Shown: positions 1 through 43,741 of the stretch, one piece after another
Position numbering within the stretch: the first letter of the stretch is position 1
How the letters are laid out: every line of letters starts with the position of its first letter
Source: Escherichia phage HK578
Direction: 5' to 3' (one strand)
Length of the DNA: 43,741 bases
Sequence record: NC_019724.1
Notes under the pieces: generated by a model
Database searches by the model: none
Told to the model about the DNA's origin: nothing
What the model saw: only the letters and a program-made list of their open reading frames with translations
Made by a program: the position numbers and the translations under genes

Positions 1-573
1 ATGCACAAAAGGGCTTATATCATGGCAGAAATCAAAGTTAAGGGCCGTCGCGCCAAACTGGACGGACGAGTGGCAGTCACCCCGCGCCGTAAACCAGGCG
101 AGCAAACCGAGCATACCAATCTCGGACCTGAAATCGAGTACGGAAAGCGCCGTAAAGGCGGCAAATGTGGACGCCCTACTGACTACCGATCCGTTTACTG
201 CGACCAGCTTCGCCGCTATTTTGCCGATGCCGACGCCTGGCAGGTCAACTACTCCGATAAAGGCGCTGCGCAAGTAATCCCCCGCAACAAAATGCCAACC
301 TTCGGTCGATTTGCCGCGGAAATCGGCGTGGGCGTAGCTTGCCTGTATCGCTGGGCGCGTGCGCATGAGGAGTTCGCCGAGGCGATGGCGGACGCTATGG
401 AGTTGCAGAAAACCTTCCTGATGGAAGCTGGCGGCGTAACCATCGCTGCGGGCTTCGCCACATTCCTGCTTAAAGCAAACCACGGCGTCCGCGACGATGT
501 GCCGCTGGATGATGACGAAGATGATAACGGCGACGTCGTTGTCGAACCTACCGGCAAAGGCCAGGGCGAATAA
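1..573 (+). CDS. terminase small subunit
   Basis: 190-aa ORF with HTH-like segment TFGRFAAEIGVGVACLYRWARAHEEF and acidic C-terminus; stop overlaps TerL start (TAATG). ORF begins at window edge; in-frame ATG at 22 has a better SD (AAAGGG) and may be the true start. Confidence 0.65.
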   Translation: MHKRAYIMAEIKVKGRRAKLDGRVAVTPRRKPGEQTEHTNLGPEIEYGKRRKGGKCGRPTDYRSVYCDQLRRYFADADAWQVNYSDKGAAQVIPRNKMPTFGRFAAEIGVGVACLYRWARAHEEFAEAMADAMELQKTFLMEAGGVTIAAGFATFLLKANHGVRDDVPLDDDEDDNGDVVVEPTGKGQGE

Positions 574-1958
574 TGCGTAACTATGCGGCGGAACACCGCG
601 CACTGGAACGCGCGATCGCAAAGCGCAACCGACCACCACGTCCGACACGCGTTGCGCAGGCGGTGCGTCTTTACCAGCCTGATTGCCTACCGCACCAGGT
701 CGAACTACTGCGCGACACAAAGACTAAAATACTTGGCCTGTGTTCCGGCTTCGGTGGTGGAAAGTCGTGGGTCGCTGCGCGTAAGGTCATCCAGCTTTTA
801 ACCCTGAACCCGGGTCATGATGGCATCGTTACAGAACCGACTATTCCCCTCCTGGTTAAAATCATGTATCCAGAATTGGAGAAGGCTTTCGACGAGGCTG
901 GCTTCCGGTGGAAGTTCAACAAGCAGGACAAGATCTATAGCGTTCTGGTGAAAGGCAAATGGACCCGCGTGATCTGTGAATCAATGGAGAACTATACCCG
1001 TCTGATCGGGGTCAACGCCGCGTGGATTGTTGCCGACGAGTTCGACACCACGAAGCAAGACGTCGCAATGGCGGCTTATCACAAATTGCTCGGTCGTCTG
1101 CGTGCGGGCGTGGTCCGTCAGTTTGTCATCGTATCCACGCCGGAAGGCTTCCAGGCAATGTATCAAATTTTCGAGGTGGAGAAGGATAGCCAGAAACGTT
1201 TGATCCGGGCGAAGACCACCGACAACCACCATTTACCGGCAGACTTTATCGACACGCTGCGCAGTCAGTACCCGGCTAACCTGATCGACGCGTACCTGAA
1301 CGGCCTATTTGTTAACCTTACGTCGGGCGCGGTGTACAAGATGTTTAATCGCGAGGAGAACGCCAGCACCGAAGAAGTACAACCGGAAGACACGCTGATT
1401 ATCGGTATGGACTTTAACGTCACGAAAATGGCGGCGGTCGTGTATGTAAGACGGCAGCGTACCACCGAGAACAAGGAGTTCCGCGACGAGATTCACGCCG
1501 TGGATGAATTCGTGGACCTGTTTGATACCCCGGCTATGATTGAAGCGATCGAGGAGCGCTACCCCGATCATTGCGCTGCCGGTAGGGTTGTAGTGTACCC
1601 TGATAGCAGCGGCAAATCCCGCAAGACGGTCAACGCGTCGTCGTCCGATATCGCACAACTGGAAGACGCGGGCTTCGAGGTGGAGTATGACAGCGTTAAC
1701 CCACCTGTGAAAGACCGATTGATCGCGATGAATACGATGATGTGCAACTCGAAGGGCGTGCGCCAGTATTTTGTCAACCTGGATAAATGCCCTACACTAG
1801 CGAAATGTCTGGAACAGCAGGTGTATGACCTGAAGAAAGGCGAGCCGGATAAAACTGCCGGTGTGGACCACATGAACGACGCCGCGGGCTATCCTGTTGC
1901 GCACTTATTCCCTGTGATTCGTCCGATCGCCGTTGTTCCAACTGTAGACTTCTACTAA
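573..1958 (+). CDS. terminase large subunit
   Basis: 461 aa; Walker A-like GLCSGFGGGKS, Walker B-like AAWIVADEFD, C-terminal nuclease acidic residues (IIGMDFN, VDHMNDAAG); follows TerS. Confidence 0.88.
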   Translation: MRNYAAEHRALERAIAKRNRPPRPTRVAQAVRLYQPDCLPHQVELLRDTKTKILGLCSGFGGGKSWVAARKVIQLLTLNPGHDGIVTEPTIPLLVKIMYPELEKAFDEAGFRWKFNKQDKIYSVLVKGKWTRVICESMENYTRLIGVNAAWIVADEFDTTKQDVAMAAYHKLLGRLRAGVVRQFVIVSTPEGFQAMYQIFEVEKDSQKRLIRAKTTDNHHLPADFIDTLRSQYPANLIDAYLNGLFVNLTSGAVYKMFNREENASTEEVQPEDTLIIGMDFNVTKMAAVVYVRRQRTTENKEFRDEIHAVDEFVDLFDTPAMIEAIEERYPDHCAAGRVVVYPDSSGKSRKTVNASSSDIAQLEDAGFEVEYDSVNPPVKDRLIAMNTMMCNSKGVRQYFVNLDKCPTLAKCLEQQVYDLKKGEPDKTAGVDHMNDAAGYPVAHLFPVIRPIAVVPTVDFY

Positions 1959-1969
1959 GGAAACCGACC

Positions 1970-3490
1970 ATGACCGTTAACGTTGACAACCAGCACCCGC
2001 TCTATGCGCGCATAGCGCCAGAGTGGAAAATGATCCGTGACTGCGTAGCAGGGGAGCGCGCCGTGAAGGCGTGCGGGCCATTGTACCTGCCACACCCCGC
2101 AAGCGGGGACACCACCGACCCGAAATCACGGGCACGCTATAAGGCATATAAGCAACGTGCTGTCTTCCTGAACGCCACCGCCCGCACACTGAATGCCCTG
2201 TTAGGCGTGGCCTTCGCCAAACCGGTGAGTCTGGACCTTTCCGGGGCAATGGCTGACCTGATTGATGACGTAGACGGCAGCGGGATGCCACTGGCGCAAC
2301 TACTGCGCGGCGCTATGTCGGAAGTGCTGCAATCGGGCCGCGCAGGCTTTATGGTGGACTATGACCGCCAGGCGCATTTTGACGAACTGGGTAACGTAGT
2401 GCCGCAGACCGCCGCTGAAATGGCGGCACACCGCCCGCTTATCCGCCTGTATACGGCTGAACAGATCATCAACTGGCGGCAGACACACGGCGTCGACACG
2501 CTAATCGTGCTGAAGGAGACGGACGAAATCAGCACCGAAGACCCGGACGACTTCGCAAACCACGAAGTTACGATCTGGACCGAGCTTCGCATGATTAACG
2601 GTGCGGCACACGCCCGCCGCTGGTTTTACAACGCGGACACGTCCGAGGTGCAAATGGACTTGCCGCGGGGATTCACCCGCACCGACCTTGTACCTCTGGT
2701 GGACGCTGCCGGTAACGCGCTTACGCAACTGCCTTTCTGTTGGTGTGGCGCGGTGGATAACAACGCGACACCGGACGCCGCACCGCTGGCGGATATTGCG
2801 TCCATCAACATTAAGCACTACAACGCCGAAGCAGACGTCGCCGAGATTGCGCACATCGTGGGGCAACCTACCCTCATTGCGACTGGTCTGACCCAATCAT
2901 GGGCGGACAAGAACCTGAAAGGCGGCATCGCGCTCGGGGCAACTAAGGGCGTTATCCTGGGCCAGAACATGGACGCTAAACTGCTTCAGGCGGAGGAGCG
3001 CAACTTGTCTGTTGCACTGTGTGAGCGCCGAGAATTGCAAATGGCTAAACTGGGGGCGGCCCTGGTCGAGAAGGGGACCGCACCCAAGACGGCAACCGAA
3101 GCGGCCTACGATGCGCAGACAGATAACAGTATCCTGTCACTGATTGCCGGTAACGTTGAGAAGGCTTTCAACCGTGCGCTGCAAATCGTTAAGCTGTTCA
3201 CCGGCGACACCGCCGACCAGCGCGTAACGCTGAACAAGTTCTACACTGAAATCACGGTTGATGCGCAGCTTATGACCGCGATGATGGCAGGTGTGCAGAC
3301 CGGTACTGTCCGACTTGCAGACTTTATCAAGTGGATGATGGCCCAGGGCGTTATTGATGACTCGCAAACCGTCGAGCAGGTGGAAGACGAACTGCGAAAT
3401 CAGAATCCATTGCCTCAAATGTCCCCGGATGCGGTAGAATCGACCGAAGAAGCCCCGGACGAGGTAGCGGACAATGGCGAAGACAATTAA
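1970..3490 (+). CDS. portal protein
   Basis: 506-aa ORF immediately after TerL with SD AAGGAAA; size, position and acidic C-terminus typical of portal. Confidence 0.75.
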   Translation: MTVNVDNQHPLYARIAPEWKMIRDCVAGERAVKACGPLYLPHPASGDTTDPKSRARYKAYKQRAVFLNATARTLNALLGVAFAKPVSLDLSGAMADLIDDVDGSGMPLAQLLRGAMSEVLQSGRAGFMVDYDRQAHFDELGNVVPQTAAEMAAHRPLIRLYTAEQIINWRQTHGVDTLIVLKETDEISTEDPDDFANHEVTIWTELRMINGAAHARRWFYNADTSEVQMDLPRGFTRTDLVPLVDAAGNALTQLPFCWCGAVDNNATPDAAPLADIASINIKHYNAEADVAEIAHIVGQPTLIATGLTQSWADKNLKGGIALGATKGVILGQNMDAKLLQAEERNLSVALCERRELQMAKLGAALVEKGTAPKTATEAAYDAQTDNSILSLIAGNVEKAFNRALQIVKLFTGDTADQRVTLNKFYTEITVDAQLMTAMMAGVQTGTVRLADFIKWMMAQGVIDDSQTVEQVEDELRNQNPLPQMSPDAVESTEEAPDEVADNGEDN

Positions 3491-4577
3491 TCAATATATG
3501 GCGGATCGAATGATTCGCCGTCACATCTTCACCCAGCGCCTGAGCAATGACCAGGCGCGAAGGGTGCTGTCCATGTGGGAGAAGTTCCGGCCTACATTAC
3601 TGGGGGAGCTGACCGAGTTGCTTGATGGCAAATCGTCAATGAATAACCGGGCACTTTCCACCCTGCTAACGCAAATCGACAAGACCGTAAAAACGGAACT
3701 GCGCACCGAGTTTAAGGCGTTGGCTGAAAGCCTTCAGGAGTTTGCAGACACCGAGGCCGATTATCTCGCCGACACATTGACGGCAGCGGTCCAGCCGGTG
3801 GTCGCCGTACCCGCGGTCGAGGTAGTTGGCGTAGTGACCGGTGCGCAGATCGCAGCGACTGCGATGAAAAACCCGTTCCTGGGAAATACCATGATGCAAT
3901 GGCCCGACTCACTTTCTGAGTGGACCAGGACGCAGATCGGTAATCAGGTGCGGGCGGGATTCATCCAGGGCAAGCCAACGATGGAAATTATCGCGGACGT
4001 GAGGCGCGCGCTAGGCGGTCGTAGTGCGCAAGCCATCTCAAGCGTTGTTAAGTCCGCAGTCAACCACTATGCGGCGACCGCCCGCGAACTAATGGTAAAA
4101 GCAAATGACGATATTCTCGAAGGTCGCCAATGGTTATCTACATTGGACACGCATACTTCTCCCATGTGCCAGCTACGCGATCGCCTGTTTTATCCGGTTG
4201 ATGTTACCCCCGACACCAAAGGAAAGCGCGGCGGGAAAGTGGTGGCTGGGTCACAATATGGCGCTGGTCCGGGCAAGCTGCATTATTGTTGCCGGTCTAC
4301 GGAGACGTGGAAGGTTAAAGGCATGGAAGATTGGCCCAGTGGTAAGCGTCCGGCACTGAAGGCTGACGCGGGTCGATTGCTGAGTGAGCAGGTCGACGCG
4401 CAGACCGATTTCTTCTCATGGGTGCAGCGCCAGCCGCGCCATATCCTGGAAGAATTATACGGAGTGCAACGCGCAGACCAGATTATGCGAGGCGTGAAAG
4501 TGCCGAAGATGTTCACTGATACCGGCGAACTAATGACTATTGCACAGCTTAAAAACCGGGGGTTATGGCGTGATTAA
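3474..4577 (+). CDS. head morphogenesis / minor capsid protein
   Basis: 367 aa, overlaps portal 3' end; position after portal as in Mu F / SPP1 gp7-like genes; family assignment from position only. Confidence 0.55.
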   Translation: MAKTINQYMADRMIRRHIFTQRLSNDQARRVLSMWEKFRPTLLGELTELLDGKSSMNNRALSTLLTQIDKTVKTELRTEFKALAESLQEFADTEADYLADTLTAAVQPVVAVPAVEVVGVVTGAQIAATAMKNPFLGNTMMQWPDSLSEWTRTQIGNQVRAGFIQGKPTMEIIADVRRALGGRSAQAISSVVKSAVNHYAATARELMVKANDDILEGRQWLSTLDTHTSPMCQLRDRLFYPVDVTPDTKGKRGGKVVAGSQYGAGPGKLHYCCRSTETWKVKGMEDWPSGKRPALKADAGRLLSEQVDAQTDFFSWVQRQPRHILEELYGVQRADQIMRGVKVPKMFTDTGELMTIAQLKNRGLWRD

Positions 4578-4899
4578 ATATGCAGCTATTGGACTGATTA
4601 TCGGTCTGGTGGTAGGATTCTGGCTAGGTGACTCCTATCGCACTGGCGTAGTGGCGGAGGCGGCGCAAGAAGCGCAAGCCCAAGCCCAACGGCAGCAAAC
4701 TAAAGTTGTTGAGCGCTCCGTGCAGGCCGAACAGGCACGCGACGTGGAATACCGGACTATCACGAAAGAGGTTGTTAAATATGTTACGCGCCCTAACCGC
4801 CCTGATTGTAGTTTTGATGCTGAGCGCGTGCGGATCAAGCAACGTGCCGTTGATGCCGCTAACGGAGTCGGCACTGCGACCGCCGTGCAAGTTCGATAA
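4570..4899 (+). CDS. putative i-spanin (Rz-like)
   Basis: GTG start after GGGGG SD; N-terminal TM helix IKYAAIGLIIGLVVGFWLG followed by charged helical periplasmic domain (AEAAQEAQAQAQRQQ...); overlapped by +1-frame lipoprotein ORF. Longer TTG-start version begins at 4540. Confidence 0.5.
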   Translation: MIKYAAIGLIIGLVVGFWLGDSYRTGVVAEAAQEAQAQAQRQQTKVVERSVQAEQARDVEYRTITKEVVKYVTRPNRPDCSFDAERVRIKQRAVDAANGVGTATAVQVR

Positions 4900-5011
4900 C
4901 CCGTCTGCGGACCCCGACGAAGATTTGATGATTGACGTGAAAAATATGGAATGCGGGGCTAAGCTAAGGGCGCAGGTGCTGGAGTTGCAGCAAATAATTA
5001 AGGGGCCGTAA
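4781..5011 (+). CDS. putative o-spanin (Rz1-like lipoprotein)
   Basis: ATG 4781 with SD AAGAGG; signal peptide MLRALTALIVVLMLSAC with lipobox LSAC; mature part short, Pro-rich, with Cys; in +1 frame overlapping 3' end of 4570..4899. Confidence 0.55.
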   Translation: MLRALTALIVVLMLSACGSSNVPLMPLTESALRPPCKFDNPSADPDEDLMIDVKNMECGAKLRAQVLELQQIIKGP

Positions 5012-5022
5012 TGGCCCCTTTT
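5002..5022 (+). terminator. intrinsic terminator after spanin genes
   Basis: GGGGCC-gtaat-GGCCCC followed by TTTT; stop codon of o-spanin lies in the loop; second hairpin GGGGC-tttc-GCCCC at ~5053-5066. Confidence 0.6.
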
Positions 5023-5077
5023 CGTCAGTCTCATTTTTGTGTCCTCGTTGTTGGGGCTTTCGCCCCGTTTGGTTTAG

Positions 5078-5485
5078 TTAAAGTGCTTCAAGAATCTCGT
5101 AAAACTTATTCGCCAGCGCCTGGCGACGTTCGAATTTCTCAGTGATAACCAATTCAGGGCGGTTAAATCTCTTTGCGTGTATGTTCCAATTGTGGATTTC
5201 CGTCTCCATTATTTTCTTACGGTTATAGTCGGTGTTTTTGATGCTAAATTCCTTGATTGCGTTGTTAAGAAAATCAGTCATATACTCAATGTCGGATATC
5301 GTAACTTCGAACGTGCGGGCTTCGATTACGCTATTGGTGCGAAGTACGACGACGCCGCCGTGGTAGGTGTCGACTACCATATACTTGTAAGTCACCCCGT
5401 CCCACTCCGGATCGAAAGGGCGACCAAATACGTCGTCGGCTTTCCAGACTTTCAGGTACGGTGTTTCTTTGATTAATGTTGGCAT
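5078..5485 (-). CDS. hypothetical protein (moron)
   Basis: 135-aa ORF from ATG 5485 (MPTLIKETPYLK...) with SD GAAGGAAAA; opposite strand to flanking head genes; appears AT-richer than neighbours by eye. Confidence 0.6.
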   Translation of the reverse strand: MPTLIKETPYLKVWKADDVFGRPFDPEWDGVTYKYMVVDTYHGGVVVLRTNSVIEARTFEVTISDIEYMTDFLNNAIKEFSIKNTDYNRKKIMETEIHNWNIHAKRFNRPELVITEKFERRQALANKFYEILEAL

Positions 5486-5520
5486 CTTGTTTTCCTTCAT
5501 ATCTCTGTTGGTGTGCAACC

Positions 5521-5550
5521 AATATACTGCAACCAATATCCGCAATGCAA
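5521..5550 (-). promoter_or_regulatory. sigma70-like promoter for 5078..5485
   Basis: minus strand TTGCAT-18 nt-TATATT; spacer and -10 overlap two TGCAACCAAT copies (5514-5523, 5528-5537). Confidence 0.4.
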
Positions 5551-5639
5551 GCGAATTTTGCGATTATTTTTATCGCTGATAATATTAAGGCGTGAAGTCA
5601 AGCGGGTGGCCCGCTTTGCCACAATCCCAGGGGGATAGC

Positions 5640-6344
5640 ATGAAACTTACTAAAGCAGAATATGACGCGTTGCCGGAAGGTATGAAGGCGCTTTTTGTTG
5701 CCGATGGTGACGGGTATAAATCAACGTTCATGACCGCCGAAGAAGTACAGGCGGAGATCAAGGGTCTGAAAGACAACAACGCGAAGCTGGTTAGCGAGAA
5801 GAAAGCAGAAGCCGAACGTCGCGCCGAAGCCGAGCGCCTTGCGAAAGAGAAAGAGGAAGCCGCCGCGCGCAAAAATGGCGACCTCGAAGCGATCGATAAG
5901 TCCTGGAAAGATAAGTTCGCAAAACATGAAGCGGACACATCGGGGAAAATCGAAGCCTACCGCAAGCAGATCCACGATCTCACCATCGGCAGCGCTGCCA
6001 AAGACCTGGCGTCGAAGCTGTTCGGTAAGAATGCGGGCATCATGCAACGCCACGTAATGGACCGCCTGACGCTGGAAGACGGCGAAGACGGCAGCTTGAA
6101 AGTGCGTGTCTTGCAGGATGGCAAACCGTCCGCGCTGACTATGGAAGAGCTTGAAAAAGAGTTCCGTAATAACGCCGATTTTGCATCCGTCCTGGCTGGC
6201 ACGCCAGCCGGTGGCGCTCCTAGCAAACCGACGCAGGTTGTCGAAGATGTGAAGTCGAAAATCACTATGGGCCATAGCTTCGGCATCACTGACCTTACGA
6301 AACAGGCAGGTGATATCATCGCTAAGATGGGCGACGACGAGTAA
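5640..6344 (+). CDS. scaffolding protein
   Basis: ATG 5640 with SD AGGGGGA; acidic, Ala/Glu/Lys-rich coiled-coil-like sequence (AEERRAEAERLAKEKEEAAARK) immediately upstream of major capsid gene. Confidence 0.6.
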   Translation: MKLTKAEYDALPEGMKALFVADGDGYKSTFMTAEEVQAEIKGLKDNNAKLVSEKKAEAERRAEAERLAKEKEEAAARKNGDLEAIDKSWKDKFAKHEADTSGKIEAYRKQIHDLTIGSAAKDLASKLFGKNAGIMQRHVMDRLTLEDGEDGSLKVRVLQDGKPSALTMEELEKEFRNNADFASVLAGTPAGGAPSKPTQVVEDVKSKITMGHSFGITDLTKQAGDIIAKMGDDE

Positions 6345-6348
6345 GCAG

Positions 6349-6373
6349 ATTGCCCGCGAAAGCGGGCAATTTT
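6349..6373 (+). terminator. intrinsic terminator / attenuator
   Basis: ATTGCCCGC-gaaa-GCGGGCAAT followed by TTTT, between scaffold and capsid genes. Confidence 0.6.
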
Positions 6374-6441
6374 GCGAGCGCGTAAATCTAAGGTAACATT
6401 AACGTCACTGGGCGAATGCTCACAACTCAAAGGATTTCGAT

Positions 6442-7542
6442 ATGTCTTTAACAGTGTTCCAGCGTAAACTCGTTACCGCGGTTACGCAAATGATCCCCGA
6501 CAACCTGAACGTTTTCAACGCCGCCGCCAATGGCGCTGTTGTTCTCGGTACTGGTGAAGTGCTGAAGGATGTTGTAGAGAAAATGTCCGTAGGCTTGATC
6601 GCCAACCTTGTTACCGACCGTAACGCCTACGCCCCTGTCGGTACTCCGGCAACCGCTAAAGTGCTGGCGCGTATGCTGACCAACTCGGTTAACCTGTCCG
6701 CGAAAGTGGGTCCGGTGGCAATCACTAAGGCTATGATGGCTAAAATCGAAACCAACGTTAACAGCGTTGCGGCTGAGATTGCGGCACAGGCTACTCAAGC
6801 GATTTTGCTGCACTACCTAAAAGCGGGTATCGGTGCAGGTAAAGCGGCGATCGAAAGCAACGCAGCGGCAAAATACACCCAACCGGCGCGCGTTGACGGC
6901 GTTGGCGGTCGTACCTTCCCTACCCTGGCAGACTTCCCGCTGGCTGCTTCTAAGTTCGGCGATCAGGCGTCTTTGATTAAGTCATGGTTTATGGACGGCG
7001 TTACCTGGGCAAACTTCATTGCGTACCAGGCACTCCCTTCCGCTGAACAGGTATTCGCAATTGGCGATCTCCAGGTAATGGGTGATGGTCTGGGCCGTCG
7101 CTTCATTATCTCCGATGCCGCTGCCGATGCTATGGGCGCAGGCAACATGCTGGGCCTGGTCCCTGGCGCGGTTGCAGTTACCACCAACGGCCTCGATATG
7201 CTGGCGCAGGAGAAAGGCGGTAACGAGAACATTGAGCGCTGGTGGCAGGGCGAGTTCGACTTCAACGTGGCTGTTAAGGGATATCGTCTGAAGGCGTCCG
7301 CTCGTACTCCGATCGAAGGCGTTCGCTCGTTCAAACTGGACGACATCACCACTTCCGCTAACTGGGAACTGGACCAGGGCCAGGTAGACAACGCACCGGC
7401 AACCGTGCAGGATGTTGGCGCCGTTGGTGATGGCGATACTAAAGGCCGTCGTAAGACCCAGGCCGCACAGGCAGTGCCTACTCGTCACATCAAGGAAACG
7501 GCGGGCGTACTGGTTACGCTGACTGCGACCACAGCGTCCTAA
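6442..7542 (+). CDS. major capsid protein
   Basis: 366 aa, SD AAAGGA, follows scaffold gene and is followed by a strong terminator; assignment by position and size. Confidence 0.65.
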   Translation: MSLTVFQRKLVTAVTQMIPDNLNVFNAAANGAVVLGTGEVLKDVVEKMSVGLIANLVTDRNAYAPVGTPATAKVLARMLTNSVNLSAKVGPVAITKAMMAKIETNVNSVAAEIAAQATQAILLHYLKAGIGAGKAAIESNAAAKYTQPARVDGVGGRTFPTLADFPLAASKFGDQASLIKSWFMDGVTWANFIAYQALPSAEQVFAIGDLQVMGDGLGRRFIISDAAADAMGAGNMLGLVPGAVAVTTNGLDMLAQEKGGNENIERWWQGEFDFNVAVKGYRLKASARTPIEGVRSFKLDDITTSANWELDQGQVDNAPATVQDVGAVGDGDTKGRRKTQAAQAVPTRHIKETAGVLVTLTATTAS

Positions 7543-7557
7543 CAGGCGCACATCCCA

Positions 7558-7586
7558 AAGGGGCGGGCTTATGCCCGCCTTTTTTA
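7558..7586 (+). terminator. intrinsic terminator after capsid gene
   Basis: GGGCGGGC-ttat-GCCCGCC followed by TTTTTT. Confidence 0.7.
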
Positions 7587-7600
7587 TAGGAGTGAATGAA

Positions 7601-8101
7601 ATGTATGGCGACCCACAAACCTTTATTGATTATGCCGCCGCGCGGGGCGTTGAAGTCACGCTGAGCGATGCAACGCGACACCTCACCGTCGTTAATGACT
7701 TCCTGAACGGCATCAACTGGATCGGCGAACCCGCAGACCAGACAGGCCTCGACGCATGGCCCCGCATAAATTACCCATCGGATGGTAAGCCGGTGCGCGA
7801 CACGCTCACTGAAGTTGTGTCGGTAGTTCCTGCGTGGCAGATCGTAGACTTTGCGTCAATCCCCGTTGCCGTTGAACAAGCTGTTTACAGGCTGGCGCTG
7901 TTGGTGGCAGACGAGATCGATATTTCTCCTGTTGGCAGTGGTAAGGAGACTATCCGCGAAACTGTTGGCCCAATCACGATGGAATATGACCCTGCGACGA
8001 TTGGTAGCGGTGTCTCGTTCCCGTGGTGGGATGGCTTGCTGGGCCACTGGATTGACTCCGACGGCAACGCAGCTGGTAATTTTGACGTATTCCGGGGGTG
8101 A
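7601..8101 (+). CDS. hypothetical structural protein (possible head-tail connector)
   Basis: ATG 7601 (MYGDPQTF...) preceded by SD AGGAG; track ORF start at 7571 lies inside the terminator stem and is rejected. Confidence 0.5.
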   Translation: MYGDPQTFIDYAAARGVEVTLSDATRHLTVVNDFLNGINWIGEPADQTGLDAWPRINYPSDGKPVRDTLTEVVSVVPAWQIVDFASIPVAVEQAVYRLALLVADEIDISPVGSGKETIRETVGPITMEYDPATIGSGVSFPWWDGLLGHWIDSDGNAAGNFDVFRG

Positions 8102-8102
8102 T

Positions 8103-8219
8103 ATGAATCCAGCATTACAGGCGGCTATTATCGCCGCAAATACTAAACGCCAACCAGAACCGGAACCAGCGCCAGAACCGGAACCACCGGTACAGGAGGA
8201 TGATAATGGCGGGCTTTAA
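8103..8219 (+). CDS. small Pro/Glu-rich hypothetical protein
   Basis: 38-codon ORF (MNPALQAAIIAANTKRQPEPEPAPEPEPP...) starting in TGATATG overlap with upstream stop; weak evidence. Confidence 0.25.
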   Translation: MNPALQAAIIAANTKRQPEPEPAPEPEPPVQEDDNGGL

Positions 8220-8559
8220 TTACGCGGGGTTAAAGCGGAAAGTCAATCCGCTGATTAAAAAGTTCGGAATGACGGCTACGGTGACGCGTCCCGGTACAGT
8301 CGACCGCGTAGACGGCGACGAAGTGGTCATCCCAGCGACCTCGTTTGATGTTATAGGGCTTCGCGAGGAGTACAAGCCGAGCGAGATCGACGGGACGCGT
8401 ATCGTTGCCGGGGATGTGAAGTTTTTGTGCCAGGCCGTCAAGCAGGTGAGAGTAGGGGATTTGGTTAGCCTGAACAATACAGACTACCGGGTTATCAATC
8501 CCAACCCCCTGCAACCGGCGGGCCAGACCATGCTGTTTCAATTACAGCTAAGGGGATAA
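8206..8559 (+). CDS. hypothetical head-tail joining protein
   Basis: ATG 8206 (MAGFNYAGLK...) with SD AGGAGG; position in neck region. Confidence 0.5.
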   Translation: MAGFNYAGLKRKVNPLIKKFGMTATVTRPGTVDRVDGDEVVIPATSFDVIGLREEYKPSEIDGTRIVAGDVKFLCQAVKQVRVGDLVSLNNTDYRVINPNPLQPAGQTMLFQLQLRG

Positions 8560-8560
8560 C

Positions 8561-9154
8561 GTGGCTGAGGTCTACTCATTCGCCGCCACTATTGCAACAT
8601 GGGTGGATAAGACGAAGGAGAACAACGACAAGGCGGTGCGGGCGTACGGTATGCAAATACTAGGACGCCTGATCGAGATCTCCCCAGTGGGCGACCCTCG
8701 CCGGTGGAAAATTAACCGGGCTTACGCGCTTGCCCGCCAGCACGCGAACAAGGTGAACGCCGCACAGCGTCGCAAGAATGGTGGCAAACTGAAGCGCGGG
8801 CAGAAGAAGCACGCCAGCGTGCTGGTATCATTCAAGACTAAAAACGGCAACGTCACGTTCCGCCAGCGTGGCTGGGCCGCGAAGAATTACACCGGCGGAC
8901 GCTTCCGGGGAAACTGGCAGGTTACGTTCGACCGTCCGGCTGTCGGCGCTATCGACCGCGTGGACAAGGCCGGAACGGCAACACTAGCCGCAGGGCGTGA
9001 AGTGCTGGCGCATTATGATTCCAGTGAATACGGGTCGATCTGGTTTACTAACAACGTGCCATACGCGCAGCGACTTGAGTATGGCTGGAGTAAACAAGCG
9101 CCCGCGGGGATTGTTCGCGTCGTAGCGGCAGAAATTAATTCGAAGGTGAAATAA
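8561..9154 (+). CDS. putative head-tail adaptor / neck protein
   Basis: 197 aa, GTG start with SD AAGGGGA; position between head and tail genes. Confidence 0.5.
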   Translation: MAEVYSFAATIATWVDKTKENNDKAVRAYGMQILGRLIEISPVGDPRRWKINRAYALARQHANKVNAAQRRKNGGKLKRGQKKHASVLVSFKTKNGNVTFRQRGWAAKNYTGGRFRGNWQVTFDRPAVGAIDRVDKAGTATLAAGREVLAHYDSSEYGSIWFTNNVPYAQRLEYGWSKQAPAGIVRVVAAEINSKVK

Positions 9155-9576
9155 TGAGCAATACTCTAATCCGCAAGGCGCTTAACCGCGTGGTGGAAGA
9201 TTTATCGGTAAGCCTGAGCACCAGCCAGCGACCGATCCTTGTTAACTGGGAGAACGTGAGCGGCGACCACGCAAACGGCAGCGGTGTCTACCTGGAGCCG
9301 TACCTGCTACCGGCCCCGACCCAGTTTGTTGGCTTCCAGCAGAAGGGCCGGATCTACGCTGGCGTTTATCAGGTTGCCGTAGTGTTTCCCGCTGGCACTG
9401 GCACACAGTATGCGAGCGAACTGGCGGACGCCATCGCGTCGTCGGATAAATGGCAGGGGGTAAAGATTTCCGGTGCTGCCTTCCAGCTTCAGGACGCGCC
9501 ATACACCAGTTCGGTGGTCGAGGACGTTGATCGCGCCCGCATCGTGGTTACAGTCCCCTACACCTGTTGCGCCTGA
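9154..9576 (+). CDS. putative tail completion / terminator protein
   Basis: 140 aa, TAATG overlap with upstream gene, directly upstream of major tail protein. Confidence 0.5.
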   Translation: MSNTLIRKALNRVVEDLSVSLSTSQRPILVNWENVSGDHANGSGVYLEPYLLPAPTQFVGFQQKGRIYAGVYQVAVVFPAGTGTQYASELADAIASSDKWQGVKISGAAFQLQDAPYTSSVVEDVDRARIVVTVPYTCCA

Positions 9577-9637
9577 TTTGGCGCAATTCTGCGCGTGCTG
9601 TATCATTAAACCGTATATCTAAACAGGAGCGTTCATT

Positions 9638-10363
9638 ATGGGTTATCAACTTCCTAACGGGTCCAGCGTCCAGATTGGGTCCGTATTGGGTGCAGGCATC
9701 GCTGTTACGGCAGCGACCAACGCCGCGGCGTCAATCTCCGACCTTACGCAAGGTTGCGTAATTACCTGCGCGGAGTCTCACGGTCTGGTTGTTGGCGACG
9801 TTGTTATGTTCACTAAAACCCCGTGGGTCCGTGCGCTGAACCGCGCGTTCATCGTTGGTAAAGTGTCCGGGAACGACGTGACGCTGGCGCGCTTCGATAC
9901 TCAAGACGCCACCAAATACCCGACCGGTGCTTTCGGCGTAGGCACACCAGGCGAAGTGGTGAAAGTGTCGAATTTTATCGACTTCCCGTTTATCACCAAC
10001 GTTGCCGTGTCTGGTGGCGACCAGCAGACGACTACCTTCCAGCCGTTGCAGGTGAATACCGCGATCAGTCTGAACACCACGAAAAACCCGTTGGTACAGA
10101 CCTACACTTTCACCCATGACGAAGAAGACCCGATCCGCCCAATCCTGGAAGACCTGGACGACACACAGAAAACCACTGTGATTAAGTTCACTAACCCAGC
10201 GGCAGCAAGCGGCAAAGGTGAAATCCGCATTTACCCGGCGAAGGTGTCTTTCCGGAAGATTCCATCGGCTGAAGTAAACAACGTGGAGACGGTGGAGTCC
10301 ACGCTGACCATGCAATCCGATATGGTTATTTACCGTAAGGATCTGGTTGAGGCGCTGTCGTAA
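9638..10363 (+). CDS. major tail protein
   Basis: 241 aa, SD AGGAG, followed by strong terminator and then the chaperone/tape-measure genes (conserved siphovirus order). Confidence 0.65.
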   Translation: MGYQLPNGSSVQIGSVLGAGIAVTAATNAAASISDLTQGCVITCAESHGLVVGDVVMFTKTPWVRALNRAFIVGKVSGNDVTLARFDTQDATKYPTGAFGVGTPGEVVKVSNFIDFPFITNVAVSGGDQQTTTFQPLQVNTAISLNTTKNPLVQTYTFTHDEEDPIRPILEDLDDTQKTTVIKFTNPAAASGKGEIRIYPAKVSFRKIPSAEVNNVETVESTLTMQSDMVIYRKDLVEALS

Positions 10364-10393
10364 TTTGGTCGCTTAAATAGCGGGTGTTAATAT

Positions 10394-10416
10394 GGGGCCA
10401 GTACGGCCCCTTTTTT
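10394..10416 (+). terminator. intrinsic terminator after major tail gene
   Basis: GGGGCC-agtac-GGCCCC followed by TTTTTT. Confidence 0.7.
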
Positions 10417-10432
10417 ATTGGAGAATACTACA

Positions 10433-10795
10433 ATGGCTAAAGCACAACTCTTTACACTTGACCCTAAGCCGACTTTTAAGCTGCCGATTGAAATCCCGCG
10501 CCCCGGCGAAAACGAACCAGGCAAAATGACGTTTACCGTGCGCCACCGCCCTATAGACGAATTTTCGCAGACCATGCAGGATACAGAGCGAAAGTTGTCG
10601 GAATATGACGACAATGATCCGGACGGCTTTAATGTTATGGTCGAGGCCATCATGCACGTAGCGGAAGGGTGGAATCTGCCGGACGAATTTAACGCGGAGA
10701 ACGTCCGCCGCCTGGTGGTCAACTATCCGCGCGCGTTCGGCGTGTTCCACACTTCGTACTATCTCGAACTGATGGGATTGCGTGAAAAAAACTAA
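10433..10795 (+). CDS. tail assembly chaperone (G-like)
   Basis: ATG 10433 (MAKAQLFTLDPK...) with SD GGAGAA; ends with slippery A AAA AAC directly before stop; located before the tape measure gene. Confidence 0.7.
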   Translation: MAKAQLFTLDPKPTFKLPIEIPRPGENEPGKMTFTVRHRPIDEFSQTMQDTERKLSEYDDNDPDGFNVMVEAIMHVAEGWNLPDEFNAENVRRLVVNYPRAFGVFHTSYYLELMGLREKN

Positions 10796-11109
10796 TTGAG
10801 GCGGCGCGACGCTTTTATGGCCCGCCGCCACCCTCCGAAGATTTAGCCGCGAGTTTATGGGGCGCGACACCCGAAGACGTGTGTCCGCCCGTTGCGCTGT
10901 GGCCCGACAACGCGAAGGTAGTCGCAGTCTTCACAGATTGCTCCACGCAATGGCGTACCGGATTTGGCGGGGCATACGGCATAGACTACGGCGTACTGGA
11001 ATGGTTATTTAAGATGCACGGCATTGAAAACGCGCAACGTGCGTTTAAAGATATCAAGCTAATGGAACGCGTTGCGCTTGATGAAATGGCGCGGCAGAAC
11101 CCCGCATAA
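10433..11109 (+). CDS. tail assembly chaperone frameshift fusion (G-T-like)
   Basis: predicted ~225-aa product made by -1 slip at 10786-10792 joining 10433..10792 to the -1 frame ending at 11109; matches the conserved G/G-T arrangement upstream of tape measure genes. Confidence 0.55.
10786..10792 (+). other. -1 programmed ribosomal frameshift site (A AAA AAC)
   Basis: heptamer X XXY YYZ at the last two codons of the G-like ORF; -1 frame is open from here to 11109 (checked codon by codon 10792-10881). Confidence 0.6.
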
Positions 11110-11115
11110 CGAAGC

Positions 11116-11381
11116 AGGACAGGCGGGACGTCCCGTTTTATCCCGTTCTGTCCCGCACCTCTAAAAACTGCATATTTACCCACTCCTATTGCATAAATTA
11201 AAAGCGGGACAGGGGTGCTGTCCCGATCTGTCCCACCCCCAAAATGTGAATAGTTATGCAGTTTTCGCGCATAAAACAAACGGGACAAAAAGCGGGACAG
11301 AATTGGGCGGGACAAAGCGGGACGTCCCGCCGCCCCCATCAGTGCTGCCGCGTGTTTCAGCCGATCGGGACAGGCGGGACA
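11116..11381. repeat. GGGACA / TGTCCC iteron array (copy A region)
   Basis: about 13 copies of GGGACA or its complement in ~270 bp, including palindromes GGGACGTCCC (11125-11134, 11318-11327) and pairs spaced 9-12 nt. Confidence 0.7.
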
Positions 11382-11435
11382 AAGCCCAGTCTTTCAGACT
11401 AGACGGGGGTCATTGGCCCCCCTCGTCTGAGACTG
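11246..11435 (+). repeat. ~190-bp dispersed repeat, copy A
   Basis: aligns by eye at roughly 85 percent identity to 38348..38539: shared blocks tgaatagttatgcagtttt, cgggacaaaaagcgggacaga, gggcgggacaaagcgggac, gggacaggcgggacaaa and the terminal hairpin. Confidence 0.75.
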
Positions 11436-11503
11436 AATAAGGTTTGTTTTAAATTCGCTGATACAATGTCAACCGGCAACTGCATAAAAAGGGGGACTGC
11501 ATA

Positions 11504-14146
11504 ATGGCAGATCAGGCAGCGGGCATCACGCTCAAGGCGGACGTCGCGCAAATTAAAACGGCTAATACTGTGCTGGACACATTTGCGCAGAAATCCGAGA
11601 ACACAGAACAGAAAGTAAAAAAATTAAACGACACACTCGGCAAGTCTAAAAAGGTTACTGGCGACGCCGCGGGCGGAATGGAAAAGTTAGCGACTGAATC
11701 GCAGCGTGCCGCCGATGGTATGTCAAAACAGGAGCGACTCGCCAGCCGATTAGGCATGTCGACCAAAAACCTGGGATTCGCATCGCGGAACGCCGCATTC
11801 CAGTTACAGGATATCGCGGTAACGCTCGAGATGGGTATGCCGGTGCATCGAGTAATGCTTCAGCAGCTACCACAGCTTACGGGGGCGTTTGGTGGGTTGG
11901 GGAATACGCTGCGTTATGTCGTCGGCACCCTCGGCCCGATAGGGATCGGAATCGCTGCATTAACGGCAACGCTAGGCGTGGGCGTGGCGATTACGTCCCG
12001 CGCGGAAAACCAAGTGGCGGCGCTGAATAAGACGCTGGCGCTGTCCGGTAATATTTCGGGCCTCACCGCTAACCAGATCCTGGTGCTATCCGAGAACGCC
12101 GAGCGGATGGGCGGATCATTCCGCAAGACGCGTGACACAATTCAGTCACTGGCGGCGGCTGGGGTGAAAGCCGGAGCGGATTTCGGCGGGTTAGCAAAGG
12201 TGGTTAATGACTTTGCAAAGACGTCGGGCCAGCCTATTGAGGACGTGGTCGCGTCGGTGGCGAAGCTGTCCACTGACCCAGTAGGTGGTTTGCGCGCACT
12301 GGCGGATAAGTATCACGTCGTAACCGAAGCGCAGATCCAGCAGGTGCAGTCATTGGTGGATGTGGGCCGCGAGACAGATGCGGTTGCGCTGGCGAACAAA
12401 ACCGCCGCGGCGTCGTTTACCACTATGACAAACGATATCAAGGCGAACATGGGTACGCTTGAGCGGTCGATGAACGTCGTCACATCGGCAGCTAAATCCA
12501 TGTGGGACGCCATCCTGGATGTGGGCCGCGCGCAGTCCTCCAATGAGTCAGAGATGAAAGCGCGTGAATCCTTGCAGCGCATGACCACGGCTTACTATGC
12601 CGAGATGAAAGCGGTAAACGCTGCCGGTGGGGTGATGACTGAAGCGCAGAAAGCACGTATTAACATGCTTTACAGCGAAATGGTCGCCCAGGAGAAAGTA
12701 GTGGCGTCGCTCACCCTGCGCAACCGCGCCGAGCGGGACAACGCCCGCGCCTCGGACGAATCGGCGAAGGCGAACGAGGAGGCCAACCGCGCTGCCCGCG
12801 ACCGCGCCGCATTTGAGAAGGAATTCGCCACCAACGCGAAGAGGCGCTCCGACGAGATCGCTCGCCTCAATTTGCTGAATAAGCGCGGCGTTATTAGCGA
12901 GAAAGAGCTTGCCGAGGCGGTGAAGCAGGTAAACGAGCGCTACAAAGACCCGGCCCCGAAGAAGGCCGCGGCTGTTCGCGTGGATGCCGGTATGAAAATG
13001 CTGGAAGTCGCACGGAGCGAACTGGCCCAGCTTCGAGAATCCGGCAAGCAGATCGAAGCCAACGCATCGACGCAGACCCGCACACAACGCGCTCAAGCGG
13101 CCCTAAACAAGCTGATCGCCGACAATGAGCAGTTAATTGCTGCGAGCAAAGAAAGAGCGCTAACGGCAGCCGAAAAGCAGCAGATGGTCGAATTCGGACG
13201 CGTGAAGGAAGTGCGCGAGCAGATCGTCGAAGAAGCCAAATTGCTGGATGCGAAAGAGCAGCAGGTTAAGGCGCACGCGCAGATCGATGCCTTCGTTAAG
13301 AACCAGAACGCCGAACTAAAAGCCACCGCCGCGGGGTATGCGCTTTCCACTCGCGAAGCGGCAAACCTGCGCGAAGAATTGCAGCTAATTGATCGCCTGA
13401 AGCGGGTTGGCGCTAACGATACCGATATAGACAAGGCGGTGTCTAAGCTGCGCGAAGTGCAGGAAGCACAGACCGGAGCTAACGCCTCGCTATGGGATGG
13501 CTTCAGCCACGGGCTTAAGGATAGCGTGGATGAAATGGGTAACGGATATACGCAGATGGCGTCTCTCACGAAATTCACATTCAGCGCTATGCAGGACACG
13601 ATGAACGAGTTTTTCGAGACTGGCAAGCTGAACGCAAAGGATATGGTTAAGTCCATCCTGAGCGAATTAATCAAGCTGGCTACCTCGCAGGCGTTCAAGT
13701 CCATCGTTAGCGCTTTCGGTGGTGACGGCGGCAAAAACGGATTGTTCGGCGCTATCTTCTCTGGCCTTACTAAGAATGCGGACGGTGGAGCGTACGCAGG
13801 AGGCAATCTCGCGGCCTATTCGGGGAAAGTGGTAAGCCAGCCTACCTTTTTCAGTTATGGCGTCCAGGCGTTCGCTAAGGGCGCTGGGTTGATGGGTGAG
13901 GCTGGGCCTGAGGCCATCATGCCGCTGAAGCGCGGGCCGGACGGGAAACTGGGCGTTGCTGCGTCTGGCGCAGGTGGTGGTATGGTCGTGACGACTAACG
14001 TTTACACGGGGACCGGTAAAACGGATACCAGTGTCGGCGGGCCGGACCCCCGTACCGCGCAGGCGTTCGGCAAGCAAATCACCGAGGCGGTGAAGGCCGA
14101 GATCGTGAAGGCGACGAAACCGGGTGGTGTACTTTATAAACGATGA
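11504..14146 (+). CDS. tail tape measure protein
   Basis: 880 aa, helical Ala/Gln/Glu/Lys-rich, Gly-rich C-terminal region; SD AGGGGGA; follows G/G-T. Confidence 0.85.
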   Translation: MADQAAGITLKADVAQIKTANTVLDTFAQKSENTEQKVKKLNDTLGKSKKVTGDAAGGMEKLATESQRAADGMSKQERLASRLGMSTKNLGFASRNAAFQLQDIAVTLEMGMPVHRVMLQQLPQLTGAFGGLGNTLRYVVGTLGPIGIGIAALTATLGVGVAITSRAENQVAALNKTLALSGNISGLTANQILVLSENAERMGGSFRKTRDTIQSLAAAGVKAGADFGGLAKVVNDFAKTSGQPIEDVVASVAKLSTDPVGGLRALADKYHVVTEAQIQQVQSLVDVGRETDAVALANKTAAASFTTMTNDIKANMGTLERSMNVVTSAAKSMWDAILDVGRAQSSNESEMKARESLQRMTTAYYAEMKAVNAAGGVMTEAQKARINMLYSEMVAQEKVVASLTLRNRAERDNARASDESAKANEEANRAARDRAAFEKEFATNAKRRSDEIARLNLLNKRGVISEKELAEAVKQVNERYKDPAPKKAAAVRVDAGMKMLEVARSELAQLRESGKQIEANASTQTRTQRAQAALNKLIADNEQLIAASKERALTAAEKQQMVEFGRVKEVREQIVEEAKLLDAKEQQVKAHAQIDAFVKNQNAELKATAAGYALSTREAANLREELQLIDRLKRVGANDTDIDKAVSKLREVQEAQTGANASLWDGFSHGLKDSVDEMGNGYTQMASLTKFTFSAMQDTMNEFFETGKLNAKDMVKSILSELIKLATSQAFKSIVSAFGGDGGKNGLFGAIFSGLTKNADGGAYAGGNLAAYSGKVVSQPTFFSYGVQAFAKGAGLMGEAGPEAIMPLKRGPDGKLGVAASGAGGGMVVTTNVYTGTGKTDTSVGGPDPRTAQAFGKQITEAVKAEIVKATKPGGVLYKR

Positions 14147-14180
14147 TAAAATGGCCCTCACTACAACGTGGGGGCTTTTT

Positions 14181-14780
14181 ATGTCACAAGGTACAATCAC
14201 ACTAACGAAAGGAAGTAAGACCGTCACGGGCGCGGGAACGGCGTTCCTTAGCGAGATCGGTAAGGTACTCGTATTCGCCCGCATCGACGGCAACGACTAC
14301 ACCGGCAAAATTGCTGCATTCAACTCGAACACGGTCATTACTCTGAAAGATAACTGGGCTGGGCCAACGAAATCCGGTGCGGCATATGAGCTAATCGAAG
14401 CACACGACCCGCGATCAAACGAATGGCCATATTACTGGCACATGCAATTGCAGGGCGGTGGCGACGTGCAGTTAGCTTTCCGGTCCGAGGAATTGCAATT
14501 CGGTAATGGCTACGGGCAGAACATCGCGGACGGCCCGAACGCCGAAACTAAACAGTTCCCCGTGCAATTCGTCGGGCTGACTACTGACAAGTGGTGTAAC
14601 CCTAAGCTGGTTTACAACTTCCTTCGCGGGCACTTCGTCAAGCCGTTTGTCGTCACCGCGCCGGATGGAGAAACAGGTTTGTTCGTGGTTGAGCGTTCGA
14701 GCTTGTCGTACACGGACGACGGGCACTACACGGCAACGGTATCCGCCACCCTTAAAACAGCTATTGGATTCGTAAGATGA
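14181..14780 (+). CDS. minor tail protein (M-like)
   Basis: ATG 14181 (MSQGTITLTKGSK...) after SD GTGGGGG; first gene after tape measure in lambda-like order M-L-K-I-J. Confidence 0.55.
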   Translation: MSQGTITLTKGSKTVTGAGTAFLSEIGKVLVFARIDGNDYTGKIAAFNSNTVITLKDNWAGPTKSGAAYELIEAHDPRSNEWPYYWHMQLQGGGDVQLAFRSEELQFGNGYGQNIADGPNAETKQFPVQFVGLTTDKWCNPKLVYNFLRGHFVKPFVVTAPDGETGLFVVERSSLSYTDDGHYTATVSATLKTAIGFVR

Positions 14781-15565
14781 ATAAACTATATCGTGAGGCG
14801 ACGCGCTTTGACCCATCGGGCCGAGTTCGCCTGATTCATATTGACGCGCAGGACGTGGAGCCAGGCGACGGTGCGATCGGAGCGGGCCATCACTATTTTC
14901 ATTACTGCTTTATTCCGCACACTGCGGAGGATATTGCTGCCGCTGGGGGTGACGAGGATAAGCTAAAACCTAAATCCATCTTCTTCGGCGGGCAGGAGTT
15001 CGAATTTTGGCCCTTCGATTTGTCCGGCCTCAACTTCTCCACATCAACGGCAGCAGAACCGCAGCTGACCATTGTCGATATTGGCGGAATTATCACCCGG
15101 CTGTCGCTGAATCACGACCAGCTACTGGGCGCGAAGGTTGAAATAATCGACACATTCGCGAAGTTCCTGGACAACGGGACCGATCCAGACCCGACGCAAA
15201 AACGTGTCCAGGAGTATTACATCGACTCGCAGGTCGGGCGCAATCCGGGCAAGCAAATCACCTTCGCACTATCCTCACCCGCGGATATGGAAGGGCAGGT
15301 TGTACCACGTCGCCAAATCATGAATATGTGCGAATGGGCGCTCAACGGGAAGTACGCCAGCGGGGACGGGTGTACGTGGAACCTTGCGAAGCCTGGGATC
15401 AAGTATTACGACGAGCGTGGTAACGAAGTCATTGCGATGAATATGGACCGATGCGGAGGCTGTTTGTCTGATTGTTATCTTCGTTTTGGGCAGGGGCTTG
15501 CCGATCCTAAAGCTGCGGTGTTGGACTTCGGTGGTTTTCCTGGGTCCAAATTGATTAAGGGGTAG
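14777..15565 (+). CDS. minor tail protein (L-like)
   Basis: 262 aa; start overlaps upstream stop; contains Cys cluster (CGGCLSDC) near C-terminus; position in M-L-K-I-J block. Confidence 0.6.
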   Translation: MNKLYREATRFDPSGRVRLIHIDAQDVEPGDGAIGAGHHYFHYCFIPHTAEDIAAAGGDEDKLKPKSIFFGGQEFEFWPFDLSGLNFSTSTAAEPQLTIVDIGGIITRLSLNHDQLLGAKVEIIDTFAKFLDNGTDPDPTQKRVQEYYIDSQVGRNPGKQITFALSSPADMEGQVVPRRQIMNMCEWALNGKYASGDGCTWNLAKPGIKYYDERGNEVIAMNMDRCGGCLSDCYLRFGQGLADPKAAVLDFGGFPGSKLIKG

Positions 15566-15567
15566 CC

Positions 15568-16308
15568 ATGTTAACGAAGAAGGTTAAAAGCGATATCGCC
15601 GCGCACGTTGCGGCCTGTCTGCCGGAAGAAGCCTGTGGGTTGGTCGTCATGGTAGGCCGCAAACAAGTATTTGTCCCGTGCATGAACGTATTCGAAGACC
15701 CTACCGGCGTGCGCTCGCGAAAGGACGCGTTTACAATCAGCGATATGGCCTGGATGGATGCCGAGGATATGGGCGACGTCGTGCGCGTAGTCCACTCGCA
15801 TCCAGGACAGCGAGAGCTTACCCCCTCACTGGGCGACGTTAACGGATGCAACGGCAGCGGCGTAGTCTGGACCATCACTAACGAATATGGCGACTTTATC
15901 GAGATTGACCCTGAAGACCCTCCGCTGGTGGGGCGTCGATTTGTTCTCGGAATTACGGATTGTTACGGCCTCGTCATGGACTGGCACAAAAAGCAGGGTG
16001 TAAACCTGCCAGACTTCCGCGTGCCGTATAACTGGTGGGAGACAGGCGAAAACCTGTATATGGACAATTGGTACGGCGCGGGCTTCAGGGAGTGTGAGGA
16101 AAATACGCCGGGGGCGATGGTCATAATGCAAATCAGCGCGCCGGTGCCTAACCATGCCGGGATATTCCTTCCGGGCAACCAACTACTACACCATATCTAC
16201 GGCAGTCTGTCGAGCGTAGTCCCCTTCCGGGCAGGATTTTTCCGCGACAATGTGGTTAAATGGGTACGTCATAAAGACCTACCAGGGGATATCACAGAAT
16301 GGCAATGA
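15568..16308 (+). CDS. tail assembly protein K-like (MPN/JAMM + NlpC/P60)
   Basis: JAMM motif VVHSHPGQ...SLGD and downstream Cys/His pair (DCYGLV ... HAGIF) consistent with lambda K-type proteins. Confidence 0.8.
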   Translation: MLTKKVKSDIAAHVAACLPEEACGLVVMVGRKQVFVPCMNVFEDPTGVRSRKDAFTISDMAWMDAEDMGDVVRVVHSHPGQRELTPSLGDVNGCNGSGVVWTITNEYGDFIEIDPEDPPLVGRRFVLGITDCYGLVMDWHKKQGVNLPDFRVPYNWWETGENLYMDNWYGAGFRECEENTPGAMVIMQISAPVPNHAGIFLPGNQLLHHIYGSLSSVVPFRAGFFRDNVVKWVRHKDLPGDITEWQ

Positions 16309-16916
16309 CCACGTTTAAATTGTACGGCGTCTTAGGGCGTCGTTTTGGTAAAGTGCATAAGCTGGACTGCTTCACACCGGGCGAAGGCATCACAGGCCTG
16401 TGCGTGAAGCTGCCAGGGTTACAAGACTTTTTAATGTCGGCCCACCTGGAAAATATTATGTTCAAGGTGCGCAAGGGCAATCACACAATGACCGGATACG
16501 ACGAGTTGGGAGAGTTCCACGGCGACCGCGTAGTGACCATCGCACCGGTTATGACCGGCGCAAAACGCGGACTAGGCCAATTACTGGCGGGAGTAGCCAT
16601 CGTGGTGGCGTCGTTCTACACCGGCGGGCTTGCTACTGCCGCTTTTGGTGCTTCCGCCGCGACCGCTGCCGCGATTGGTACGGCGACGTTCTCGTTCGGG
16701 ATGTCGATGGCGCTGGGTGGCGTTATGCAATTGCTGTCGCCACAGCCGAAAGGATTGCAGACACGGCAGGATGTGGACAACAAGGCGTCTTATGCGTTCG
16801 GCGGACCGGTAAACACAACCGCGCAAGGTACGGCACTTGGTGTATTATGGGGCGAGCGTGAGATCGGCGGCGCTATTATTTCCGCCGGAATCGTAACAGA
16901 GGATTTGAACGAATGA
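16299..16916 (+). CDS. tail assembly protein I-like
   Basis: 205 aa with Gly/Ala-rich hydrophobic C-terminal half; between K-like and J-like genes. Confidence 0.6.
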   Translation: MAMTTFKLYGVLGRRFGKVHKLDCFTPGEGITGLCVKLPGLQDFLMSAHLENIMFKVRKGNHTMTGYDELGEFHGDRVVTIAPVMTGAKRGLGQLLAGVAIVVASFYTGGLATAAFGASAATAAAIGTATFSFGMSMALGGVMQLLSPQPKGLQTRQDVDNKASYAFGGPVNTTAQGTALGVLWGEREIGGAIISAGIVTEDLNE

Positions 16917-19900
16917 CGATTGTCTACGACGTCACAGGCCATAAAGGCGGCGGTGGCAAACAGCACACCCCACAGGAGACACCAGATAGCCTGCATTCGC
17001 TGGCTAAAATCCGCATCTTGCTCGCACTGGGTGAAGGTGAGTTCGAAGGCATTCCCGACCCCAACGAATTACGGCAGCGCGTTTATTTGGACGGCACACC
17101 GATCCAGAACGCCGACCGATCCGAAAACTTCCCCGGCGCGCGCGTGGAGTTCCGCCCCGGCACACAGCACCAGGACGTGATTCACGGATTTTCCGCGGTG
17201 GAAAGCGAGCAAACCGTAGGCGTAAAACTGGAATACGGCACGCCGTGGGTGCGCCAGATTAACGACACCAGTCTTGACGCCGTGCGCATTCGCATCGGCA
17301 TTCCAGCCCTGTACACTAACGAAGATAATGGCGACCTGGTGGGCGGGCGCATCGACTATAAGATAGTTGTGTATACGGATAACGCCGACCCGCGTGAGTT
17401 CAGATTCGCCGCCGTTGGTAAAACAATGTCGCTATATGAGCGCGATCACCGCATCGAGCTACCGCCGAACGTTAACACCGGCTGGCGCGTGGAGGTGCAC
17501 CGCATAACGGCAGACTCCACATCGGCGAAAGTGGTTAATGATATCCGGGTGCAGTCCATCACTGAGATTATCGACGCCCGCCTGCGTTACCCGCTAACCG
17601 CGCTGTTGTTCGTGGAGTTCGACGCCAAAGCGTTCCAGAACATCCCGCGCGTGTCCATCAAGTGCAAAGGCCGCAAAGTTCTAATACCGAACAACTACGA
17701 CCCGATTAATCATACCTATTCCGGGGACTGGGATGGTACGTTTAAACGCGCCTGGACGGATAACCCTGCGTGGCACTGGTACGACATTTGTATTACTGAG
17801 CGCTTCGGCCTCGGTCGGCGTATCAAACCGCAAATGCTAAATCGATACGCGCTCTACCAGATTGCGCAGCGCTGCGATCAGTTGGTCAGCGACGGCAACG
17901 GTGGTCGCGAAATCCGCTTTAAGAATGATATGTACATTCAGTCACAGACGGATGCCTGGACCGTGCTTAAGGATTTGGCTGCCATCTTCGCCGGAATGAC
18001 CTGGTGGGGCAACCAGATGTTGAATATCGTCAGTGACCAACCGGTAGCCGCGGTGTCCCACACTATTACCAACGCATCTGTTATTGATGGGCGATTCGAC
18101 TACGCATCTGGCAGCCAGAAAACTCGCTATTCCACATTCGCGGTAGCATACGGCAATCCGAAAAACCACTATGATGACGCCATCGCAACGGGCCAGCGCG
18201 TCGAACTGGTGCGCCGCCATAAGATTAACCGTCTCGATATTACGGCGATCGGCTGTACGCGCGAATCCGAAGCGCAACGCCGGGGGCACTGGGCGCTAAT
18301 CTCAAACCAGCTTGACCAGCAAGTTAGTTTTAAGGTGGGCATGGAGGGGTTGTTCTTTATCCCTGGTAGCGTAGTTGCGATCGCAGATACTAATATTTCT
18401 GGCGGATTCGAGACTCGGGGTGGGCGTCTATTGTCGGACCCCGGCACGCGTATCGTGCTGAACACAGACAGCGAAATCACATTCCGCCCCGGCGATAAGT
18501 TCCTGGTCCGCACAGATAGCGGAAATGTTGAGACTCGCGAGATCGCCAGCGTCAACGGTAACAAGGTAACGCTAAAAACCGCACTGGATGCCGACCCGAT
18601 CCCCGATCAGCCGTTTTGCGTTGACGGGAATGATATCCAGTTGCAAAAATTCCGCATCACCGATCTGGAATATGACGACTCTACGAGCACTTTCTCGGTG
18701 CGCGGGATTGAATATAACGATAGCAAATATGATGCCGTTGATAATGGCGCGCGCCTAGACCCGGGCATCTTTACGCAAGTGCCGGACGGTGTAATGAAGG
18801 GGCCAGAATCCGTGACCATAACCCCGTCGCAGATTTCAACGCAAGGCCAGCTAATCACCAACGTGGATATTGTATTCCCTCCGGTGAAGGATGCCGTGGT
18901 GTATGAAATCCAGTGGCGACGTACCAGCTTGCAGAATATGGAAATCCAGTGGGGAAACGACTGGGTGAACATCCCACGCACGGCATCAAACGGTGCGCAC
19001 ATCCATAACGTGTTTTCCGGTAACTATCAGGCACGCGTCCGCGCGATCGGTATGGGGGAGATTTCATCCCCGTGGGTGTCTTCCGAGATCACGCCGGTGG
19101 AAGGTCGCCTCGGCGGGCTTAACGCACCTATCATCACCAACGCGATTTCTGGCCTTCACCAGATTTTGTGGAAGTGGAACCACAACAACGCCGCGACGGA
19201 TATTTCATACACCGAGCTTGAAGTGCGCAAGACGGGCGAGACGGAATGGAAATTCCTGTCCAACGTCCCATATCCTGGCGCGGAGTACGCGCAAACGTCG
19301 CTGGAGTTCGGCATATACCAGCAGTTGCGCGCCCGTGTAGCGGATAAAATCGGCAACCTGTCGGACTGGTCAGCCCCGTTCGAAGGCCAAGTGAGTGACA
19401 AAGTTGACGAGTACATGAAGGGACTTGATGACGAGTTCTTGACTTCCGAGGATGGTAAACACTTCCAGGAAGCTATTAACACGATCCCGCAAGGCATTTA
19501 CGAGGCGATGCTCACTGACGCGCAGCAATTATTTAACGCCCGTGCCGAGTACAAAGGGATTTACGCAGAAATCAAGGTGGCTTATAACGTAGCCGCGGAT
19601 GCCCACCAGGCAGTAGCACAACTGGAGACGTTGATCGGCTCGCGCCTTGATGACGCGGAAGCATCAATCCACACGTTGCAGACCGCGCAAAGCACGCATG
19701 AACAAGCGTTCGCCCAGTACCAGCAAACTGTTGCCGCTAAGTTCGCCGATCAGGAAGCCGCCATCCAGTCAGTGCAAACGGCAACGGCGGATGTAGCTGG
19801 CGCGCTGGCGGAGTACAAGACCCAGGTCGCGGCACAGTTCGGTCAGCAGTCCGCCGCAATCGAGCAGAAGATGACGTCTTCGTTTAACCACTCTGGTGGT

Positions 19901-20365
19901 AGCGCCACATACAGCCTGAAGGCTGGCGTGACGTATAACGGGACTTACTACGATGCGGGTATGCAGCTTTCCGTAGTGGCGTCGGGCAGCGCGGTTAAAT
20001 CGCGTATCGCGTTCAAGGCGGACCAGTTCTACATAATGCATCCGTCTAATGGGTCGCTTTCGTCGGCGTTCATTGTTGACGGTGGGCAGGTGTATATTGA
20101 CACGGCACGCATCAAGGATGCGTCAATCAACTTCGCACAGATCACGGACACGCTGCAATCAAACAACTTCGCTTCCGGGTCGCGCGGATGGCGCATCCAG
20201 AAGGGCGGCGCTGCGGAGTTTAACGAAGTAACGGTCCGCGGCAGGCTGTACGCTGATAGTGGTGATTTTGCTTTTAACGGAATAAACAACACCGTGCAAA
20301 TTAACGGGAATGGGGTGACGGTTAACCTGCCTGGAGGAGGGAGGGTTGTATTAGGTACATTCTGA
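16913..20365 (+). CDS. host specificity / central tail fiber protein (J-like)
   Basis: 1150 aa, last and largest gene of the lambda-like tail tip block. Confidence 0.8.
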   Translation: MTIVYDVTGHKGGGGKQHTPQETPDSLHSLAKIRILLALGEGEFEGIPDPNELRQRVYLDGTPIQNADRSENFPGARVEFRPGTQHQDVIHGFSAVESEQTVGVKLEYGTPWVRQINDTSLDAVRIRIGIPALYTNEDNGDLVGGRIDYKIVVYTDNADPREFRFAAVGKTMSLYERDHRIELPPNVNTGWRVEVHRITADSTSAKVVNDIRVQSITEIIDARLRYPLTALLFVEFDAKAFQNIPRVSIKCKGRKVLIPNNYDPINHTYSGDWDGTFKRAWTDNPAWHWYDICITERFGLGRRIKPQMLNRYALYQIAQRCDQLVSDGNGGREIRFKNDMYIQSQTDAWTVLKDLAAIFAGMTWWGNQMLNIVSDQPVAAVSHTITNASVIDGRFDYASGSQKTRYSTFAVAYGNPKNHYDDAIATGQRVELVRRHKINRLDITAIGCTRESEAQRRGHWALISNQLDQQVSFKVGMEGLFFIPGSVVAIADTNISGGFETRGGRLLSDPGTRIVLNTDSEITFRPGDKFLVRTDSGNVETREIASVNGNKVTLKTALDADPIPDQPFCVDGNDIQLQKFRITDLEYDDSTSTFSVRGIEYNDSKYDAVDNGARLDPGIFTQVPDGVMKGPESVTITPSQISTQGQLITNVDIVFPPVKDAVVYEIQWRRTSLQNMEIQWGNDWVNIPRTASNGAHIHNVFSGNYQARVRAIGMGEISSPWVSSEITPVEGRLGGLNAPIITNAISGLHQILWKWNHNNAATDISYTELEVRKTGETEWKFLSNVPYPGAEYAQTSLEFGIYQQLRARVADKIGNLSDWSAPFEGQVSDKVDEYMKGLDDEFLTSEDGKHFQEAINTIPQGIYEAMLTDAQQLFNARAEYKGIYAEIKVAYNVAADAHQAVAQLETLIGSRLDDAEASIHTLQTAQSTHEQAFAQYQQTVAAKFADQEAAIQSVQTATADVAGALAEYKTQVAAQFGQQSAAIEQKMTSSFNHSGGSATYSLKAGVTYNGTYYDAGMQLSVVASGSAVKSRIAFKADQFYIMHPSNGSLSSAFIVDGGQVYIDTARIKDASINFAQITDTLQSNNFASGSRGWRIQKGGAAEFNEVTVRGRLYADSGDFAFNGINNTVQINGNGVTVNLPGGGRVVLGTF

Positions 20366-20369
20366 AACT

Positions 20370-20389
20370 AAAGCCCCGCCAGGGGCTTT
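20370..20389. terminator. bidirectional intrinsic terminator
   Basis: AAAGCCCC-gcca-GGGGCTTT between convergent J-like gene (+) and 20388..21320 (-). Confidence 0.6.
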
Positions 20390-21320
20390 AGTACATGTTG
20401 GGGAGGTACGGCAGCGGAGTTGGGATCGTAACGTCGGGTCTGTTGCCGATTTCGTACCTTACAATTCGTGAGCCAGTTCCCGACCTTACATATCCGCCGC
20501 TCATAACCACGCCTTTGTTTCTTAGTTCCTTGTAGGCGGGTATAGCCCTTGTATTGAACCCACACCTTAGTATTGGGAAGTAGGAGTCTCCAATATACTG
20601 ATTGCTACCCGACAGACTTATAAACCCAGACACAATAAGTGGTCTGGTAACTGTTGAAAGTGTACAGGCGCCTTTGTGGTTAAATATGTTTAACCCCGGC
20701 CCCGGCACGGGCGCAACCATCTGGAAAATAACCAAATCCATAGTAACACTTCCGGGTGTGTGCCCGGTATCATTTGTGTTTATGTTTGTGCATATCAACC
20801 GATTAACACCGTCGTACTCAACTGAAACACCAGAATTATCCCACCTGCCGAACGGTATGCCGTATATTGGAAGGGTGTAACTATCATGGAATGATATAGT
20901 TTGAGCAAATTTGCAGACAAGCAACCTGTCAGTTGTGGTTATCGATGTGAAATCCGTGCTGTCGGCAACGTAAAGCCCCTGCCCTGATGACCTAAGAACC
21001 TCAACTACAGTCCCTGAAAACTGCGTTACGCGGTCTGGATAGCCGTTCTCATAGCCAATAGATATTGTTCCGCTGGATTCTGTTGAAGAAAAGCCCTTTA
21101 TATAATAAACCTCAACACCACGATCTAGTTCGAAGGAGTATGCGCCATTGTTCGGCAGAAGAAACCTTGAAGCCCCTTCATTACCTTGAATAGGGAATGA
21201 CTTGCTAAACCCGCCACTTGAAACATTGAAGTTCCCCGCAAAATTCAAGGCACGCATACCCGCGGTGATTGTCATCGGGTTGCGTCCGTCATTAAGATCA
21301 ATGTAGATACCTTGTGCCAT
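20388..21320 (-). CDS. hypothetical Ser/Gly/Thr-rich protein (candidate adhesin/receptor-binding protein)
   Basis: 310 aa from ATG 21320 ([12 protein letters not shown]...) with SD GGGAG; start overlaps stop of upstream lipoprotein gene (TAATG); opposite strand to tail genes; function inferred from context only. Confidence 0.55.
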   Translation of the reverse strand: MAQGIYIDLNDGRNPMTITAGMRALNFAGNFNVSSGGFSKSFPIQGNEGASRFLLPNNGAYSFELDRGVEVYYIKGFSSTESSGTISIGYENGYPDRVTQFSGTVVEVLRSSGQGLYVADSTDFTSITTTDRLLVCKFAQTISFHDSYTLPIYGIPFGRWDNSGVSVEYDGVNRLICTNINTNDTGHTPGSVTMDLVIFQMVAPVPGPGLNIFNHKGACTLSTVTRPLIVSGFISLSGSNQYIGDSYFPILRCGFNTRAIPAYKELRNKGVVMSGGYVRSGTGSRIVRYEIGNRPDVTIPTPLPYLPNMY

Positions 21321-21550
21321 TAGTTCCACTCCCGAGAGCCATAATCACGAACTGAGCCACCATGCCCTTTAATTCCGTCATAACGAATATCAACTTCACC
21401 CGCCGGAACAACTACACCGCCTTTCCATTTAGCTACACATACGCCGCTTGCTTGCGTCGCGCACCAACCATCCGTACGCGGGCCAGAAGAGCAACCAACA
21501 GCCATGACTACTATCGCGGCAATGATTGCAGATTTGATTAAAGTTTTCAT
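21320..21550 (-). CDS. small lipoprotein (candidate superinfection-exclusion protein)
   Basis: 76 aa from ATG 21550 with SD AGGAGA; signal peptide [20 protein letters not shown] with lipobox-like AVGC; mature part has 3 Cys. Confidence 0.6.
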
Positions 21551-21630
21551 GGTATCATCTCCTGTATTAGGTTGAGTTTTAGTATTGCACCACTCAACCA
21601 AGAATGCAACCAATTTATGAGGATTCAGCT

Positions 21631-23472
21631 ATGGCAGCGGGTACACTATCCGTAACGAATAACAGCAAGGCGGTTGTCGGTGTAGGAACGACGTTTACCG
21701 CGTTTAATGCTGGCGACTTTTTATCGCTGGTAGTCGGGCAAGTGCCCTACACTGTTGCGATCGCGTCCGTCGAAAGCGACACCGCGCTTACGTTGGTGCT
21801 GCCGTTCGACGGCCCAACGGCAACTGGCCTCGCGTGGGATGGCGTTAAGCGCGATACCATGTCGCTGGCAACGATGGGTGTAACCGTACAGGCACAGAAA
21901 GCGTTGCGCTTGATGATCGCGGACGAAAACAACTGGCGCGCAATCTTCGGAGACGAAGAAGAGATCACGGTAACGCTGCCGAACGGGCAAGTTATGCAGG
22001 GTATGTCGTGGGGCTATCTGTCGCAATTGCTGAAGGAAGTTGACCCCGTTGAAATGCGCAACCTGCAACAACAAGCCACTACCGCGAAGAACGACGCCGT
22101 TACCGCAAAGAATCAAGCCGTTACCGCGAAGAACGACGCCGTTACCGCGAAAACGGGCGCGGAGACGGCGCGCGACCAGGCTAATACCGCAAAGACCGGT
22201 GCAGAGACGGCGCGCGACCAGGCTAATACCGCGAAAACGGGCGCGGAGACAGCACGGGATCAATCGCTGACTTACCGTAACCAGGCCGAGCAATTTGCTA
22301 ACAGCGTTAATCCGGATAACATTCTGGATCAAGTCGGTGTTGGTGCAAACCCGCGGCACTTACCGGATATTAACGCGCCTGTGAAGGGATTCTGCCGTAT
22401 TATCGCGGGTCAAACCGCGGGGGCGAATGGGTTTAGCGGGGCGGGATGGATCGCCGGTTACGACGGCAGCCAGTCTTATACCGGTATGTTTGTGCAGCCC
22501 GACGGTAACCGCATTTTCGCAGGCGGAAAATCACCAGCTATCGCTGGCGGGTTGTGGCAGTGGCATGAGGTGCCGACTATAGATCGAGCTAATACATTTA
22601 CGCAATCGCAAGAAATTTTAGCGTCATACCCGGGCCTTGAACTGACAACAACCGCGCTCAATAACAACAATCTAGGGAAGACAATCCTTATTGAAAATGA
22701 TGCGGGCGATGCTCTTAACTTTTTCTACAAGATGCTCGACGACGACACGGGACGTTACACCATTAGACTACCGAAGCCTGGGTATAAGACGACGATGACG
22801 ATCGGGCTTGACGGAGGGTTGGCTCCAAACGGCAACTCGTTTAACATCGGTGCCGTTCAAGGATTGGACTTCAGTGTCGGGCAGCAAGGGTGGCGCGCGG
22901 TGGGCGGTGCGTGGACTAATGGCCCAACCAGCGGCAATCTGTTCGGGGCAGTATTCACCCATGCGGTGCAGGGTCTGAATGTCGGGGGGTATGACGCTAA
23001 TGGCACGGATAACCACTGGTTTATACAGCGCTTTTACGACACGTCGGCGAATATCTTTACGCGCGTGCAAGTGAACGACTACCCGTGGGGTAACTGGTAT
23101 AAAGTCACCACGTCCGCTGTGTCGGATGAACGCCTGAAGGATATCAAGGGCAATCTGAATGTGGAGGGTGCGCTGGATAACATCAACCGCATGGAGTTTA
23201 AACTGTTCTCGTTTAAAAATGAGAAGTCAGAAAGCAAACAGCCTGTTACGCGTCGCGGTGTTATCAGCCAGCAGATCCGTCTTATTGATAAAGAGTACAC
23301 AACGGAAGTAGGCGGATTCTACCACCTGGACCAGACCCCGATGTTGTTAGATGGTCTGGCGGCAATCAAGGCTCTGCGCGCGCGTGACGAAGCAAATAAA
23401 GCTGAAATCGCGGAATTGAAAGCTGCCGTGGCGGAATTGAAAGCTGCCGTAGCGGCGCTGTCTAAAGCATAA
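21631..23472 (+). CDS. tail fiber protein with C-terminal intramolecular chaperone (S74-like) domain
   Basis: ATG 21631 with SD GAGGA; nine TA(K/R)xxAx heptads; SDERLKDIKG motif near C-terminus (auto-cleavage signature of S74 chaperone domains); C-terminal AELKAAV repeats. Confidence 0.75.
   Translation: MAAGTLSVTNNSKAVVGVGTTFTAFNAGDFLSLVVGQVPYTVAIASVESDTALTLVLPFDGPTATGLAWDGVKRDTMSLATMGVTVQAQKALRLMIADENNWRAIFGDEEEITVTLPNGQVMQGMSWGYLSQLLKEVDPVEMRNLQQQATTAKNDAVTAKNQAVTAKNDAVTAKTGAETARDQANTAKTGAETARDQANTAKTGAETARDQSLTYRNQAEQFANSVNPDNILDQVGVGANPRHLPDINAPVKGFCRIIAGQTAGANGFSGAGWIAGYDGSQSYTGMFVQPDGNRIFAGGKSPAIAGGLWQWHEVPTIDRANTFTQSQEILASYPGLELTTTALNNNNLGKTILIENDAGDALNFFYKMLDDDTGRYTIRLPKPGYKTTMTIGLDGGLAPNGNSFNIGAVQGLDFSVGQQGWRAVGGAWTNGPTSGNLFGAVFTHAVQGLNVGGYDANGTDNHWFIQRFYDTSANIFTRVQVNDYPWGNWYKVTTSAVSDERLKDIKGNLNVEGALDNINRMEFKLFSFKNEKSESKQPVTRRGVISQQIRLIDKEYTTEVGGFYHLDQTPMLLDGLAAIKALRARDEANKAEIAELKAAVAELKAAVAALSKA
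22081..22263 (+). repeat. in-frame tandem repeats inside tail fiber gene
   Basis: 3 x 21-nt units (TAKNDAV / TAKNQAV) followed by 3 x 42-nt units (TAKTGAETARDQAN), nearly identical at nucleotide level. Confidence 0.8.
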
Positions 23473-23476
23473 CGAG

Positions 23477-23499
23477 AAGGGGCCATGCGGCCCCTTTTT
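23477..23499. terminator. bidirectional intrinsic terminator
   Basis: AAGGGGCC-atgc-GGCCCCTT followed by TTT; between convergent tail fiber (+) and early leftward operon (-). Confidence 0.7.
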
Positions 23500-24073
23500 A
23501 GTTTGAGTTTTCCCAATCCATTTTGCGCCGCACCAGCGGGCTTTCGTAATATTCCTTCCCATCCACTTCCACTAAGGGCCAGTCGTTCACTATAACGTAT
23601 GGCTCCGCGATATCCTCAATCACGCCGTGCGCGCTATGTTGTCCGAAATCTACGCCCACCAGGATAACACCGGCAACGCGACGGGTGAGGTATTCGCGAG
23701 CGCAACGGGCCTCGACCAGTCCGCGACGGATGCCGCTGGTAGCTTTGACCTCGTAGGTCCAGACGGCATCAATCATATGTTCTCGGAAGTCGGGGCCGGA
23801 CTTAACCTTGCGTTTACCGACCATGATAATATCTCCGCGGTCGATAGTGTTAGCGCTAAACAGGCCGGTACGCATTAGCAAACCTTGCGGGATACAGCTA
23901 CGCCCGCCTGCCTGCCCTTCGAGGTACATGCCAGCAAACATTTCGCCTAGCACACCTACGAGTCTGCTTTGCTTGCACGCGTCAGACTTGTATCGCCACT
24001 GGTCAAACTCGATGCTTGCTATCATTGCCGCCAGGTGGAATTGTTTACCGGTTATTTCGTATTCGCCGTACAT
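23498..24073 (-). CDS. hypothetical protein, possible PD-(D/E)xK-type nuclease
   Basis: 191 aa; segment IDAVWTYEVKAT fits a D...ExK arrangement; weak, motif-only. Confidence 0.4.
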   Translation of the reverse strand: MYGEYEITGKQFHLAAMIASIEFDQWRYKSDACKQSRLVGVLGEMFAGMYLEGQAGGRSCIPQGLLMRTGLFSANTIDRGDIIMVGKRKVKSGPDFREHMIDAVWTYEVKATSGIRRGLVEARCAREYLTRRVAGVILVGVDFGQHSAHGVIEDIAEPYVIVNDWPLVEVDGKEYYESPLVRRKMDWENSN

Positions 24074-24115
24074 CGTGTGGTACTCATTGATGCGGGCCGA
24101 AGCCCGCGATTAGAA

Positions 24116-24658
24116 TTATTTAAGTGCGCCAGTCACCAGTGTTTTTTCCATGTTACGGAAATCTTCCTGCGTCATGCAGATTTTCGATCCGTCTTCGCCG
24201 GTGAGCACGACCATAGCCTGCACATCTTGTGCCTCGACGCCCTTAACCGTCTTGCCGAAAGAGGCCACCGTGTCCTCCGCAACTCGAATTGCGCTGTTAT
24301 ACGCATTAATCTCACCGTCGAGACGCATGGACAGGCCTTTGAGGCTGTCGAATTGTGCTGCCGTTGTATCGATCTGAATCTCATCATGCACGGTCATGTA
24401 CGACTCGCCCAGCAGGGAGGCATACGCCACCAGATCCACGATGTTATCTTCCTGGTGCTTACGGTGCTGGCGCACCAGCTTCAGGCAGATCAGGAAGGTC
24501 CAGGCTTCTTGCTCGGACAGGTCGCGCCCGGTAAGCGCGTTAAACACGGCGGCGATCTGTTTAGCGCTGCGTTCTTCTTTCGCGTTGTCATAGCCGTTTT
24601 CTTTCCCGCGCTGTTCCATAGTGGTGGCGGCGTTTTTACAGTATTCGTATGCTTTCAC
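24116..24658 (-). CDS. hypothetical protein
   Basis: 180 aa, GTG start with SD AAGGG; preceded by promoter-like element and 5'UTR hairpin GGGGGC-gataca-GCCCCC. Confidence 0.5.
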   Translation of the reverse strand: MKAYEYCKNAATTMEQRGKENGYDNAKEERSAKQIAAVFNALTGRDLSEQEAWTFLICLKLVRQHRKHQEDNIVDLVAYASLLGESYMTVHDEIQIDTTAAQFDSLKGLSMRLDGEINAYNSAIRVAEDTVASFGKTVKGVEAQDVQAMVVLTGEDGSKICMTQEDFRNMEKTLVTGALK

Positions 24659-24705
24659 AGTATTACCCTTTTTAGCGAGGGGGCTGTATCGCCCCCGACA
24701 CGTTT

Positions 24706-24735
24706 ACTATAGTGCAACCAACCTATTGGTTGCAA
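24706..24735 (-). promoter_or_regulatory. sigma70-like promoter overlapping palindromic operator-like site
   Basis: minus strand TTGCAA-18 nt-TATAGT; embedded perfect inverted repeat TGCAACCAA-ccta-TTGGTTGCA (24713-24734). Confidence 0.4.
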
Positions 24736-25193
24736 GTGAATTTTGCAACGTTTATTGCGTAAATTTTCGGGACCAAATCACCACACGCCCGACGAATCGC
24801 CGCGATGTTCTTCTCGCAATCTTCAATGATGACCAGTTCAGACACGTCCGCGTAGCAGACCATTTTGAACACGGCGCACGCCTTAAACTCTGGCGGCGGG
24901 GTGTCATCCAGCATGTGGCGCATAAACAACCGGCCTACGGGGAAGACCTCCAATTGCTCGGCGGTGGTGTCCCAACATTCTCGCTGCCGGTTGGTCAGAT
25001 ACGCGATCTCGAAGCCTTGCTCTTTATACATGTGCAACAACGGCAACATATCCATGTTCAGGTCTTCGCGGACGTGCGCCTTGTGCCACTTCGCCCAAAA
25101 GGTGGATTTAGTTTTTATACCCGGCACCAGGTCGGCGCGCGCATCGCTTGAACCGTTAATAACGCCATCCAAATCGCAAATCAGTAATTTCAT
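24723..25193 (-). CDS. HAD-superfamily phosphatase (nucleotidase-like)
   Basis: N-terminal DLDGV (HAD motif I), YLTNR (motif II), IIEDCEKN (motif IV); SD GAGGAA. Confidence 0.7.
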   Translation of the reverse strand: MKLLICDLDGVINGSSDARADLVPGIKTKSTFWAKWHKAHVREDLNMDMLPLLHMYKEQGFEIAYLTNRQRECWDTTAEQLEVFPVGRLFMRHMLDDTPPPEFKACAVFKMVCYADVSELVIIEDCEKNIAAIRRACGDLVPKIYAINVAKFTCNQ

Positions 25194-25414
25194 TTCAATT
25201 CCTCAATAAGGGTGGCTCGGGCGCTGCGCGCGGTGTAAGAGTTGCACACGAAATGACAACGTCGGGTAATGACAAGCCACCCGGTAAGGTCCATACCAAG
25301 GAGGTGTTCTGGCCGTGACACGCGACGCACACGATCGCGGCGCGGGTCGATGTTATAGTCTTTTTGCATTTGGTCTACGACCGCGTGGTCGCGGTCAACG
25401 ATTAAGATATTCAT
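25190..25414 (-). CDS. hypothetical small protein
   Basis: 74 aa from ATG 25414 (MNILIVDRD...); overlaps the Dam 3' end by ~20 nt; start uncertain. Confidence 0.35.
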   Translation of the reverse strand: MNILIVDRDHAVVDQMQKDYNIDPRRDRVRRVSRPEHLLGMDLTGWLVITRRCHFVCNSYTARSARATLIEELK

Positions 25415-25880
25415 GTAGCTCACTCTCGCTCATTATTTCAATTTGTGCGCTGCCGGTGGGCGGCGCTTCGTCAAATATTATCAATTGCTGGCACTTGTTA
25501 TTGCTCGGCCCGACTTCACCGGTCACAGCATGTATAAATCGGATCCGCCAGTCCAGAAGAATTATCAGGTTTGCAGTCTTCCGGGCCAGCTTCGCCCACT
25601 TCGTCGACGTGTCCTGATTCAGTAGCATGACGGTCCGGCGTCCGTGCGCTGCACACTCGACCCACGGCAGCGGATCGGAATACGGCGGGTTGCACCACTT
25701 CCACCCTTTCAACTCTGACCAGTCCACTTCAAGCGCGCTGTGCTCTGCCGTGAAGTAACGCGGTAGCAGGTGGTTGTCATCGCTCGCCGCCATGTCATAA
25801 CGGAATCGGTACTTCCGGCGCAGCGGTTTAAATAAAGCTGGCGGCGTGCACCAGCTATCTTTTTGCTCATTCTTCGACAT
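25395..25880 (-). CDS. DNA N6-adenine methyltransferase (phage Dam family)
   Basis: ATG 25880 with SD GGAGA; motifs DMAASDDNH and WCNPPYS characteristic of phage Dam-type amino-MTases. Confidence 0.8.
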   Translation of the reverse strand: MSKNEQKDSWCTPPALFKPLRRKYRFRYDMAASDDNHLLPRYFTAEHSALEVDWSELKGWKWCNPPYSDPLPWVECAAHGRRTVMLLNQDTSTKWAKLARKTANLIILLDWRIRFIHAVTGEVGPSNNKCQQLIIFDEAPPTGSAQIEIMSESELHEYLNR

Positions 25881-25899
25881 CTCACTGTCTCCAGGTATT

Positions 25900-25924
25900 A
25901 AAAAGGGCGTCCAACCGGACACCC
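25900..25924 (-). terminator. intrinsic terminator / attenuator inside early operon
   Basis: minus strand GGGTGTCC-ggtt-GGACGCCC followed by TTTTT, located between promoter-like element and Dam RBS. Confidence 0.5.
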
Positions 25925-25926
25925 TC

Positions 25927-25955
25927 AATATAATGCAGCCAATCTAGTTATGCAA
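25927..25955 (-). promoter_or_regulatory. sigma70-like internal promoter
   Basis: minus strand TTGCAT-17 nt-TATATT; overlaps direct repeats TGCAGCCAAT (25934-25943) and TGCAACCAAT (25951-25960). Confidence 0.4.
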
Positions 25956-25960
25956 CCAAT

Positions 25961-26284
25961 TTACGCATAAAAATTTGGGTCGCGCGCTACGTCTACCAGA
26001 TACAGGTTGCTCATGCGGTTGCCGTAGTGCCCAGGCGTGCGCTGGCGACACACAACGGCGAAGCCTGGAGGGATTGTATTGCCTGTCTCAATAATCCACG
26101 CCACGCGTGCGCCAGACAGCGTCTTGCCGTTGTATTCGATGCGCGTGCCCCCATCGGCAGTGTTAAGGTTGCCAATCTTACAGCCTGTGGACTTCAGGCG
26201 AATGACACCGGTCTTGCTGTCGTAGGAAAAAAGCTGATTGGTCATTGCCACTGAAAAGTCGATTGCGTCGAATGCAGTATTCAT
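25961..26284 (-). CDS. HNH_3/AP2-like domain protein (catalytic status unclear)
   Basis: 107 aa; segment order DGGTRIEYNGKT / ARVAWIIETG / GNRMSNLYLV resembles HNH_3-type homing endonuclease domains but the usual His positions are not obviously conserved. Confidence 0.4.
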   Translation of the reverse strand: MNTAFDAIDFSVAMTNQLFSYDSKTGVIRLKSTGCKIGNLNTADGGTRIEYNGKTLSGARVAWIIETGNTIPPGFAVVCRQRTPGHYGNRMSNLYLVDVARDPNFYA

Positions 26285-26976
26285 TTTAAATTTTCCTCGT
26301 TAACCGCTATCGCGAAGCCGCGCGGGGTGAGTGAGCGGATTAATTTTGTACGAGCGGATTTACCACCGAGGCGACTATACTGCTTCGAGTACCCTTTTTC
26401 AACGAAAACAGGTTTCTTCTCGGGCATACGGAAGCCGTTTCCAGTCCATAAGCAGGTCAGCTTCGGATATGAATCGCGGGCGTTGATGTATTCAGGGAAG
26501 AGCGGGTGTACGTCATCCTCTGGCAGATATCCGCCATACTCCCACGGGTCAAACGAGTGGTCCGGCTTACGCCACTGGGTGGAAAGCACGCTGCGCGGAT
26601 TCTCAATCATATATGGCACTTCGAAGAAATCACCCAGGTAAGCTGCGATCTTCGCGGTGCGCACCGCCTTAAGCTGGAAGGCAGGGTCGCGGGCGCGTTT
26701 GCGCGGGAAAGCTGGCGCACCGCTAACCGCCAGATCCGTACACGGAGGGAATGCGTAAATGATATCCGGCGTGCCGAAATCGCCATTCATAGCGCGGGCC
26801 ACGAAGTCCAGGTCTATAAACTCATTACGATAGCGGATCCCGCGCCCATAAATCCGGTAGTCCAGGTACGACCCGTGATCGGCTTCGGAGTAGTTGAAGC
26901 AGTAACACTTATGCCCCATCTCGGCAGCACGCTCAATCATCAAGCCGCTGCCGTCGAATAATGACCAGATAATCAT
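26281..26976 (-). CDS. C5-cytosine methyltransferase-like protein (compact)
   Basis: 231 aa; motif I-like LFDGSG (res ~7), PPC (res ~78, PCT rather than PCQ), ENP (res ~126) with C5-MTase-like spacing; too short for a typical target recognition domain. Confidence 0.5.
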   Translation of the reverse strand: MIIWSLFDGSGLMIERAAEMGHKCYCFNYSEADHGSYLDYRIYGRGIRYRNEFIDLDFVARAMNGDFGTPDIIYAFPPCTDLAVSGAPAFPRKRARDPAFQLKAVRTAKIAAYLGDFFEVPYMIENPRSVLSTQWRKPDHSFDPWEYGGYLPEDDVHPLFPEYINARDSYPKLTCLWTGNGFRMPEKKPVFVEKGYSKQYSRLGGKSARTKLIRSLTPRGFAIAVNEENLK

Positions 26977-28397
26977 TTGCGCGCCTTTTTAGCTTTCATG
27001 TATTCCATTAAATCGTCCTGAATATCGCGCTTACTGTCGCGACGTTCGGCGACCAGTTCATCCAGTGTGCCGCGAGCCTGGATAATGTAGACGAATACTG
27101 GACGAGGGTGCCCGGCTTGCATCTGGCGAACTGGCCCGATACGCTCCACGATCTGCGCAAAGTGCTCGTAGTTCCAGGTGTCTGAGAAGATAGCAAGGTG
27201 GTGTCCGCCATCCTGCAAGTTAAGGCCGTGACCCGCCGATGCCGGGTGCGCAAACATGATGGGGATCTCGCCCCTGTTCCACGCTTCCATATCCTTATTT
27301 CCTTGCTTTCCCTTACCCATCGCTACGCCGTGCGGGAATTTCTTCTTAAGACGTGCCAAGTCATGCTTGTACTGGTACGCGACGAGCAACGGTGCGCCGT
27401 TCAACTCCTCCACGATACTTTCCAGCGCGTCCAGTTTAGCGTCGTGGATTTTCACCCATTCGTCGGTGCGCTCGCCGTCTTCGTCGACTTTATACACGGC
27501 CCCTGAAGCAAGCTGAAGGCACTTAATAGTCTTCGACGCAGCGTTCGCCGCCTCCACAGTTCCGCTTTCCAGTTCGGCAAATAGCTCCGCTTCGAACTGG
27601 TCATAAATCTTGCGGGCTTTCTTCGGCAGGTCCACAACAACCGGCGTATAGATTGGCTTGTCACATCCGAAGTATTCAGCCGCATCAACTGTGAGCGACA
27701 CGTCGGACAGGCGTTGTTGTATTTCTTTCTCGGAGTTCTTAAGCGGGGCGTGCTGCATAGTGAAGCTGCCAGGCTTAACAGGCTTGCTAATAAACCAGCG
27801 ATCCGTGAATGCCTTATAGCTACTGCCGAGGCGTTCGCCACCATCGACAAACCACGTCTGACCCCACAGGTCTTTCAGTCCGTTTGGTGCGGGTGTGCCG
27901 GTTAGGTTAATCCAGCGCTTGACGTGCTTGTGAGCAATCGCCGCCAGCGCACGGGCGCGCTTACTTCCCTGCTTGCTTCGATAGCCTTTCAGCTTAGTCG
28001 ATTCATCGGCAACCACGACCGTAAAGGGCCACTCGTCGCCGCAATACTCAACAAGCCACTCAACTACATCATAGTTAATACAAACCACGTTAGCGTCGCT
28101 CTCAAGCGCAGCGATGCGGTCCTTCTCCGACCCAGTGCCATCTACTACCAGCAAGGCGGGGAAGCGCCATTTTTCCTGCTCTGGGGGCCATGTACCGGAC
28201 GCAACGCGCAGCGGGGCCAGCACCAGTACGCGGTCCTCCTGGTTGGACAGGATGCCGGTCTGGAACATTTTATTCAGTGCCCACATAGTCGCGCCGGTTT
28301 TGCCCGACCCCATTGTCGCCCATATATTGCATCGCTTATGCTTGAGGATGAACGCGGTTATCAATTTCTGATATTCGCGACGTCGGAATCTTGCCAT
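26973..28397 (-). CDS. SNF2-family helicase
   Basis: Walker A MGSGKTG, motif II VVADEST, motif III LTGTPAPNGL; start taken at ATG 28397 (MARFRRREYQ...), longer ORF to 28487 possible. Confidence 0.8.
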   Translation of the reverse strand: MARFRRREYQKLITAFILKHKRCNIWATMGSGKTGATMWALNKMFQTGILSNQEDRVLVLAPLRVASGTWPPEQEKWRFPALLVVDGTGSEKDRIAALESDANVVCINYDVVEWLVEYCGDEWPFTVVVADESTKLKGYRSKQGSKRARALAAIAHKHVKRWINLTGTPAPNGLKDLWGQTWFVDGGERLGSSYKAFTDRWFISKPVKPGSFTMQHAPLKNSEKEIQQRLSDVSLTVDAAEYFGCDKPIYTPVVVDLPKKARKIYDQFEAELFAELESGTVEAANAASKTIKCLQLASGAVYKVDEDGERTDEWVKIHDAKLDALESIVEELNGAPLLVAYQYKHDLARLKKKFPHGVAMGKGKQGNKDMEAWNRGEIPIMFAHPASAGHGLNLQDGGHHLAIFSDTWNYEHFAQIVERIGPVRQMQAGHPRPVFVYIIQARGTLDELVAERRDSKRDIQDDLMEYMKAKKARK

Positions 28398-28401
28398 ATC
28401 T

Positions 28402-28620
28402 TTATTCCGCCTTTTTCCAGACTTCTGTCTCACTGTTCCAGTTCCTTTTTGTCGCGTCGTAGTTGGTGGCGTGTCCGATGTGCACACCAGTAGCCCGGAA
28501 GCTCTTAAATTTTTGCCAGCACACCGTCAACGGCAGCGGGTAATTCATGCCCGCGATAAACCATACGCGATCGCCTGGTTTGCATTCGCCCAGTGTGGTA
28601 AGTCGGTAGTGTTCTTTCAT
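28402..28620 (-). CDS. hypothetical protein
   Basis: 72 aa from third ATG (MKEHYRLTT...) 7 nt after GGGAGA; alternative starts up to 28635. Confidence 0.4.
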   Translation of the reverse strand: MKEHYRLTTLGECKPGDRVWFIAGMNYPLPLTVCWQKFKSFRATGVHIGHATNYDATKRNWNSETEVWKKAE

Positions 28621-28663
28621 CGTCATGTCTCCCAAAAATGGCGGGACAAGCCCGCCGTATTAA

Positions 28664-28837
28664 TTATTTTTGCGCTGCGCGGTAGCGGCGCTGCCGTTCG
28701 CGCTCTTTCTTATTGCGGCATGATTTGCACTCGGCACGATACCCATCGGGGCTGCGCGCAGTTTTGCCGGTGTATTTATGGAACTGGGACAGCGGTTTAA
28801 CACAACCGCAATTACTGCAGCGTTTTTCTTCAATCAT
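28664..28837 (-). CDS. small zinc-ribbon protein
   Basis: 57 aa from ATG 28837 with SD GAGGA; CxxC...CxxC (CSNCGC ... CKSC) and basic C-terminus. Confidence 0.45.
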   Translation of the reverse strand: MIEEKRCSNCGCVKPLSQFHKYTGKTARSPDGYRAECKSCRNKKERERQRRYRAAQK

Positions 28838-28877
28838 TTCTAAAATCCTCGTTAGTGCTAACCTGCTCACTATACTG

Positions 28878-29156
28878 TTAAGCGACCAATTCAGCAACCA
28901 ATAAATCACAGTCGGCTATGTTGTCGATAACGCGAACGTCCGCACCGCGGCGGGCCATTCGCTCATGTTCTCGTACCTGGTGCGGCTTCGGTTTGCCGCC
29001 GGGGCGCTTCACTTCGACGAAAACTATCTTGCCGTTGATGATGATTATAAGGTCTGGCGCTCCCGCGCGCCCCTCCCATGCCACTTTACGGCAGAATCCG
29101 CCGACGGCTTTAACCAACTTCATAAGGTGACTTTGGATCTTGCCTTCTGGTGTCAT
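28878..29156 (-). CDS. VRR-NUC domain nuclease
   Basis: PD-(D/E)xK signature PDLIII...GKIVFVEVKRPGGKPKPHQ; start at ATG 29156 with SD GAGGAA. Confidence 0.75.
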   Translation of the reverse strand: MTPEGKIQSHLMKLVKAVGGFCRKVAWEGRAGAPDLIIIINGKIVFVEVKRPGGKPKPHQVREHERMARRGADVRVIDNIADCDLLVAELVA

Positions 29157-29485
29157 TGTGCGTTCCTCACTCGGCATATCTCACCCGCAATATGCCCGAT
29201 TAAATACGCCATAACCTCCTGGTTGTGGAGGTCCGGCGCAACCCCCCGGTCCCTCATGAGATTCATTGCTACGTGGGTGGCCTCATGAGCAACCGTGTGC
29301 ATACTTGCGGTGTGTGGCATCCATACAAGGCATGTTCCGTTGCCGAAAACGACGAAGGCATTGGCCTTAAAATCATCGATGCCAGGTTGATACCCGGTTA
29401 TCCGCTTGCATTTTGCCGCCACCTCGTCAGCGCATGGCGAGACAAAAAATTCATATCTATAAACGTCTACTTTTACTTTTTTCAT
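29153..29485 (-). CDS. putative zinc metallopeptidase (HExxH)
   Basis: 110 aa from ATG 29485 with SD AGGAAG; HEATH motif (VAHEATHVAMNL); family not assigned. Confidence 0.5.
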   Translation of the reverse strand: MKKVKVDVYRYEFFVSPCADEVAAKCKRITGYQPGIDDFKANAFVVFGNGTCLVWMPHTASMHTVAHEATHVAMNLMRDRGVAPDLHNQEVMAYLIGHIAGEICRVRNAQ

Positions 29486-29489
29486 AGTC

Positions 29490-31781
29490 TTACTTCCTGT
29501 AGCGATACATAACATCGCCCTCTGCGGCAAGCGGGAAGCCTTTCGCCCAAATAGGCAGGTCGCACATCAGCGCGCACAACTCCTCGGTTGTGTAGTCGTC
29601 AGTATCCGGCACTTCGGTGATCAATTCATCGTGTACGGACAGTACGATCTCATACCCCGCAGCTTCAACACCCGGCATGGACCATGCGAGGATATCGCGG
29701 CACAGCGCCTGCACGATGTTTTCCGTCAGTTTGCCGCCGTAGGTGTACTGGAATCCCCACTGGCGCGTCGTCTGATTCTCACCCTGATATTTAATGCGGG
29801 TGCTGGTGCGCTTCTTGCCGGTATCTTCGTCGATCTCGGTCGTCACTGACAGCGCAATGCCTGGATAACTCATAATACGCCCCGACGGCAACTCAATTTT
29901 CAACCACCACCCCGCGGCGTTCGGGTCGTCGCGCTCCTCGTCGAAGGTTGGGTCGTGCTTCGCCTTCGTGCGCACAATCTTGAGCGCTTTTCTACCGTCC
30001 GGGCGAACGTTCGCGCCAGCCCAGTATGCTTTGCCCGGATTGCGGATTGCACACAACACCGCGTCCTCAAGCTCGGCCCAAAATGCTACCGTCTTCGGGT
30101 GCGACTCACGCCACATACGTTTGATCGCATCACACGTCAGCCATACGTTTTTCGGCAGTATGTAAGTTGGGCGCTCGTCCTTCTTGCCAGGCTTCGGCGG
30201 GCGCTTCGCTTCGTTAATGCGGGCATATTCATAACCCCGTTTCGCCGCCGCCCAAATGTGATCGGGGAATGTGCCCTTCATCACTTCAGCCATCGCGTAA
30301 AGGTCAAGGCCCAGGTTTTTAGCGAACTGCAAGAACGCGGCAACGCCACCTCCATAGCCCAACCCCAATTCGCACGCCTTACCAATCTGGCGCAAGTCTT
30401 TGCGGTTGGCTTTAATGTATTCCGGGTCGAGGCCGAACATCTTACCGGCAGTTTCACAATAGATATCGCGTCCGGCCTTAAACACCATTAGCGCGGTTTT
30501 CTCGCCAGCGATCCAGGCGAGGCCACGCCCTTCCACGTTGGAGTAGTCCGCTACGACAAACTTCTTACCCTTCGCCGGAATAATGCACCCGCGAACAGTC
30601 GAGGCCGTTAGCTTCGATATGTCATACGCCCAGTGCGCTGTCCCGCGTAACAGGGAGTTGATGCCGTTGGTGAGCATGTGCGACCGCACCCAAAACGCTA
30701 CGTCGCTCTCGCCTTCACGGCGTTTAATCTTCCCTTCGTGGTCGTCGCTATACTCGCCGCGTGCCAGGTTTTGAGGCTGAAAGCCTTTACCGGCCCAGCG
30801 TAGCGTGCGCTTTGCGCCGCCATACTGGAGACACCCACGGCGGCGACCATCGGCGGATAGACCATTCACAAGCGGATTGTACTTAGTCGATGCCGTTGAT
30901 GACGCACCGAGGCGCATCTCGATAAGCACTTTGCCTTCGTCGGGGAAGTCTGGGTCTTCAAGCAGGTCGTTAAGCGTGGATTTCTGTGCGTTGTGGATTG
31001 TGAACGCAGGCGCGAGGTCGCGCAGCGCGGGCAAGAAGTCATTGCCGGTTAGCTTACCCCCGAAGCGCTCCCAGGCTTCTTCCTTCAATTCTTCCTTATG
31101 CGCTTGCACCGCTTTGATCGCGGCGTTCGCCAGGTCAACGTCCACGTAGAAGCCGCGGTCATTGATCAACTGGTCAATAAGCAGGATTTCGTCTTCCTTC
31201 GGCGTGTTGCCCCAGTCCGGTATGCGCCAATAGACTTCCCTCATAGCGATGATATCCAACGCGGCATAGCGCAGGAATTTGGCCCATTCTTCAGGGTGAG
31301 TCTCGCGGGTGTAGCGGCGGATTTTGTAGGTCTTAGGGGTAGGCTTACAGAATCGTTTGATCAGCGCCTTGCCAGCCTTATCCTTCGCGTGATCTGCGTC
31401 AACGCCCAGCACCTGGCACTGCATATCGAGACTACCCGGCAACGCGTGTCGAAAGGCCATAATCATGGTATCTTCGATCTGGCACACTGGCAGGTCAATG
31501 CCCCACTTCTCGCGAATGACCAGGCGGTCAAACAGGAGGCCGTTAGCCATCACGATTTTTGCTTTCTTGCGGGATACCCGGCGGAGCGCCTTGCGCAGTT
31601 CACGCGGCATTGTGGGGGACTCGGTGCAATCCCAGGTCTGTACGCGGCCCTCGTCGATGGCATAGGTGCAGATCATAATCTCGGTTGTCGGGTGCTCTGC
31701 GTAGGCGTATGCGCCCACTTTCTTCAGATCCACCCCGCTAAATGTCTCGGTATCGAGAAACAGGCGTTCGAAGTCTTTCAT
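29490..31781 (-). CDS. DNA polymerase, family A, with 3'-5' exonuclease domain
   Basis: 763 aa; Exo motif FLDTETFS; motif A-like DYSNVEGRGLAW, motif B-like RQIGKACELGLGYGGG, motif C VLSVHDELI. Confidence 0.9.
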   Translation of the reverse strand: MKDFERLFLDTETFSGVDLKKVGAYAYAEHPTTEIMICTYAIDEGRVQTWDCTESPTMPRELRKALRRVSRKKAKIVMANGLLFDRLVIREKWGIDLPVCQIEDTMIMAFRHALPGSLDMQCQVLGVDADHAKDKAGKALIKRFCKPTPKTYKIRRYTRETHPEEWAKFLRYAALDIIAMREVYWRIPDWGNTPKEDEILLIDQLINDRGFYVDVDLANAAIKAVQAHKEELKEEAWERFGGKLTGNDFLPALRDLAPAFTIHNAQKSTLNDLLEDPDFPDEGKVLIEMRLGASSTASTKYNPLVNGLSADGRRRGCLQYGGAKRTLRWAGKGFQPQNLARGEYSDDHEGKIKRREGESDVAFWVRSHMLTNGINSLLRGTAHWAYDISKLTASTVRGCIIPAKGKKFVVADYSNVEGRGLAWIAGEKTALMVFKAGRDIYCETAGKMFGLDPEYIKANRKDLRQIGKACELGLGYGGGVAAFLQFAKNLGLDLYAMAEVMKGTFPDHIWAAAKRGYEYARINEAKRPPKPGKKDERPTYILPKNVWLTCDAIKRMWRESHPKTVAFWAELEDAVLCAIRNPGKAYWAGANVRPDGRKALKIVRTKAKHDPTFDEERDDPNAAGWWLKIELPSGRIMSYPGIALSVTTEIDEDTGKKRTSTRIKYQGENQTTRQWGFQYTYGGKLTENIVQALCRDILAWSMPGVEAAGYEIVLSVHDELITEVPDTDDYTTEELCALMCDLPIWAKGFPLAAEGDVMYRYRK

Positions 31782-31948
31782 TGCTTAATCCTCACTACGG
31801 CGTCGGTGCTGCCGATCATGGAGAAGATACCGTCGGAAAGGGTTATCTCCTCGCCGTTGTTGCGAATCTCGGTAACGATGAAATACTCGCCCAGCGTTTT
31901 GGACCATACTCGCATTCCGACTTTTACTTCGCTGGCTTTAATACGCAT
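31778..31948 (-). CDS. small hypothetical protein (not in ORF track)
   Basis: 56 codons (MRIKASEVKVGMRVWSKTLGEYFIVTEIRNNGEEITLSDGIFSMIGSTDAVVRIKQ), SD AGGACA, stop overlaps polymerase start (ATGA). Confidence 0.4.
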   Translation of the reverse strand: MRIKASEVKVGMRVWSKTLGEYFIVTEIRNNGEEITLSDGIFSMIGSTDAVVRIKQ

Positions 31949-31964
31949 TTTTCATTGTCCTATT

Positions 31965-31988
31965 AAAAAGCCCGCATTAAGCGGGCTT
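31965..31988 (-). terminator. intrinsic terminator / attenuator between SSB-like gene and polymerase block
   Basis: minus strand AAGCCCGC-ttaat-GCGGGCTT followed by TTTTT. Confidence 0.5.
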
Positions 31989-32006
31989 GAATAGTGGGCT
32001 TCGCCC

Positions 32007-32729
32007 TTAACGGCGGCGACGTTTACGTGGTGCTTCGTCTTCGTCGTCTTCGTCCTCATCCTCATCGTCGCGCGGCTTACGACGTTTACGAGGTTTTTCA
32101 TCTTCGTCATCATCGCGGCGCTTGGACTTTTTGGACTTGCGCGGGCTTTCATCTTCGTCATCATCGCCCAGGTCTTCGTCGGAGCAAGAAGACCCGCCAC
32201 CGCCGAAGGCTTCACCGTCATCACGGAAGCGTAAACCCAGCAAGCCAGCACCGAGTCCCTTGCCGTTGGTATTGTTCCACGCCCAAATATCCAAGGACAC
32301 GTTGCAATAACAACCGGAGTAGATCTCCTGGCCTTCGATCTCGTCGCCTTCTACGGTCAGACCTTGTTCCGTCTGCTTCTCGCCGAGTGACGTTTGAATG
32401 ACCGGCTGTTTGAACGATTTGGCGTTGATGTACAACATGCCTTCGAATTCTTCGGTTACTTCGTCGCGCTCGTCACCGTCGCGAACTGCGCATTCCTTAG
32501 AATCCTGGGCGTAGTGGCGGTCCATCCACTTATCAGCATTCTTCTCGGATTTCAGCTTGTCGGTGAGCACTGCGCGCGCTGCCGCTTCCACTTTGTCCAC
32601 CTGCGGGTCTTCTTTATCAAGAAGAATCACTGCGCGGTATGCCGGTTTTTGTCCATCCTGTTTAGGGGTATCACGTTCCCAAATTTTAAGGAAACATACG
32701 CGCACATTTTTCAGGTTGACTTTAGCCAT
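32007..32729 (-). CDS. ssDNA-binding protein-like (DUF2815-type)
   Basis: ATG 32729 (MAKVNLKNVRVCF...) with SD GAGGAA; family assignment from memory of the N-terminal pattern and co-occurrence with exonuclease and PolA; highly charged C-terminal tail. Confidence 0.5.
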   Translation of the reverse strand: MAKVNLKNVRVCFLKIWERDTPKQDGQKPAYRAVILLDKEDPQVDKVEAAARAVLTDKLKSEKNADKWMDRHYAQDSKECAVRDGDERDEVTEEFEGMLYINAKSFKQPVIQTSLGEKQTEQGLTVEGDEIEGQEIYSGCYCNVSLDIWAWNNTNGKGLGAGLLGLRFRDDGEAFGGGGSSCSDEDLGDDDEDESPRKSKKSKRRDDDEDEKPRKRRKPRDDEDEDEDDEDEAPRKRRRR

Positions 32730-32793
32730 TTTCCAATTCCTCATTTTACATGTATCGGGGTTATTGTAAGCCACCCCGTTCGGCTTGGTTGCT

Positions 32794-32822
32794 AATCTAC
32801 TTGGTTGCGCCTAAGCGGTCAA
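32794..32822 (-). promoter_or_regulatory. sigma70-like internal promoter
   Basis: minus strand TTGACC-17 nt-TAGATT; direct repeats TTGGTTGC at 32785-32792 and 32801-32808. Confidence 0.35.
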
Positions 32823-32833
32823 GCACTTTTTTA

Positions 32834-34261
32834 TTAATTTTTTAAATCCTCGTCAGTAGCTTCAGACCACGCGGGGCGCGGGTCGTCGATAGGTGCTAAC
32901 ACCGGTTTAGCAGGTGCGCGCGTGATTTTATCACACAGCTTCGCCCACACTTTCGGTTTTTCGTCCTTCAGCACCTTCTCGGCATCTGTTGGGCTGAGCA
33001 ATGTTTCTTTGTACATCACATCGCGCTTGATCCGGGCCTTCGTGAATATTTCAATCACTTCGCTCTCGTCCGCCCACTTCCGGATCCCTTCCTTGCCTGC
33101 AACCATCTTGAGGCCCAGCGATTCGCCATCCCCAGCCATTACCGCTTTGAATACCGCGGACTCGATAGCTTTGATGTGCTGGCGCATTGCGTCCAGACCT
33201 TCATAAGCCTTGCGCAGTTCCGCCGCGCTCATAGCACCGGGGGCCGCTTCTTTCTTGCCCCGTTTAGCACGTCGTGCCGCCTTGCGGGCTTCGCGGGCCA
33301 TATTGAGGCCGTGGTTGGCGCATTCTTCCGCTGTCGCAATACTCTCGTCGTCGCCCAGGTCTTCGTCGGTTGCCGTTGGTGGTGTCATCGTATCGATTGC
33401 AGCCTTCGCCCTGGCGCTACACTGGTCCGCAAATCTGCACCACTGGCACGCATCAACGCTGGGGCGGAAGTCGGCACGGGTAAGCCCCTTCTTGCCGCGG
33501 GTGTACGCATCGAGAGCGGCGATAGCACGCTTGGACGCAAACTTCGCGAATATCTCCAGCGCTTCTACCGAAATATCCCACTCCGACGCCCCGCCGCAAT
33601 ACGGCTGGAAGATAACCAGGCGCACGGTCGTAATGTCGTACATAGTTTGCAGCTTGCGTAGCAGGCCCAGCGCGTACAACATAAGCTGTTTGTTTTCTTT
33701 TGCCTCGACCTTATGCCGCCCGGTCTTCAGGTCGCCAACAATCAGCATGTACGTGCCGTCGGTCTTTTTCATTACCATGGCCATATCGGCAGTACCGAAC
33801 GTTTTAATCCTGTTGCCGTCGCTCTCGAATCCTGAATGAAGGACGCGGGTCAGATCGGCGCGCATCTCAAGCTGAACAAACTCCGCCACTTCGAGGAGCG
33901 GTCGCCAGTGGTCGATGTACGCGTCGCACTGTTTCACCATGTCGTCGTTGACCAGTACGCCGCCTTTCGGTGCTTTCGGGTGGGCCTTTACTGGCCCCTT
34001 GCCTTCGTTCTCGACGTAGCACCCTTTATACGTCTTCGCGGTTATCAGCTTCTCCCCGGCGATAATGCGGTTTAGCACCACTTCAGATACGGTGTGCATA
34101 CTCGTACCGTTAATCGCCGCTTGCCCGGATTCGTTAGGGATATCTTTTTCCACCACCAGGGCGGCGGGGCAACCCATCCATTTTTTAGCACCGGACGGGC
34201 CGAGTAATGAGTGTTCCGTGTTGCTACCGGATTGCGTTTTACGTTTTGGTTTAATCGCCAT
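32834..34261 (-). CDS. RecB/Cas4-like exonuclease (DUF2800-type PD-(D/E)xK nuclease)
   Basis: 475 aa; nuclease motifs GTADMAMV, IVGDLKTG, QLMLYALGL and C-terminal Cys cluster CQWCRFADQC (Fe-S-type); adjacent to SSB-like and PolA genes. Confidence 0.7.
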   Translation of the reverse strand: MAIKPKRKTQSGSNTEHSLLGPSGAKKWMGCPAALVVEKDIPNESGQAAINGTSMHTVSEVVLNRIIAGEKLITAKTYKGCYVENEGKGPVKAHPKAPKGGVLVNDDMVKQCDAYIDHWRPLLEVAEFVQLEMRADLTRVLHSGFESDGNRIKTFGTADMAMVMKKTDGTYMLIVGDLKTGRHKVEAKENKQLMLYALGLLRKLQTMYDITTVRLVIFQPYCGGASEWDISVEALEIFAKFASKRAIAALDAYTRGKKGLTRADFRPSVDACQWCRFADQCSARAKAAIDTMTPPTATDEDLGDDESIATAEECANHGLNMAREARKAARRAKRGKKEAAPGAMSAAELRKAYEGLDAMRQHIKAIESAVFKAVMAGDGESLGLKMVAGKEGIRKWADESEVIEIFTKARIKRDVMYKETLLSPTDAEKVLKDEKPKVWAKLCDKITRAPAKPVLAPIDDPRPAWSEATDEDLKN

Positions 34262-34440
34262 TATTCCACCCGTGTAAACTGGACAATTACATATTTCACA
34301 TTAGCCATGCCCGCTTTTTCGACGCGGCGCTTAACTTCATTTTGTGCGTCAACAAAGCAATTGCTTGCGTTGGTGTTTTCAACAATAAAAGAGCAATGGT
34401 CGTCTAATTCGTGGCATGTTGCCATCACGAAGAATTTCAT
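34261..34440 (-). CDS. small Cys/His-containing hypothetical protein (not in ORF track)
   Basis: 59 codons (MKFFVMATCHELDDHCSFIVENTNASNCFVD...); start overlaps upstream stop and stop overlaps exonuclease start (TAATG both sides). Confidence 0.4.
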   Translation of the reverse strand: MKFFVMATCHELDDHCSFIVENTNASNCFVDAQNEVKRRVEKAGMANVKYVIVQFTRVE

Positions 34441-34691
34441 TATTTCGTCTCCCAGCGGTCAATCGTTCTTGCCTCGGATGCAACTGCGAAGCGAACATAT
34501 TCCAGATTGGAATCTGCCCAAATATAAAAGTCGGGATTAGTAAAGGTGGTGCGCTTAATTTGCGCGGGGGTATTGCGGCGTTTATCTAATACGGCAACGC
34601 GTGACTGAAAGCCGCCGATGCGTTCGAATAGCCAATAGCACGGGCGCTGGTCGCGGGAATCCACCGCCTCGATTAATGTAAATCGTGCCAT
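34440..34691 (-). CDS. hypothetical protein
   Basis: 83 aa, ATG 34691 with SD GAGGA, preceded by terminator-like hairpin. Confidence 0.5.
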   Translation of the reverse strand: MARFTLIEAVDSRDQRPCYWLFERIGGFQSRVAVLDKRRNTPAQIKRTTFTNPDFYIWADSNLEYVRFAVASEARTIDRWETK

Positions 34692-34704
34692 TGTCTCGTC
34701 CTCT

Positions 34705-34731
34705 AAAAAGAGGCCCGCAGATTAGCGGGCC
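34705..34731 (-). terminator. intrinsic terminator / attenuator
   Basis: minus strand GGCCCGC-taatct-GCGGGCC followed by TCTTTTT, between first and second genes of the leftward operon. Confidence 0.5.
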
Positions 34732-34739
34732 GGATAATA

Positions 34740-35171
34740 TTAGTCTTCCAGTTCGAAATAAGTTTCGACGATTTCTTTCAGGTCTTTGTGGAAGTCTTCC
34801 ACGTCGTCGTCTTCCAGTTTAGCGATTGATTTGATCTCGAACGCTTCCAGCAGGTCGTCAAATTCGTCGTTCGCGTCGTCGTCATCGCCCCCGGCGATAA
34901 TCGCGGCATACTGTTTGATCTCGTCGCGCATCTCTGCCAGCGGATCGGCATCTTTCTTACCTTTGCCTTTCGCCGTGGCTTTTTTACCTTTCGCCGGTTT
35001 TTCGTCTTCGGCTTCTCCATCGTCGTCATCTTCTACGACTTCTTTTTTGGCCTTAGACGGCTTCTTGTCTTCCTGCTTATCAACGGCAGCGCCAACGGTT
35101 TCATAATGCTTAGCGATGGTTTCCAGTGCTACTACGCCGCGAGTAATCAGGTTTACGATTTGTTCAAACAT
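34740..35171 (-). CDS. acidic hypothetical protein (first gene of early leftward operon)
   Basis: 143 aa from ATG 35171 (MFEQIVNLITRG...) with SD GGAGA; upstream part of track ORF to 35399 is treated as 5'UTR. Confidence 0.5.
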   Translation of the reverse strand: MFEQIVNLITRGVVALETIAKHYETVGAAVDKQEDKKPSKAKKEVVEDDDDGEAEDEKPAKGKKATAKGKGKKDADPLAEMRDEIKQYAAIIAGGDDDDANDEFDDLLEAFEIKSIAKLEDDDVEDFHKDLKEIVETYFELED

Positions 35172-35367
35172 GGTGTATCTCCAATTGGTTAAGTTTAGGT
35201 GTCGGCAGTAAACTTCGTCGGTGGCCTTAACATATTGCCAGGTTACGCGTTCTCCCTTTCGGGTAGTGGACCTGGTTATATAATCACGGTTGGGAATCCT
35301 GACACTTCGATCCGGCCCCTGCGTTGCCCCTCTCCAGTTTGCGTCCTGCATCCTGTCGACGAGGTGA

Positions 35368-35396
35368 ATATTAGATTGGTTGCAGAAGGGAGTCAA
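35368..35396 (-). promoter_or_regulatory. early leftward sigma70-like promoter
   Basis: minus strand TTGACT-17 nt-TAATAT; ATTGGTTGCA (35375-35384) lies in the spacer. Confidence 0.5.
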
Positions 35397-35407
35397 CAAC
35401 TAATTTC

Positions 35408-35441
35408 AAAAAAAAAGCGCCGAGGCAAAATGCAACGGCGC
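35408..35441 (-). terminator. minus-strand intrinsic terminator in divergent control region
   Basis: minus strand GCGCCG-13-nt loop-CGGCGC followed by nine T; would stop antisense transcription entering the leftward promoter. Confidence 0.45.
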
Positions 35442-35512
35442 TAACCAATAAGAGACAATGAGACGGGAATTATTATTACACGCGCGCGCGCCCGTTTCAA
35501 TATCCAAAGGAG

Positions 35513-35541
35513 TTGACACTGTTTATTTTTAAGCATAGTAT
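35513..35541 (+). promoter_or_regulatory. early rightward sigma70 promoter
   Basis: TTGACA-17 nt-TAGTAT, 33 nt upstream of ATG 35575. Confidence 0.55.
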
Positions 35542-35574
35542 GCGACCCGCACCCCGAACACACGAGACACAGCA

Positions 35575-36003
35575 ATGAGCACAAACGAGACCTTAAATCG
35601 CTGGAACCATAAGAAATGGCCCCACCAAATTAACCGCGCCACCGAGGATGATAATACCATCGCTTTCGGCGATATGGACGCGGACCCTATGACCCCTGAG
35701 CAAATAGCCGCCGATGTGCTGTCAATGGACCGACATACGGCTTCGGAAATAATCGTTGCTCTGATAAACGAAATAAGCGGCAGCTATAACGAACTGAATG
35801 ACCTGTACGCGGAGCTTGACCTGTTGAAAGGTGGCGCTATCGCAGCGGTGCGTAAATCCGAAGAGGCAGCACGCGAGATGGCTATCGCCCGCGAGAAATA
35901 TATGCCTGTCGTTAAGCGCCTGCGTGCGGAAGGCTTGTCATGGAATCAGATCGCCGAGATGACTGGAATCAACCGTTCTACAATCCGCCAGTGGGCTAAA
36001 TGA
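35575..36003 (+). CDS. putative HTH DNA-binding regulator
   Basis: 142 aa; C-terminal helix-turn-helix LSWNQIAEMTGINRSTIRQWAK; first gene downstream of the rightward promoter. Confidence 0.55.
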   Translation: MSTNETLNRWNHKKWPHQINRATEDDNTIAFGDMDADPMTPEQIAADVLSMDRHTASEIIVALINEISGSYNELNDLYAELDLLKGGAIAAVRKSEEAAREMAIAREKYMPVVKRLRAEGLSWNQIAEMTGINRSTIRQWAK

Positions 36004-36013
36004 GACGAAAACA

Positions 36014-38275
36014 ATGAAAAATTACTTAATCGAGTTCGGCACCGTCGGCGGTAAGTACGGCAAGCGTGTTAAAAACCATTCTATGACGGAAGCCGAGTTT
36101 ATGGAATACGTCGCGGATACAGTGGAGCTGTCCGGCGTTACCATTACCGGCGACGAGACTAAGAAAGAATACGATGCGGTGAAGGGTAAGGCGGAAGGCA
36201 TTGTCGCCACCACTAAAGGCCGCGGTCGTCGCGCCACGGAAGTGGGTGTGCGTTCGGTTTTGTTCTACGATCTGGACCGCACGGACAACCGAACCCTGGG
36301 TCGTGTTAAGCGGGCATTTCGTAAATCCGGCCTGTCCCACGTCTACTACTCCACTACTGGCGACCGCCATCCGCTGAAGGGCGGCACACGTTGCGCACGT
36401 TTCCTGGTACTAACCAATAAACCGGTCGACGTTACCGATTTGGGGCGTGCTCAGTTCGCACTGTTACACGACCTCGGACTGGAAGACGTACCGTTTGACG
36501 ATTGCACAAAAAACGTCAACAACCTGCAGTTCCTCCCGCATTCCGGATCTACCGTGTCTTGCCACCACGGCAAACGTGCCAATGTGCGGCGTCTGCTCCG
36601 CCTGGCTGACAAGCTGGGGGTGGAGAAAGAGGAAGTACGCCGCGAGCTTACCCAGGGCGACGACGCAGTGGCGGACGGTATTCTGGACTGGTGCTTCCAG
36701 GCAGGATTCGAGGAGTTATCCTCCGGTCGCGGTTATGAAGTGCCTTGCCCGAACGAACATCTGCACAGCGGCGAAGGATCGACGGCCATCATGGTCAAGG
36801 ATGGCGAGATCCGTTTCAAGTGTATGCACACCGGCAACGAGTGTTGCTCGGAGCTAAATAGACACCAGCACCTGGCGCTACGTCTTATCGGGATACCGGA
36901 CCACCTGAACGTCGAGCCGCACAACATGTCCCGTAAGCAAATCGCCGCCATCCTCCCAGGGCTGGACGACGAGGAAGTCGAATCCTTATATGAACATATT
37001 GTTGATGCGGTTGGCGACGGCGAAGAATACGGCGTATGCACCGATGCGGATCTGGATAACGAGCCGGTTGCGCTGTTCAGTAAGCACGACCCGATCATCG
37101 AGGGGTTGATTAACTTTAAATCGACCTGGTATATGGCGGGCGAGTCGAATATCGGTAAGTCGTTCTATGTGCTGGGGCAGATGGGCGCGGTTGCCGCCGG
37201 TATCCCGTTTGGCGGTGCGAAGGTCGTCCAGTCGCATTGCTTCTATTTCGATGCGGAAGGCGGCGAAGCCTCCAACCAGCGTAAGGAGGCATTGCAGATC
37301 AAATACGAGCACGACCTGGACAAGCTGCACATTATCGACCTGCAATCACGCGGCTGGGATATCACCAGCAAGTCTGGCTTGCGCGAAGTTATCAGCTTTA
37401 TCAATCGCACAGCTAACGGGGAGCCGGTTGGCCTGGTGGCATTCGACTCACTCAACCAGACTGTTGCGCTGCGGTCCGCCGATGCTAAACCATTTGACGA
37501 GAACAACGCCAGCGATATGGGTGAAGTGGTCAAAGCGTTAAAAGCCATCGCGGAAAACACAGGCGGCAGTGCGGGCGTCATCCACCACCCGGCGAAAGGT
37601 GCAAACGGCAGCAGAACCCCCCGCGGGTCCGGTGCGCTTCATGGCGCTGTCGATTCTGCGTTCTTCCTGGAACAGCCGGACGACAACCAGCCGGGGCAAC
37701 TTAACCTTTATCACGAAAAATCACGTAACGGCATCAAGCAAGCGCCTCGTGGCTTCGTCCTGCTCAAGTGCAAGGTGAAGGTAGATCTCCGCAAGTCAGA
37801 AGCGTTCGCGTCGCACCAGTCCACCAGCACCGGGCCAGACTTCGGCGACGTTGTTGCCGGTTGGGACGTCAAACCAATTGCGTCCACGCCACGCGACGAG
37901 ACTCTGTACCTCGTGCCGGTCGCCCTGGCGCCGTTCGCCATCGAACAGGCGAAGGCCGCGGGCAAAGCTGCAGTTAAGGAAGAAAACGCCGCCGGTCCGC
38001 GCAACGAAAAAGAGAAAGTGCTTTATGCTGCCCTGGAAAAACTGATGGAAGATAACCCGGACCATACTGGATTTAGTAAATCGGCAATTGTCCGCCAGGC
38101 TGGACTCGCGAAGGGTGGCACTTCGACGAAGGCAATCGACGATATGGTCGAGCGCGGCGTGATTGGTTTCTACACAGATCCGCACACCGGGGCCATCTAT
38201 GGGTCGTCGAATTTAGTCATCAAATCGGATAGCCCCATAACGCTTTCGGCGACCGATGATGACCTGAAAGATTAA
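36014..38275 (+). CDS. primase-helicase (Prim-Pol domain + zinc-binding region + RecA-like ATPase)
   Basis: 753 aa; N-terminal VLFYDLD and TTGDRH (archaeo-eukaryotic primase-like), Cys/His cluster CPNEHLHSG...CMHTGNEC, Walker A GESNIGKS and Walker B LVAFDSL; C-terminal ~100 aa possible DNA-binding domain. Confidence 0.8.
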   Translation: MKNYLIEFGTVGGKYGKRVKNHSMTEAEFMEYVADTVELSGVTITGDETKKEYDAVKGKAEGIVATTKGRGRRATEVGVRSVLFYDLDRTDNRTLGRVKRAFRKSGLSHVYYSTTGDRHPLKGGTRCARFLVLTNKPVDVTDLGRAQFALLHDLGLEDVPFDDCTKNVNNLQFLPHSGSTVSCHHGKRANVRRLLRLADKLGVEKEEVRRELTQGDDAVADGILDWCFQAGFEELSSGRGYEVPCPNEHLHSGEGSTAIMVKDGEIRFKCMHTGNECCSELNRHQHLALRLIGIPDHLNVEPHNMSRKQIAAILPGLDDEEVESLYEHIVDAVGDGEEYGVCTDADLDNEPVALFSKHDPIIEGLINFKSTWYMAGESNIGKSFYVLGQMGAVAAGIPFGGAKVVQSHCFYFDAEGGEASNQRKEALQIKYEHDLDKLHIIDLQSRGWDITSKSGLREVISFINRTANGEPVGLVAFDSLNQTVALRSADAKPFDENNASDMGEVVKALKAIAENTGGSAGVIHHPAKGANGSRTPRGSGALHGAVDSAFFLEQPDDNQPGQLNLYHEKSRNGIKQAPRGFVLLKCKVKVDLRKSEAFASHQSTSTGPDFGDVVAGWDVKPIASTPRDETLYLVPVALAPFAIEQAKAAGKAAVKEENAAGPRNEKEKVLYAALEKLMEDNPDHTGFSKSAIVRQAGLAKGGTSTKAIDDMVERGVIGFYTDPHTGAIYGSSNLVIKSDSPITLSATDDDLKD

Positions 38276-38347
38276 ATTTTGCGCGCATTGGTTGCCATTT
38301 TGAGTGTTTTTAGCTGGTCGCATTGGTTGCCGTGTAGTGTGAATATA

Positions 38348-38539
38348 GTGAATAGTTATGCAGTTTTATTGCATAAAGCAAGCGGGACAAAAAGCGGGAC
38401 AGACCAGGGGCGGGACAAAGCGGGACAGCACCCCCTGTCCCGCCCGGCTGGCGCGGCTCTCAGAGGAGCGGGACAGGCGGGACAAACCCCAGTCTTTCAG
38501 ACTAGACGGGGGGTCAATGGCCCCCCTCGTCTGAGACTG
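38348..38539 (+). repeat. ~190-bp dispersed repeat, copy B (GGGACA iterons + hairpin)
   Basis: seven GGGACA/TGTCCC copies at 38384-38484 and hairpin 38490-38539; homologous to 11246..11435. Confidence 0.75.
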
Positions 38540-38698
38540 CATAAAATCCCGGATTGCATAATACACGGCAGCATGTTGCGGATTGCGGTCGTCGCTGAAC
38601 TAGGCAACCAATGCGAGTTGCAGAATGGTGGGTGAAAAATGCAGTTTGCAGTCACAGCAGATAGCGATCAACTTTTTCATGCGCGTGATTAATATTGG

Positions 38699-38727
38699 TT
38701 GCATCCGCCCCAGCACCCTGCTATATT
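38699..38727 (+). promoter_or_regulatory. sigma70-like promoter for 38755 gene
   Basis: TTGCAT-17 nt-TATATT; ATTGGTTGCA copies at 38694-38703 and 38725-38734; downstream 22-mer identical to the one upstream of 5078..5485. Confidence 0.45.
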
Positions 38728-38754
38728 GGTTGCACACCAACAGGAGGGCGGAAC

Positions 38755-38934
38755 ATGAAAACCGAAATGGTTGATAAGCACGAAATCAAGATCGGAGATA
38801 CGGTAGTCCACAACGGGGAGCTTCGCACTGTGTGCAAGCGAGCGTTTAGCATCGATGAATTTATGGGCCTGCTACTTTGGGGCGACAGCTACCGTTTAGG
38901 GTATAAACTGGTTGAGAGGGTTACGGAACTATGA
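38755..38934 (+). CDS. hypothetical small protein
   Basis: 59 aa from ATG 38755 (MKTEMVDKHEIK...) with SD AGGAGGG. Confidence 0.45.
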   Translation: MKTEMVDKHEIKIGDTVVHNGELRTVCKRAFSIDEFMGLLLWGDSYRLGYKLVERVTEL

Positions 38935-39236
38935 AAGCGATTATCTGGAATTACTCCCTGGCCGTGGCAAAGCTGGACGAAGCGAAGGCACTAAACAGCA
39001 ACGTATACCCGGCACTTCAGGTCGCGATACTGGCGCATCAATCACTTCGCAGCGCGCTTTACGGTATGGGCGCCAGCATGGACGAACTGAGGCCGTTGCG
39101 TATGGCAATCCACGAATACGCGCGGGCATTCTCTCGTGAGCGCCTGGCGTATCGCTTCGGGATCGGTGAGACGGCAGCGACAAACATCGCCCGGATTGCA
39201 GCCCAACGCGAGCTATTCGCCCAGCTTGCGAAATAA
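38931..39236 (+). CDS. hypothetical protein
   Basis: 101 aa, start overlaps upstream stop (ATGA). Confidence 0.5.
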   Translation: MKAIIWNYSLAVAKLDEAKALNSNVYPALQVAILAHQSLRSALYGMGASMDELRPLRMAIHEYARAFSRERLAYRFGIGETAATNIARIAAQRELFAQLAK

Positions 39237-39245
39237 GGGGCCAAA

Positions 39246-39515
39246 ATGGACCGCAGACGAGCTAAACAGCTTTCATGGCATATTCCACTGCACTGCATAC
39301 GAATATGGGCTAATAATGCGATTGAGGGCGATTCTGTGTTCTGGAGCTATCGCGATGATGTGAAGCCATTAACGCAGACTCGCTACTTGCACCAGTTCGC
39401 CGCACAACATGATTTCTATGTGCGGACCTCCTTGCAACCAATGGGGATCCGTATTACATTACGCCGGAAGCCCGCAGTCGAGCGGGTAGGCGAACACTGG
39501 AGACTGCGCAAATGA
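39246..39515 (+). CDS. hypothetical protein
   Basis: 89 aa, ATG 39246 with SD AAGGGG. Confidence 0.45.
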   Translation: MDRRRAKQLSWHIPLHCIRIWANNAIEGDSVFWSYRDDVKPLTQTRYLHQFAAQHDFYVRTSLQPMGIRITLRRKPAVERVGEHWRLRK

Positions 39516-39641
39516 TGATAGGCGGATTCCCGCAAAACTAATAGACCTGCATATGTGCGTACTTGACTACGAACAAAACGGCATCGCTACGGTGTGCGAT
39601 GGCGACACGAAGACTGTCGACGAGATTGAGGAGACCGAGCA

Positions 39642-40166
39642 ATGAAATTACTATTCCGCCGTAAAGCAGACGGCAAAATCCTGAGACCAATACAGACCCT
39701 TGAGGCACACGTCCGCTTGCACCACGCCGCGAGTGATCGTGTATGGTGGGCGAAGAAAGACAAGCTGTCTGAGAACTACGAAGTCCTCACTCACGATATT
39801 GAGCGCGGCGATGTGCTGCGTGATATTCGCGACGGGCAATTGTGGGTCGTGGAGCACACCCACCAGCACGGCTTGCGGTTGAAGTCCGGCATCTTGTTGA
39901 AGGGGATGACTTACTTCGGCCTTGTCAACTACGAGCGAGTAGGCCGCAAATACTGCCCTCGTGACCGCCAGCCGCGTGAGCGCGCGACTTACGACGCGAG
40001 CAAAGTGATGGAGCCGATCCGCCAGGCCACGCGAGAGATAGTCAATCGCTTTGATGCCGTGACGAATGCACAGCGCCAGGCGCGGGAATACGGTGTGGGG
40101 TTTATCCGGGTGGAACGAGACGGCAGCATGAAAGCCATAGACCCGCGCTCGGTGATTCTGAAATGA
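39642..40166 (+). CDS. hypothetical protein
   Basis: 174 aa, SD GAGGAG upstream. Confidence 0.5.
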   Translation: MKLLFRRKADGKILRPIQTLEAHVRLHHAASDRVWWAKKDKLSENYEVLTHDIERGDVLRDIRDGQLWVVEHTHQHGLRLKSGILLKGMTYFGLVNYERVGRKYCPRDRQPRERATYDASKVMEPIRQATREIVNRFDAVTNAQRQAREYGVGFIRVERDGSMKAIDPRSVILK

Positions 40167-40303
40167 GTGCGGCTATCCGTGATATGCTTCAGCACAACCG
40201 CTTTGAGATAGGAGGGCGAGTATTTCGCAATTACTTCGTGGCGCGTGCATGGGCGCGCCATATTGGCAAACCGGAATGGGCAATACGATGTTACACGATG
40301 TGA
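40163..40303 (+). CDS. small hypothetical protein (not in ORF track)
   Basis: 46 codons (MSAAIRDMLQHNRFEIGGRVFRNYF...) starting in ATGA overlap with upstream stop; weak. Confidence 0.3.
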   Translation: MSAAIRDMLQHNRFEIGGRVFRNYFVARAWARHIGKPEWAIRCYTM

Positions 40304-40575
40304 TTTATTGGTTTGGTTTGATCTGCGGGCTGTGCCTGCTTACCGCGGTGCTGTTGGGCGTTCTGATGTTCGTAGTATGGCCCGCTGTGGAAGCCGCCAG
40401 CATTACCCGCATGACGTTCGAGATCTACAAGCGCCGTGGAATCACGGAGCACCCGACAAGGTTGCGCATGTGGTGGCTGTGGTATCGGGATATGATAGGC
40501 GGTAGAACATTCGAAGCCGTCCGATCATCCGGGTGGGAATGGAAAGGCGTCGGCAAGTGGTCCATTTTCGATTAA
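40288..40575 (+). CDS. small membrane protein
   Basis: 95 aa from ATG 40288 (MLHDVIYWFGLICGLCLLTAVLLGVLMFVVW...); one clear TM helix; start uncertain (alternative 40249). Confidence 0.4.
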   Translation: MLHDVIYWFGLICGLCLLTAVLLGVLMFVVWPAVEAASITRMTFEIYKRRGITEHPTRLRMWWLWYRDMIGGRTFEAVRSSGWEWKGVGKWSIFD

Positions 40576-40594
40576 ATATGCAAGCGTGATATAG

Positions 40595-40627
40595 TCCCAG
40601 TGAGCTAAAACTTACTGGGACTTTTTT
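40595..40627 (+). terminator. terminator-like hairpin abutting the holin start codon
   Basis: TCCCAGT-12-nt loop-ACTGGGA followed by CTTTTTT, then ATG 40628 with no SD. Confidence 0.45.
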
Positions 40628-40918
40628 ATGGATAAGCTAAACGAGTGGCTATTCGCCCTGGCATGTCTGGCGGGTGGCTTCGTAGGCGCACGCCTTCATG
40701 GTGAGGCTACGAAAGGGCCGCTAAACTTCGTTTTGTATGTCGTAGTTGGCTTCCTGTGTGCCATATTTGGCGCACCGGCTATTGCCGAGTGGGCTGGTTT
40801 GTCGGGTGAGCGCACTGTCGCCGGTTTGGGCTTCGTAACCGCGATTTTCTGGATGCCAATCGCCGACCGGATCAGGGAGACTATTGCGTCGTTCCGACTT
40901 CCGGGGGGTGTAAAATGA
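40628..40918 (+). CDS. putative holin
   Basis: 96 aa with ~3 predicted TM segments and charged C-terminus, two genes upstream of the lysozyme gene. Confidence 0.55.
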   Translation: MDKLNEWLFALACLAGGFVGARLHGEATKGPLNFVLYVVVGFLCAIFGAPAIAEWAGLSGERTVAGLGFVTAIFWMPIADRIRETIASFRLPGGVK

Positions 40919-41160
40919 TTATCACCGTCCTGTTGTTTGTTATCATAGGGGCTTCGTCCCTGTTTAACGTGTATGCGCCGTCCGTCCAGGATGGCATCTT
41001 GGGCCGGGTGCTGTATCTGTTAACGGCAATGGTCTGTATTATCGGATTGCTGCAAACAGGAGACGTATCAGATACCACCTGGACCGCGTTAATCTGGCTG
41101 TTTGCATTGCGCACCCTGCGTAATGCTGTTTTGAATGGGGTAAAACATGCGATTCAGTGA
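40915..41160 (+). CDS. small membrane protein (second holin or antiholin-like)
   Basis: 81 aa, ~3 hydrophobic segments, SD GGGGGGTG, overlaps both neighbours. Confidence 0.5.
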   Translation: MIITVLLFVIIGASSLFNVYAPSVQDGILGRVLYLLTAMVCIIGLLQTGDVSDTTWTALIWLFALRTLRNAVLNGVKHAIQ

Positions 41161-41638
41161 TAACGGTCTACGATTTACGGCAGCATGGGAGACTTTCAGC
41201 CCAGTGCCGTATTTCGCGACTAAGAAAGAGCAGGCCCGCGGCCTGTACACCTGGGGTTATGGTCATACTGGCACTAATCCGCCTCGAAGCATTACCCGCG
41301 AGGAAGCGCTGGAACTGCTCAAGCGCGATGTGGCGTATGCCGAGGACTGGGTGAACAAATACGCGCATAAGAGCATTAACCAGGCGCAATTCGACGCGCT
41401 GGTGGACCTGGTAATCAATGCCGGTCCGGGGCCGATCGTACCGGATGACGTCGCGAATGATTTCGATGATGCGGTGCGACTGGGAGACTGGGCGAAGGTC
41501 CGTGCTACGCTGCCGCAGTTCCGAAAACAAGGCGGTGAAGTGCTTAAGGGTCTGGTGCGCCGTGCAATCGGCAGACAGGCGCTATTCGATGGTAAGCAGT
41601 GGGACGTTGCCGAGCGAATCGGTCGTAACGCTGCATAA
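41147..41638 (+). CDS. endolysin (GH24 lysozyme)
   Basis: 163 aa; catalytic-region pattern WETFSPVPYF...YTWGYGHTG and INQAQFDALVDLVINAG resembling lambda R / T4 e-type lysozymes. Confidence 0.85.
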   Translation: MRFSDNGLRFTAAWETFSPVPYFATKKEQARGLYTWGYGHTGTNPPRSITREEALELLKRDVAYAEDWVNKYAHKSINQAQFDALVDLVINAGPGPIVPDDVANDFDDAVRLGDWAKVRATLPQFRKQGGEVLKGLVRRAIGRQALFDGKQWDVAERIGRNAA

Positions 41639-41654
41639 GACGAGGTGACACGAT

Positions 41655-42056
41655 ATGTTAGATTCGATCTTGCGACGTAAAGAACGCATTATCAAGACAC
41701 TGCCCGCAGTGCAGAACCCAGAAGCGCGCCGCATCCTGGCAGGGGATATGAATGTATCAGGCGTCTTCGACAAGGCCGTGCCTGAAGGGACGCCGGTGGC
41801 GAGCGCTACCGTTACCATCACGCCAGCTACCGCCGCAGTTGGTGAGACCGCCGCCGCGACTGTTGCCATCCTGCCATCCGGCGCGACCAACAAGGCCGGA
41901 TCGTGGGTGTCGGCGAACCCTAACCGCGCCTCAATCAATCCGACTACCGGCGAAATCACCGCGAAAGCTGCGGGTAACGTCCGCATCGTTTGGGTGGCGT
42001 CCGACGGTAGCGGGGTGCAGGCTGACGCAGGCTTCACAGTAACGGCAGCAGAGTAA
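41655..42056 (+). CDS. Ig-like (Big_2-type) domain protein
   Basis: 133 aa; C-terminal ~80 aa Thr/Ala/Val-rich with pattern typical of bacterial Ig-like group 2 domains; followed by terminator. Confidence 0.5.
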   Translation: MLDSILRRKERIIKTLPAVQNPEARRILAGDMNVSGVFDKAVPEGTPVASATVTITPATAAVGETAAATVAILPSGATNKAGSWVSANPNRASINPTTGEITAKAAGNVRIVWVASDGSGVQADAGFTVTAAE

Positions 42057-42062
42057 ACCAAC

Positions 42063-42088
42063 AAGCCCGGTTAATTCCGGGCTTTTTA
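42063..42088 (+). terminator. intrinsic terminator
   Basis: AAGCCCGG-ttaatt-CCGGGCTT followed by TTTT. Confidence 0.7.
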
Positions 42089-42151
42089 TTGCTTGACTTG
42101 CAACCAACATAGACGCCATACTGCGACCAATCAACGAGAGGAGTAATCAAG

Positions 42152-42232
42152 ATGGCACGTAAAGATATTTGGGTATTAGCGATCTGGACCACCGCGGCTT
42201 TTATCGGCATGGTTATTTGCGAATTGATATAG
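42152..42232 (+). CDS. hydrophobic micro-ORF (26 aa)
   Basis: MARKDIWVLAIWTTAAFIGMVICELI; SD GAGAGGAG 8 nt upstream; preceded by TTGACT and two motif copies; not in ORF track (below length cutoff). Confidence 0.35.
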   Translation: MARKDIWVLAIWTTAAFIGMVICELI

Positions 42233-42293
42233 CCCGCCGCCATACGGACCGTGATATATTGTCCACGGTCCACTAATCAGGAATTAATTAAAT

Positions 42294-43436
42294 ATGCACC
42301 CGCAAACTAAAATTACCGATGAGCAATTGATCGCAGAAATTCAGGCAGGGACTACGGTTAAAGAGATTGCGAAGAAATACGGGATTGCCCTGCGCAATGT
42401 CTATATGCGGAAAGCCCGCCTGTCGAAAAAAGGAATTGGGCACGGCAACGACGCCGTAATCCGCAAGCGCGTTGCCGATGGATTCGGCGTTAAGCGCGTA
42501 TCGGCCCTGGTGCGCGGCAATGGCGAAGAGGTCATGTCGTGGGTCATCACTGAGCAGGATAAGGAGCGCCAACTCGAAGCTATGCGCGCTGTTGTCGAAG
42601 GTATGAACAGCGAAATCACACCGGCAGCGCCAGTAAAGGCCCCGCCAGTCCCGATCCAGGCGCTCGACTTGCTCAACCTGTACACTGTGTCCGACTTCCA
42701 CTTGGGCATGTTGGCATGGGGTGAGGAGACTGGCGAAGACTGGGATATGGCGATTGCTGAAGACCTGTTCTACCGCTGGTTTGTCGAAGCCTTCGCCCGC
42801 GCACCGGACGCAGGCACTGCCGTTATCAATATCCTCGGCGATATGGCCCACTTTGACAGCCTTGATGCCGTCACACCAGCAAGCGGTCACGTACTGGACG
42901 CCGACACGCGATACCAGAAGTTGGTCCGCTATATGATACGCATGGTGCGCAACGTCGTAGAACTGGCGCTGCAAAAACACCACAAAGTCAAACTGCTAAT
43001 CGTCCAGGGTAATCATGACGAATCGGGTATGATTTGGCTTGCTGAGATGTTCAATACCTTGTATGAGAACGAGCCGCGCGTTGATGTGGACACGTCCCCG
43101 GACGTCTACAAAATGGTGCAGCACGGTAAGACTACGCTATTCTTCCACCACGGGCACAAAGCGCGATTCGATGTTATCGAGCAGGTTATGATCGCTAAAT
43201 TTAGACAGGCATTCGGGTCGAGCGAATACAGCTACGCGCACGTAGGCCATTTGCACCACCAGAAGATTGTCGAGTCTCGCAACATGATTGTTGAACAGCA
43301 CAGGACGCTCGCAGCGAAAGACGCCTACGCCAGCCGCGGCGGCTGGATGAGCGGTCGCAGTGCCAACGTCATTACCTACAGCGCCAACTACGGCGAAGTA
43401 GCGCGCTTAACCATTAGCCCGGAAATGTTGAAATGA
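42294..43436 (+). CDS. HTH domain fused to calcineurin-like metallophosphoesterase
   Basis: 380 aa; N-terminal HTH (TVKEIAKKYGIALRNVYMR); phosphoesterase motifs SDFHLG, GDMAHFD, LIVQGNHDE, FFHHGH, VGHLHH. Confidence 0.6.
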   Translation: MHPQTKITDEQLIAEIQAGTTVKEIAKKYGIALRNVYMRKARLSKKGIGHGNDAVIRKRVADGFGVKRVSALVRGNGEEVMSWVITEQDKERQLEAMRAVVEGMNSEITPAAPVKAPPVPIQALDLLNLYTVSDFHLGMLAWGEETGEDWDMAIAEDLFYRWFVEAFARAPDAGTAVINILGDMAHFDSLDAVTPASGHVLDADTRYQKLVRYMIRMVRNVVELALQKHHKVKLLIVQGNHDESGMIWLAEMFNTLYENEPRVDVDTSPDVYKMVQHGKTTLFFHHGHKARFDVIEQVMIAKFRQAFGSSEYSYAHVGHLHHQKIVESRNMIVEQHRTLAAKDAYASRGGWMSGRSANVITYSANYGEVARLTISPEMLK

Positions 43437-43645
43437 TTAGACAAGTATTCATGAGCACGCAGGCGGCCCGCCTGAAAGAGCTACGCAAACAACTCGAAGG
43501 CTTGCGACGATTCGAACGAACGGCAGCGGCAATCGGCATGTCTATTAGCGAGCGGATCGAGATACTATCGCAAATACGCTACACAGAAGGCGCGATAAGC
43601 GAAGTAGAAAGCATGTTAACCCGATACTACGGTCGCGCCGTTTAG
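43433..43645 (+). CDS. hypothetical small protein
   Basis: 70 aa, start overlaps upstream stop (ATGA), followed by terminator. Confidence 0.45.
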   Translation: MIRQVFMSTQAARLKELRKQLEGLRRFERTAAAIGMSISERIEILSQIRYTEGAISEVESMLTRYYGRAV

Positions 43646-43652
43646 CCCTCCT

Positions 43653-43678
43653 AGCCCGCCGATTTGGTGGGCTTTTTT
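43653..43678 (+). terminator. intrinsic terminator
   Basis: AGCCCGCC-gattt-GGTGGGCT followed by TTTTTT. Confidence 0.7.
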
Positions 43679-43741
43679 GTGCCTGTTATAATCCCCCTTA
43701 GATGGCAGGGCCGTCTCCTATGTTGCCGATGGTCGGCGCAT

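Follow-up and report, generated by a model that had tools for sequence, protein, structure and literature searches.

A very probable two-component spanin of Escherichia phage HK578, housed in the head-gene block apart from holin and endolysin

Two overlapping genes resembling the phage lambda Rz/Rz1 pair lie among the head genes of Escherichia phage HK578 (NC_019724.1), several kilobases away from holin and endolysin, raising the question of what such a pair does in this position. In the window, that is, the whole stretch of 43,741 nucleotides analyzed here, an initial annotation had described an overlapped i-spanin/o-spanin architecture and had left two explanations standing, namely that the lysis genes are split or that the pair has a non-lysis role. 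Our analysis indicates that the pair is very probably the two-component spanin of HK578, serving the outer-membrane step of lysis from within the head-gene block. HK578 is a Dhillonvirus (an HK578/EP23-like coliphage) of the same genus as EP23, JL1 and SSL-2009a, and EP23, HK578, JL1, SSL-2009a and SO-1 are listed in the overlapped Jersey i-/o-spanin families (Kongari et al., 2018, BMC Bioinformatics 19:326, PMC6139136). The elements of the pair, hereafter referred to as the i-spanin and o-spanin genes, are the following.

4570-4899, plus strand: i-spanin gene (109 aa), with a GTG start at 4570 and a stop codon ending at 4899
4766-4771, plus strand: Shine-Dalgarno-like AAGAGG, 9 nt 5' of the o-spanin ATG and within the i-spanin coding sequence
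4781-5011, plus strand: o-spanin gene with an ATG start, encoding a 76-aa precursor and a 60-aa mature lipoprotein
5000-5020, no strand assigned: conserved hairpin rich in G+C (GGGGCC-loop-GGCCCC) with a T-run behind it, located by pattern scan

The N-terminus of the i-spanin is a membrane anchor, with residues 1-17 (MIKYAAIGLIIGLVVGF) showing a mean Kyte-Doolittle hydropathy of 2.1, and a hydropathy scan of the whole protein revealed no second hydrophobic stretch beyond these residues. The predicted topology is of type II, with a single N-terminal transmembrane domain and the rest of the protein in the periplasm. Charged residues make up 28 of the 109 positions, and Cys80 is the sole cysteine. 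A single-sequence AlphaFold2 model, used for secondary structure alone, shows residues 5-72 and 84-97 as helical, interrupted by a break over residues 73-83; its confidence is low (mean pLDDT 59), but it agrees with the two helices and linker of the short EP23-to-SO-1 i-spanin subfamily (PMC6139136). The protein is 109 aa long in HK578, EP23, BMA1 and mckay and 102 aa long in seven further relatives, a difference in the C-terminal tail that fits the variable i-spanin C-terminus described for the Jersey family (PMC6139136).

The o-spanin gene lies in the +1 frame relative to the i-spanin gene, (4781-4570) mod 3 being 1, and 119 nt are common to both genes, the o-spanin gene running past the end of its partner, as defines the "overlapped" class. 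Its precursor begins MLRALTALIVVLMLSAC and contains an L-S-A-C lipobox (MLRALTALIVVLMLSA, followed by C17) with Gly at position +2. The coordinates, the +1 frame, the LSAC lipobox and the anchor of the i-spanin are thus all as initially claimed, and a lipoprotein signal, whose absence had been named as telling against the proposal, was found by the pattern and hydropathy scan through which such signals were judged. An outer-membrane sorting signal (+2 Gly with no Asp, +3 Ser) is present in 11 of 11 sequences, and a genome-wide scan detected no C-terminal hydrophobic segment in the o-spanin. The description of the product as a Pro-rich lipoprotein holds for the lipoprotein part, while its proline content is merely moderate (7 of 60 mature residues, 12%). 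The mature o-spanin of lambda is 40 aa long, with a proline content of 25% and a single Cys; compared with it, the HK578 protein is longer and poorer in proline, and has two periplasmic cysteines, Cys36 and Cys58, besides the lipobox Cys17.

Profile searches against PHROG matched the i-spanin to phrog_2536, "Rz-like spanin" (E = 2.5e-36), and the o-spanin to two further "Rz-like spanin" profiles, phrog_5672 (E = 2.4e-26) and phrog_1267 (E = 9.5e-12). Neither protein matched any Pfam family at E ≤ 0.01 or came near the cut-off in NCBIfam, where the weak matches were hydrophobic-segment noise. The pair is thus linked to lambda Rz/Rz1 through architecture and through the PHROG and Jersey families, with no sequence homology to lambda detected, and it stands outside the Rz and Rz1 sequence families. 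The likeness to lambda consists of a type II inner-membrane helical protein paired with a small +1-frame outer-membrane lipoprotein, both with periplasmic cysteines; unlike the embedded Rz/Rz1 genes, those of HK578 are overlapped, and they lie apart from the holin and endolysin genes. The overlapped architecture is the same as that of the Jersey family EP23-to-SO-1 subfamily, without material difference. The i-spanin is 36-42% identical to i-spanins of Jerseyvirus, Kagunavirus and a lambdoid Klebsiella phage, with 17 invariant columns including Cys80, and the o-spanin is 41-45% identical to those of Jerseyvirus (Shelanagig) and Kagunavirus (K1ind2); for Shelanagig and K1ind2 these identities extend over the entire length of the proteins. 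Shared motifs comprise VKY..P.R..C.F in the i-spanin and PPCK and DEDL..DV.N..C in the o-spanin; Cys80, Cys36 and Cys58 are also present in the Jerseyvirus and Kagunavirus homologues, and two o-spanin cysteines are described as constant across the Jersey family (PMC6139136). The spanin identity originally proposed is supported by these PHROG matches, by Jersey family homology and by all the sequence-level defining features tested. The pair and its head-gene position are already catalogued for the phage group of HK578 and are ordinary in it, and several GenBank records carry the i-spanin/o-spanin annotation; the literature searched yielded no experimental test, by complementation or knockout, of a Jersey-type spanin family. 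As a separate observation, many public Dhillonvirus records label one or both spanin genes "hypothetical" or choose an internal ATG as the o-spanin start, which leaves the protein without a signal peptide, and one PHROG profile appears to carry this same truncation.

Conservation and constraint were assessed on an alignment of 11 genomes (the HK578 stretch and 10 related phages). The spanin region occurs in 156 phage records, with query coverage of at least 80% in 155, and its DNA is 90-96% identical to that of the EP23, JL1, SSL-2009a and SO-1 group. Identity to EP23 is ~96%, with 3 differences in 109 aa for the i-spanin and 1 in 76 aa for the o-spanin. Where just one of the two spanin frames is read, that frame shows purifying selection. 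Across the 10 relatives, pN/pS is 0.24 for the i-frame in the part read only as i-spanin and 0.16 for the o-frame in the 109 nt read only as o-spanin, against 3.56 and 2.77 for the other two frames; wrong-frame pN/pS is at least 1.0 in the single-frame parts, and within the overlap both frames are intermediate. Variable sites in the o-only part fall predominantly on the third codon position of the o-frame (24 of 38, chi-square p = 2e-4). The lipobox, as L[ST]AC, and all three o-spanin cysteines are invariant in the 11 genomes, as are the o-spanin ATG and the AAGAGG sequence upstream of it, and the i-spanin transmembrane anchor and Cys80 are kept in 11 of 11. These data bear on whether the i-spanin frame alone is real and 4781-5011 a chance overlapping ORF with a fortuitous lipobox, a reading that could draw on the several GenBank records that omit the o-spanin or start it at the equivalent of 4853. 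The low pN/pS of the o-only part and its third-position excess contradict it, and the invariant start codon, Shine-Dalgarno-like sequence, lipobox and cysteines, together with the identity to annotated Jerseyvirus and Kagunavirus o-spanins, also speak against it, leaving it extremely improbable.

The genomic setting of the pair and of the other lysis genes is defined by the following features.

3474-4577, plus strand: head-morphogenesis gene (SPP1 gp7/Mu F-like; phrog_241, E = 1e-114), directly 5' of the i-spanin gene
5637-6344: scaffold gene (phrog_206, E = 2e-51)
40628-40918, plus strand: first of two adjacent holin-family genes; inner-membrane step of lysis
40915-41160, plus strand: second holin-family gene, also inner-membrane step of lysis; the two genes match phrog_2359 (E = 9.5e-32) and phrog_2508 (E = 1e-26)
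41147-41638, plus strand: endolysin of the lysozyme family (phrog_7, E = 9.4e-36); peptidoglycan step of lysis

The phrog_241 and phrog_206 matches bear out the placement of the pair between a head-morphogenesis gene and the scaffold region, and the GTG start of the i-spanin overlaps the head-morphogenesis stop codon (GTGATTAA). With the spanins downstream of the endolysin across the record ends, the distance amounts to ~6.7 kb (43741-41638+4570), close to the ~7 kb first estimated, and the same stretch is contiguous in records that start elsewhere, such as that of BMA1. PHROG matches agreed with the earlier location of holin and lysozyme at 40.6-41.6 kb, and ORF, PHROG and Pfam searches found nothing spanin-like adjoining them. 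In a six-frame scan of the genome for lipoprotein signals, the o-spanin was the only ORF with such a signal in a plausible coding context, and no candidate for a unimolecular spanin of the T1 gp11 type was detected. Two other matches considered as lipoprotein or u-spanin candidates, at 30678 and 33311, were rejected as lying antisense to long minus-strand genes. The anti-Tmn gene of Dhillonvirus was likewise rejected as a spanin neighbor, its published position being ORF35, elsewhere in the genome; the paper on this gene mentions spanin solely in a reference.

A separate spanin pair by the endolysin had been named at the outset as a finding that would overturn the proposal, and the ORF directly after the endolysin (41655-42056) does contain another one in a different frame (41752-42042), in coordinates that mimic an embedded Rz/Rz1 arrangement. 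Were this a second, canonical spanin, the pair at 4570-5011 would be redundant or a relic. The 133-aa product of the outer ORF, however, carries a Big_2 Ig-like domain (Pfam E = 6.6e-10; phrog_215 E = 1.1e-24) and lacks an N-terminal transmembrane segment, and the internal ORF has neither signal peptide nor lipobox and no family match. We therefore rejected this embedded pair and give next to no weight to the presence of a second spanin. The analysis confirms that the lysis set of HK578 is complete, comprising two holin-family genes, an endolysin and the two-component spanin.

The gene order of related phages, proposed as a check by the initial annotation, revealed the same split layout in Dhillonvirus, Jerseyvirus and Kagunavirus. 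A head-block slot for the spanins, apart from the holin-holin-endolysin genes, is common to the Dhillonvirus records examined. Salmonella phage Shelanagig (Jerseyvirus) and Escherichia phage K1ind2 (Kagunavirus, ORF5/6), both Guernseyvirinae, share with HK578 the overlapped spanin layout and a gene order that runs from head morphogenesis through the spanins to scaffold and major capsid, the holin and endolysin genes lying several kb upstream. Their spanins are longer than those of HK578 (128-aa i-spanin, 87-aa o-spanin), and the start/stop overlap of HK578 is missing in both because one more gene, listed as "capsid decoration protein" in Shelanagig and "putative tail protein" in K1ind2, intervenes between head morphogenesis and spanins. 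Spanins apart from the other lysis genes have been stated for the related phage Schulenberg (PMC6763661), and the same PHROG set is given for Jerseyvirus SeF1 (PMC9409062); the Shelanagig genome announcement makes no mention of lysis genes, nor the Ioannina phage paper of spanins. In the lambdoid Klebsiella phage 2b LV-2017, homologues of both genes directly follow holin and lysozyme in a canonical cassette.

The o-spanin stop codon sits in the loop of the 5000-5020 hairpin, which has a minimum free energy of -15.4 kcal/mol (z = -2.7) and, among the 10 relatives, an invariant GGGGCC/GGCCCC core stem with a variable loop. This hairpin is likely an intrinsic terminator ending a terminase-to-spanin unit, and its minus strand has a terminator-like form as well. 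Since further terminator-like hairpins at 42063-42084 and 43653-43673 intervene between endolysin and spanins, co-transcription of the spanins with holin and endolysin is unlikely. From these sequence features we infer the timing of spanin expression: because the i-spanin gene begins within the stop codon region of its upstream neighbor and the likely hairpin terminator closes the unit, the pair is proposed to be made late, probably together with the terminase, portal and head-morphogenesis proteins. It is conceivable, though improbable, that the position of the spanins at the end of the terminase-portal-head-morphogenesis unit is functional and no accident of history, with the start/stop overlap and the stop codon in the terminator loop setting spanin dosage or timing, either through coupling to head-gene translation or through a link between terminator folding and o-spanin translation. 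Retention of the head-block slot in Dhillonvirus and Guernseyvirinae would be consistent with selection on such grounds and equally with simple vertical inheritance.

Location between head-morphogenesis and scaffold genes, the overlap of its start with the head-morphogenesis stop and an apparent transcription unit other than that of holin and endolysin could all be taken to link the pair to a non-lysis role, be it in superinfection exclusion or receptor masking (T5 Llp, Cor-like) or as an aid to capsid assembly. Yet both proteins match spanin families, homologues of both occupy the canonical holin-lysozyme-spanin cassette of a lambdoid phage, and the genome would otherwise be without any spanin. 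Capsid assembly is, moreover, cytoplasmic, so exported, membrane-anchored proteins are unlikely helpers. Split lysis genes are also well documented, T4 pseT.3/pseT.2 being a precedent for spanin genes away from holin and endolysin (PMC6139136), although the two T4 spanin genes are separated, without overlap, and represent another family, and the T4 holin and endolysin genes are themselves apart. We consider a non-lysis role very unlikely. The sequence evidence favors split lysis genes because the pair is the only spanin candidate, its layout is common to Jerseyvirus and Kagunavirus, and its homologues stand in the Klebsiella phage cassette; of the two explanations first offered, the split is upheld and the non-lysis role is not.

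The steps by which a spanin pair so placed would act are modeled on lambda Rz/Rz1 biology, reportedly established by Berry et al. in 2012 and Rajaure et al. in 2015. The i-spanin would hold its N-terminal helix in the inner membrane, with the charged helical domain extending into the periplasm. The o-spanin would be translated in the +1 frame from its own ribosome-binding site, exported, cut after Ala16 and lipidated at Cys17, and, with Gly in place of Asp at position +2, sent to the outer membrane. The C-terminal parts of the two proteins would bind each other, and disulfide-linked homodimers are predicted through Cys80 of the i-spanin and Cys36 and Cys58 of the o-spanin. The peptidoglycan mesh would keep these complexes inactive until holin triggering and digestion of the wall by the endolysin allowed the spanins to fuse inner and outer membranes. 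Spanins would wait passively for wall degradation, and their gene position need not follow the holin clock, which would account for the tolerance and stable inheritance of separated lysis genes.

Beyond correct annotation, the significance of the pair is small; what it illustrates is that a phage can have its lysis genes at separate sites, a point relevant to automated annotation and to the engineering of Dhillonvirus phages for therapy.

Two plus-strand open reading frames make up the spanin pair of HK578:

4570-4899, +, i-spanin ORF, GTG start, 109 aa
4781-5011, +, o-spanin ORF, +1 frame, ATG start, 76 aa

The i-spanin protein opens MIKYAAIGLIIGLVVGFWLG..., where 17 residues with a mean hydropathy of 2.1 form its only strongly hydrophobic segment, at the N-terminus, and continues into an extended charged region with many Ala, Gln and Glu residues; charged residues account for 28 of its 109 positions, and its sole cysteine is Cys80. 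The N-terminal sequence of the o-spanin, MLRALTALIVVLMLSAC, begins with a positively charged n-region and continues through a hydrophobic core to the lipobox L-S-A-C17, as detected by lipoprotein-signal scan, with Gly at +2 as an outer-membrane sorting signal; besides Cys17, the protein carries Cys36 and Cys58. Re-reading of the ORFs and the o-spanin lipobox from the sequence bore out the coordinates, frame and lipobox of the initial annotation, although its description of the o-spanin as "Pro-rich" mildly overstates a content of 7 prolines in 60 mature residues. The genes share 119 nt, with the o-spanin gene running 112 nt beyond the end of the i-spanin gene, which is the "overlapped" spanin architecture. 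A Shine-Dalgarno-like AAGAGG lies 9 nt upstream of the internal ATG that starts the o-spanin, and the i-spanin GTG overlaps the TAA of the upstream head-morphogenesis gene (GTGATTAA).

The lipoprotein-signal scan, run on the whole genome in six frames and from every start codon, matched the o-spanin ORF and two others, both artefacts antisense to long minus-strand genes. The pair region was also aligned with that of 10 related phages and the 11 genomes examined base by base, revealing DNA identities to the relatives of 79-97% and a coding part without indels.

pN/pS in each reading frame of the aligned spanin region
Region; coordinates; i-frame; o-frame; third frame
i-spanin only; 4570-4780; 0.24; 1.01; 2.24
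overlap; 4781-4878; 0.49; 0.74; 2.94
o-spanin only; 4900-5008; 3.56; 0.16; 2.77

Variable sites fall at codon position 3 of the i-frame in 41 of 74 cases in the i-spanin-only part, and of the o-frame in 24 of 38 cases in the o-spanin-only part (chi-square p ~2e-4 in each non-overlapped region), while variable columns make up 28% of the overlap versus 35% elsewhere. The start codons, the Shine-Dalgarno-like sequence, the lipobox L[ST]AC and the cysteines (i-spanin Cys80; o-spanin Cys17, Cys36 and Cys58) are invariant in all 11 genomes. The pN/pS values, codon-position skew and invariant features together establish that both frames are real genes. The i-spanin varies in length, with 109 aa in HK578, EP23, BMA1 and mckay and 102 aa in the seven other relatives (aligned loci L006-L011 and L013), owing to an earlier stop codon inside the o-spanin overlap (4870-4899 area); the protein can therefore probably dispense with its extreme C-terminus.

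Homology searches matched the i-spanin to phrog_2536 (E = 2.5e-36) and the o-spanin to phrog_5672 (E = 2.4e-26) and phrog_1267 (E = 9.5e-12), each annotated as "Rz-like spanin". Neither protein has a match in Pfam or NCBIfam, so that what links them to lambda Rz/Rz1 is architecture and not detectable sequence homology: the pair would work like Rz/Rz1, yet lies outside the lambda sequence families. HK578 is a Dhillonvirus (HK578/EP23-like coliphage), and the 3.1 kb around the pair match 157 phage records at 80-99% identity, nearly all from Escherichia or Shigella phages. HK578 is listed with EP23, JL1, SSL-2009a and SO-1 in the overlapped "Jersey" i-/o-spanin families (Kongari et al., 2018, PMC6139136), where the EP23-to-SO-1 group forms a shorter subfamily with two helices, a short linker and a variable extreme C-terminus, and with two constant cysteines in its o-spanins (PMC6139136). 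Consistent with this description, a low-confidence single-sequence model of the i-spanin (mean pLDDT 59) places helices at 5-72 and 84-97, with Cys80 in the segment between. The pair is thus a member of the Jersey family, EP23 subfamily. The spanin identification is correct and was already known, the genes being annotated as spanins in RefSeq EP23, BMA1, PaulFeyerabend, KarlBarth, TheodorHerzl, Gluttony and EK99P-1. Because the literature searched yielded no experimental test of this spanin family, its function rests on homology and architecture.

In many other records one or both genes are labeled "hypothetical protein". The EP23 RefSeq and BMA1 records (L001:2954-3112 and L002:2954-3112) start the o-spanin at an internal ATG, corresponding to 4853-5011 in HK578, and the resulting 52-aa product loses the signal peptide and lipobox. 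The 47-position phrog_5672 profile aligns to o-spanin residues 32-76 only, which suggests truncated entries of this kind as its source.

The pair lies among the head genes, far from the holins and endolysin:

573-1958, large terminase
1970-3490, portal
3474-4577, head morphogenesis
4570-5011, spanin pair
5637-6344, scaffold
6442-7542, major head protein
40628-40918 and 40915-41160, holin-family genes
41147-41638, endolysin

Both the head-morphogenesis and scaffold neighbors and the lack of a spanin beside the holin and endolysin agree with the initial annotation. Immediately downstream of the endolysin, the ORF at 41655-42056 encloses a shorter out-of-frame ORF, and the coordinates by themselves would suggest an embedded Rz/Rz1 pair. 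This arrangement was rejected: the outer ORF encodes a 133-aa Big_2 Ig-like protein, annotated in BMA1 as a short "major tail protein", and the internal one has no signal sequence. With the outer ORF assigned to an Ig-domain protein, the pair is the single spanin candidate in the genome, located ~6.7 kb downstream of the endolysin. This distance is close to the ~7 kb initially proposed, and the "genome ends" it was said to span are only a consequence of where the record begins: in BMA1 a single strand carries, in unbroken order, holin, holin, lysin, Ig-domain gene, phosphoesterase, small ORF, terS, terL, portal, head morphogenesis and spanins. The phosphoesterase gene (42294-43436) separates the small terminase gene from the lysis block, and its 380-aa product belongs to the calcineurin-like phosphoesterase/DNA-repair exonuclease family (phrog_704, E = 2.3e-161).

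Dhillonviruses differ in what lies between the o-spanin terminator and the scaffold gene. Most of those examined carry a 765-bp minus-strand gene, annotated in Ioannina as "nucleotide modification associated domain 5"; nmad5 has been reported as the trigger of the Tmn defence system (PMC11846954). HK578 instead has a 135-155-aa ORF (5078-5545, minus strand) with no Pfam or PHROG match, common only to PTXU06/Zar3M (92%), SM_W22 (71%) and Serratia and Erwinia siphophages (~54%), and no nmad5 homologue was found anywhere in the genome (tblastn, best E = 0.28).

The distance from the holin and endolysin had left two readings, split lysis genes or a non-lysis role for the pair. Gene order in related phages reveals that the split layout is common to Jerseyvirus and Kagunavirus. 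In Jerseyvirus Shelanagig the order is capsid morphogenesis, decoration, small ORF, i-spanin/o-spanin, scaffold and major capsid, with holin and endolysin at 39.6-40.4 kb of a 42.5 kb record; Kagunavirus K1ind2 has the same order, and the spanins of both are homologous to the HK578 pair (36-45% identity, with motifs and cysteines in common). Spanin genes apart from holin and endolysin have precedents in the Guernseyvirinae-like phage Schulenberg (PMC6763661) and in T4 (PMC6139136). The Golestan and SeF1 papers present the same gene-numbering gap, and the four PHROGs of the SeF1 spanins and holins are identical to those of HK578 (PMC9409062). In the lambdoid Klebsiella phage 2b LV-2017, an i-spanin homologue directly follows an S-family holin and lysozyme. 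There, an unannotated 80-aa o-spanin ORF (L005:4577-4819, KY271395.1), with lipobox LCSC and o-spanin motifs PPCK and DEDL..DV, overlaps and lies downstream of the annotated "protein spanin", completing a canonical holin-lysozyme-spanin cassette. That the family occurs both in a canonical cassette and in the head-gene slot favors a gene pair that was relocated and still serves lysis over one with a different function.

A hairpin at 5000-5020 followed by a T-run (core stem GGGGCC/GGCCCC; -15.4 kcal/mol, z = -2.7) holds the o-spanin stop TAA (5009-5011) in its loop. The core stem is invariant in the 10 relatives, and the loop (GTAAT, GTGAA, GTGAT or ATAAT) keeps an in-frame stop codon in every case; another terminator-like hairpin lies downstream (5052-5067). 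From the overlap of start and stop codons at the junction of head-morphogenesis and i-spanin genes, and from the conserved hairpin that closes the unit, we infer that the pair would be expressed with the head genes. Terminator-like hairpins at 40593-40622, 42063-42084 and 43653-43673, identified by pattern match only, suggest that the holin-endolysin and terminase-to-spanin blocks may be separate transcription units; that at 42063-42084, after the Ig-domain ORF, is a perfect palindrome with a terminator score on both strands. Selection of the head-module position and stop-in-terminator-loop arrangement for dosage or timing control would be an unlikely reading.

Taking anatomy, constraint on both frames, family membership and synteny from the pair itself, and the steps of lysis from lambda Rz/Rz1, the i-spanin would be anchored in the inner membrane, and the o-spanin would be lipidated at Cys17 and transported to the outer membrane. 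The two would join to bridge the periplasm, with formation of disulfide-linked dimers, and after release of the endolysin by the holins and breakdown of the wall, the spanin complexes would fuse both membranes. Spanins are thought to build up and then await wall degradation, and physical linkage to the holin would therefore be unneeded.

Follow-up and report, generated by a model that had tools for sequence, protein, structure and literature searches.

The gene for a 135-aa protein that lies antiparallel to the head genes of Escherichia phage HK578 is very probably a real, non-structural and dispensable accessory gene, which occupies a swappable slot in the genome. We analysed the whole stretch of DNA (NC_019724.1; 43,741 nucleotides; hereafter, the window) and compared the locus with those of other phages. 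As a whole account, we consider it reasonably probable that the gene is one allele of a genus-wide minus-strand accessory unit and that its dispensable, cytoplasmic product acts on a host factor. The positions of the features are collected in Table 1.

Table 1 Features of the 135-aa cassette, its partner promoter and the recurrent motif in the window, as read from the sequence
Feature	Position	Strand	Remarks
Terminator-like hairpin	5001..5021		8-bp GC stem, U-rich tails on both strands; annotated terminator in PTXU06
Nmad5 remnant, ATG and 4 codons (MRLTK)	5020..5034	minus	fused directly to the terminator
Hairpin GGGGC-UUUC-GCCCC	5053..5066		just 3' of the 135-aa stop codon
135-aa CDS	5078..5485	minus	o-spanin gene on one side, head-scaffold gene on the other; Dhillonvirus (HK578-like) genome
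Shine-Dalgarno AAGGA	5493..5497	minus	7 nt 5' of the ATG; from the sequence
22-mer TATATTGGTTGCACACCAACAG	5505..5526	minus	predicted -10 hexamer and start region
18-nt spacer and predicted -35	5527..5550	minus	second ATATTGGTTGCA copy at 5528-5539
AT-rich tract	5551..5585	minus	upstream of the -35; invariant across relatives (alignment)
Partner promoter	38692..38743	plus	ATATTGGTTGCAT, 17 nt, 22-mer; upstream of the 59-aa ORF at 38755
TTGGTTGC sites (examples)	21606, 24714/24726, 25952, 28894, 32785/32801, 35376, 38288/38323, 38695/38726, 42100

In the list of open reading frames, the minus-strand frame spans 5078..5545 and encodes 155 aa from a TTG codon. We assigned the start to the ATG at 5485, which gives the 135-aa protein with the N-terminus MPTLIKE. 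The 155-aa form and a 140-aa form from the ATG at 5500 were rejected because, in the alignment with phage PTXU06, an extra A shifts the upstream ATG out of frame and the MPTLIKE start is retained. The PTXU06 homologue is annotated as 'similar to HK578_006'. Among the copies from four Dhillonviruses, dN/dS is 0.08-0.15, which indicates that the gene is under purifying selection, and 29 residues are invariant across the protein family down to 37% identity. Therefore, the frame is a real protein-coding gene. The preliminary description had placed an antiparallel 135-aa gene among the head genes, and the reading frame, the start codon, the Shine-Dalgarno sequence and the selection on the gene all bear this out. 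The neighbouring two spanins and scaffold protein are so named in the RefSeq record of phage EP23, and the o-spanin possesses a lipobox (MLSAC).

The gene had also been described as AT-rich relative to its flanks. Its GC content is 0.449 against 0.545 for the genome, which places it within the lowest 0.9% of 408-nt windows; the genome-wide minimum 408-nt window starts at about 5180, inside the gene. The values are low at the first and second codon positions (GC1, z = -2.3; GC2, z = -3.3) and ordinary at the third (GC3, z = -1.0). The codon adaptation index, with the phage's own genes as the reference, is ordinary as well (0.716 vs 0.703 +/- 0.047), and K, N, I, E, F and Y are abundant residues of the protein. 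Therefore, the AT-richness is caused by the amino-acid composition. The local GC is distinct but the codon usage is native, and the composition of the gene gives no evidence for a recent foreign origin. The accessory status of the gene rests on its presence/absence pattern and not on its composition.

The 2-kb region matches 157 phage records with 90-97% identity, almost all of which are Escherichia or Shigella Dhillonvirus. The flanking head genes are 92-97% identical among these approximately 157 Dhillonvirus records, most of which lack the 135-aa gene. By tblastn, the gene is present in 5 of about 157 Dhillonvirus records (about 3%), which represent three phages. Three other genes are found at the locus. 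Full-length Nmad5, a 254-aa protein in the relatives (Pfam PF18757, E = 2e-58), is encoded in 146 phage records (about 93% of relatives); the gene for a 104-aa protein is found in about 61 records at >=90% identity, and that for a 170-aa beta-clamp-like protein in about 16 at >=80% identity (tblastn). Thus, the presence/absence comparison suggested in the preliminary description marks the 135-aa gene as an accessory gene and not a head component, and the gene lacks the genus-wide conservation with the head genes that is expected of a virion or morphogenesis protein.

The arrangement of these cargoes was compared in four GenBank relatives and 14 IMG/VR contigs. Nmad5 alone was found in contigs L007, L011, L012 and L013, Nmad5 with the clamp-like protein in EP23 and L008, and Nmad5 with the 104-aa protein in BMA1, L014, L016 and L017. 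The clamp-like protein was present alone in L009 and L010 and together with the 104-aa protein in L018. Nmad5 accompanies the 135-aa protein in PTXU06, SM_W22, L015 and L019 (also in Zar3M, as inferred from identical coordinates), and the 135-aa protein stands alone in HK578. In none of the 18 relatives examined are the spanin and scaffold genes adjacent: all have the cassette with one or two of the four cargo genes. The idea of a one-off insertion must therefore give way to that of a genus-wide unit with variable cargo. Divergence of the cargoes as alleles of one gene was ruled out by BLASTP and by hhalign probabilities of <1%. The promoter, leader and terminator are retained across Dhillonvirus loci whatever the cargo, and an exact 21-mer lies at the same distance from the scaffold gene in 15 of the 18 loci. 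Furthermore, the ribosome-binding-site leader (…ATGAAGGAAAACAAGATG; MKENKM...) is common to the 135-aa gene and the unrelated 104-aa gene, so that the exchange boundary should be essentially at the start codon. Sequence comparison thus indicates that unrelated cargo genes are exchanged between a fixed promoter and leader and a fixed terminator.

Several observations on the individual cargoes and the flanking region should be mentioned. The SM_W22 homologue (L003 1834-2352, minus strand) is 172 aa long, with a 37-aa in-frame tandem duplication in helices 2-3 (residues about 89-125). The 170-aa cargo (EP23p08; L002 1872-2384, minus strand) shows a weak similarity to the DnaN beta-clamp's central domain (Pfam, E = 7e-4; TIGR00663, E = 2e-5; neither match reaches the cut-off). 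Its public annotation is inconsistent ('DNA polymerase III beta subunit' or 'RusA-like resolvase'), and its homologues are found in 249 phage records. A homologue of the 104-aa cargo is also present in the Ackermannviridae phage YX22, whose locus proved uninformative about the 135-aa gene. About 20 nt upstream of the scaffold start, a hairpin (AAGCGGG-TGG-CCCGCTT, 5599-5617) is conserved in the genus; its closing A-T pair is replaced by G-C in PTXU06 and SM_W22, a compensatory change. This hairpin may act within the 5' UTR of the scaffold/capsid mRNA.

Downstream of the 135-aa gene, the preliminary description had placed flanking hairpin terminators. Two hairpins do exist, but both are 3' of the gene, and U-rich tails are present only at 5001-5021. 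The proximal hairpin has no U-tract on the minus strand, and therefore read-through is likely; its equivalent in the relatives lies between the 135-aa gene and Nmad5. The fold of the minus-strand RNA of the hairpin region has a z of -4.3. The distal hairpin, a bidirectional element of the intrinsic-terminator type, would stop transcription of the plus-strand spanin operon as well as that of the minus-strand cassette. The MRLTK remnant and the 135-aa stop codon are 44 nt apart, the usual spacing. The junction (about 5019-5024) falls within CTTTT, and in PTXU06 the segment that HK578 lacks has this pentamer at either end. These features indicate that the rest of the 254-aa Nmad5 gene was lost in HK578 by a microhomology deletion. 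Thus, the single-gene state of the HK578 cassette is derived, and the 135-aa gene stands alone because of the Nmad5 deletion.

Outside Dhillonvirus, homologues were found only in phage genomes and phage-like contigs, with several different backbones. Those of Serratia siphophages lie where the tail module meets the replication module, and that of Erwinia phage Snitter (Drexlerviridae) belongs to a small-gene array close to the genome end. In metagenomic phage contigs the homologues are usually located within strings of unnamed genes for 50-150-aa proteins. Some homologues are near Dam or other DNA methylase genes: one contig carries a P22-type portal and a DNA methylase, and in T1-like contigs the homologue is near Dam and a T1-type holin. 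The distantly related homologue P0023, like the HK578 gene, is oriented divergently from head genes. Searches of 5,426 complete E. coli genomes (blastn, distant mode) and of PLSDB plasmids (tblastn) gave no homologue, and accordingly the gene was not found in prophages.

These distributions bear on the idea that the 135-aa protein is a partner of Nmad5 (a modulator, antidote or specificity factor) which was orphaned in HK578 by the Nmad5 deletion. In PTXU06, SM_W22, L015, L019 and Zar3M (the last by identical coordinates), Nmad5 follows the 135-aa gene after 44 nt within one transcription unit, and the idea also fits the report that nmad5 could not be cloned, apparently through toxicity (PMC11846954). 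However, most Nmad5-bearing Dhillonviruses do not possess the 135-aa gene (146 records vs 5), as is also the case in the four contigs where Nmad5 is alone (L007, L011-L013). Conversely, no Nmad5 was found within 4-5 kb of the Serratia, Erwinia and metagenomic homologues, and no Serratia phage is among the named organism groups of the Nmad5 matches. Moreover, the HK578 gene is intact and under purifying selection without Nmad5. We therefore consider such a partnership improbable.

Upstream of the gene, a sigma70-like promoter can be read from the sequence: -35 TTGCAT at 5545-5550, an 18-nt spacer and -10 TATATT at 5521-5526. A simple consensus promoter scan did not call it because TTGCAT shares only three of six bases with TTGACA. 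The exact 22-mer which had been reported to be common to this promoter and that of the gene at 38755 was found at exactly these two sites, 5505-5526 (minus strand) and 38722-38743 (plus strand). In shuffled sequences, no match to TATATTGGTTGCACACCAACAG was obtained even when three mismatches were allowed. The 22-mer contains a palindrome, TTGGT-N5-ACCAA, that spans the predicted start site and is a putative operator. The partner promoter consists of -35 TTGCAT (38699-38704), a 17-nt spacer and -10 TATATT (38722-38727). Two ATATTGGTTGCA motifs are present in the cassette promoter, and the partner promoter likewise has a second copy. The AT-rich tract upstream of the cassette -35 is a possible UP element and forms part of a divergent control region common to the cassette and the scaffold gene. 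As for the promoter that had been ascribed to the gene itself, a promoter-like element does exist in the gene's orientation, but it belongs to the genus-wide unit and not to this gene. EP23 retains a near-identical sequence, TAGATTGGTTGCACACCAACAT, at the site equivalent to 38722. The gene right after this second promoter copy differs between the phages: 59 aa in HK578 (38755) and 108 aa in EP23 (L030 1250-1576). Judging from these sequences, one promoter/operator module may front two variable slots.

The shorter motif TTGGTTGC occurs 19 times in the genome against 1.96 expected, that is, about ten-fold. Most copies are located at sigma70-like promoters, where they lie over the -35 (giving TTGCAx), in the spacer or right after the -10/+1, and a perfect palindrome, TGCAACCAAcctaTTGGTTGCA, is present at 24713-24734. 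The placement of the motif and the palindromes suggest that the sites are more than a promoter consensus and serve a dimeric regulator as operators; TTGGTTGC is probably the operator of a regulator. The motif-bearing promoters are in the non-structural half of the genome, including that upstream of gp45-46; the one at 35376 precedes an operon for an HTH protein and helicase-primase. The HTH proteins of the phage include the 142-aa product of 35575-36003. An OLD-escape deletion in HK578 supports the promoter region of gp45-46 (bioRxiv 10.64898/2026.07.10.737580). Two exceptions lie inside the structural module: the 135-aa cassette and a minus-strand cassette at 20388-21613. We think it likely, from the shared sequence elements, that the 135-aa cassette is co-regulated with the non-structural promoter set. 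The preliminary description had gone further and proposed early co-expression. Co-regulation is well supported at the sequence level, but the label 'early' is only inferred and is insecure because the 38755 operon continues through small uncharacterised genes into the lysis genes (holin, and lysozyme at 41147-41638).

Other elements were observed in the window. The minus-strand cassette 20388-21613, in the tail module, codes for a phage lipoprotein (PF24052) together with a DUF6453 protein and has the motif upstream; it has a GC content of 0.47 and the lowest codon adaptation index in the genome, and it is probably a superinfection-exclusion or receptor-masking unit. A non-coding GCGGGACA/GTCCCG repeat array, with repeats in both orientations, is duplicated at 11113-11440, between the tail-chaperone region and the tape-measure gene, and at 38348-38544, just downstream of the helicase-primase gene. 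The two arrays are 27 kb apart with 80-94% identity, and each ends in the hairpin GGGGGTCAxTGGCCCCCC; it may function as an origin or bind a regulator. A 622-aa ORF (21604-23472) contains degenerate 21-nt tandem repeats (TACCGCGAAGAACGACGCCGT-like, at least five copies) at 22059-22262; its product is probably a lateral tail fibre, one segment of which would be repetitive and of coiled-coil or collagen-like type. A scan of the whole genome against Rfam gave no match.

The 135-aa protein has a molecular mass of 16.1 kDa, a pI of 5.9 and a net charge of about -2, and it contains no transmembrane segment, signal peptide or lipobox. Scans with Pfam, PHROGs and NCBIfam gave no significant match (the hits to TUG-UBL1, DUF6266 and phrog_401, with E about 0.04-0.07, were below the threshold and were disregarded), PADLOC-DB v2 gave no family at E <= 1, and the best E in a sequence-profile search of the PDB was 0.57. 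Three of nine family members match phrog_12277 (best E = 3.7e-5), and the HK578 protein itself is below the threshold; from these matches, phrog_12277, a PHROG without annotation, probably covers part of the family. The homologues have 37-92% identity. A look-up of clusters by the exact sequence did not return the protein, and a word-indexed search gave four clusters. When 1.84 billion representatives were searched exhaustively by HMM, only two more genuine clusters emerged; two other hits (P0007 and P0008) were rejected on inspection as repeat-protein artefacts. With a broader profile, the family comprises about 24 clusters, whose members are all about 130 aa, unnamed and without Pfam domains. 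A scan of all the compared loci with the family profile found no hidden remote copies.

For the structure, we used an AlphaFold2 model from seven sequences (pLDDT 89, pTM 0.65), which replaces a five-sequence model with a pLDDT of 69. In the model, an N-terminal four-stranded sheet with a short helix is followed by three long helices, and the family shares conserved polar motifs (KYxVVDTYHGG, TN, KNTDFN and RRQ). No whole-fold match was found among solved structures. Against viral models, Foldseek gave only two significant matches, both to uncharacterised coliphage proteins: A0A1D8EQL2 of ESCO5 (139 aa; E = 2.5e-5; TM 0.63/0.61 over the full length) and A0A6B9WXQ3 of nieznany (77 aa; E = 4.4e-4; TMt 0.81). 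These proteins share 20-31% identity with the 135-aa protein and were missed by the sequence search. The sensitive profile search and structure prediction that had been proposed thus yielded a confident model and a small phage family without an annotated domain.

We read the gene as a mobile, dispensable accessory gene of phages and propose the following mechanism. Host RNA polymerase would transcribe the cassette together with the other motif-bearing promoters (among them those of the gp45-46 replication operon and the 38755 operon), and expression would occur before, or independently of, that of the head genes. A motif-binding regulator would probably gate the cassette. The product would be a soluble two-domain protein, with an N-terminal four-stranded sheet and a C-terminal three-helix bundle, and would be dispensable for virion assembly. 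Most probably, it would bind a host factor that varies among strains; a component of a defence system is the leading candidate because of the hot-spot behaviour of the locus and the link of the neighbouring cargo to the Tmn system. That the protein acts on a host factor is, on the whole, somewhat probable. A defence or anti-defence role is plausible from the context, and neither homology nor the fold supports any specific function; a specifically anti-defence activity is possible but rather unlikely. A more elaborate version, which we offer as speculation and rate slightly lower still, is that the cassette serves as a 'plug-in' slot, with a fixed promoter, for genes of counter-defence. The 135-aa protein would then represent a new family for anti-defence or for masking of a defence trigger, with a fold absent from solved structures, and would replace Nmad5, the reported route of Tmn sensing; through the 22-mer, its expression would be coupled to a pre-late regulator that the phage itself encodes.

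Could the protein instead protect the infected cell from other phages, as a superinfection-exclusion or inter-phage competition factor in the manner of a classical moron? The putatively autonomous promoter and terminator, the accessory distribution and the place inside a structural module are consistent with this idea, and the location resembles that of the motif-bearing lipoprotein and DUF6453 cassette at 20388-21613. However, the protein is predicted to be soluble and has neither membrane anchor nor lipobox, unlike typical exclusion proteins; it has no PADLOC match, and its gene is absent from prophages, E. coli genomes and plasmids. This role is as improbable as a partnership with Nmad5. 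A phage-internal role, in head morphogenesis, DNA packaging or regulation of the divergent scaffold/capsid operon, might be expected from the adjoining scaffold and capsid genes and the common control region, as well as from the similar position of P0023. Yet about 97% of Dhillonviruses have near-identical head genes without the 135-aa gene, and the homologues in other phages sit in non-structural gene arrays. In addition, the protein has no DNA-binding motif and no Pfam match. The regulatory motif is also conserved in phages without the 135-aa gene, and therefore the protein cannot be the motif-binding factor. Such a role is quite improbable. The least credible idea is that HK578 carries the gene as a decaying or neutral passenger that does nothing at present. 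In favour of this idea, the gene is rare, the adjacent deletion shows that the locus tolerates loss, and the SM_W22 copy carries the 37-aa duplication. Against it, the Dhillonvirus copies show a low dN/dS (0.08-0.15), and the roughly 24 clusters keep the frame intact, with 29 invariant residues and identities down to 37%. Binding to a host factor is the most economical mechanism, and all four alternatives are less likely.

Dhillonviruses are common coliphages in studies of defence systems and are candidates for phage therapy. Nmad5, one of the slot cargoes, determines sensitivity to the Tmn system. A naturally swappable slot with a fixed promoter provides a ready list of candidate host-interaction genes, and the spanin-scaffold slot is a natural insertion site for engineering. 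HK578, as a natural variant without Nmad5 and with the 135-aa gene, is a convenient background for testing both genes. The 135-aa protein itself is a candidate for experiment only.

The closest experimental work concerns Nmad5, which shares the transcription unit and promoter of the 135-aa gene and is unrelated to it in sequence; the Pfam Nmad5 model does not match the 135-aa protein. A K-to-E change in Nmad5 allows Dhillonviruses to escape the Tmn defence system, and deletion of nmad5 did not abolish Tmn sensitivity (PMC11846954). The anti-Tmn gene of Dhillonvirus is ORF35 of phage SMS22, in whose product a 12-aa linker joins two N-terminal helices, one long and one short, to a C-terminal three-stranded sheet flanked by two short helices (PMC11846954). 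We rejected the identity of the 135-aa protein with anti-Tmn because the model has the opposite order, with the sheet at the N-terminus and the helices at the C-terminus (ORF35 was compared by its description), and because the 135-aa gene is at the sixth or seventh gene position by the scaffold gene and ORF35 is elsewhere in the genome. SM_W22 (SMW22) has a 135-aa homologue plus a separate anti-Tmn homologue. The BASEL paper contains no discussion of the spanin-scaffold locus, and the DruSM1 knockout-library paper was set aside because it concerns a different phage. Among known anti-defence families, the 135-aa protein does not have the features of Ocr/ArdA-type DNA mimics, Acb/Tad sponges, KlcA/ArdB or others; for example, DNA mimics have a strong negative charge and the 135-aa protein is not strongly acidic.

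The morons of lambdoid phages (Juhala/Hendrix) are small dispensable genes with their own promoter and terminator in a structural gene cluster, and have a lower GC content than their neighbours. The 135-aa gene resembles them: it is small and apparently dispensable, lies amid structural genes, has a low GC content and possesses a predicted promoter and terminator. As a putative autonomous unit, it would be delimited by TTGCAT-N18-TATATT and an 8-bp GC hairpin with a U-rich tail, both of which are conserved sequence elements. In contrast to a moron, it is not inserted between genes that are adjacent in relatives but belongs to a conserved genus unit with exchangeable cargo, and its codon usage is native. 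Prophage expression and lysogenic conversion do not apply, as the phage is of the virulent type and the gene was not found in prophages. Virulent phages have accessory hot spots, or 'anti-defence islands', in which different, unrelated small genes take turns at the same conserved place. The Dhillonvirus cassette, with fixed flanks and promoter, unrelated alternative cargoes and their combinatorial presence and absence, is of this kind. It differs from anti-defence islands in that no cargo of the slot has demonstrated anti-defence activity, and it resembles them in that the neighbouring cargo Nmad5 has been linked experimentally to a defence system (PMC11846954). The 135-aa gene is an uncharacterised occupant of a known kind of feature, the phage accessory-gene hot spot.

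Follow-up and report, generated by a model that had tools for sequence, protein, structure and literature searches.

The tail chaperone locus of HK578

The window analysed here is the whole 43,741-nucleotide stretch of DNA from Escherichia phage HK578 (NC_019724.1), a siphophage belonging to the Dhillonvirus (HK578-like) type. Positions 9600–11600 share 93.9% identity with Escherichia phage PC2, and matches to this region were obtained in 157 phage records. The following features were located.

9638–10363, plus strand: major tail (tube) protein gene (PF08813 Phage_tail_3, E = 3e-32; phrog_584, E = 8e-74)
10394–10416, plus strand: terminator-like GC hairpin and T-run, GGGGCCAGTACGGCCCC TTTTTT (consensus scan)
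10433–10795, plus strand: gene G, encoding the 120-aa tail assembly chaperone, the zero-frame product (translation; PF08748)
10783–10785, plus strand: TGA, the −1 frame stop immediately 5′ of the heptamer, which closes the T frame upstream
10786–10792, plus strand: slippery heptamer A_AAA_AAC, zero-frame codons AAA and AAC (sequence, conservation)
10792–11109, plus strand: T extension in the −1 frame, 105 codons plus TAA (PF08809, phrog_680)
10793–10795, plus strand: TAA, the stop codon of G, abutting the heptamer (sequence)
10800–10829, plus strand: hairpin with a GGCGGCG/CGCCGCC stem and inner pairs (dG −17.1 kcal/mol)
11504–14146, plus strand: tape measure protein gene (PF06791 TMP_2, E = 2e-44; PF09718; phrog_24, E = 4e-181)

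The gene order is major tail protein (PF08813), G (PF08748), −1 frame extension (PF08809) and tape measure protein (PF06791). The G/T pair lies between the tube gene and the tape measure gene, the position by which Xu et al. (2004) recognise G/GT pairs, and the tape measure protein is the presumed client of G and GT. G starts at ATG 10433, with a Shine–Dalgarno sequence GGAGA at 10420–10424. The element at 10394–10416 is probably a partial terminator that reduces expression of the chaperone and the tape measure protein relative to the tube protein; a terminator is annotated at the equivalent position in the record of Klebsiella phage Skenny. An antisense open reading frame at 10415–10870 (151 aa) was unsupported and was taken as spurious.

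Both parts of the pair match defined protein families. Residues 1–120 of G align with positions 1–124 of the 124-position profile PF08748 (Phage_TAC_4; E = 7.7e-24, 84.7 bits against a gathering cut-off of 21.1), and extension residues 23–99 align with positions 1–80 of the 80-position profile PF08809 (DUF1799; E = 2.8e-21, 76 bits against a gathering cut-off of 26), while phrog_680 covers extension residues 11–103. A single PHROG profile, phrog_17368, spans the pair, its first half matching G and its second half T. PF08748 and PF08809 were the sole families returned by the Pfam scan at E ≤ 0.1, and no lambda gpG/gpT-type families were found in it. A PDB sequence search gave no match at E ≤ 1, an NCBIfam search gave none, and a search of 10300–11600 against Rfam returned only SraG on the minus strand, with an E value of 0.29 and far below the gathering threshold. 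Judged by sequence and position, the pair is best described as a positional and functional analogue of lambda G/T that has no detectable sequence kinship with it.

The pair is inconsistently annotated. In GenBank Dhillonvirus records (L001–L003 and L108–L112) four names are in use for G: ‘hypothetical protein’, ‘tail assembly chaperone’, ‘tape measure chaperone’ and ‘tail length tape measure protein’. The last of these names stems from transfer of a PHROG label, and the label carried by phrog_569 and phrog_680 seems to have been given to chaperones in error. For the T frame the records have truncated open reading frames of 117 or 231 nt, or the full 315 nt starting from ATT (Sodalis phage SO-1), and in phage Ioannina it is labelled ‘major tail protein’. 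None of the 8 Dhillonvirus records inspected annotates a joined G–T coding sequence.

The 394 nt between the T stop and the start of the tape measure gene (11110–11503) contain no convincing open reading frame. This stretch is dense in GGGAC(A/G)/GTCCC motifs in both orientations, and includes the palindrome GCGGGACGTCCCG at 11123–11135 and 11317–11329 as well as 24-nt inverted arms at 11122–11145 and 11308–11331. The window contains 15 copies of GCGGGACA where 2.1 are expected (0 of 100 shuffles), with clusters at 11149–11381 (5 copies) and 38382–38484 (7 copies; region 38380–38490). In Sodalis phage SO-1 the equivalent stretch is annotated as ‘repeat_region region A ... sequence similarity with region B’. 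The repeats of 11110–11503 look like an array of putative DNA-binding-protein sites, for which the interior of a tail operon is an unusual location.

The shift site and its conservation

Positions 10781–10795 read CGT GAA AAA AAC TAA in the G frame, and the −1 frame over the shift site reads GCG TGA AAA AAA CTA ATT GAG. Translation confirmed this ending of the G-like frame, which had been reported in the first-pass annotation together with a −1 frame open from the heptamer to 11109; the latter is indeed open over 10786–11106 and closes with TAA at 11107–11109. Both frames are open only in the 7 nt of A_AAA_AAC. Since the −1 frame is closed by TGA at 10783–10785, a productive −1 shift is possible only on the heptamer, which is a canonical X_XXY_YYZ sequence in zero-frame phase within the overlap, as in the G/GT pairs described by Xu et al. 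(2004). The predicted GT fusion, encoded by 10433–10792 joined to 10792–11109, has 120 + 105 = 225 aa and a mass of 25.6 kDa; the size of about 225 aa proposed earlier is thus reproduced by calculation, for a product whose synthesis is predicted. A +1 or −2 shift was rejected, the +1 frame closing within two codons of the stop (AAT TGA). A sequencing artefact was also rejected, as the same sequence is present in more than 100 independent genomes.

The shift site exceeds chance expectation. AAAAAAC is present in 3 copies in the window, counting both strands, against 8.5 expected from shuffles, and the chance of a random 7-mer fitting X_XXY_YYZ is p ~0.004. A heptamer lies flush against the stop in 3 of 143 open frames (at least 100 codons, all six frames), and in 2 of these 3 the −1 frame continues for at least 80 codons. 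G is one; the other, going by the list of open reading frames, appears to be a plain gene overlap whose downstream member starts at an ATG of its own.

In-phase heptamers also occur within genes. A_AAA_AAA is found at 11617–11623, at about codons 38–40 of the tape measure gene, where the −1 frame ends after 8 codons, and A_AAA_AAC is found at 36508–36514 in a 753-aa open reading frame (36014–38275), where it ends after 31 codons. Both are probably incidental. Other A7 runs in the window start at, for example, 11617 and 35408.

To compare the site among relatives, 107 related loci were assembled from IMG/VR and GenBank phages. GAAAAAAAC followed immediately by TAA or TGA was found at 102 of the 107 loci, and is kept even where G identity is only 42–46%. 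The latter relatives, which form a large prophage-like clade and include Aeromonas phage pAEv1818, carry CG[CTA] GAA AAA AAC followed directly by TGA or TAA. CGTGAAAAAAACTAA was present in all 17 Dhillonvirus-like IMG/VR loci and in all 3 GenBank records first fetched, and these loci have a 7-nt overlap and an extension of 105–106 codons. The five loci without GAAAAAAAC have alternative shift-prone motifs at the equivalent place. The T1-like phages tunzivis and Rtp read GTA AAA AAC TAA at the shift site, Ralstonia phage Dina reads CGG GGA AAC TGA (G_GGA_AAC), Pectobacterium phage Taid reads CAA AAG TAA, and Klebsiella phage Skenny reads GCA AAA GTT TAA, a non-heptamer motif one codon before the stop. 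The −1 extension is 101–107 aa long at all except three loci, whose short extensions (45–70 codons) were taken as cut by the end of the fetched sequence. Site and arrangement are therefore kept in diverged relatives, a further property of G/GT pairs according to Xu et al. (2004).

A stop codon (TAA or TGA) lies directly 3′ of the shift motif at 106 of the 107 loci, the exception being Skenny. The first-pass annotation had pointed out the contact between heptamer and zero-frame stop at this site; the adjacency is real, and it is a family-wide property, not special to HK578. In phage Zar3M (NC_073065.1, 690–790), AAAAAAT TAA is found instead of AAAAAAC TAA within a record containing many N bases, probably reflecting a low-quality stretch and not a genuine variant.

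The seven-A run at 10785–10791 raises the possibility of transcriptional slippage, in which RNA polymerase adds one A to the run. One inserted A shifts the reading frame just as a −1 ribosomal slip would, with the junction ...REKK-LIEAARR, and there are bacterial examples of slippage on A/T runs (PMC5009743). Relatives nevertheless keep the two-frame layout with shorter runs, of six A in T1-like phages, four in Taid and three in Dina; it is the heptamer in the correct phase that is conserved, and not the run length. The conserved stop, and the hairpin of Dhillonviruses described below, also make sense for a ribosomal mechanism. Efficient transcriptional slippage in E. coli usually requires runs of about 9 or longer, and programmed slippage is typified by a long conserved homopolymer of at least 8–9 A or T, compared with A7 here. 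As the source of the fusion, slippage by RNA polymerase is thus highly unlikely; it could be a minor contributor at most. Since the site persists in relatives whose runs have only six, four or three A, the family mechanism must be another.

Searches with the 225-aa fusion were consistent with a two-frame arrangement. Matches were obtained by tblastn in 1152 phage records, 1023 of which cover at least 80% of the fusion, and among the matches listed the fusion aligns in two pieces, that is, in two frames. A homologous-protein search with the fusion gave 3 matches only. Among the best 150 of 1186 library hits, a single protein, P0011 (206 aa; L113:173–793), spans both halves in frame. P0011 contains PF08748 and PF08809 in one frame and does not have the ...ELxGxREKN-LI... 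junction residues. As it comes from an 811-nt metagenome contig of 2.6x coverage, it could be a natural in-frame G–T fusion or an assembly error, and its Rosetta-stone value is weak. An AlphaFold2 model of the fusion, predicted from the single sequence, had a mean pLDDT of 39 and was unusable. The homologous pair of Skenny has been deposited as a joined coding sequence, ‘tail assembly chaperone frameshift product’, and ‘a conserved translational frameshift’ has been reported for the T1-like phage Stevie (PMC4319613).

Translation of the extension

Aligned extensions are conserved from residue 1 (KKLIEAARRFYGPPP in the window, GKLIEAARRLYWSPP in Ralstonia phage Dina). Around this point the aligned sequences read KKLIEAARRFY in the window, GKLIEAARRLY in Dina and KKLKRAVYLFY in T1-like phages. 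Within the Dhillonviruses, comparison of 18 sequences over 10792–10878 gave 6, 0 and 13 variable sites at −1 frame codon positions 1, 2 and 3 respectively, a pattern expected of coding sequence.

These results bear on whether T is made independently as a second gene, starting at GTG 10879 and giving a 76-aa protein of 8.6 kDa, a possibility that the first-pass annotation had set against the frameshift. GTG 10879, codon 30 of the extension, is the first and only canonical start in the −1 frame, and several records annotate an open reading frame of 76 aa or shorter here. The codon is replaced by ATC in a divergent Dhillonvirus locus (L015), which has no in-frame start before extension codon 68, already within the conserved domain. 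Other relatives have their first one anywhere from extension codon 5 to 57, so that no T start codon is conserved among the aligned relatives. No clear Shine–Dalgarno sequence was seen before 10879. The Pfam and PHROG matches begin at extension residues 23 and 11 respectively, both upstream of the GTG, and the 29 codons that precede it are conserved as protein, varying mainly at third positions. The T peptide FYGPPPPSEDLAASLWGATPEDVCPPVALWPDNAK spans the GTG. A −1 overlap in which T has neither a conserved start nor a conserved ribosome binding site is characteristic of G/GT pairs (Xu et al. 2004). Separate expression of T from GTG 10879 is consequently disfavoured, and we regard it as hardly credible.

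Termination at the G stop followed by reinitiation would produce T as a free protein of 104 aa. In UAAUU the stop codon and an AUU at 10795–10797 share one base, and the Sodalis phage SO-1 record annotates gp16 from this position. AUU can initiate translation in E. coli, as in infC. The corresponding codon is however ATA (Ile) in the large second clade, ATC in Ralstonia phage Dina and AAG (Lys) in T1-like phages; conservation thus extends to the slippery motif but to no initiator. Reinitiation would furthermore leave the invariant codon choice GAA AAA AAC unexplained. We consider it extremely improbable.

From the conservation of the extension we infer that T has no translation product of its own and is made solely as the C-terminus of the 225-aa GT fusion, beginning at the shift site. 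The G/GT-type mechanism put forward in the first-pass annotation is upheld by the gene order, the protein families, the conservation of the site in distant relatives and the conservation of the extension as protein from its first codon.

Stimulatory elements, mechanism and known systems

The region downstream of the heptamer was folded, as had been suggested earlier, in search of a stimulatory structure. The hairpin at 10800–10829 begins 7 nt 3′ of the heptamer. In stimulated −1 frameshifting of the dnaX, IS911 and IS3 type, a stable structure is expected at a spacing of 5–9 nt, backed by conservation or covariation. Its folding z score is −1.9 in a 48-nt window and −1.2 in a 55-nt window, ranking 21 of 127 local windows, and its energy alone is unremarkable. 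No covarying pairs were found in the hairpin (0 pairs). The one very divergent Dhillonvirus sequence, that of Zar3M (79% at the shift site), was rejected as a source of covariation, as it is full of N bases.

Synonymous variation among the Dhillonviruses gives a different indication. It is lowest over the whole G–T gene at codons 117–132, where 1 of 14 codons is variable compared with 0.68 overall, and R117–N120 show no synonymous changes in 18 Dhillonvirus sequences. Only three sites vary within 10781–10829: 10798, in the spacer, and 10807 and 10809, both unpaired positions of the hairpin. Variation returns at 10830, one base beyond the stem, and the suppressed stretch therefore runs from the heptamer through the 3′ end of the hairpin. 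The 60-mer 10776–10835 is at least 99% identical in 100 of 154 phage records, compared with 15 of 152 for a control 60-mer in T and 0 of 156 for one in G. These observations point to selection acting on the nucleotide sequence of the heptamer and the hairpin, and make the hairpin a plausible candidate for a Dhillonvirus-specific frameshift stimulator. A counterpart was not found in the other clades; in the second clade (68 unique sequences) the heptamer alone is conserved, with no consensus structure (alifold −2.8). Folding thus yielded a downstream structure that is conserved in sequence within the genus but is not kept outside it. A potential upstream stimulator resembling a Shine–Dalgarno sequence (GGGA, 10774–10777) was unconvincing, as it arises from a conserved Gly codon with a variable third base (GGA/GGG/GGC).

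Taken together, the sequence comparisons indicate that a −1 frameshift on A_AAA_AAC very probably yields the GT chaperone fusion. Most ribosomes would read G (10433–10792), terminate at TAA 10793–10795 and release a 14-kDa chaperone. A small fraction would slip one base back on the heptamer at 10786–10792 and read CTA ATT GAG... to 11106, giving the 25.6-kDa GT product with the predicted junction ...GLREKN-LIEAARR.... The abutting stop probably tunes the rate of slipping, the A site being empty while tRNA-Asn is on AAC, and the GC hairpin is probably a second tuner of the rate in the genus Dhillonvirus. If the parts act as they do in lambda, binding of the tape measure protein would fall to the G part and recruitment of the tail tube protein to the T part, and neither G nor GT would be present in the virion.

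The stimulatory role of the stop is suggested by its conservation, from which we infer that slow termination assists the slip. A_AAA_AAC has a low efficiency in E. coli that is above background (PMC4066793). The lambda G:GT ratio is about 30:1 (PMC5009743), and given the low proportion of GT to G needed in lambda, a weak heptamer is to be expected here. A more general reading, which we offer tentatively and hold to be rather unlikely, is that throughout the PF08748/PF08809 family (Dhillonvirus, T1-like, phi80/ES15-like, Aeromonas, Ralstonia and Pectobacterium phages) the conserved stimulator would be the zero-frame stop flush with a weak heptamer and not RNA structure, the Dhillonvirus hairpin having been added as a lineage-specific tuner. 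If this were true, the shift would follow translocation, with tRNA-Asn in the P site and a slowly decoded stop in the A site, and the G:GT ratio would be set by release-factor kinetics.

The main value of these results lies in annotation, since the 225-aa GT chaperone is mostly unrecorded in about 150 Dhillonvirus genomes in GenBank. The family also provides a natural series for studying how a stop flush with a weak heptamer sets a low frameshift rate, with the heptamer–stop adjacency at 106 of 107 loci and the hairpin in only one clade. Knowledge of phage tail assembly and of recoding is unchanged by the finding.

The lambda G/GT system (Levin, Hendrix & Casjens 1993; Xu, Hendrix & Duda 2004, 2013, 2014, cited in PMC5009743) shares with HK578 the genomic position (tube gene, G, −1 frame T, tape measure gene), an X_XXY_YYZ heptamer near the 3′ end of G and a T frame without its own start. 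In lambda the longer fusion is made at low frequency, as predicted here, and the presumed roles, G binding the tape measure protein and T recruiting the tube protein, would be common to both. G/GT pairs as defined by Xu et al. (2004) also yield the two proteins at a fixed low ratio, require both of them for tail assembly and have neither in virions. The lambda heptamer is G_GGA_AAG and not A_AAA_AAC, the proteins have no detectable sequence homology, and the repeat-rich gap of 394 nt between T and the tape measure gene is unlike lambda. The HK578 heptamer touches the stop, whereas slippery site and stop are on average 36 nt apart in the set of Xu et al. and 26 nt apart in SEA-PHAGES chaperones (PMC10885494).

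In E. coli dnaX (A_AAA_AAG), too, the heptamer is A-rich and is followed within a few nucleotides by a GC hairpin. There, however, the highly efficient AAG codon in the A site gives a shorter product at about 50%, whereas the HK578 site has a weak AAC codon and would give a longer product; dnaX in addition has an upstream Shine–Dalgarno-like sequence, of which no convincing conserved equivalent was found upstream here. IS1 insA-insB′ uses the same heptamer, A_AAA_AAC, in the same host translation system. The IS1 shift is proven, is of low efficiency and has no established RNA stimulator (PMC4066793). The IS1 proteins and their biology are unrelated to those of HK578, the shift in IS1 serving transposase dosage and not virion assembly.

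The T1-like and Webervirus pairs (T1 gp40/gp39, Rtp rtp35/36, Stevie and Skenny) are true homologues, with 29–40% identity in both halves, and lambda-type G/GT recoding in this chaperone family is already recognised in these phages. They are of a different genus from Dhillonvirus, the hairpin sequence of Dhillonviruses is absent from them, and HK578 G has a 20-aa acidic insertion relative to their G proteins. The T1-like phages nevertheless have A_AAA_AAC abutting TAA, exactly as in HK578, with GTA in place of GAA reducing the run to six A.

Follow-up and report, generated by a model that had tools for sequence, protein, structure and literature searches.

The DNA analysed here (the window: 43,741 nucleotides of sequence record NC_019724.1) is the complete genome of Escherichia phage HK578, a Dhillonvirus (HK578-like). 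In its tail operon, a non-coding gap of ~390 bp lies between the stop codon of the tail chaperone frameshift extension T and the ATG of the tape measure gene, and is filled with short repeats (copy A). A related module (copy B) lies directly after the primase-helicase gene. The features of both loci are as follows.

10418-10795, forward strand: tail assembly chaperone gene G (Pfam PF08748)
10784-10790, forward strand: slippery site A AAA AAC of the G to T frameshift (frames inspected)
Open from 10786, stop codon 11107-11109, forward strand: frameshift extension T, in the -1 frame of G (Pfam DUF1799)
11110-11503: non-coding gap with copy A
11110-11156, reverse strand: left arm of copy A, repeats mostly inverted; an inverted copy of right-arm repeats 3-4 and palindrome
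11116-11121, within the left arm: AGGACA
11125-11134, within the left arm: palindrome GGGACGTCCC
11140-11145, within the left arm: degenerate ATCCCG
11149-11154, within the left arm: TGTCCC
11123-11135 and 11317-11329: two palindromes GCGGGACGTCCCG
11157-11204, no strand assigned: AT-rich segment (68.8% A+T, genome 45.5%)
11164-11183, inside this segment: inverted degenerate box 1
11190-11196, inside this segment: TGCATAA
11205-11239, no strand assigned: central dyad GGGACA-N7-TGTCCC, then another TGTCCC; centre of a ~220-nt imperfect palindrome
11240-11281, forward strand: AT-rich box 1 segment (66.7% A+T); the box is common to several lineages
11247-11260, forward strand: box 1 TGAATAGTTATGCA, in the right half of copy A
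11254-11274, forward strand: dyad TTATGC-N9-GCATAA, overlapping box 1
11282-11331, forward strand: four direct CGGGAC(A) repeats starting at 11282, 11294, 11309 and 11319
11332-11365, forward strand: GC-rich spacer with conserved motif CAGTGCTGCCGC...AGCCGAT, a block invariant in 12 A copies
11366-11386, forward strand: pair of direct repeats CGGGACAGGCGGGACAAAG at 9-nt spacing, the same in copies A and B
11387-11435, forward strand: three-stem imperfect hairpin of 49 nt, CAGTCT..CAGAC..GACGGGGG / CCCCCC..GTCTG..AGACTG
11436-11503, forward strand: downstream segment, near-invariant in 12 of 12 Dhillonvirus copies, with two CTGCATAA boxes
11443-11453, forward strand: T-rich tract 3' of the hairpin
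11459-11467, forward strand: extended -10 element TGATACAAT
11474-11480, forward strand: conserved CGGCAAC
11490-11496, forward strand: ribosome-binding site AGGGGGA of the tape measure gene
11504-14146, forward strand: tape measure gene, ATG at 11504, 880 aa (Pfam TMP_2 and Tape_meas_lam_C)
36014-38275, forward strand: primase-helicase gene, candidate initiator
Residues 1-350 of its product: AEP PrimPol and Zn-Cys/His region
Residues 356-530: RepA-type helicase AAA_25 (PF13481, E 2.8e-19)
Residues ~660-740: winged-helix-like C-terminal domain (structure model)
38341-38545, forward strand: copy B, full module
38349-38362, forward strand: box 1 of copy B, dyad TTATGCA-N7-TGCATAA
38384-38427, forward strand: four direct repeats
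38436-38441: inverted repeat, followed by a GC-rich spacer
38470-38484, forward strand: two repeats
38490-38539, forward strand: hairpin

The first-pass annotation had described the gap as lacking a convincing open reading frame and had proposed its alignment to related phages. Aligning 12 Dhillonvirus copies bears this out: the insert is conserved in these genomes and contains no conserved protein-coding gene, the longest stop-free frames vary by genome, and indels of 1 nt and of 11-12 nt, not multiples of three, break the frames. Small CDSs annotated within the gap in KarlBarth show no conservation in relatives, and an Rfam scan of the whole window gave 0 matches at the gathering threshold. 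The gap contains 14 GGGAC/GTCCC cores, compared with 0.38 expected from the remaining genome (Poisson P ~1e-17), so that the 'about 13' copies of GGGACA counted before hold for this 5-mer core, but not for the 6-mer, of which 9 exact copies are present; CGGGAC occurs 12 times. The cores are oriented forward in eight and reverse in six cases, and both orientations are equally conserved, which fits recognition of double-stranded DNA. Direct-array spacings are 12, 15, 10 and 9 nt, and the last of the four direct repeats forms the palindrome GGGACGTCCC. The two palindromes, the AT-rich inverted repeat and the large hairpin (-13.4 kcal/mol, z -4.0) of the first-pass annotation were all recovered, as was the extended -10-like element, which is invariant in 12 of 12 relatives and whose promoter activity is predicted. 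The left half of copy A is an inverted partial copy of the module, and 11110-11345 thereby constitutes the imperfect palindrome (fold z -7.5); the left-arm inverted repeat I1 (24 nt) is 92% complementary to 11308-11331. The left arm is kept in 12 genomes, with an indel of one repeat (11-12 nt).

Neither this inverted left half nor the second cluster at 38341-38545 had been noted before, and the second copy is the key to the interpretation. The primase-helicase gene ends 66 bp upstream of copy B, and copy A lies 16.6 kb away on the circular map. The right half of copy A (11246-11440) and copy B are 84% identical over 198 bp, with the same element order and spacing. Copy B contains 7 GGGAC cores (0.32 expected), and the A+T content of 38341-38382 amounts to 71.4% (45.5% for the genome). 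Each module has four direct repeats and two more, spaced 9-16 bp, and the four-direct-repeat layout of copy A recurs in copy B and in all 15 Dhillonvirus B loci. As in iteron origins, both modules thus have at least three similarly spaced direct repeats and adjoining AT-rich DNA (67-71% A+T beside the repeats). The 7-nt centre of the box-1 dyad is inverted between genomes, which preserves the DNA palindrome, but not the RNA sequence. Box 1 itself is near-invariant in B copies and degenerate in most A copies. Copies A and B carry identical polymorphic variants, which suggests gene conversion.

The element is present in ~150 of 157 related phage records, nearly all of which contain it at two places per genome, and copy B is kept in 15 Dhillonvirus loci. 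Repeat-core columns are more conserved than other columns of the same stretch, both in copy A (0.87 vs 0.79, P 0.006) and in copy B (0.86 vs 0.83, P 0.007). Repeats, spacer and hairpin of the A copies are near-invariant in 12 genomes, whereas neighbouring positions vary. Beyond the genus, a common layout is found 3' of the primase-helicase gene, in which the TGAATAGTTATGCA box precedes 3-4 direct repeats and one or more inverted repeats; a GC-rich spacer then leads to 2 further repeats and the three-stem hairpin. The homologous primase-helicases preceding such modules in other lineages show 37-46% identity. The repeats themselves are lineage-specific (CCGACA, CGGACA, GGGATA, GGGGAT, GGGGAGA, CGCCCC) and the architecture is retained; (G)YTGCCGR motifs, related to the spacer motif, are present in other lineages, and CGGCARC lies 3' of module B in all of them. 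The hairpin is likewise found in other lineages as an equivalent structure of different sequence, with compensatory changes at 4 of 10 predicted pairs.

Three lineages have a copy 5' of the tape measure gene, always using the repeat of their own genome, and the tape measure proteins of these three are identical at down to 38% only. In the L027/L160 lineage, both the copy upstream of the tape measure gene and its counterpart use CGCCCC and share 52 bp at 88%; L240, whose major tail protein is 73% identical, has GGGAC repeats in its A copy. The G/GT and tape measure genes, said in the first-pass annotation to be normally adjacent, are indeed adjacent in the distant relatives L244 and Hafnia phage TS33, and in TS33 there is neither a gap nor an A copy between them. 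No array was seen directly after the primase-helicase gene in L019-L022, L025 and L026. A Salmonella Guernseyvirinae phage contains one cluster in 39.3 of its 42.3 kb, and a search for cultured phages related to the L023 and L024 lineages gave no more than partial matches (Pantoea phage AH01 and Hafnia phage TS33). In the plasmid database, no plasmid replicon using the module was found; one 44-kb E. coli record contains a 37% identical relative.

Sequence searches with the primase-helicase gave weak results: the PDB sequence search returned a weak RepA match only (1g8y), NCBIfam nothing, and Pfam nothing significant for the isolated N- and C-terminal parts. Structure prediction was therefore used. 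The N-terminal domain resembles AEP PrimPol structures (6zp9, E 1.3e-4; structure comparison), and the C-terminal model matched winged-helix folds only, each at a non-significant score (E >0.1), and the model is of moderate confidence, with a pLDDT of 69 overall and 76-89 across the domain. The earlier proposal that the C-terminal domain of the primase-helicase is the binder fits this predicted fold and the divergence of the domain with the repeats, and we infer that it binds them. Between L034 and L050, the primase-helicase core is 99% and the tail 54% identical, and the repeats differ; between L050 and L055, the winged-helix tail is 100% identical and the repeats are the same; between the window and L016, the tail (86%) is more similar than the core (79%), again with the same repeats. 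These pairwise comparisons fit a tail that diverges along with the repeats; against it, the L023 and L024 tails are still 70% identical, although their repeats differ. Moreover, module B lies right beside the sequence encoding the winged-helix domain, so that such co-variation could also stem from linkage rather than function.

Other candidate binders were also considered. The HTH protein encoded at 35575-36003 (142 aa) has an HTH motif that is kept in L016, a divergent Dhillonvirus using the same repeats. It was rejected since it has no homologue beside the gene outside Dhillonvirus; within the genus, it may still act as binder. The DnaA box TTATNCACA was not found in the window with at most one mismatch; the boxes present, TTATGCAGT and TTATGCAAT, each agree at 7 of 9 positions (direct reading), and some relatives come nearer to the DnaA box (L023, TTATGCACC; L240, TTATCCACG). 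DnaA boxes are no more than a lead here. A GC-skew analysis, proposed with the first-pass annotation, proved uninformative with respect to an origin: GC and AT skew track the three transcription blocks (+ to ~23.5 kb, - to ~35.4 kb, then +), and no origin signal is seen in the GC skew at copy A or copy B.

With some confidence, we propose that the gap (copy A) is an origin-like, initiator-binding module that was duplicated into the tail operon. The first-pass annotation had suspected a cooperative protein-binding array, origin-like or regulatory, rather than a simple promoter, and the comparative evidence (~150 genomes, paralogy and kept architecture) supports this. Copy A is most likely a second binding site or second origin for the phage replication initiator, and a derived, partly palindromic duplicate of the copy B module. 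The C-terminal winged-helix domain of the primase-helicase would bind the CGGGAC(A) repeats cooperatively, with a 9-16 bp spacing that would bring neighbouring repeats to about the same side of the helix; the RepA-type helicase domain would then oligomerise and open the adjoining AT-rich box 1 or extrude the hairpin, and the single strand thus exposed would be primed by the AEP primase domain at the hairpin or close to it, the hairpin being a candidate single-strand initiation (priming) site and/or terminator stem. As every element is kept in copy B, this is the probable primary origin. In copy A, repeats, spacer and hairpin are kept, the repeats are twice as many as in B, and box 1 has decayed, which points with about equal likelihood to a second origin or to an auxiliary initiator-binding site. 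Indeed, with box 1 degenerate in most A copies, copy A may not be a functional origin. As an auxiliary site, copy A could act like P4 crr, as an enhancer that loops to B, or it could block and stall forks when bound, the role proposed for SPP1 oriR. Since the tail operon is interrupted by copy A, tape measure expression is predicted to be restarted by the invariant extended -10 promoter and the ribosome-binding site that follow this copy.

The hairpin, T-rich tract and invariant promoter of copy A also resemble a plain transcription-unit boundary. The repeats could then be operators for a phage factor, e.g. the HTH protein, that modulates a hairpin/T-tract terminator and promoter and thereby times when the tape measure gene (A) and the operon 3' of B are expressed. 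The signals downstream of the copy A hairpin, including the ribosome-binding site, agree with this reading, as does the situation in other lineages, where the hairpin is followed by U-rich TTATTCAT and, 60-80 bp downstream, by a strong sigma-70-like promoter; the HTH motif conserved together with the same repeats in L016 would also fit. However, consensus terminator and promoter scans gave no canonical match at 11387-11470 or in copy B, the T-run begins 8-9 nt past the stem in copy A and is absent from copy B, and the promoter signal of copy A consists of the extended -10 element without a -35 element; an intrinsic terminator followed by a sigma-70 promoter is thus seen at neither copy. Moreover, an HTH homologue is absent upstream of the primase-helicase gene in the other lineages with a module, whereas the primase-helicase is always adjacent, the repeat replacement follows the C-terminal domain of the latter, and 7-14 phased sites and a conserved three-stem hairpin exceed the needs of a terminator and promoter. 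We therefore regard a boundary and regulatory element of this kind as rather unlikely. Still less probable is an action of the module as RNA, i.e. as a structured 3' UTR, a small RNA or a sponge for an RNA-binding protein, transcribed in the direction of the neighbouring genes, with GGGACA as protein-binding motif and the hairpin as stabiliser. Both copies are co-oriented with the flanking genes, the stable hairpin (z ~-4) is kept in structure across lineages despite sequence change, and the copy A region as a whole folds strongly; yet Rfam gave no match, the equally conserved forward and reverse repeats of copy A suit a double-stranded DNA site but would not be tolerated in an RNA motif, phasing at 9-16 nt and adjoining AT-rich blocks typify DNA sites, and the inversion of the box-1 dyad centre keeps only the DNA palindrome.

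Copy A might also lack any function of its own, having arisen as a neutral duplication, recombination scar or selfish repeat whose similarity to B is maintained by gene conversion. This would fit the shared variants, the decay of box 1 and the permissive nature of the junction between T and the tape measure gene, at which the L240 and L243 lineages have extra reverse-strand genes. The maintenance of copy A in ~150 genomes and in three lineages with strongly diverged tape measure proteins, its near-invariant elements amid variable neighbours, and its gain of extra repeats and of a symmetric arrangement that is absent from B make this improbable. A physical genome end or packaging site (cos or pac) was considered as well, since record or contig boundaries lie in or beside copy A in Kente, PNS1, CHD5UKE2, L239 and L160/L243. 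These breakpoints all differ, however: their sites are the repeat array, the hairpin, the left arm, a point ~100 nt upstream, or GCAACCAA repeats with overlapping contig ends, a pattern that fits assembly breaks at the largest repeat of the genome rather than a fixed cleavage. In addition, the paralogue B would be cut too, and most records start elsewhere. Because the breakpoints vary among assemblies, a packaging end was rejected as very improbable.

For the initiator-binding module, the closest analogues are SPP1 oriL/oriR and P4 ori/crr and, with respect to the hairpin, RSF1010 and pRN1. SPP1 has one repeat-plus-AT-rich region, oriL, within its initiator gene and a similar one, oriR, between genes of the late virion-assembly cluster, which is thereby interrupted; transcription signals bracket oriR, both regions are bound by the same initiator gp38, and forks are proposed to stall at initiator-bound oriR, setting off the theta-to-sigma switch (PMC6316719). 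In HK578, too, two paralogous origin-like regions are present, copy B beside the candidate initiator gene and copy A among the late genes, 16.6 kb apart compared with ~13 kb in SPP1. In contrast to SPP1, where oriL lies within the gene, copy B is located downstream of it, and no hairpin element is described for SPP1. Initiator binding is established for SPP1 and inferred for HK578. Furthermore, gp38 is unrelated and needs a separate loader and a DnaB-type helicase, whereas the HK578 candidate is a single fused protein; being an AEP PrimPol/AAA_25/winged-helix fusion and not of the gp38 type, it makes the HK578 system an analogue of SPP1, not a member. In satellite phage P4, two repeat clusters at separate positions are required, ori and the cis replication region crr, both with the type I repeat TGTTCACC, which is not the HK578 repeat CGGGAC(A). 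Its alpha protein is a multifunctional primase-helicase whose C-terminal winged-helix origin-binding domain recognises short repeats (PMC4234260). The domain order of the HK578 primase-helicase matches that of alpha, the winged helix doing so at fold level only, with non-significant scores; alpha combines a Toprim/DnaG-like primase with an SF3 helicase, whereas HK578 has AEP and RepA-type AAA_25 domains.

In RSF1010 oriV, repeats lie beside GC-rich and AT-rich blocks, and the stem-loops ssiA and ssiB are exposed by the RepA helicase and primed by a dedicated primase (PMC4234260). The HK578 helicase domain belongs to the same Pfam family, AAA_25, and is combined with an AEP-like primase. RSF1010, however, uses separate RepC, RepA and RepB' proteins instead of one fused protein, two ssi hairpins on opposite strands instead of one hairpin per module, and 20-bp repeats instead of a core of ~6-8 bp; the HK578 hairpin is a putative priming site. 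The pRN1 protein ORF904 joins AEP prim-pol and helicase domains to a winged helix at its C-terminus, with a stem-loop origin directly 3' of its own gene, an arrangement that its authors also noted in some phages (PMC4234260). It differs in its SF3 helicase, its lack of repeats and its stem-loop of 100 nt, compared with the RepA-type helicase, repeat arrays, ~50-nt hairpin and second copy elsewhere in the genome of HK578. In iteron plasmids (e.g. P1 incA), extra initiator-binding arrays outside the minimal origin titrate or handcuff the initiator. Handcuffing is described in PMC4857107. The auxiliary plasmid clusters are brakes on copy number, whereas it is not obvious why a lytic phage would have to limit its copies, and hairpin and spacer are kept in copy A besides the repeats.

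More tentatively, Dhillonviruses and their relatives may use an undescribed origin class, in which a fused AEP primase/RepA-type helicase/winged-helix protein would read lineage-specific repeats and a three-stem priming hairpin, and in which the tail-operon copy would be an obligatory partner (looped, or a fork barrier triggering the concatemer switch) rather than a spare origin. If true, this class would resemble an RSF1010-like three-protein system collapsed into one polypeptide. To our knowledge, hardly any non-model siphophage of E. coli or Salmonella has a mapped replication origin, and we found no usable account in the literature of a Dhillonvirus or Guernseyvirinae origin or of their transcriptomes. 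Among these siphophages are the BASEL-collection Dhillonviruses and the Guernseyvirinae employed in phage therapy and biocontrol. An origin candidate is now defined in sequence terms, by the TGAATAGTTATGCA box, phased repeats and a three-stem hairpin directly 3' of the primase-helicase gene, with a C-terminal winged helix as predicted binder and natural specificity variants (GGGACA, CCGACA, GGGATA, GGGGAGA and others). With its tail-operon copy, a genetically tractable E. coli phage is available to test whether a 'late origin' bound by the initiator governs the theta-to-sigma switch, as suggested for SPP1, and cloned copies could serve as initiator decoys (phage-encoded resistance). The element also explains the frequent assembly breaks of these phages at the copy A locus.

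The HK578 genome, complete in the 43,741-bp window, shares 80-93% identity across the region with some 150 coliphages of the Dhillonvirus (HK578-like) group, including PC2, KarlBarth, JL1, EP23 and SSL-2009a, and is laid out as follows (L-numbers denote retrieved loci of related phages or viral contigs):

1 to ~23.5 kb, + strand: terminase, head and tail genes
~23.5 to ~35.4 kb, - strand: DNA polymerase, exonuclease and other genes
From 35.6 kb, + strand: HTH protein, primase-helicase and small early genes
10418-10795, + strand: tail chaperone G (Pfam Phage_TAC_4)
Open from the slippery site A AAA AAC, stop at 11107-11109, + strand: T, the -1 frame extension (DUF1799)
Start at 11504, + strand: tape measure gene

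GC skew as a check for an origin is confounded by transcription direction. In the 394 bp between T and the tape measure gene (copy A) we counted 14 GGGAC/GTCCC cores, where 0.38 are expected from the rest of the genome (P ~1e-17); this clustering is real and highly non-random. The first-pass annotation had counted about 13 copies of GGGACA or its complement, which fits the 5-mer cores but not exact GGGACA (9 copies; CGGGAC occurs 12 times). Two GCGGGACGTCCCG palindromes, a TTATGC...GCATAA dyad, a hairpin (11387-11435, folding z-score -4.0) and an extended -10 element, TGATACAAT (11459-11467), all lie where it had placed them. It had seen no convincing ORF here and, indeed, the gap is non-coding, since an alignment of 12 Dhillonvirus copies shows indels of 1 nt or of one repeat unit (11-12 nt) and longest open frames that vary between genomes. 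Two tiny CDSs annotated on repeat modules of KarlBarth (L001; 3615-3710 and 3892-4020) and a small hypothetical one on that of Hafnia phage TS33 (WQY91263.1, 10979-11260) are unconserved in relatives and are probably annotation artefacts. The premise that T and tape measure genes are normally adjacent is true of more distant relatives: a single base separates the T stop from the tape measure ATG in L244, and the two genes overlap in TS33. The left half of copy A (11110-11245) is a partial module in inverted orientation, and therefore 11110-11345 forms an imperfect palindrome of ~220 nt around the dyad GGGACA-N7-TGTCCC (z -7.5). Almost invariant in copy A are the repeats, the spacer motif CAGTGCTGCCGC, the hairpin and, after it, TGATACAAT, CGGCAAC and the ribosome-binding site; through these last three, expression of the tape measure gene plausibly resumes past the insert. 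Column conservation is 0.87 in repeat cores versus 0.79 in other non-coding columns (P 0.006).

GGGACA clusters at exactly one further place in the genome (38384-38484), within a module (38341-38545; copy B) that starts 66 bp past the stop codon of the gene for the 753-aa primase-helicase (36014-38275). Copy B and the right half of the gap (11246-11440) share 84% identity and have all elements in the same order: the box TGAATAGTTATGCA within an AT-rich dyad (box 1), four direct repeats (spacings 12, 15-16 and 10), a palindrome-forming inverted repeat, a GC-rich spacer, two repeats 9 nt apart and a long hairpin. The gap had been read as an origin-like or cooperative protein-binding array; that reading is supported, and the additional finding of a paralogous module at the primase-helicase gene sharpens it. 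The repeat layout is identical in 15/15 retrieved Dhillonvirus B loci, almost all records of related phages match the element at two places, and the repeats in A are double those in B in number. Box 1 hardly varies among B copies, whereas most A copies have a degenerate version. Both loci segregate for the two-repeat variants CAGGCGGGACAAAG and CAGCGGGACAGCAC, suggestive of exchange between the copies.

Several side observations concern these elements and their surroundings. In the copy B dyad (TTATGCA-N7-TGCATAA; 38356-38376 in the window and the corresponding position in L005-L018), the 7-nt centre reads GTTTTAT in one set of Dhillonviruses and exactly the reverse complement, ATAAAAC, in another. 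The difference resembles a small inversion of the loop between the arms, a hint that in vivo the dyad recombines or adopts a hairpin or cruciform form. Just past the primase-helicase stop, upstream of module B, the Dhillonviruses L005, L009, L012, L014 and L018 carry a 54-bp tandem duplication in which the GCGCATTGGTTGCC motif recurs and which includes the palindrome ATATGGGAATTCCCATAT. In L122 (~11700-11900) perfect DnaA boxes (TTATCCACA) come after the prefix TGAATAGTTAT, and in L240 (4545-4575) the partner of box 1 is TGGATAA (TTATCCACG). Box 1 (TTATGCAGT in the window, 7/9) may be a diverged DnaA-box-like site, which, if true, would mean participation of a host factor. The 8-mer TTGGTTGC, with 19 occurrences in the window versus 2 expected, lies mostly at intergenic boundaries and flanks module B (5515, 5529, 16175, 21491, 21606, 24714, 24726, 25952, 28894, 32785, 32801, 35376, 38288, 38323, 38604, 38695, 38726, 39434 and 42100). 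In other lineages the module has related motifs (TGTTGGCTG, GCAACCAAC) on its flanks, as does copy A of L240 and L243; TTGGTTGC probably represents a separate site, regulatory or promoter-associated, used throughout the genome.

With the primase-helicase protein and the box-1 14-mer as queries against viral contigs, we recovered lineages beyond the genus in which the primase-helicase is 37-46% identical and the same architecture follows right after the stop codon, with a different repeat:

L023: CCGACA
L034: TTC(C/G)GACAA
L050 and L055: CGGACAA
L024: GGGATA
L028: GGGGAT(G/A)
L038 and Salmonella phage OP924284: GGGGGAGA
Hafnia phage TS33: GGGAGA/GGGATA
L027: (T)CGCCCC(G)

The hairpin sequence is lineage-specific, yet a three-stem shape with a G-run/C-run core is kept (z -2 to -4), with compensatory changes in 4/10 predicted pairs. 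A repeat that is swapped while number, order, orientation and spacing are kept is the hallmark of binding sites co-evolving with a lineage-specific DNA-binding protein. Copy A also occurs outside Dhillonvirus proper, in L240 (major tail protein 73% identical), with GGGAC repeats. In the L027/L160/L243 lineage (tape measure protein 38%, major tail protein 58% identical) a module just upstream of the tape measure gene is built on the CGCCCC repeat of that lineage and matches the B copy over 52 bp with 88% identity; Guernseyvirinae relatives have B only. Because both copies within a genome switch repeat together, the pattern argues for one trans-acting reader of both.

The sole gene that always adjoins the module is that of the primase-helicase; the 142-aa HTH protein encoded just upstream of it has no counterpart in the other lineages. 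The N-terminal 350 residues of the primase-helicase have a predicted AEP primase-polymerase fold (pLDDT 82.5) matching cyanophage S-2L PrimPol (E 1.3e-4), Prim-PolC and the LigD polymerase domain, with an invariant DxD, invariant D117, near-invariant H119 and Cys/His motifs, and residues 356-530 form a RepA-type AAA_25 helicase domain. The last ~100 residues are predicted to fold as helix-strand-helix-helix-wing, and their fold matches, none individually significant, are all winged-helix (linker histone, MarR, LexA, RIO2, ORC). No other part of the protein diverges as much as this tail, whose identity tracks that of the repeats: L034 and L050 are 99% identical in the core and 54% in the tail, and their repeats differ, while repeats are the same for L050 and L055 (98% and 100%) and for the window and L016 (79% and 86%). 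L023 versus L024 is a partial exception, and linkage is an alternative explanation, as the tail is encoded right next to module B.

The element is best classed as a putative duplicated iteron-type phage origin; its composite site (repeats plus hairpin) and tail-operon location are unusual. A literature search, incomplete in coverage, found no description of an origin or of this element in Dhillonvirus or Guernseyvirinae. We infer all steps of the mechanism from established systems (PMC4234260): the winged helix would dock the protein onto the phased repeats, the helicase domain would oligomerise and open the adjacent box-1 segment (67-71% A+T) or extrude the hairpin, and the AEP domain would prime there. 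In P4 alpha a winged helix binds origin repeats before unwinding and priming; RSF1010 divides the work among RepC, which binds repeats, RepA, which exposes the ssi stem-loops, and RepB', which primes; in pRN1 a stem-loop shortly downstream of the gene encoding an AEP-helicase-winged-helix protein serves as the origin (PMC4234260). Copy B, being complete and next to the gene, is likely the primary origin, and copy A would serve as a second origin or else as an auxiliary site for initiator binding. The closest precedent for this genome-level arrangement is SPP1, where oriL sits in the initiator gene and the intergenic oriR, bracketed by transcription signals, interrupts the late assembly cluster; gp38 binds both, and it has been proposed that oriR, when occupied by gp38, stalls forks and triggers the switch to concatemer synthesis (PMC6316719).

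A transcription boundary or regulatory array is hard to tell from an origin, because replication origins are often flanked by transcription signals, but we regard it as unlikely: the module shows neither a canonical terminator nor a canonical promoter, and the gene that it constantly accompanies is that of the primase-helicase rather than of a regulator. Neutral duplication is highly improbable given that copy A is kept across three lineages with motif-specific conservation. That the module acts as RNA is highly improbable, as the repeats are conserved in both orientations with DNA-style phasing, an Rfam search gave no match and the box-1 dyad centre is inverted between genomes. Five independent assemblies begin or end in or near copy A, as a packaging end would predict (OX460974 (L150), record ends; NC_073063 PNS1, 135-497; MZ234029 CHD5UKE2, 1-300; L239, end; L160, start/L243, end), but the breakpoint differs in each, which makes that reading scarcely credible; most likely, assemblers break at the genome's largest repeat/palindrome rather than at true termini.

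Two related lineages, L240 (3960-4360) and L243 (3960-4740), additionally carry small genes on the reverse strand (moron-like inserts) beside copy A in the chaperone-tape measure gap, which marks this junction as a permissive insertion site. Finally, dozens of Salmonella enterica assemblies have 42-44 kb contigs encoding a 44% identical primase-helicase (P0026-P0102); these are whole phage genomes within bacterial assemblies and suggest that the related Guernseyvirinae phages persist in a carrier state or as episomes.

Follow-up and report, generated by a model that had tools for sequence, protein, structure and literature searches.

A predicted LptD-specific host-recognition module downstream of gpJ in Escherichia phage HK578: a receptor-binding protein paired with a blocking lipoprotein

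The genome of the Escherichia phage HK578 (NC_019724.1; the whole 43,741-nt stretch analyzed is referred to here as the window) carries a two-gene cassette downstream of gpJ, which is very likely the LptD-specific host-recognition module of a Dhillonvirus, comprising a receptor-binding protein (RBP) and a lipoprotein that would block the receptor. The initial annotation had suggested a receptor-binding/superinfection-exclusion module at this site, a suggestion now supported by homology to Rtp45 and to the RBP of the Oekolampad phage. The biology of such a module is already known: its locus, which receptor it uses, and the LptDE-bound structures of both homologues have been published. The homology, architecture, motifs, swap boundaries, and composition reported below come from the present analysis; LptD dependence and binding come from the literature on the homologues. 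Two genes labelled 'hypothetical protein' and 'membrane protein' in the HK578 phage thereby gain a specific predicted function, with a small practical gain.

The cassette is encoded on the minus strand and comprises a lipoprotein gene (21550..21320, 76 a.a) followed by the RBP gene (21320..20388, 310 a.a), the ORF calls of which match exactly the HK578 phage proteins HK578_024 and HK578_023, respectively. Both neighbors are transcribed in the plus direction. On one side lies a J-like gene for the central tail fiber/tail tip (16913..20365, 1150 a.a), with matches to Pfam FNIII-A_GpJ, Phage_Tail_Tip, and Phage-tail_3 and to PHROG 31 ('central tail fiber J'), and on the other lies the lateral tail fiber gene (21631..23472; PHROG 1980 tail fiber with a Peptidase_S74 chaperone domain). 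The start of the latter is likely 21631 rather than 21604, as this agrees with the annotation of the Bas14 phage (80-nt gap to the lipoprotein gene) and a GAGGA motif lies 8 nt upstream. These coordinates and strands confirm the antiparallel pair first noted between the J-like gene and the tail fiber, as well as the TAATG stop/start overlap of the lipoprotein gene with the RBP gene (minus strand, 21322..21318; one shared base), an arrangement compatible with translational coupling. The same one-base overlap is annotated in the Rtp, Bas14, phiEco273, Vet12397III, and mEp021 phages, and the layout of RBP and lipoprotein genes after J is common to these five as well as the JL1 and Oekolampad phages; in every locus examined, the pair adjoins J. 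A reading of the two genes as chance ORFs is ruled out by their Pfam matches, to PF24052 for the 76-a.a protein (E 8.9e-33; 112.5 bits, cut-off 27) and to DUF6453 for the 310-a.a protein (E 1.6e-123; 412 bits, cut-off 25). The initial observation of the cassette is thus confirmed.

The receptor-binding role first proposed for HK578_023 is supported by full-length homology to the RBP of the Oekolampad phage, solved on LptDE (PDB 9RPT_C; E 1.2e-41, query residues 1–310 against chain residues 1–321), which itself matches DUF6453 (E 2e-121). Compared end to end, HK578_023 shares 94.5% identity with its counterpart in the Bas14 phage (bas14_0025; 17 differences), 95.5% with that in the phiEco273 phage, 77% with Rtp44, and 33–35% with those in the Oekolampad and JL1 phages. 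The family of LptD-specific RBPs has been delimited by >30% identity over >99% coverage (bioRxiv 10.64898/2026.04.02.716166), and HK578_023 falls within it at full length, both against the Oekolampad type (33–35%) and the Rtp type (77–95%). It is therefore predicted to be an Rtp44-type RBP allele which binds LptD/LptDE on its extracellular face. Homology to a structural tail component had been named in advance as grounds against the cassette reading; the homologue found is a tail-tip RBP, and so supports receptor binding rather than refuting it. As first described, the protein is rich in Ser, Gly, and Thr (G+S+T 29.4%). A single-sequence AlphaFold2 model was uninformative (mean pLDDT 31.4, pTM 0.23), and the family is settled instead by sequence homology to the solved 9RPT_C chain, from which a fold like that of RBP_Oeko would be expected. 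The Oekolampad RBP was purified as a soluble protein before being solved on the outside of LptDE, and its complex formation with LptDE in vitro was slow and partial; the Rtp-type RBP failed to express and its structure was not solved. Database labels for the family vary: RefSeq gives 'membrane protein' for HK578_023 and several homologues, the PHROG 1265 match carries the category 'moron, auxiliary metabolic gene and host takeover', and the annotation of the mEp021 homologue is that of a structural protein of the virion.

HK578_024 is predicted to be an Rtp45-type superinfection-exclusion lipoprotein. It aligns over residues 1–76 with Rtp45 in the LptDEM-Rtp45 complex (PDB 9RPS_D; E 1.4e-39), sharing 81.6% identity overall with only 6 of the 57 mature residues differing, and is 95–96% identical to its Bas14 and phiEco273 counterparts. 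In further searches, the PHROG match is to an unnamed family, PADLOC returned no match for either cassette protein, and NCBIfam gave only a chance match (E 0.099; 10.8 bits, cut-off 684). Rtp45 co-purifies with LptDE (interface of ~1000 Å2) and has been solved by cryo-EM, as a superinfection-exclusion factor, on the periplasmic side of LptDE (PDB 9RPS), where it contains a Cys30-Cys38 disulfide and its strand 30–35 pairs with LptD residues 318–323. Exclusion by lipoproteins of this type is drawn from the structure of the complex, and the accessible part of the literature yielded no plating assay. In the HK578 phage, residues 30–38 (CATQASGVC) are the same as in Rtp45. A lipoprotein with three mature Cys had been read from the sequence at the outset, and this is borne out by an N-terminal signal with K2 and K6 in the n-region, an uncharged hydrophobic core, and M-A-V-G-C20, fitting a lipobox of the PROSITE PS51257 type, together with mature Cys at C20, C30, and C38. 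G19 and all three Cys are invariant in the seven PF24052 family members aligned. The +2 residue is Ser21, not the Asp of the Lol-avoidance rule, which is compatible with outer-membrane sorting.

On this basis, the receptor of the HK578 phage is predicted to be LptD and not FhuA, with LptD dependence suggested by the 94.5%-identical Bas14 RBP. LptD is the listed terminal receptor of the TheodorHerzl phage (Bas14), to which lptD loop-deletion mutants, Δ(Y658-Y678)::H and Δ(L394-V396)::Y, are resistant, and the Oekolampad phage (Bas18) is likewise LptD-dependent (S5 Table). The locus downstream of gpJ encodes an RBP and an exclusion factor in these phages (including bioRxiv 10.64898/2026.04.02.716166). 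The HK578 phage goes unmentioned in the main text of Maffei 2021, its genome being only listed among those used for the phylogeny (S6 Table). In a 2017 study, the HK578 receptor was called unknown; knocking out fhuA, lamB, ompF, and other genes conferred no resistance, and escape never occurred in wild-type cultures, the pattern that an essential receptor would give. An essential LptD as the predicted terminal receptor of HK578, the Dhillonvirus type phage, would account for this failure to obtain resistant mutants.

There is a slim chance that the architecture is as described but the RBP has drifted to another or a second receptor, with the lipoprotein blocking that protein instead. The locus is hypervariable, with alleles specifying FhuA, BtuB, YncD, or LptD, the HK578 RBP does carry its 17 differences from that of Bas14, and the Rtp-type phage Bas01 requires both NupG and LptD (bioRxiv 10.64898/2026.04.02.716166). 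However, different receptor classes go with protein families that are unrelated to one another, and the Bas14 and Bas18 RBPs, at 33% identity, both use LptD. Moreover, in its LptD-contacting segment the HK578 lipoprotein does not differ from Rtp45, and NupG specificity maps to a separate GpJ domain rather than to the RBP locus. LptD thus remains the favored receptor.

The cassette is set apart from its surroundings by composition and distribution. Its GC content is 47.2% compared to 54.5% for the whole window (standard deviation of 2.3% among segments of the same size); it is the GC minimum of the window, with values as low found only in segments overlapping it (0.7% of all segments), and its GC3 is 38–48% compared to 61–66% in the adjacent tail genes. 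The AT-richness first judged by eye is thus borne out by calculation. Across groups, cassette GC is 47–48.5% in the Dhillonvirus copies, 42–43% in Drexlerviridae, and 53–54% in the resident Oekolampad-type cassettes. At ~90% nucleotide identity, the HK578 phage shares the cassette with only two of ~150 Dhillonviruses, while it shares the flanks with all.

Cassette swapping across relatives had been proposed as a check, and nucleotide homology did reveal an allele exchange, with boundaries mapped to 20237–20253 and 21537–21550. At the first of these, homology to Oekolampad/JL1-type Dhillonviruses ends at 20243–20253, and that to Rtp and Veterinaerplatzvirus, both Drexlerviridae phages, begins at 20237. 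The exchanged part therefore includes the 3′ end of the J-like gene, its last ~40 codons (20240..20365, plus strand; RGRLYADSGDFAFNGINNTVQINGNGVTVNLPGGGRVVLGTF), as seen in both nucleotide homology and the C-terminal alignment. In the latter, the HK578 J protein groups with those of Bas14, Rtp43, and Vet12397III, apart from JL1 and Oekolampad; the phiEco273 J protein matches through ...NLPGG, after which it is shorter and its final residues differ. Since the J tip varies in step with the RBP allele, these ~40 codons appear to be inherited together with the cassette. The GpJ C-terminal tip has been described as a specificity-associated feature (bioRxiv 10.64898/2026.04.02.716166), and here it is presumed to be the docking site for the RBP. 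The J tip, RBP, and lipoprotein together form a 1.3-kb exchangeable block, of the Rtp/Bas14 type in this phage, and the cassette with the last ~40 J codons was probably imported from a low-GC, Drexlerviridae-like donor. With its mapped boundaries and intermediate GC, this unit offers a clean example of a host-recognition block passing from one phage family to another, and the boundaries could guide receptor-swap engineering.

The cassette had also been called moron-like, which holds for its composition and horizontal origin but not for its role: the virion presumably requires the RBP, whose gene is unlikely to be dispensable for lytic growth and would not be accessory. Regarding the features of a moron, the deviant composition and a hairpin are present, and a promoter appears only as a sub-threshold motif. 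An accessory moron, encoding a membrane protein for host conversion and a lipoprotein, neither with a role in the virion, is a very improbable reading, despite the PHROG and RefSeq labels which fit it and the deviant GC, antiparallel orientation, and own hairpin of the cassette. HK578_023 displays no N-terminal signal-like sequence on reading, its Oekolampad homologue was soluble on purification and solved bound outside LptDE, and its mEp021 homologue bears a virion structural annotation. The constant position of the pair next to J and the co-variation of the J tip with the RBP allele likewise speak against the moron reading.

The hairpin in question is GC-rich and lies between the convergent stops of the J and RBP genes (20367..20392; ACTAAAGCCCC-GCCA-GGGGCTTTAGT), where it can form on either strand with an 11-bp stem (folding energies of −20.0 kcal/mol on the plus strand and −18.8 kcal/mol on the minus strand). 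An equivalent hairpin (−14 to −19 kcal/mol) sits in the same place in all eight related loci, with differing sequences; that of the Rtp phage has a clear T-run and that of the mEp021 phage is annotated as a terminator. The HK578 hairpin is probably a bidirectional transcription terminator, left uncalled by a consensus terminator scan because its T-tract is short. The cassette had been described as bounded by bidirectional terminators, which probably stands for this flank but not for the other, a divergent start region between the lipoprotein and lateral tail fiber genes (21551..21630) with only a weak 8-bp hairpin. On the minus strand, a Shine-Dalgarno sequence (AGGAGA, 21563-21558) lies in this region, as does a weak promoter-like motif (TTGCAT, 21609-21604; 17 nt; AATACT, 21586-21581, preceded by TG). 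This motif is conserved in five Dhillonvirus loci as TTGCA[AT]-N17-AATACT and scores 7–8 of 12, below the calling threshold of the scan, and is a candidate promoter only. In neither cassette flank did the consensus promoter/terminator scan make a call; its three promoter-like and two terminator-like sites fell inside coding sequence and were no more numerous than in shuffled sequence.

Taken with the structures of the homologues, these features suggest how the module may operate. The RBP would be borne by the J-like central fiber, at its distal tip, and bind the extracellular face of LptD/LptDE, the essential LPS translocon, leading to irreversible adsorption and DNA injection. After export and lipidation at Cys20, the lipoprotein would go to the outer membrane's inner leaflet, in keeping with Ser at +2, where it would bind periplasmic LptDE and push a hairpin up the barrel lumen, displacing extracellular loop 4 and blocking RBP binding. 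The infected cell would be protected from superinfection and, more importantly, progeny would not be wasted on LptD in lysis debris. Transcription of both genes would run counter to the tail operon, probably starting at a weak promoter of their own, and end at the common hairpin. We infer the same LptD roles for the HK578 proteins, along with the timing and promoter of their expression.

It is scarcely credible that the lipoprotein is instead an accessory for RBP assembly or specificity, or a lysis component (o-spanin): while the stop/start overlap could imply stoichiometric co-production with the RBP and exclusion is attested by structure rather than plating, Rtp45 is seen at the periplasmic face of LptDE, a lipidated protein in the periplasm has no way of meeting a virion protein in the cytoplasm, and orphan PF24052 members exist in podoviruses lacking any DUF6453 gene. 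The o-spanin reading was rejected given the separate Rz-like spanin genes in the window (4540-5011). A receptor-blocking lipoprotein thus remains the preferred reading. As a more speculative and rather doubtful extension, the Rtp/Bas14/HK578-type and Oekolampad-type LptD modules may not be interchangeable, using different LptD loops or conformations, with each lipoprotein excluding its own type only. If true, an ancestor of the HK578 phage would have swapped its resident module, including the J tip, for one derived from Drexlerviridae, to escape exclusion by a competitor or resistance through LptD loop variants.

The closest known systems are Rtp44/Rtp45 of the Rtp phage (Drexlerviridae, Braunvirinae), bas14_0025/0026 of the Bas14 phage, and the phiEco273 locus, which share with the HK578 phage the same two Pfam families, gene order, orientation, one-base TAATG overlap, post-J position, terminal hairpin, and the C-terminal ~40 residues of J. 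The HK578 phage differs from Rtp in its backbone, which is that of a Dhillonvirus and not of Drexlerviridae, in a cassette GC (47%) between the donor-like 42–43% and the backbone's 54.5%, and in an RBP one residue shorter than its Rtp-type counterpart (310 compared to 311 a.a). The module of the Oekolampad phage (Bas18; PDB 9RPT/9RPW/9RQI), the commoner LptD type in Dhillonviruses, shares the families (PF24052 E 1.8e-21 for its lipoprotein), locus, and receptor, and the RBPs align end to end. However, identity is only 33% for the RBP, with indels at residues ~45–95, and 39% for the lipoprotein, the two Oekolampad genes lie 2 nt apart without overlapping, the cassette GC equals that of the backbone, and the J tip is different.

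More distantly, pb5 (oad) and Llp of the T5 phage follow the same logic (PMC9586334), with a dedicated RBP at the tip of the central fiber and a small outer-membrane lipoprotein from an accompanying gene, which engages the receptor from the periplasm and keeps the RBP from binding. There, the receptor is FhuA, a TonB-dependent transporter, and Llp acts by long-range allostery, whereas Rtp45 physically displaces EL4 via the barrel lumen. No homology to Llp was found for the HK578 lipoprotein (only PF24052 in Pfam at E≤0.1, and Rtp45 plus chance matches in PDB at E≤1), nor to Cor in Pfam, PHROG, and PDB searches, in libraries that may lack Llp and Cor entries. Cor of the T1, phi80, and N15 phages is likewise a small envelope protein encoded near tail genes which disables the phage's own receptor, FhuA, as opposed to the LptD predicted for the HK578 module. 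The likeness to Llp and Cor initially drawn for the lipoprotein thus holds as a functional analogy, with true homology lying instead with Rtp45, and with LptD as the predicted receptor.

The cassette in the HK578 phage comprises two minus-strand genes flanked by a plus-strand J-like tail-tip gene (16913–20365; Pfam FNIII-A_GpJ and Phage_Tail_Tip) and a plus-strand lateral tail fiber gene. The first encodes a lipoprotein of 76 codons (21550..21320; Pfam PF24052 "Phage lipoprotein family", E 8.9e-33) and the second a receptor-binding protein (RBP) of 310 codons (21320..20388; Pfam DUF6453, E 1.6e-123), with a one-base overlap (TAATG). The ORF coordinates and junction sequence confirm this arrangement as initially annotated and, given the two Pfam matches, we consider both ORFs to be real genes. 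The suggestion that bidirectional terminators bound the cassette holds only at the 3′ flank, where a hairpin with an 11-bp stem (20367–20392; −19 to −20 kcal/mol on either strand) is structurally kept in 8 related loci and matches the position of an annotated terminator in the mEp021 phage; a consensus promoter/terminator scan did not call it. From the 5′ flank (21551–21630), by contrast, genes start in both directions; it has a good Shine-Dalgarno sequence, and its only promoter-like motif stays sub-threshold in the consensus scan.

The longest ORF of the lateral tail fiber gene begins at 21604. An alternative start at 21631, however, is preceded by a GAGGA Shine-Dalgarno sequence and agrees with the Bas14 annotation, so that the lipoprotein gene probably lies 80 nt away rather than 53 nt. 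This gene also contains in-frame tandem repeats, one (22080–22250) with a 21/42-nt period coding for TAKN(D/Q)AV and TAKTGAETARDQAN units, and another (23398–23455) with a 21-nt period coding for AELKAAV close to the C-terminus, which are possible length-variable coiled-coil segments.

The 310-a.a. product is an exact match to HK578_023 and, as initially described, is Ser/Gly/Thr-rich (29% Gly+Ser+Thr). It matched end to end (E 1.2e-41) with PDB 9RPT chain C, the RBP of the Oekolampad phage (Bas18), whose structure was determined at the outer face of LptDE, the essential outer-membrane LPS translocon. Identity was highest to the RBPs of phiEco273 (95.5%) and TheodorHerzl (Bas14; bas14_0025, 94.5%), followed by Rtp44 of the Rtp phage (77%) and the Oekolampad/JL1 type (33–35%). 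LptD is given as the terminal receptor for both TheodorHerzl and Oekolampad phages (BASEL study, S5 Table), and spontaneous lptD loop-deletion mutants resisted the seven small siphoviruses sharing the module. For this locus, a 2026 preprint (bioRxiv 10.64898/2026.04.02.716166) sets >30% identity and >99% coverage as the bounds of an LptD-specific RBP family, and the HK578 protein falls within them. Its "membrane protein" label and PHROG category ("moron, auxiliary metabolic gene and host takeover") are misleading.

The 76-a.a. product is an exact match to HK578_024 and fits a bacterial lipoprotein precursor (K2, K6, a hydrophobic core, M-A-V-G-C20, and Ser at +2), with exactly three cysteines (C20, C30, and C38) in the mature part, as first noted. 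It matched PDB 9RPS chain D (E 1.4e-39), a structure in which, according to its depositors, Rtp45 of the Rtp phage is bound to Shigella LptDE-LptM. Overall, the HK578 product is 81.6% identical to Rtp45, differing at 6 of the 57 mature residues, and residues 30–38 (CATQASGVC), which in Rtp45 carry the Cys30–Cys38 disulfide and strand pairing with LptD residues 318–323, are unchanged. G19, C20, C30, and C38 are invariant in an alignment of seven family members.

The two structural matches support the proposed receptor-binding/superinfection-exclusion module and sharpen it to the LptD class. The RBP, at the tip of the J fiber, would bind LptD from outside; that of Oekolampad inserts deeply into an open state of the LptD barrel (~1700 Å2 interface). 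The lipoprotein would be produced in the host cell after infection, receive its lipid, and reach the outer membrane, where it would occupy the periplasmic side of LptDE between LptE and LptM and push a hairpin up the lumen. Extracellular loop 4 would thereby be raised by as much as 20 Å, such that the RBP could no longer bind; periplasmic binding, the lumen hairpin, and loop 4 displacement are all seen in the Rtp45 structure. Blocked LptD would protect against superinfection and progeny loss on debris. Both actions on LptD are established for the homologs and we infer them for HK578; no plating assay for exclusion by Rtp45-type lipoproteins was found in the accessible literature. A 2017 study called the HK578 receptor unknown, with knock-outs of fhuA, lamB, ompF, and six other candidates giving no resistance and wild-type cultures never escaping the phage. 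This fits an essential receptor, as such a receptor would be missing from knock-out collections.

The cassette was initially judged AT-richer than its neighbors, which the computed GC bears out (47.2%, versus 54.5% for the window). Only 1163-base windows overlapping the cassette are as low (0.7% of all windows, about 3 sd), and GC3 is 38% and 48% in its two genes, versus 66% in J and 61% in the fiber gene. Separately, GC is below average (48–51%) at 34001–35500, near the minus-to-plus-strand gene switch, where the AT skew flips at around 35500.

Compared with a phage collection lacking HK578 itself, the window outside the cassette shares 91–94% identity with many Dhillonvirus genomes. By Megablast, only phiEco273 and TheodorHerzl share the whole 2-kb region (~90% identity), while about 150 other Dhillonviruses match the flanks only. 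Homology to the Oekolampad/JL1 type ends at 20243–20253, within J about 40 codons before its stop, and picks up again within the opening codons of the lipoprotein gene (21537); 20237–21550 is instead homologous (72–77% nucleotide identity) to the Drexlerviridae phages Rtp and Veterinaerplatzvirus. Comparison across related phages thus locates swap boundaries at 20237–20253 and 21537–21550. Over its last ~40 residues, J clusters with Bas14, Rtp43, and Vet12397III, apart from JL1/Oekolampad, and the phiEco273 J agrees save for a shorter, divergent extreme end. Since the J tip groups like the cassette, the exchanged unit, judged by sequence, is the J tip, RBP, and lipoprotein together, which suggests that the tip docks the RBP; a link between receptor class and the C-terminal tip of GpJ is already reported (bioRxiv 10.64898/2026.04.02.716166). 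Cassette GC is 42–43% in Drexlerviridae and 53–54% in the resident Oekolampad type, the same as the backbone. The three Dhillonvirus copies lie between (47–48.5%), suggesting that the cassette came in from a low-GC donor and has since partly ameliorated.

Another low-GC ORF that runs against its neighbors lies at 5078–5500 (minus strand; 140 a.a. from the ATG at 5500), between Rz-like spanin genes (4540–5011, plus strand) and a plus-strand gene (5592–6344). The 500-base window 5001–5500 has 45.8% GC and a reversed AT skew. This ORF matched no Pfam or PHROG family. It makes a stronger candidate than the cassette for a true moron.

Related genes occur elsewhere. The temperate phage mEp021 (MH706966) has a complete J/DUF6453/PF24052 module (1762–2915 of stretch L008), with an RBP 60% identical to that of HK578 (annotated "virion structural protein"), a lipoprotein 46% identical, and a terminator annotated between the RBP gene and J; in a lysogen, expression of this lipoprotein would hence be predicted to block LptD and serve for prophage immunity. 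Rtp45-family lipoproteins also occur as orphans in Gordonclarkvirinae podoviruses, with tblastn matches in ~77-kb genomes including SU10, ECBP2, EP335, and ManiMatter_Bas94. In the Kuravirus SU10, SU10_0104 (3426–3707 of stretch L007; PF24052, E 2.6e-36) conserves the lipobox Cys and both disulfide Cys. These orphans lie in stretches of small early genes that lack a neighboring DUF6453 RBP. For these podoviruses, O-antigen and LPS core are the only receptors considered in the BASEL follow-up paper. The orphans may mean that these phages block LptD, whether because LptD serves as their terminal receptor or to keep rival siphoviruses out. The orphans are perhaps more novel than the HK578 cassette itself.

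The cassette offers little that is new, as the locus, the receptor, and both homolog structures have already been published, and the BASEL study included HK578 in its genome analysis. A "bona fide RBP locus downstream of gpJ" has been described for Drexlerviridae, Dhillonvirus, and Queuovirinae, and the HK578 cassette, by its homology, is a member of the LptD class with the Rtp allele. The likeness first drawn to the T5 Llp and phi80/T1 Cor lipoproteins stands in working logic, the homology being to Rtp45. The module would work like T5 pb5/Llp, and its lipoprotein like Cor, yet Pfam and PDB searches detected no sequence relationship to either system, and blocking by the HK578-type lipoprotein would be steric, through the barrel, rather than allosteric.

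Follow-up and report, generated by a model that had tools for sequence, protein, structure and literature searches.

Heptad repeats in the lateral tail fibre gene of Escherichia phage HK578: a shaft of variable length, a module boundary and a C-terminal S74 chaperone domain

The lateral tail fibre gene of Escherichia phage HK578 (Dhillonvirus) carries a run of in-frame tandem repeats between its conserved 5′ end and its distal domain, and the locus raises the question of what these repeats do in the protein and whether their number changes. An earlier note, made from the letters alone, had seen in them tandem heptads of a fibre that ends in an auto-chaperone, and this reading is largely supported. 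The explanation that we favor, at a probability of about 0.8, is that the repeats encode a ten-heptad coiled-coil shaft that varies in length by whole units and is the site of tip swaps, in a fibre that also carries a self-cleaving S74 chaperone. The architecture itself (anchor, shaft, tip and S74 chaperone) has already been published for Dhillonvirus, and no new mechanism is involved.

The fibre gene and its heptad array

Within the window (the whole stretch of DNA analyzed, 43,741 nt), the fibre gene occupies 21631..23472 of the plus strand and encodes 613 aa plus a stop, for a full-length protein of 65.7 kDa. The protein is identical to YP_007112632.1 (613 aa), the "tail fiber" of HK578, and the best PHROG profile was the tail fibre family phrog_1980 (E 4.6e-117). 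The gene lies downstream of gpJ (16913-20365) and of a variable receptor-binding-protein locus. This position is common to the BASEL Dhillonvirus/Drexlerviridae fibres (RuthEpting Bas85 Gp29, JakobBernoulli Bas07 Gp36 and TheodorHerzl Bas14), which also share with HK578 an N-terminal anchor, a coiled-coil shaft, a variable tip and a C-terminal intramolecular chaperone (IMC); the fibres of TheodorHerzl and KarlBarth are direct homologues.

On sequence grounds the true start is the ATG at 21631, with a GAGGA 7 nt upstream and with MAAGT as the N-terminal start in all fibre homologues. A program-listed start at 21604 was rejected, since that frame would overlap the upstream divergent gene and has no Shine-Dalgarno sequence, and 21631 is the start used in every homologue and in the GenBank protein. 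Also rejected was a minus-strand ORF overlapping the array (21721..22359), a by-product of the GC-rich repeat rather than a gene, for which the open frame is the sole support. The fibre gene is separated from the gene that converges on it from downstream by a terminator-like hairpin (23474..23499, plus strand) with an 11-pair stem followed by a T-run; this hairpin is 100% conserved in the metagenome contig L001.

The array consists of ten in-frame 21-nt heptad units at 22081-22290, numbered h1 to h10 below. TRF resolved it into two arrays, one with a period of 21 nt at 22080-22155 (score 117 for 3.7 copies) and one with a period of 42 nt at 22143-22250 (score 181 for 2.6 copies). In agreement with these periods and with unit identity, h1-h3 form three 21-nt units (22081..22143, plus strand; TAKNDAV, TAKNQAV, TAKNDAV), and h4-h9 form three 42-nt units (22144..22269, plus strand), namely TAKTGAE-TARDQAN twice and then TAKTGAE-TARDQSL. 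A degenerate tenth heptad, h10 (TYRNQAE, 22270-22290, plus strand), is in frame with the rest. The earlier note had placed nine nearly identical TA(K/R)xxAx heptads at 22081-22263. The repeats are indeed there, but h9 extends 6 nt beyond that end (to 22269), the degenerate unit follows to 22290, and position 6 of h9 is Ser, not Ala.

Near-identity likewise holds for some pairs only: h1 and h3, h4 and h8, and h5 and h7 are each identical at 21/21 nt. The three 21-nt and three 42-nt units that had been called almost identical are all present, but h2 matches h1 at only 17/21 nt, the second half of the third 42-nt unit has diverged, and h6, whose peptide is that of h4 and h8, agrees with these two at just 16/21 nt and in 2/7 codons. 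Because its synonymous divergence from both is saturated, some units must be old or imported, and the array is not entirely the product of recent duplication.

The repetition nevertheless exceeds chance, and the observation of repeats is confirmed. Given the peptide and the codon usage of the phage, full codon identity of a unit pair has a probability of ~0.5-1.8e-3, and it is seen three times. The array also contains perfect direct repeats of 29 nt (22162/22204), 27 nt (22080/22122) and 24 nt (22143/22227). The 43.7-kb window has no more than four families of direct repeats, of which the heptad array is the largest and an AELKAAV pair near the end of the gene is another.

These data bear on an account in which the repeats reflect protein-level constraint alone, with convergence on T-A-K-x-x-A-x, no dynamics at the level of DNA and an effectively fixed copy number. 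The conservation of the h4/h8 peptide in h6 despite its different codons is just what such constraint would produce, and the same heptad motif does occur in many unrelated tail-fibre PHROG families. Constraint on the peptide would hardly yield three unit pairs without a single synonymous difference (P ~1e-3 for each), and the whole-unit differences among relatives described below tell further against it; the account is largely refuted and must be regarded as very improbable.

Two known kinds of variable locus were also considered for the array. A diversity-generating retroelement target was rejected, as the units differ from one another by a mixture of substitutions (G>A, A>G, G>C, C>T) with no adenine specificity; no second, non-coding template copy was found among the direct repeats of the 43.7-kb window. 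A phase-variable on/off contingency locus was rejected as well, since the units are of 21 and 42 nt and in frame, and every observed variant keeps the frame.

A probable coiled-coil shaft that changes by whole heptads

In the AF2 monomer model, the array falls within one continuous α-helix predicted for aa 139-225 (22045..22305, plus strand), with a pLDDT of 68-82 across the array. The model has a mean pLDDT of 62, and its anchor and distal domain are poorly modelled (below 50 in many segments). The heptad register is regular, with Thr at position 1 and K/R at position 3 in 10/10 units, and Ala at positions 2 and 6 in 9/10 units each, so that small residues occupy both inferred core positions of the predicted helix. 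Taken together, the model and the register suggest that aa 139-225 form a trimeric coiled-coil shaft, in which the 87 residues would span ~13 nm. A published multimer model exists for a relative of the HK578 fibre. An all-Ala core is atypical of a stable coiled coil. A second shaft type (…QIKTDTQAIKDQTN…) exists among the homologues.

Coiled-coil surface fibres whose length is set by repeat number are known in the trimeric autotransporter adhesin stalks (NadA, YadA) and in the streptococcal M proteins. Those proteins belong to other organisms, have other functions and show no homology to the HK578 fibre, and the phage array differs further in that it also separates exchangeable modules.

Among the relatives of HK578, the number of heptads is clearly not constant. 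The 90% cluster of the HK578 fibre contains three proteins with 10, 9 and 8 heptads (613, 606 and 599 aa), which differ only in heptad number. A pair of metagenome contigs, L001 and L003, shows 0 mismatches in 5,395 nt and a single 21-nt gap in the array, that is, a difference of one unit in 5.4 kb. KarlBarth-type fibres of 667 and 674 aa are one heptad apart, and fibres with the same distal domain range from 574 aa in TheodorHerzl up to 652 aa in EC115. The earlier note had expected length variation of the shaft and had named comparison of repeat number among relatives as the check; the natural variants, from the cluster and the contig pair to whole-heptad steps across the genus, bear this out.

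The whole-heptad character of these steps is best seen when shaft length is measured from the anchor to the junction that follows the array. This conserved shaft-to-tip junction, which includes h10 (22270..22335, plus strand; QFANSVNPDNILDQV), carries in most homologues a YRNxAExF..(N/D)P motif that served as the distal anchor of the measurement. Ten different shaft lengths occur among ~100 homologues, the shortest being 16 aa and the longest 100 aa. Nine of the ten (16, 30, 44, 65, 72, 79, 86, 93 and 100 aa) are 2 mod 7, as a coiled-coil shaft changing by whole heptads would require; the sole exception is EC115, with 94 aa and an odd 8-residue unit.

It might be argued that the closest relatives differ in length only through artefacts of assembly or sequencing and that the array is stable. 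The proteins P0001 and P0122 do come from short-read metagenome assemblies, as do L001 and L003 (the 21-nt polymorphism derives from ERZ28639345 and ERZ27318409), and the odd unit of EC115 could be an error. Against this, the same whole-heptad differences recur in isolates from independent laboratories (TheodorHerzl, Over9000, BEK2-2, EC115, KarlBarth and others), and all length differences are in frame. An assembly error is also unlikely to lie behind the gap between L001 and L003, since the contig L003 has k=119, a length that exceeds, and so spans, the 63-nt sub-array. Artefact on this scale is scarcely credible as an explanation.

As to the means by which units are gained and lost, the perfect repeats of 24-29 nt, which lie 42 or 84 nt apart, could act as substrates for replication slippage or unequal recombination, and one of these processes is the probable cause of the variation in shaft length. 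Since one unit is 21 nt, or 7 codons, or one heptad, gain or loss preserves both the reading frame and the register and would therefore be tolerated; the shaft would lengthen or shorten in steps of ~1 nm. A literature search found no relevant work on slippage of heptads in tail fibres, and the published descriptions of the BASEL fibres include neither whole-heptad length steps nor repeat-mediated changes in copy number. The variants described here offer a sequence-level picture of side-fibre variation in a small siphovirus, in which change proceeds by whole heptads and repeats mark the sites of tip exchange.

Whether this variation is neutral is a separate matter. Shaft length could conceivably be an adaptive, contingency-like tuning of the fibre's reach to the depth of O-antigen or capsule. 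Shafts do range over 12 heptads (~12 nm), also among fibres with a common distal domain, and for the lateral fibres of Dhillonvirus it has been proposed that O-antigen is bound first, as a way through that barrier. Yet a unit that is a multiple of 3 nt provides no on/off switching, only three HK578-type alleles are known, and neutral tolerance of whole-heptad indels fits the same data, so that adaptive tuning seems unlikely. When viral and metagenome contigs were scanned for exact matches to the junction immediately after the array, none turned up, and a locus search with the distal domain found only relatives at 42-47% identity, leaving the HK578-type alleles at the three cluster members.

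The array as a boundary between anchor and tip

In the reading that we favor, the shaft has on one side an N-terminal anchor that is conserved across the genus and on the other a distal receptor-binding module that can be exchanged. The anchor (aa 1-138; 21631..22044, plus strand) is delimited by its DNA identity to Dhillonviruses and presumably attaches the fibre to the tail; against the PDB, aa 1-73 gave a weak match to 23gd_B. Fibre DNA matched 140 records, nearly all from Dhillonvirus-type coliphages, and the first ~474 nt of the query are 90-95% identical to most of them. The majority of the listed megablast alignments end at query 467-477, or 22070-22080 in the window, and the BASEL paper likewise limits conservation of the fibre gene to its far 5′ end.

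Beyond the anchor, megablast alignments with the listed relatives break off at the array or inside it (22070 to 22254). The comparison with L001 shows the opposite face of the same boundary: identity is 85.1% over 21631-22059, rises to 96.9% over 22228-23472 and returns to 86-90% downstream of the gene. The step between 21631-22059 (85.1%) and 22270-23472 (96.8%) has a Fisher P of 1e-15. By the evidence of these alignments, the array is a recombination boundary.

Fibres that differ in their tips carry the same 21- and 42-nt units, and shared units may well double as crossover points for the exchange of distal modules between phages. For the engineering of chimeric fibres, heptad boundaries are accordingly suggested as cut-and-paste points. 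A much stronger version of this idea would make the array an evolved dual adaptor, at once a hypermutable module of ~1-nm length steps pre-adapted to O-antigen or capsule depth and a recombination cassette for high-frequency tip swaps; this we consider doubtful.

In-frame repeats, likewise short and on either side of a variable receptor-binding module, have been proposed as recombination points in another phage protein, the antireceptor of Streptococcus thermophilus phages, where collagen-like repeats flank VR2. That antireceptor belongs to another phage lineage, and its repeats are Gly-X-Y collagen repeats rather than α-helical heptads.

On the distal side, a β-rich domain (22336..23121, plus strand), recognized by β-strands in the AF2 model, extends to Val497 and is the presumed receptor-binding tip. 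Compared with the BASEL fibres, HK578 has a distal module of its own, the nearest in GenBank being that of phage SM_A2 at 75% aa identity. The domain, poorly modelled in the monomer AF2 prediction, gave no convincing match to solved structures, and similarity to the T5 pb1 "bullet" (pb1 970-1263) was undetected with this model, in which pLDDT is below 50 in many segments.

The C-terminal S74 chaperone

The last 116 residues of the fibre (aa 498-613, 12.8 kDa; 23122..23469, plus strand) form a Peptidase_S74 intramolecular chaperone domain, which is predicted to be released after folding. Pfam PF13884 matched aa 507-559 (in the numbering of the 622-aa ORF) with 31.4 bits, above its gathering threshold of 22, and a profile built from 17 sequences matched the solved S74 domains 8hqz, 7dc3, 8jov, 3gud, 4uw8 and 6eu4, with E values of 4e-16 for 8hqz and 4e-6 for 4uw8; a single-sequence PDB search missed all S74 structures. 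The modelled chaperone also has the S74 fold, matching the MyRF ICA and endoNF.

At its start lies SDERLKDIKG (23122-23151), which the earlier note had taken as typical of such domains, and here its reading stands: S, D, R and K of SDERLK are invariant in the alignment of the 17 diverse sequences, and the 3gud chain starts at SDERHK. S-D-x-R-x-K occurs in 66 matched sequences (65 homologues plus the query). In the other 55 retrieved proteins the pattern was unmatched within the last 180 residues, and most of them carry a precomputed PF13884 match. SDERLK (23122..23139, plus strand) would supply a catalytic Ser498 and Lys503, together with Asp499 and Arg501, as predicted from this alignment. 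Equivalent Ser/Lys dyads are S911/K916 in endoNF, S587/K592 in MyRF and S1264/K1269 in T5 pb1 (PMC8326128, PMC4690869).

Where the fibre would be cut is suggested by these relatives. Mature T5 pb1 ends at Thr1263, with Ser1264 removed (PMC4690869), and MyRF is cut at P586|S587 (PMC8326128). In T5 pb1, K1F and MyRF alike, it is the released chaperone that carries the catalytic Ser, and a cut before Ser498 is therefore predicted, rather than after the Ser of SDERLK as had been proposed. The scissile bond would be V497|S498, between nt 23121 and 23122, and both cleavage and its position are argued here from analogy. Mechanistically, the C-terminal 116 residues would trimerise through a terminal coiled coil, template the folding of the distal domain and then cut themselves off by means of the Ser498/Lys503 dyad, leaving a mature fibre of 497 aa (52.9 kDa) with its tip unmasked. 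For the annotation of related phages, this would give the right start codon, a mature protein predicted to be 497 aa long and a chaperone predicted to be missing from virions.

T5 pb1, like HK578, has a C-terminal S74 chaperone bearing an S-x4-K dyad (removed after folding in pb1) and, as presumed for HK578, a trimeric coiled coil, but it is 1396 aa long and has a different shaft. The upstream passenger is a tailspike β-helix in endoNF (K1F, PDB 3GW6) and a transcription factor in the MyRF ICA (7DC3), as opposed to a fibre tip, and sequence identity of these two to the HK578 chaperone is ~12-20%.

The chaperones of MyRF and T5 contain a C-terminal or central trimeric coiled coil (PMC8326128, PMC4690869). 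In HK578 the presumed counterpart is a helix at aa 568-612 (23332..23466, plus strand), modelled with a pLDDT of 85-93 and with a canonical L/I/V heptad core. Within it lies the AELKAAV duplication reported by the earlier note, two 21-nt copies at 23410..23451 (plus strand) that are identical at 20/21 nt. By its sequence, the duplication would add one heptad to the chaperone's own coiled coil, and since it lies within the released chaperone, the mature fibre would stay unchanged. Among five proteins that share this chaperone domain, AELKAAV occurs once in P0046, P0048 and P0049 and twice in P0044 and P0045.

The lateral tail fibre gene

HK578 is the type phage of the genus Dhillonvirus, and many genomes of that genus match the window's first 20 kb at 91-94% identity. 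The gene at 21631-23469 encodes 613 aa that exactly match the deposited "tail fiber [Escherichia phage HK578]" (YP_007112632.1). By profile match this protein belongs to the tail-fibre family phrog_1980 (E 4.6e-117), and the BASEL papers name its gene as the Dhillonvirus lateral tail fibre. The real start is ATG 21631, since GAGGA lies 7 nt upstream, MAAGT begins all homologues, and the deposited protein has the same start. A start at 21604 (622 aa) in a mechanical ORF list was rejected as an artefact overlapping the extended upstream frame of a divergent lipoprotein gene. Residue numbers refer to the 613-aa protein; 9 is added for the frame of the earlier note.

Upstream lies a gpJ-type central fibre gene (16913-20365), and an opposite-strand gene pair (20388-21550) sits between it and the lateral fibre gene. 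The pair comprises a 313-aa DUF6453 protein (20388-21329, minus strand; Pfam E 1.7e-123), labelled "membrane protein" in PHROG, and a 76-aa protein of unknown function with a lipoprotein-like signal sequence (21323-21550, minus strand; phrog_4281); the latter ORF is listed as 21320..21613, with ATG 21550, preceded by AGGAGA, as its most likely start. The BASEL papers regard the opposite-strand variable locus at this position as the bona fide receptor-binding-protein locus. It is absent from the two metagenome contigs encoding close relatives of the fibre (L001, the closest, and L003), where 70 nt separate the end of the gpJ-like gene from the fibre gene, while SM_A2 and "rolling" carry other small genes in its place, including an annotated super-infection exclusion protein. 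Within the fibre itself, the sequence of the N-terminal anchor (aa 1-73; 21631-21849) matches PDB 23gd_B ("Distal tail protein gp20" in the deposited record) weakly but significantly (E 3e-4), which suggests that a solved relative of the fibre attachment domain exists.

A heptad array that varies in length

The earlier note described nine nearly identical in-frame heptads at 22081-22263. Read in frame from 22081, the successive 21-nt units are TAKNDAV, TAKNQAV, TAKNDAV, TAKTGAE and TARDQAN (h1-h5), then TAKTGAE, TARDQAN, TAKTGAE and TARDQSL (h6-h9, ending at 22269), and finally a degenerate tenth, TYRNQAE (h10, 22270-22290). The count of nine holds; the end coordinate should lie 6 nt further on, and position 6 of the ninth unit is Ser, not Ala. 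Near identity applies to h1 and h3, h4 and h8, and h5 and h7 (each 21/21) but not to other pairs: h2 is 17/21 identical to h1, and h6 has the same peptide as h4 and h8, yet shares two of seven codons with them. From the identical pairs arise perfect direct repeats 29 nt (22162/22204), 27 nt (22080/22122) and 24 nt (22143/22227) in length. Full codon identity of a unit pair has a probability of 0.5-1.8e-3, given the peptide and phage codon usage; because so improbable an event occurs three times, the DNA identity is not a by-product of protein sequence.

Three tracts are called by Tandem Repeats Finder: one of 21-nt period at 22080-22155 (3.7 copies, score 117), one of 42-nt period at 22143-22250 (2.6 copies, score 181), and a 21-nt pair at 23410-23455. 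The entire window holds only four direct-repeat families, with the heptad array the largest and the AELKAAV pair another. A second imperfect cluster, a TCGTC/TCATC-rich 31-nt family, lies at 32023-32167 (Tandem Repeats Finder matches at 32033-32096). The GenBank record of the related phage "rolling" carries repeat_region features at the matching position of its fibre gene.

Every unit of the array has Thr at position 1 and Lys or Arg at position 3, with Ala in 9 of the 10 units at position 2 and likewise at position 6. These two Ala positions are spaced 3/4, as are the a and d positions of a coiled coil. An AlphaFold2 monomer model (52-sequence alignment, mean pLDDT 62) has a single unbroken helix spanning the array (aa 139-225, pLDDT 68-82), a beta-rich distal region, and a confident C-terminal domain (pLDDT about 80-93) with a final helix at aa 568-612. 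Judging from the published model of a relative, the shaft would be a parallel trimer.

Copy number differs among relatives. The HK578 protein falls in a 90%-identity cluster of three proteins (613, 606 and 599 aa), which are collinear and differ in length solely inside the array (10, 9 and 8 heptads), where unit order differs too. The 606-aa and 599-aa genes come from different assemblies (L001, ERZ28639345; L003, ERZ27318409), and the two contigs are identical over 5,395 aligned positions except for one 21-nt gap, the loss of one of three tandem TAKTGAE units. Such a gap is what one would expect if adjacent identical units had slipped or exchanged unequally. Together with synonymous-site identity, this single-unit indel contradicts pure convergence at the peptide level. 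Some residual probability attaches to the length differences of the two contigs being assembly artefacts; this would leave without account the matching pattern in many independently sequenced isolates.

In the retrieved homologues, shaft lengths taken between two conserved landmarks, the DPVEM motif and the YRNxAExF junction, are 16, 30, 44, 65, 72, 79, 86, 93 and 100 aa, each leaving a remainder of 2 on division by 7. The sole exception to the whole-heptad rule is EC115 (P0010), at 94 aa: one additional Lys stands where two units meet (…TAK-KTGAE…), either a sequencing error or a real stutter of one residue. Fibres with the same distal domain cover much of the range (TheodorHerzl 574, Over9000 602 and EC115 652 aa), and the KarlBarth-like type comes in two sizes, 667 aa (10 units) and 674 aa (11 units). 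Scans of viral and metagenome contigs found no further HK578-type alleles. The length variation that the earlier note proposed is upheld, both by the cluster and by the L001/L003 indel, with slippage or recombination as its probable mechanism. At the standard coiled-coil rise of about 0.15 nm per residue, a heptad adds about 1 nm, and the observed lengths range over about 12 nm; adaptive tuning of shaft length has a low probability. Phase variation was rejected as a reading, as the units are in frame, and so was a diversity-generating retroelement, as differences between units are not adenine-specific.

The array as a module boundary

Another property of the array is that its units recur across fibres. 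HK578 and L001 each hold two synonymous TAKTGAE versions, ACCGCGAAAACGGGCGCGGAG and ACCGCAAAGACCGGTGCAGAG (22144-22164 and 22186-22206; L001 2070-2195), and EC115-type fibres, whose tip differs, also contain the 14-aa unit TAKTGAE-TARDQAN. Such units thus antedate any single array and are common to fibre lineages; the two TAKTGAE types were present before the current arrays and are reshuffled from one to another.

Between HK578 and L001, DNA identity is 85.1% over the anchor (365/429; 21631-22059), 63.7% and poorly alignable over most of the array (22060-22227), 96.9% from the array end to the gene end (22228-23472), 100% in the terminator region (23473-23497), and 86-90% in the downstream genes. 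The contrast between 21631-22059 and 22270-23472 (96.8%) gives a Fisher P of 1e-15. Because identity shifts so sharply across the array, a distal module has been exchanged, with a 5' crossover inside the array and a 3' end near the terminator. The latter is a strong terminator-like hairpin (GAGAAGGGGCC-ATGC-GGCCCCTTTTT; 23474-23499) between the convergent fibre and 191-aa phrog_10558 genes; it is 100% conserved in L001 and lies near the 3' edge of the exchanged block, which reaches into the start of the downstream gene. Among the matches listed, megablast alignments of HK578 with Dhillonvirus end at 22070-22080 for most records, and otherwise at 22109 (Over9000), 22198 (Sponge, StarDew, BEK2-2 and Zumzum) or 22254 (EC115), all at or within the array, consistent with distal-module exchange.

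Three elements make up the best-supported reading. The array would encode a coiled-coil shaft in which 21 nt, or seven codons, make one heptad, so that copy-number change would be harmless; perfect repeats of 24-29 nt would promote slippage or unequal recombination and yield shaft-length variants; and crossovers that exchange tips would fall in the unit types common to different fibres. The earlier observation is real and its interpretation in essence correct. The feature is an ordinary case of an already published fibre architecture, to which are added length steps strictly of whole heptads, a clean polymorphism of one unit, and a recombination boundary that has been mapped.

The C-terminal chaperone

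The SDERLKDIKG motif lies at 23122-23151, as first placed, and the C-terminal chaperone domain claimed with it is supported by Pfam Peptidase_S74 (31.4 bits; curated cut-off 22) and by profile matches to solved chaperones. In a profile of 17 diverse C-termini, the Ser, Asp, Arg and Lys of S-D-x-R-x-K are invariant, and this profile matches the T5-type L-shaped tail fibre (8hqz, 4e-16), the MyRF ICA domain (7dc3, 2e-10), 8jov, the GA-1 neck appendage chaperone (3gud, whose chain starts SDERHK), T5 pb1 (4uw8, 4e-6) and, weakly, endoNF (3gw6).

Published work puts the cut on the N-terminal side of the catalytic Ser. Mature T5 pb1 ends at Thr1263, and Ser1264, the catalytic residue that Lys1269 activates, departs with the chaperone; uncleaved pb1 cannot compete for receptor, so cleavage unmasks the tip (PMC4690869). 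MyRF was shown by mass spectrometry to be cut between P586 and S587, with S587/K592 equivalent to endoNF S911/K916, and its trimerisation is driven mainly by the C-terminal triple coiled coil (PMC8326128). The exception is phi29, where Ser is modelled as the final mature residue in weak density. The HK578 cut expected by analogy lies between Val497 and Ser498 (nt 23121/23122), and the "cleavage after the Ser" of the earlier note is probably one residue off. The predicted cut would yield a 497-aa, 52.9-kDa mature fibre and a released chaperone of 116 aa and 12.8 kDa.

The AELKAAV duplication reported near the C-terminus was also found, at 23410-23451, with copies 20/21 identical. The terminal helix of the chaperone has a canonical Leu/Ile/Val heptad core, in which the duplication is exactly one extra heptad. 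Among relatives with the same chaperone domain, AELKAAV occurs once in the homologues P0046, P0048 and P0049 (108-aa chaperone) and twice in P0044 and P0045 (115 aa), while others end earlier, with AELKAAIAELKK. Because its copy number differs among relatives, this repeat behaves like the shaft array; because it lies within the predicted discarded part, it should not alter the mature fibre.
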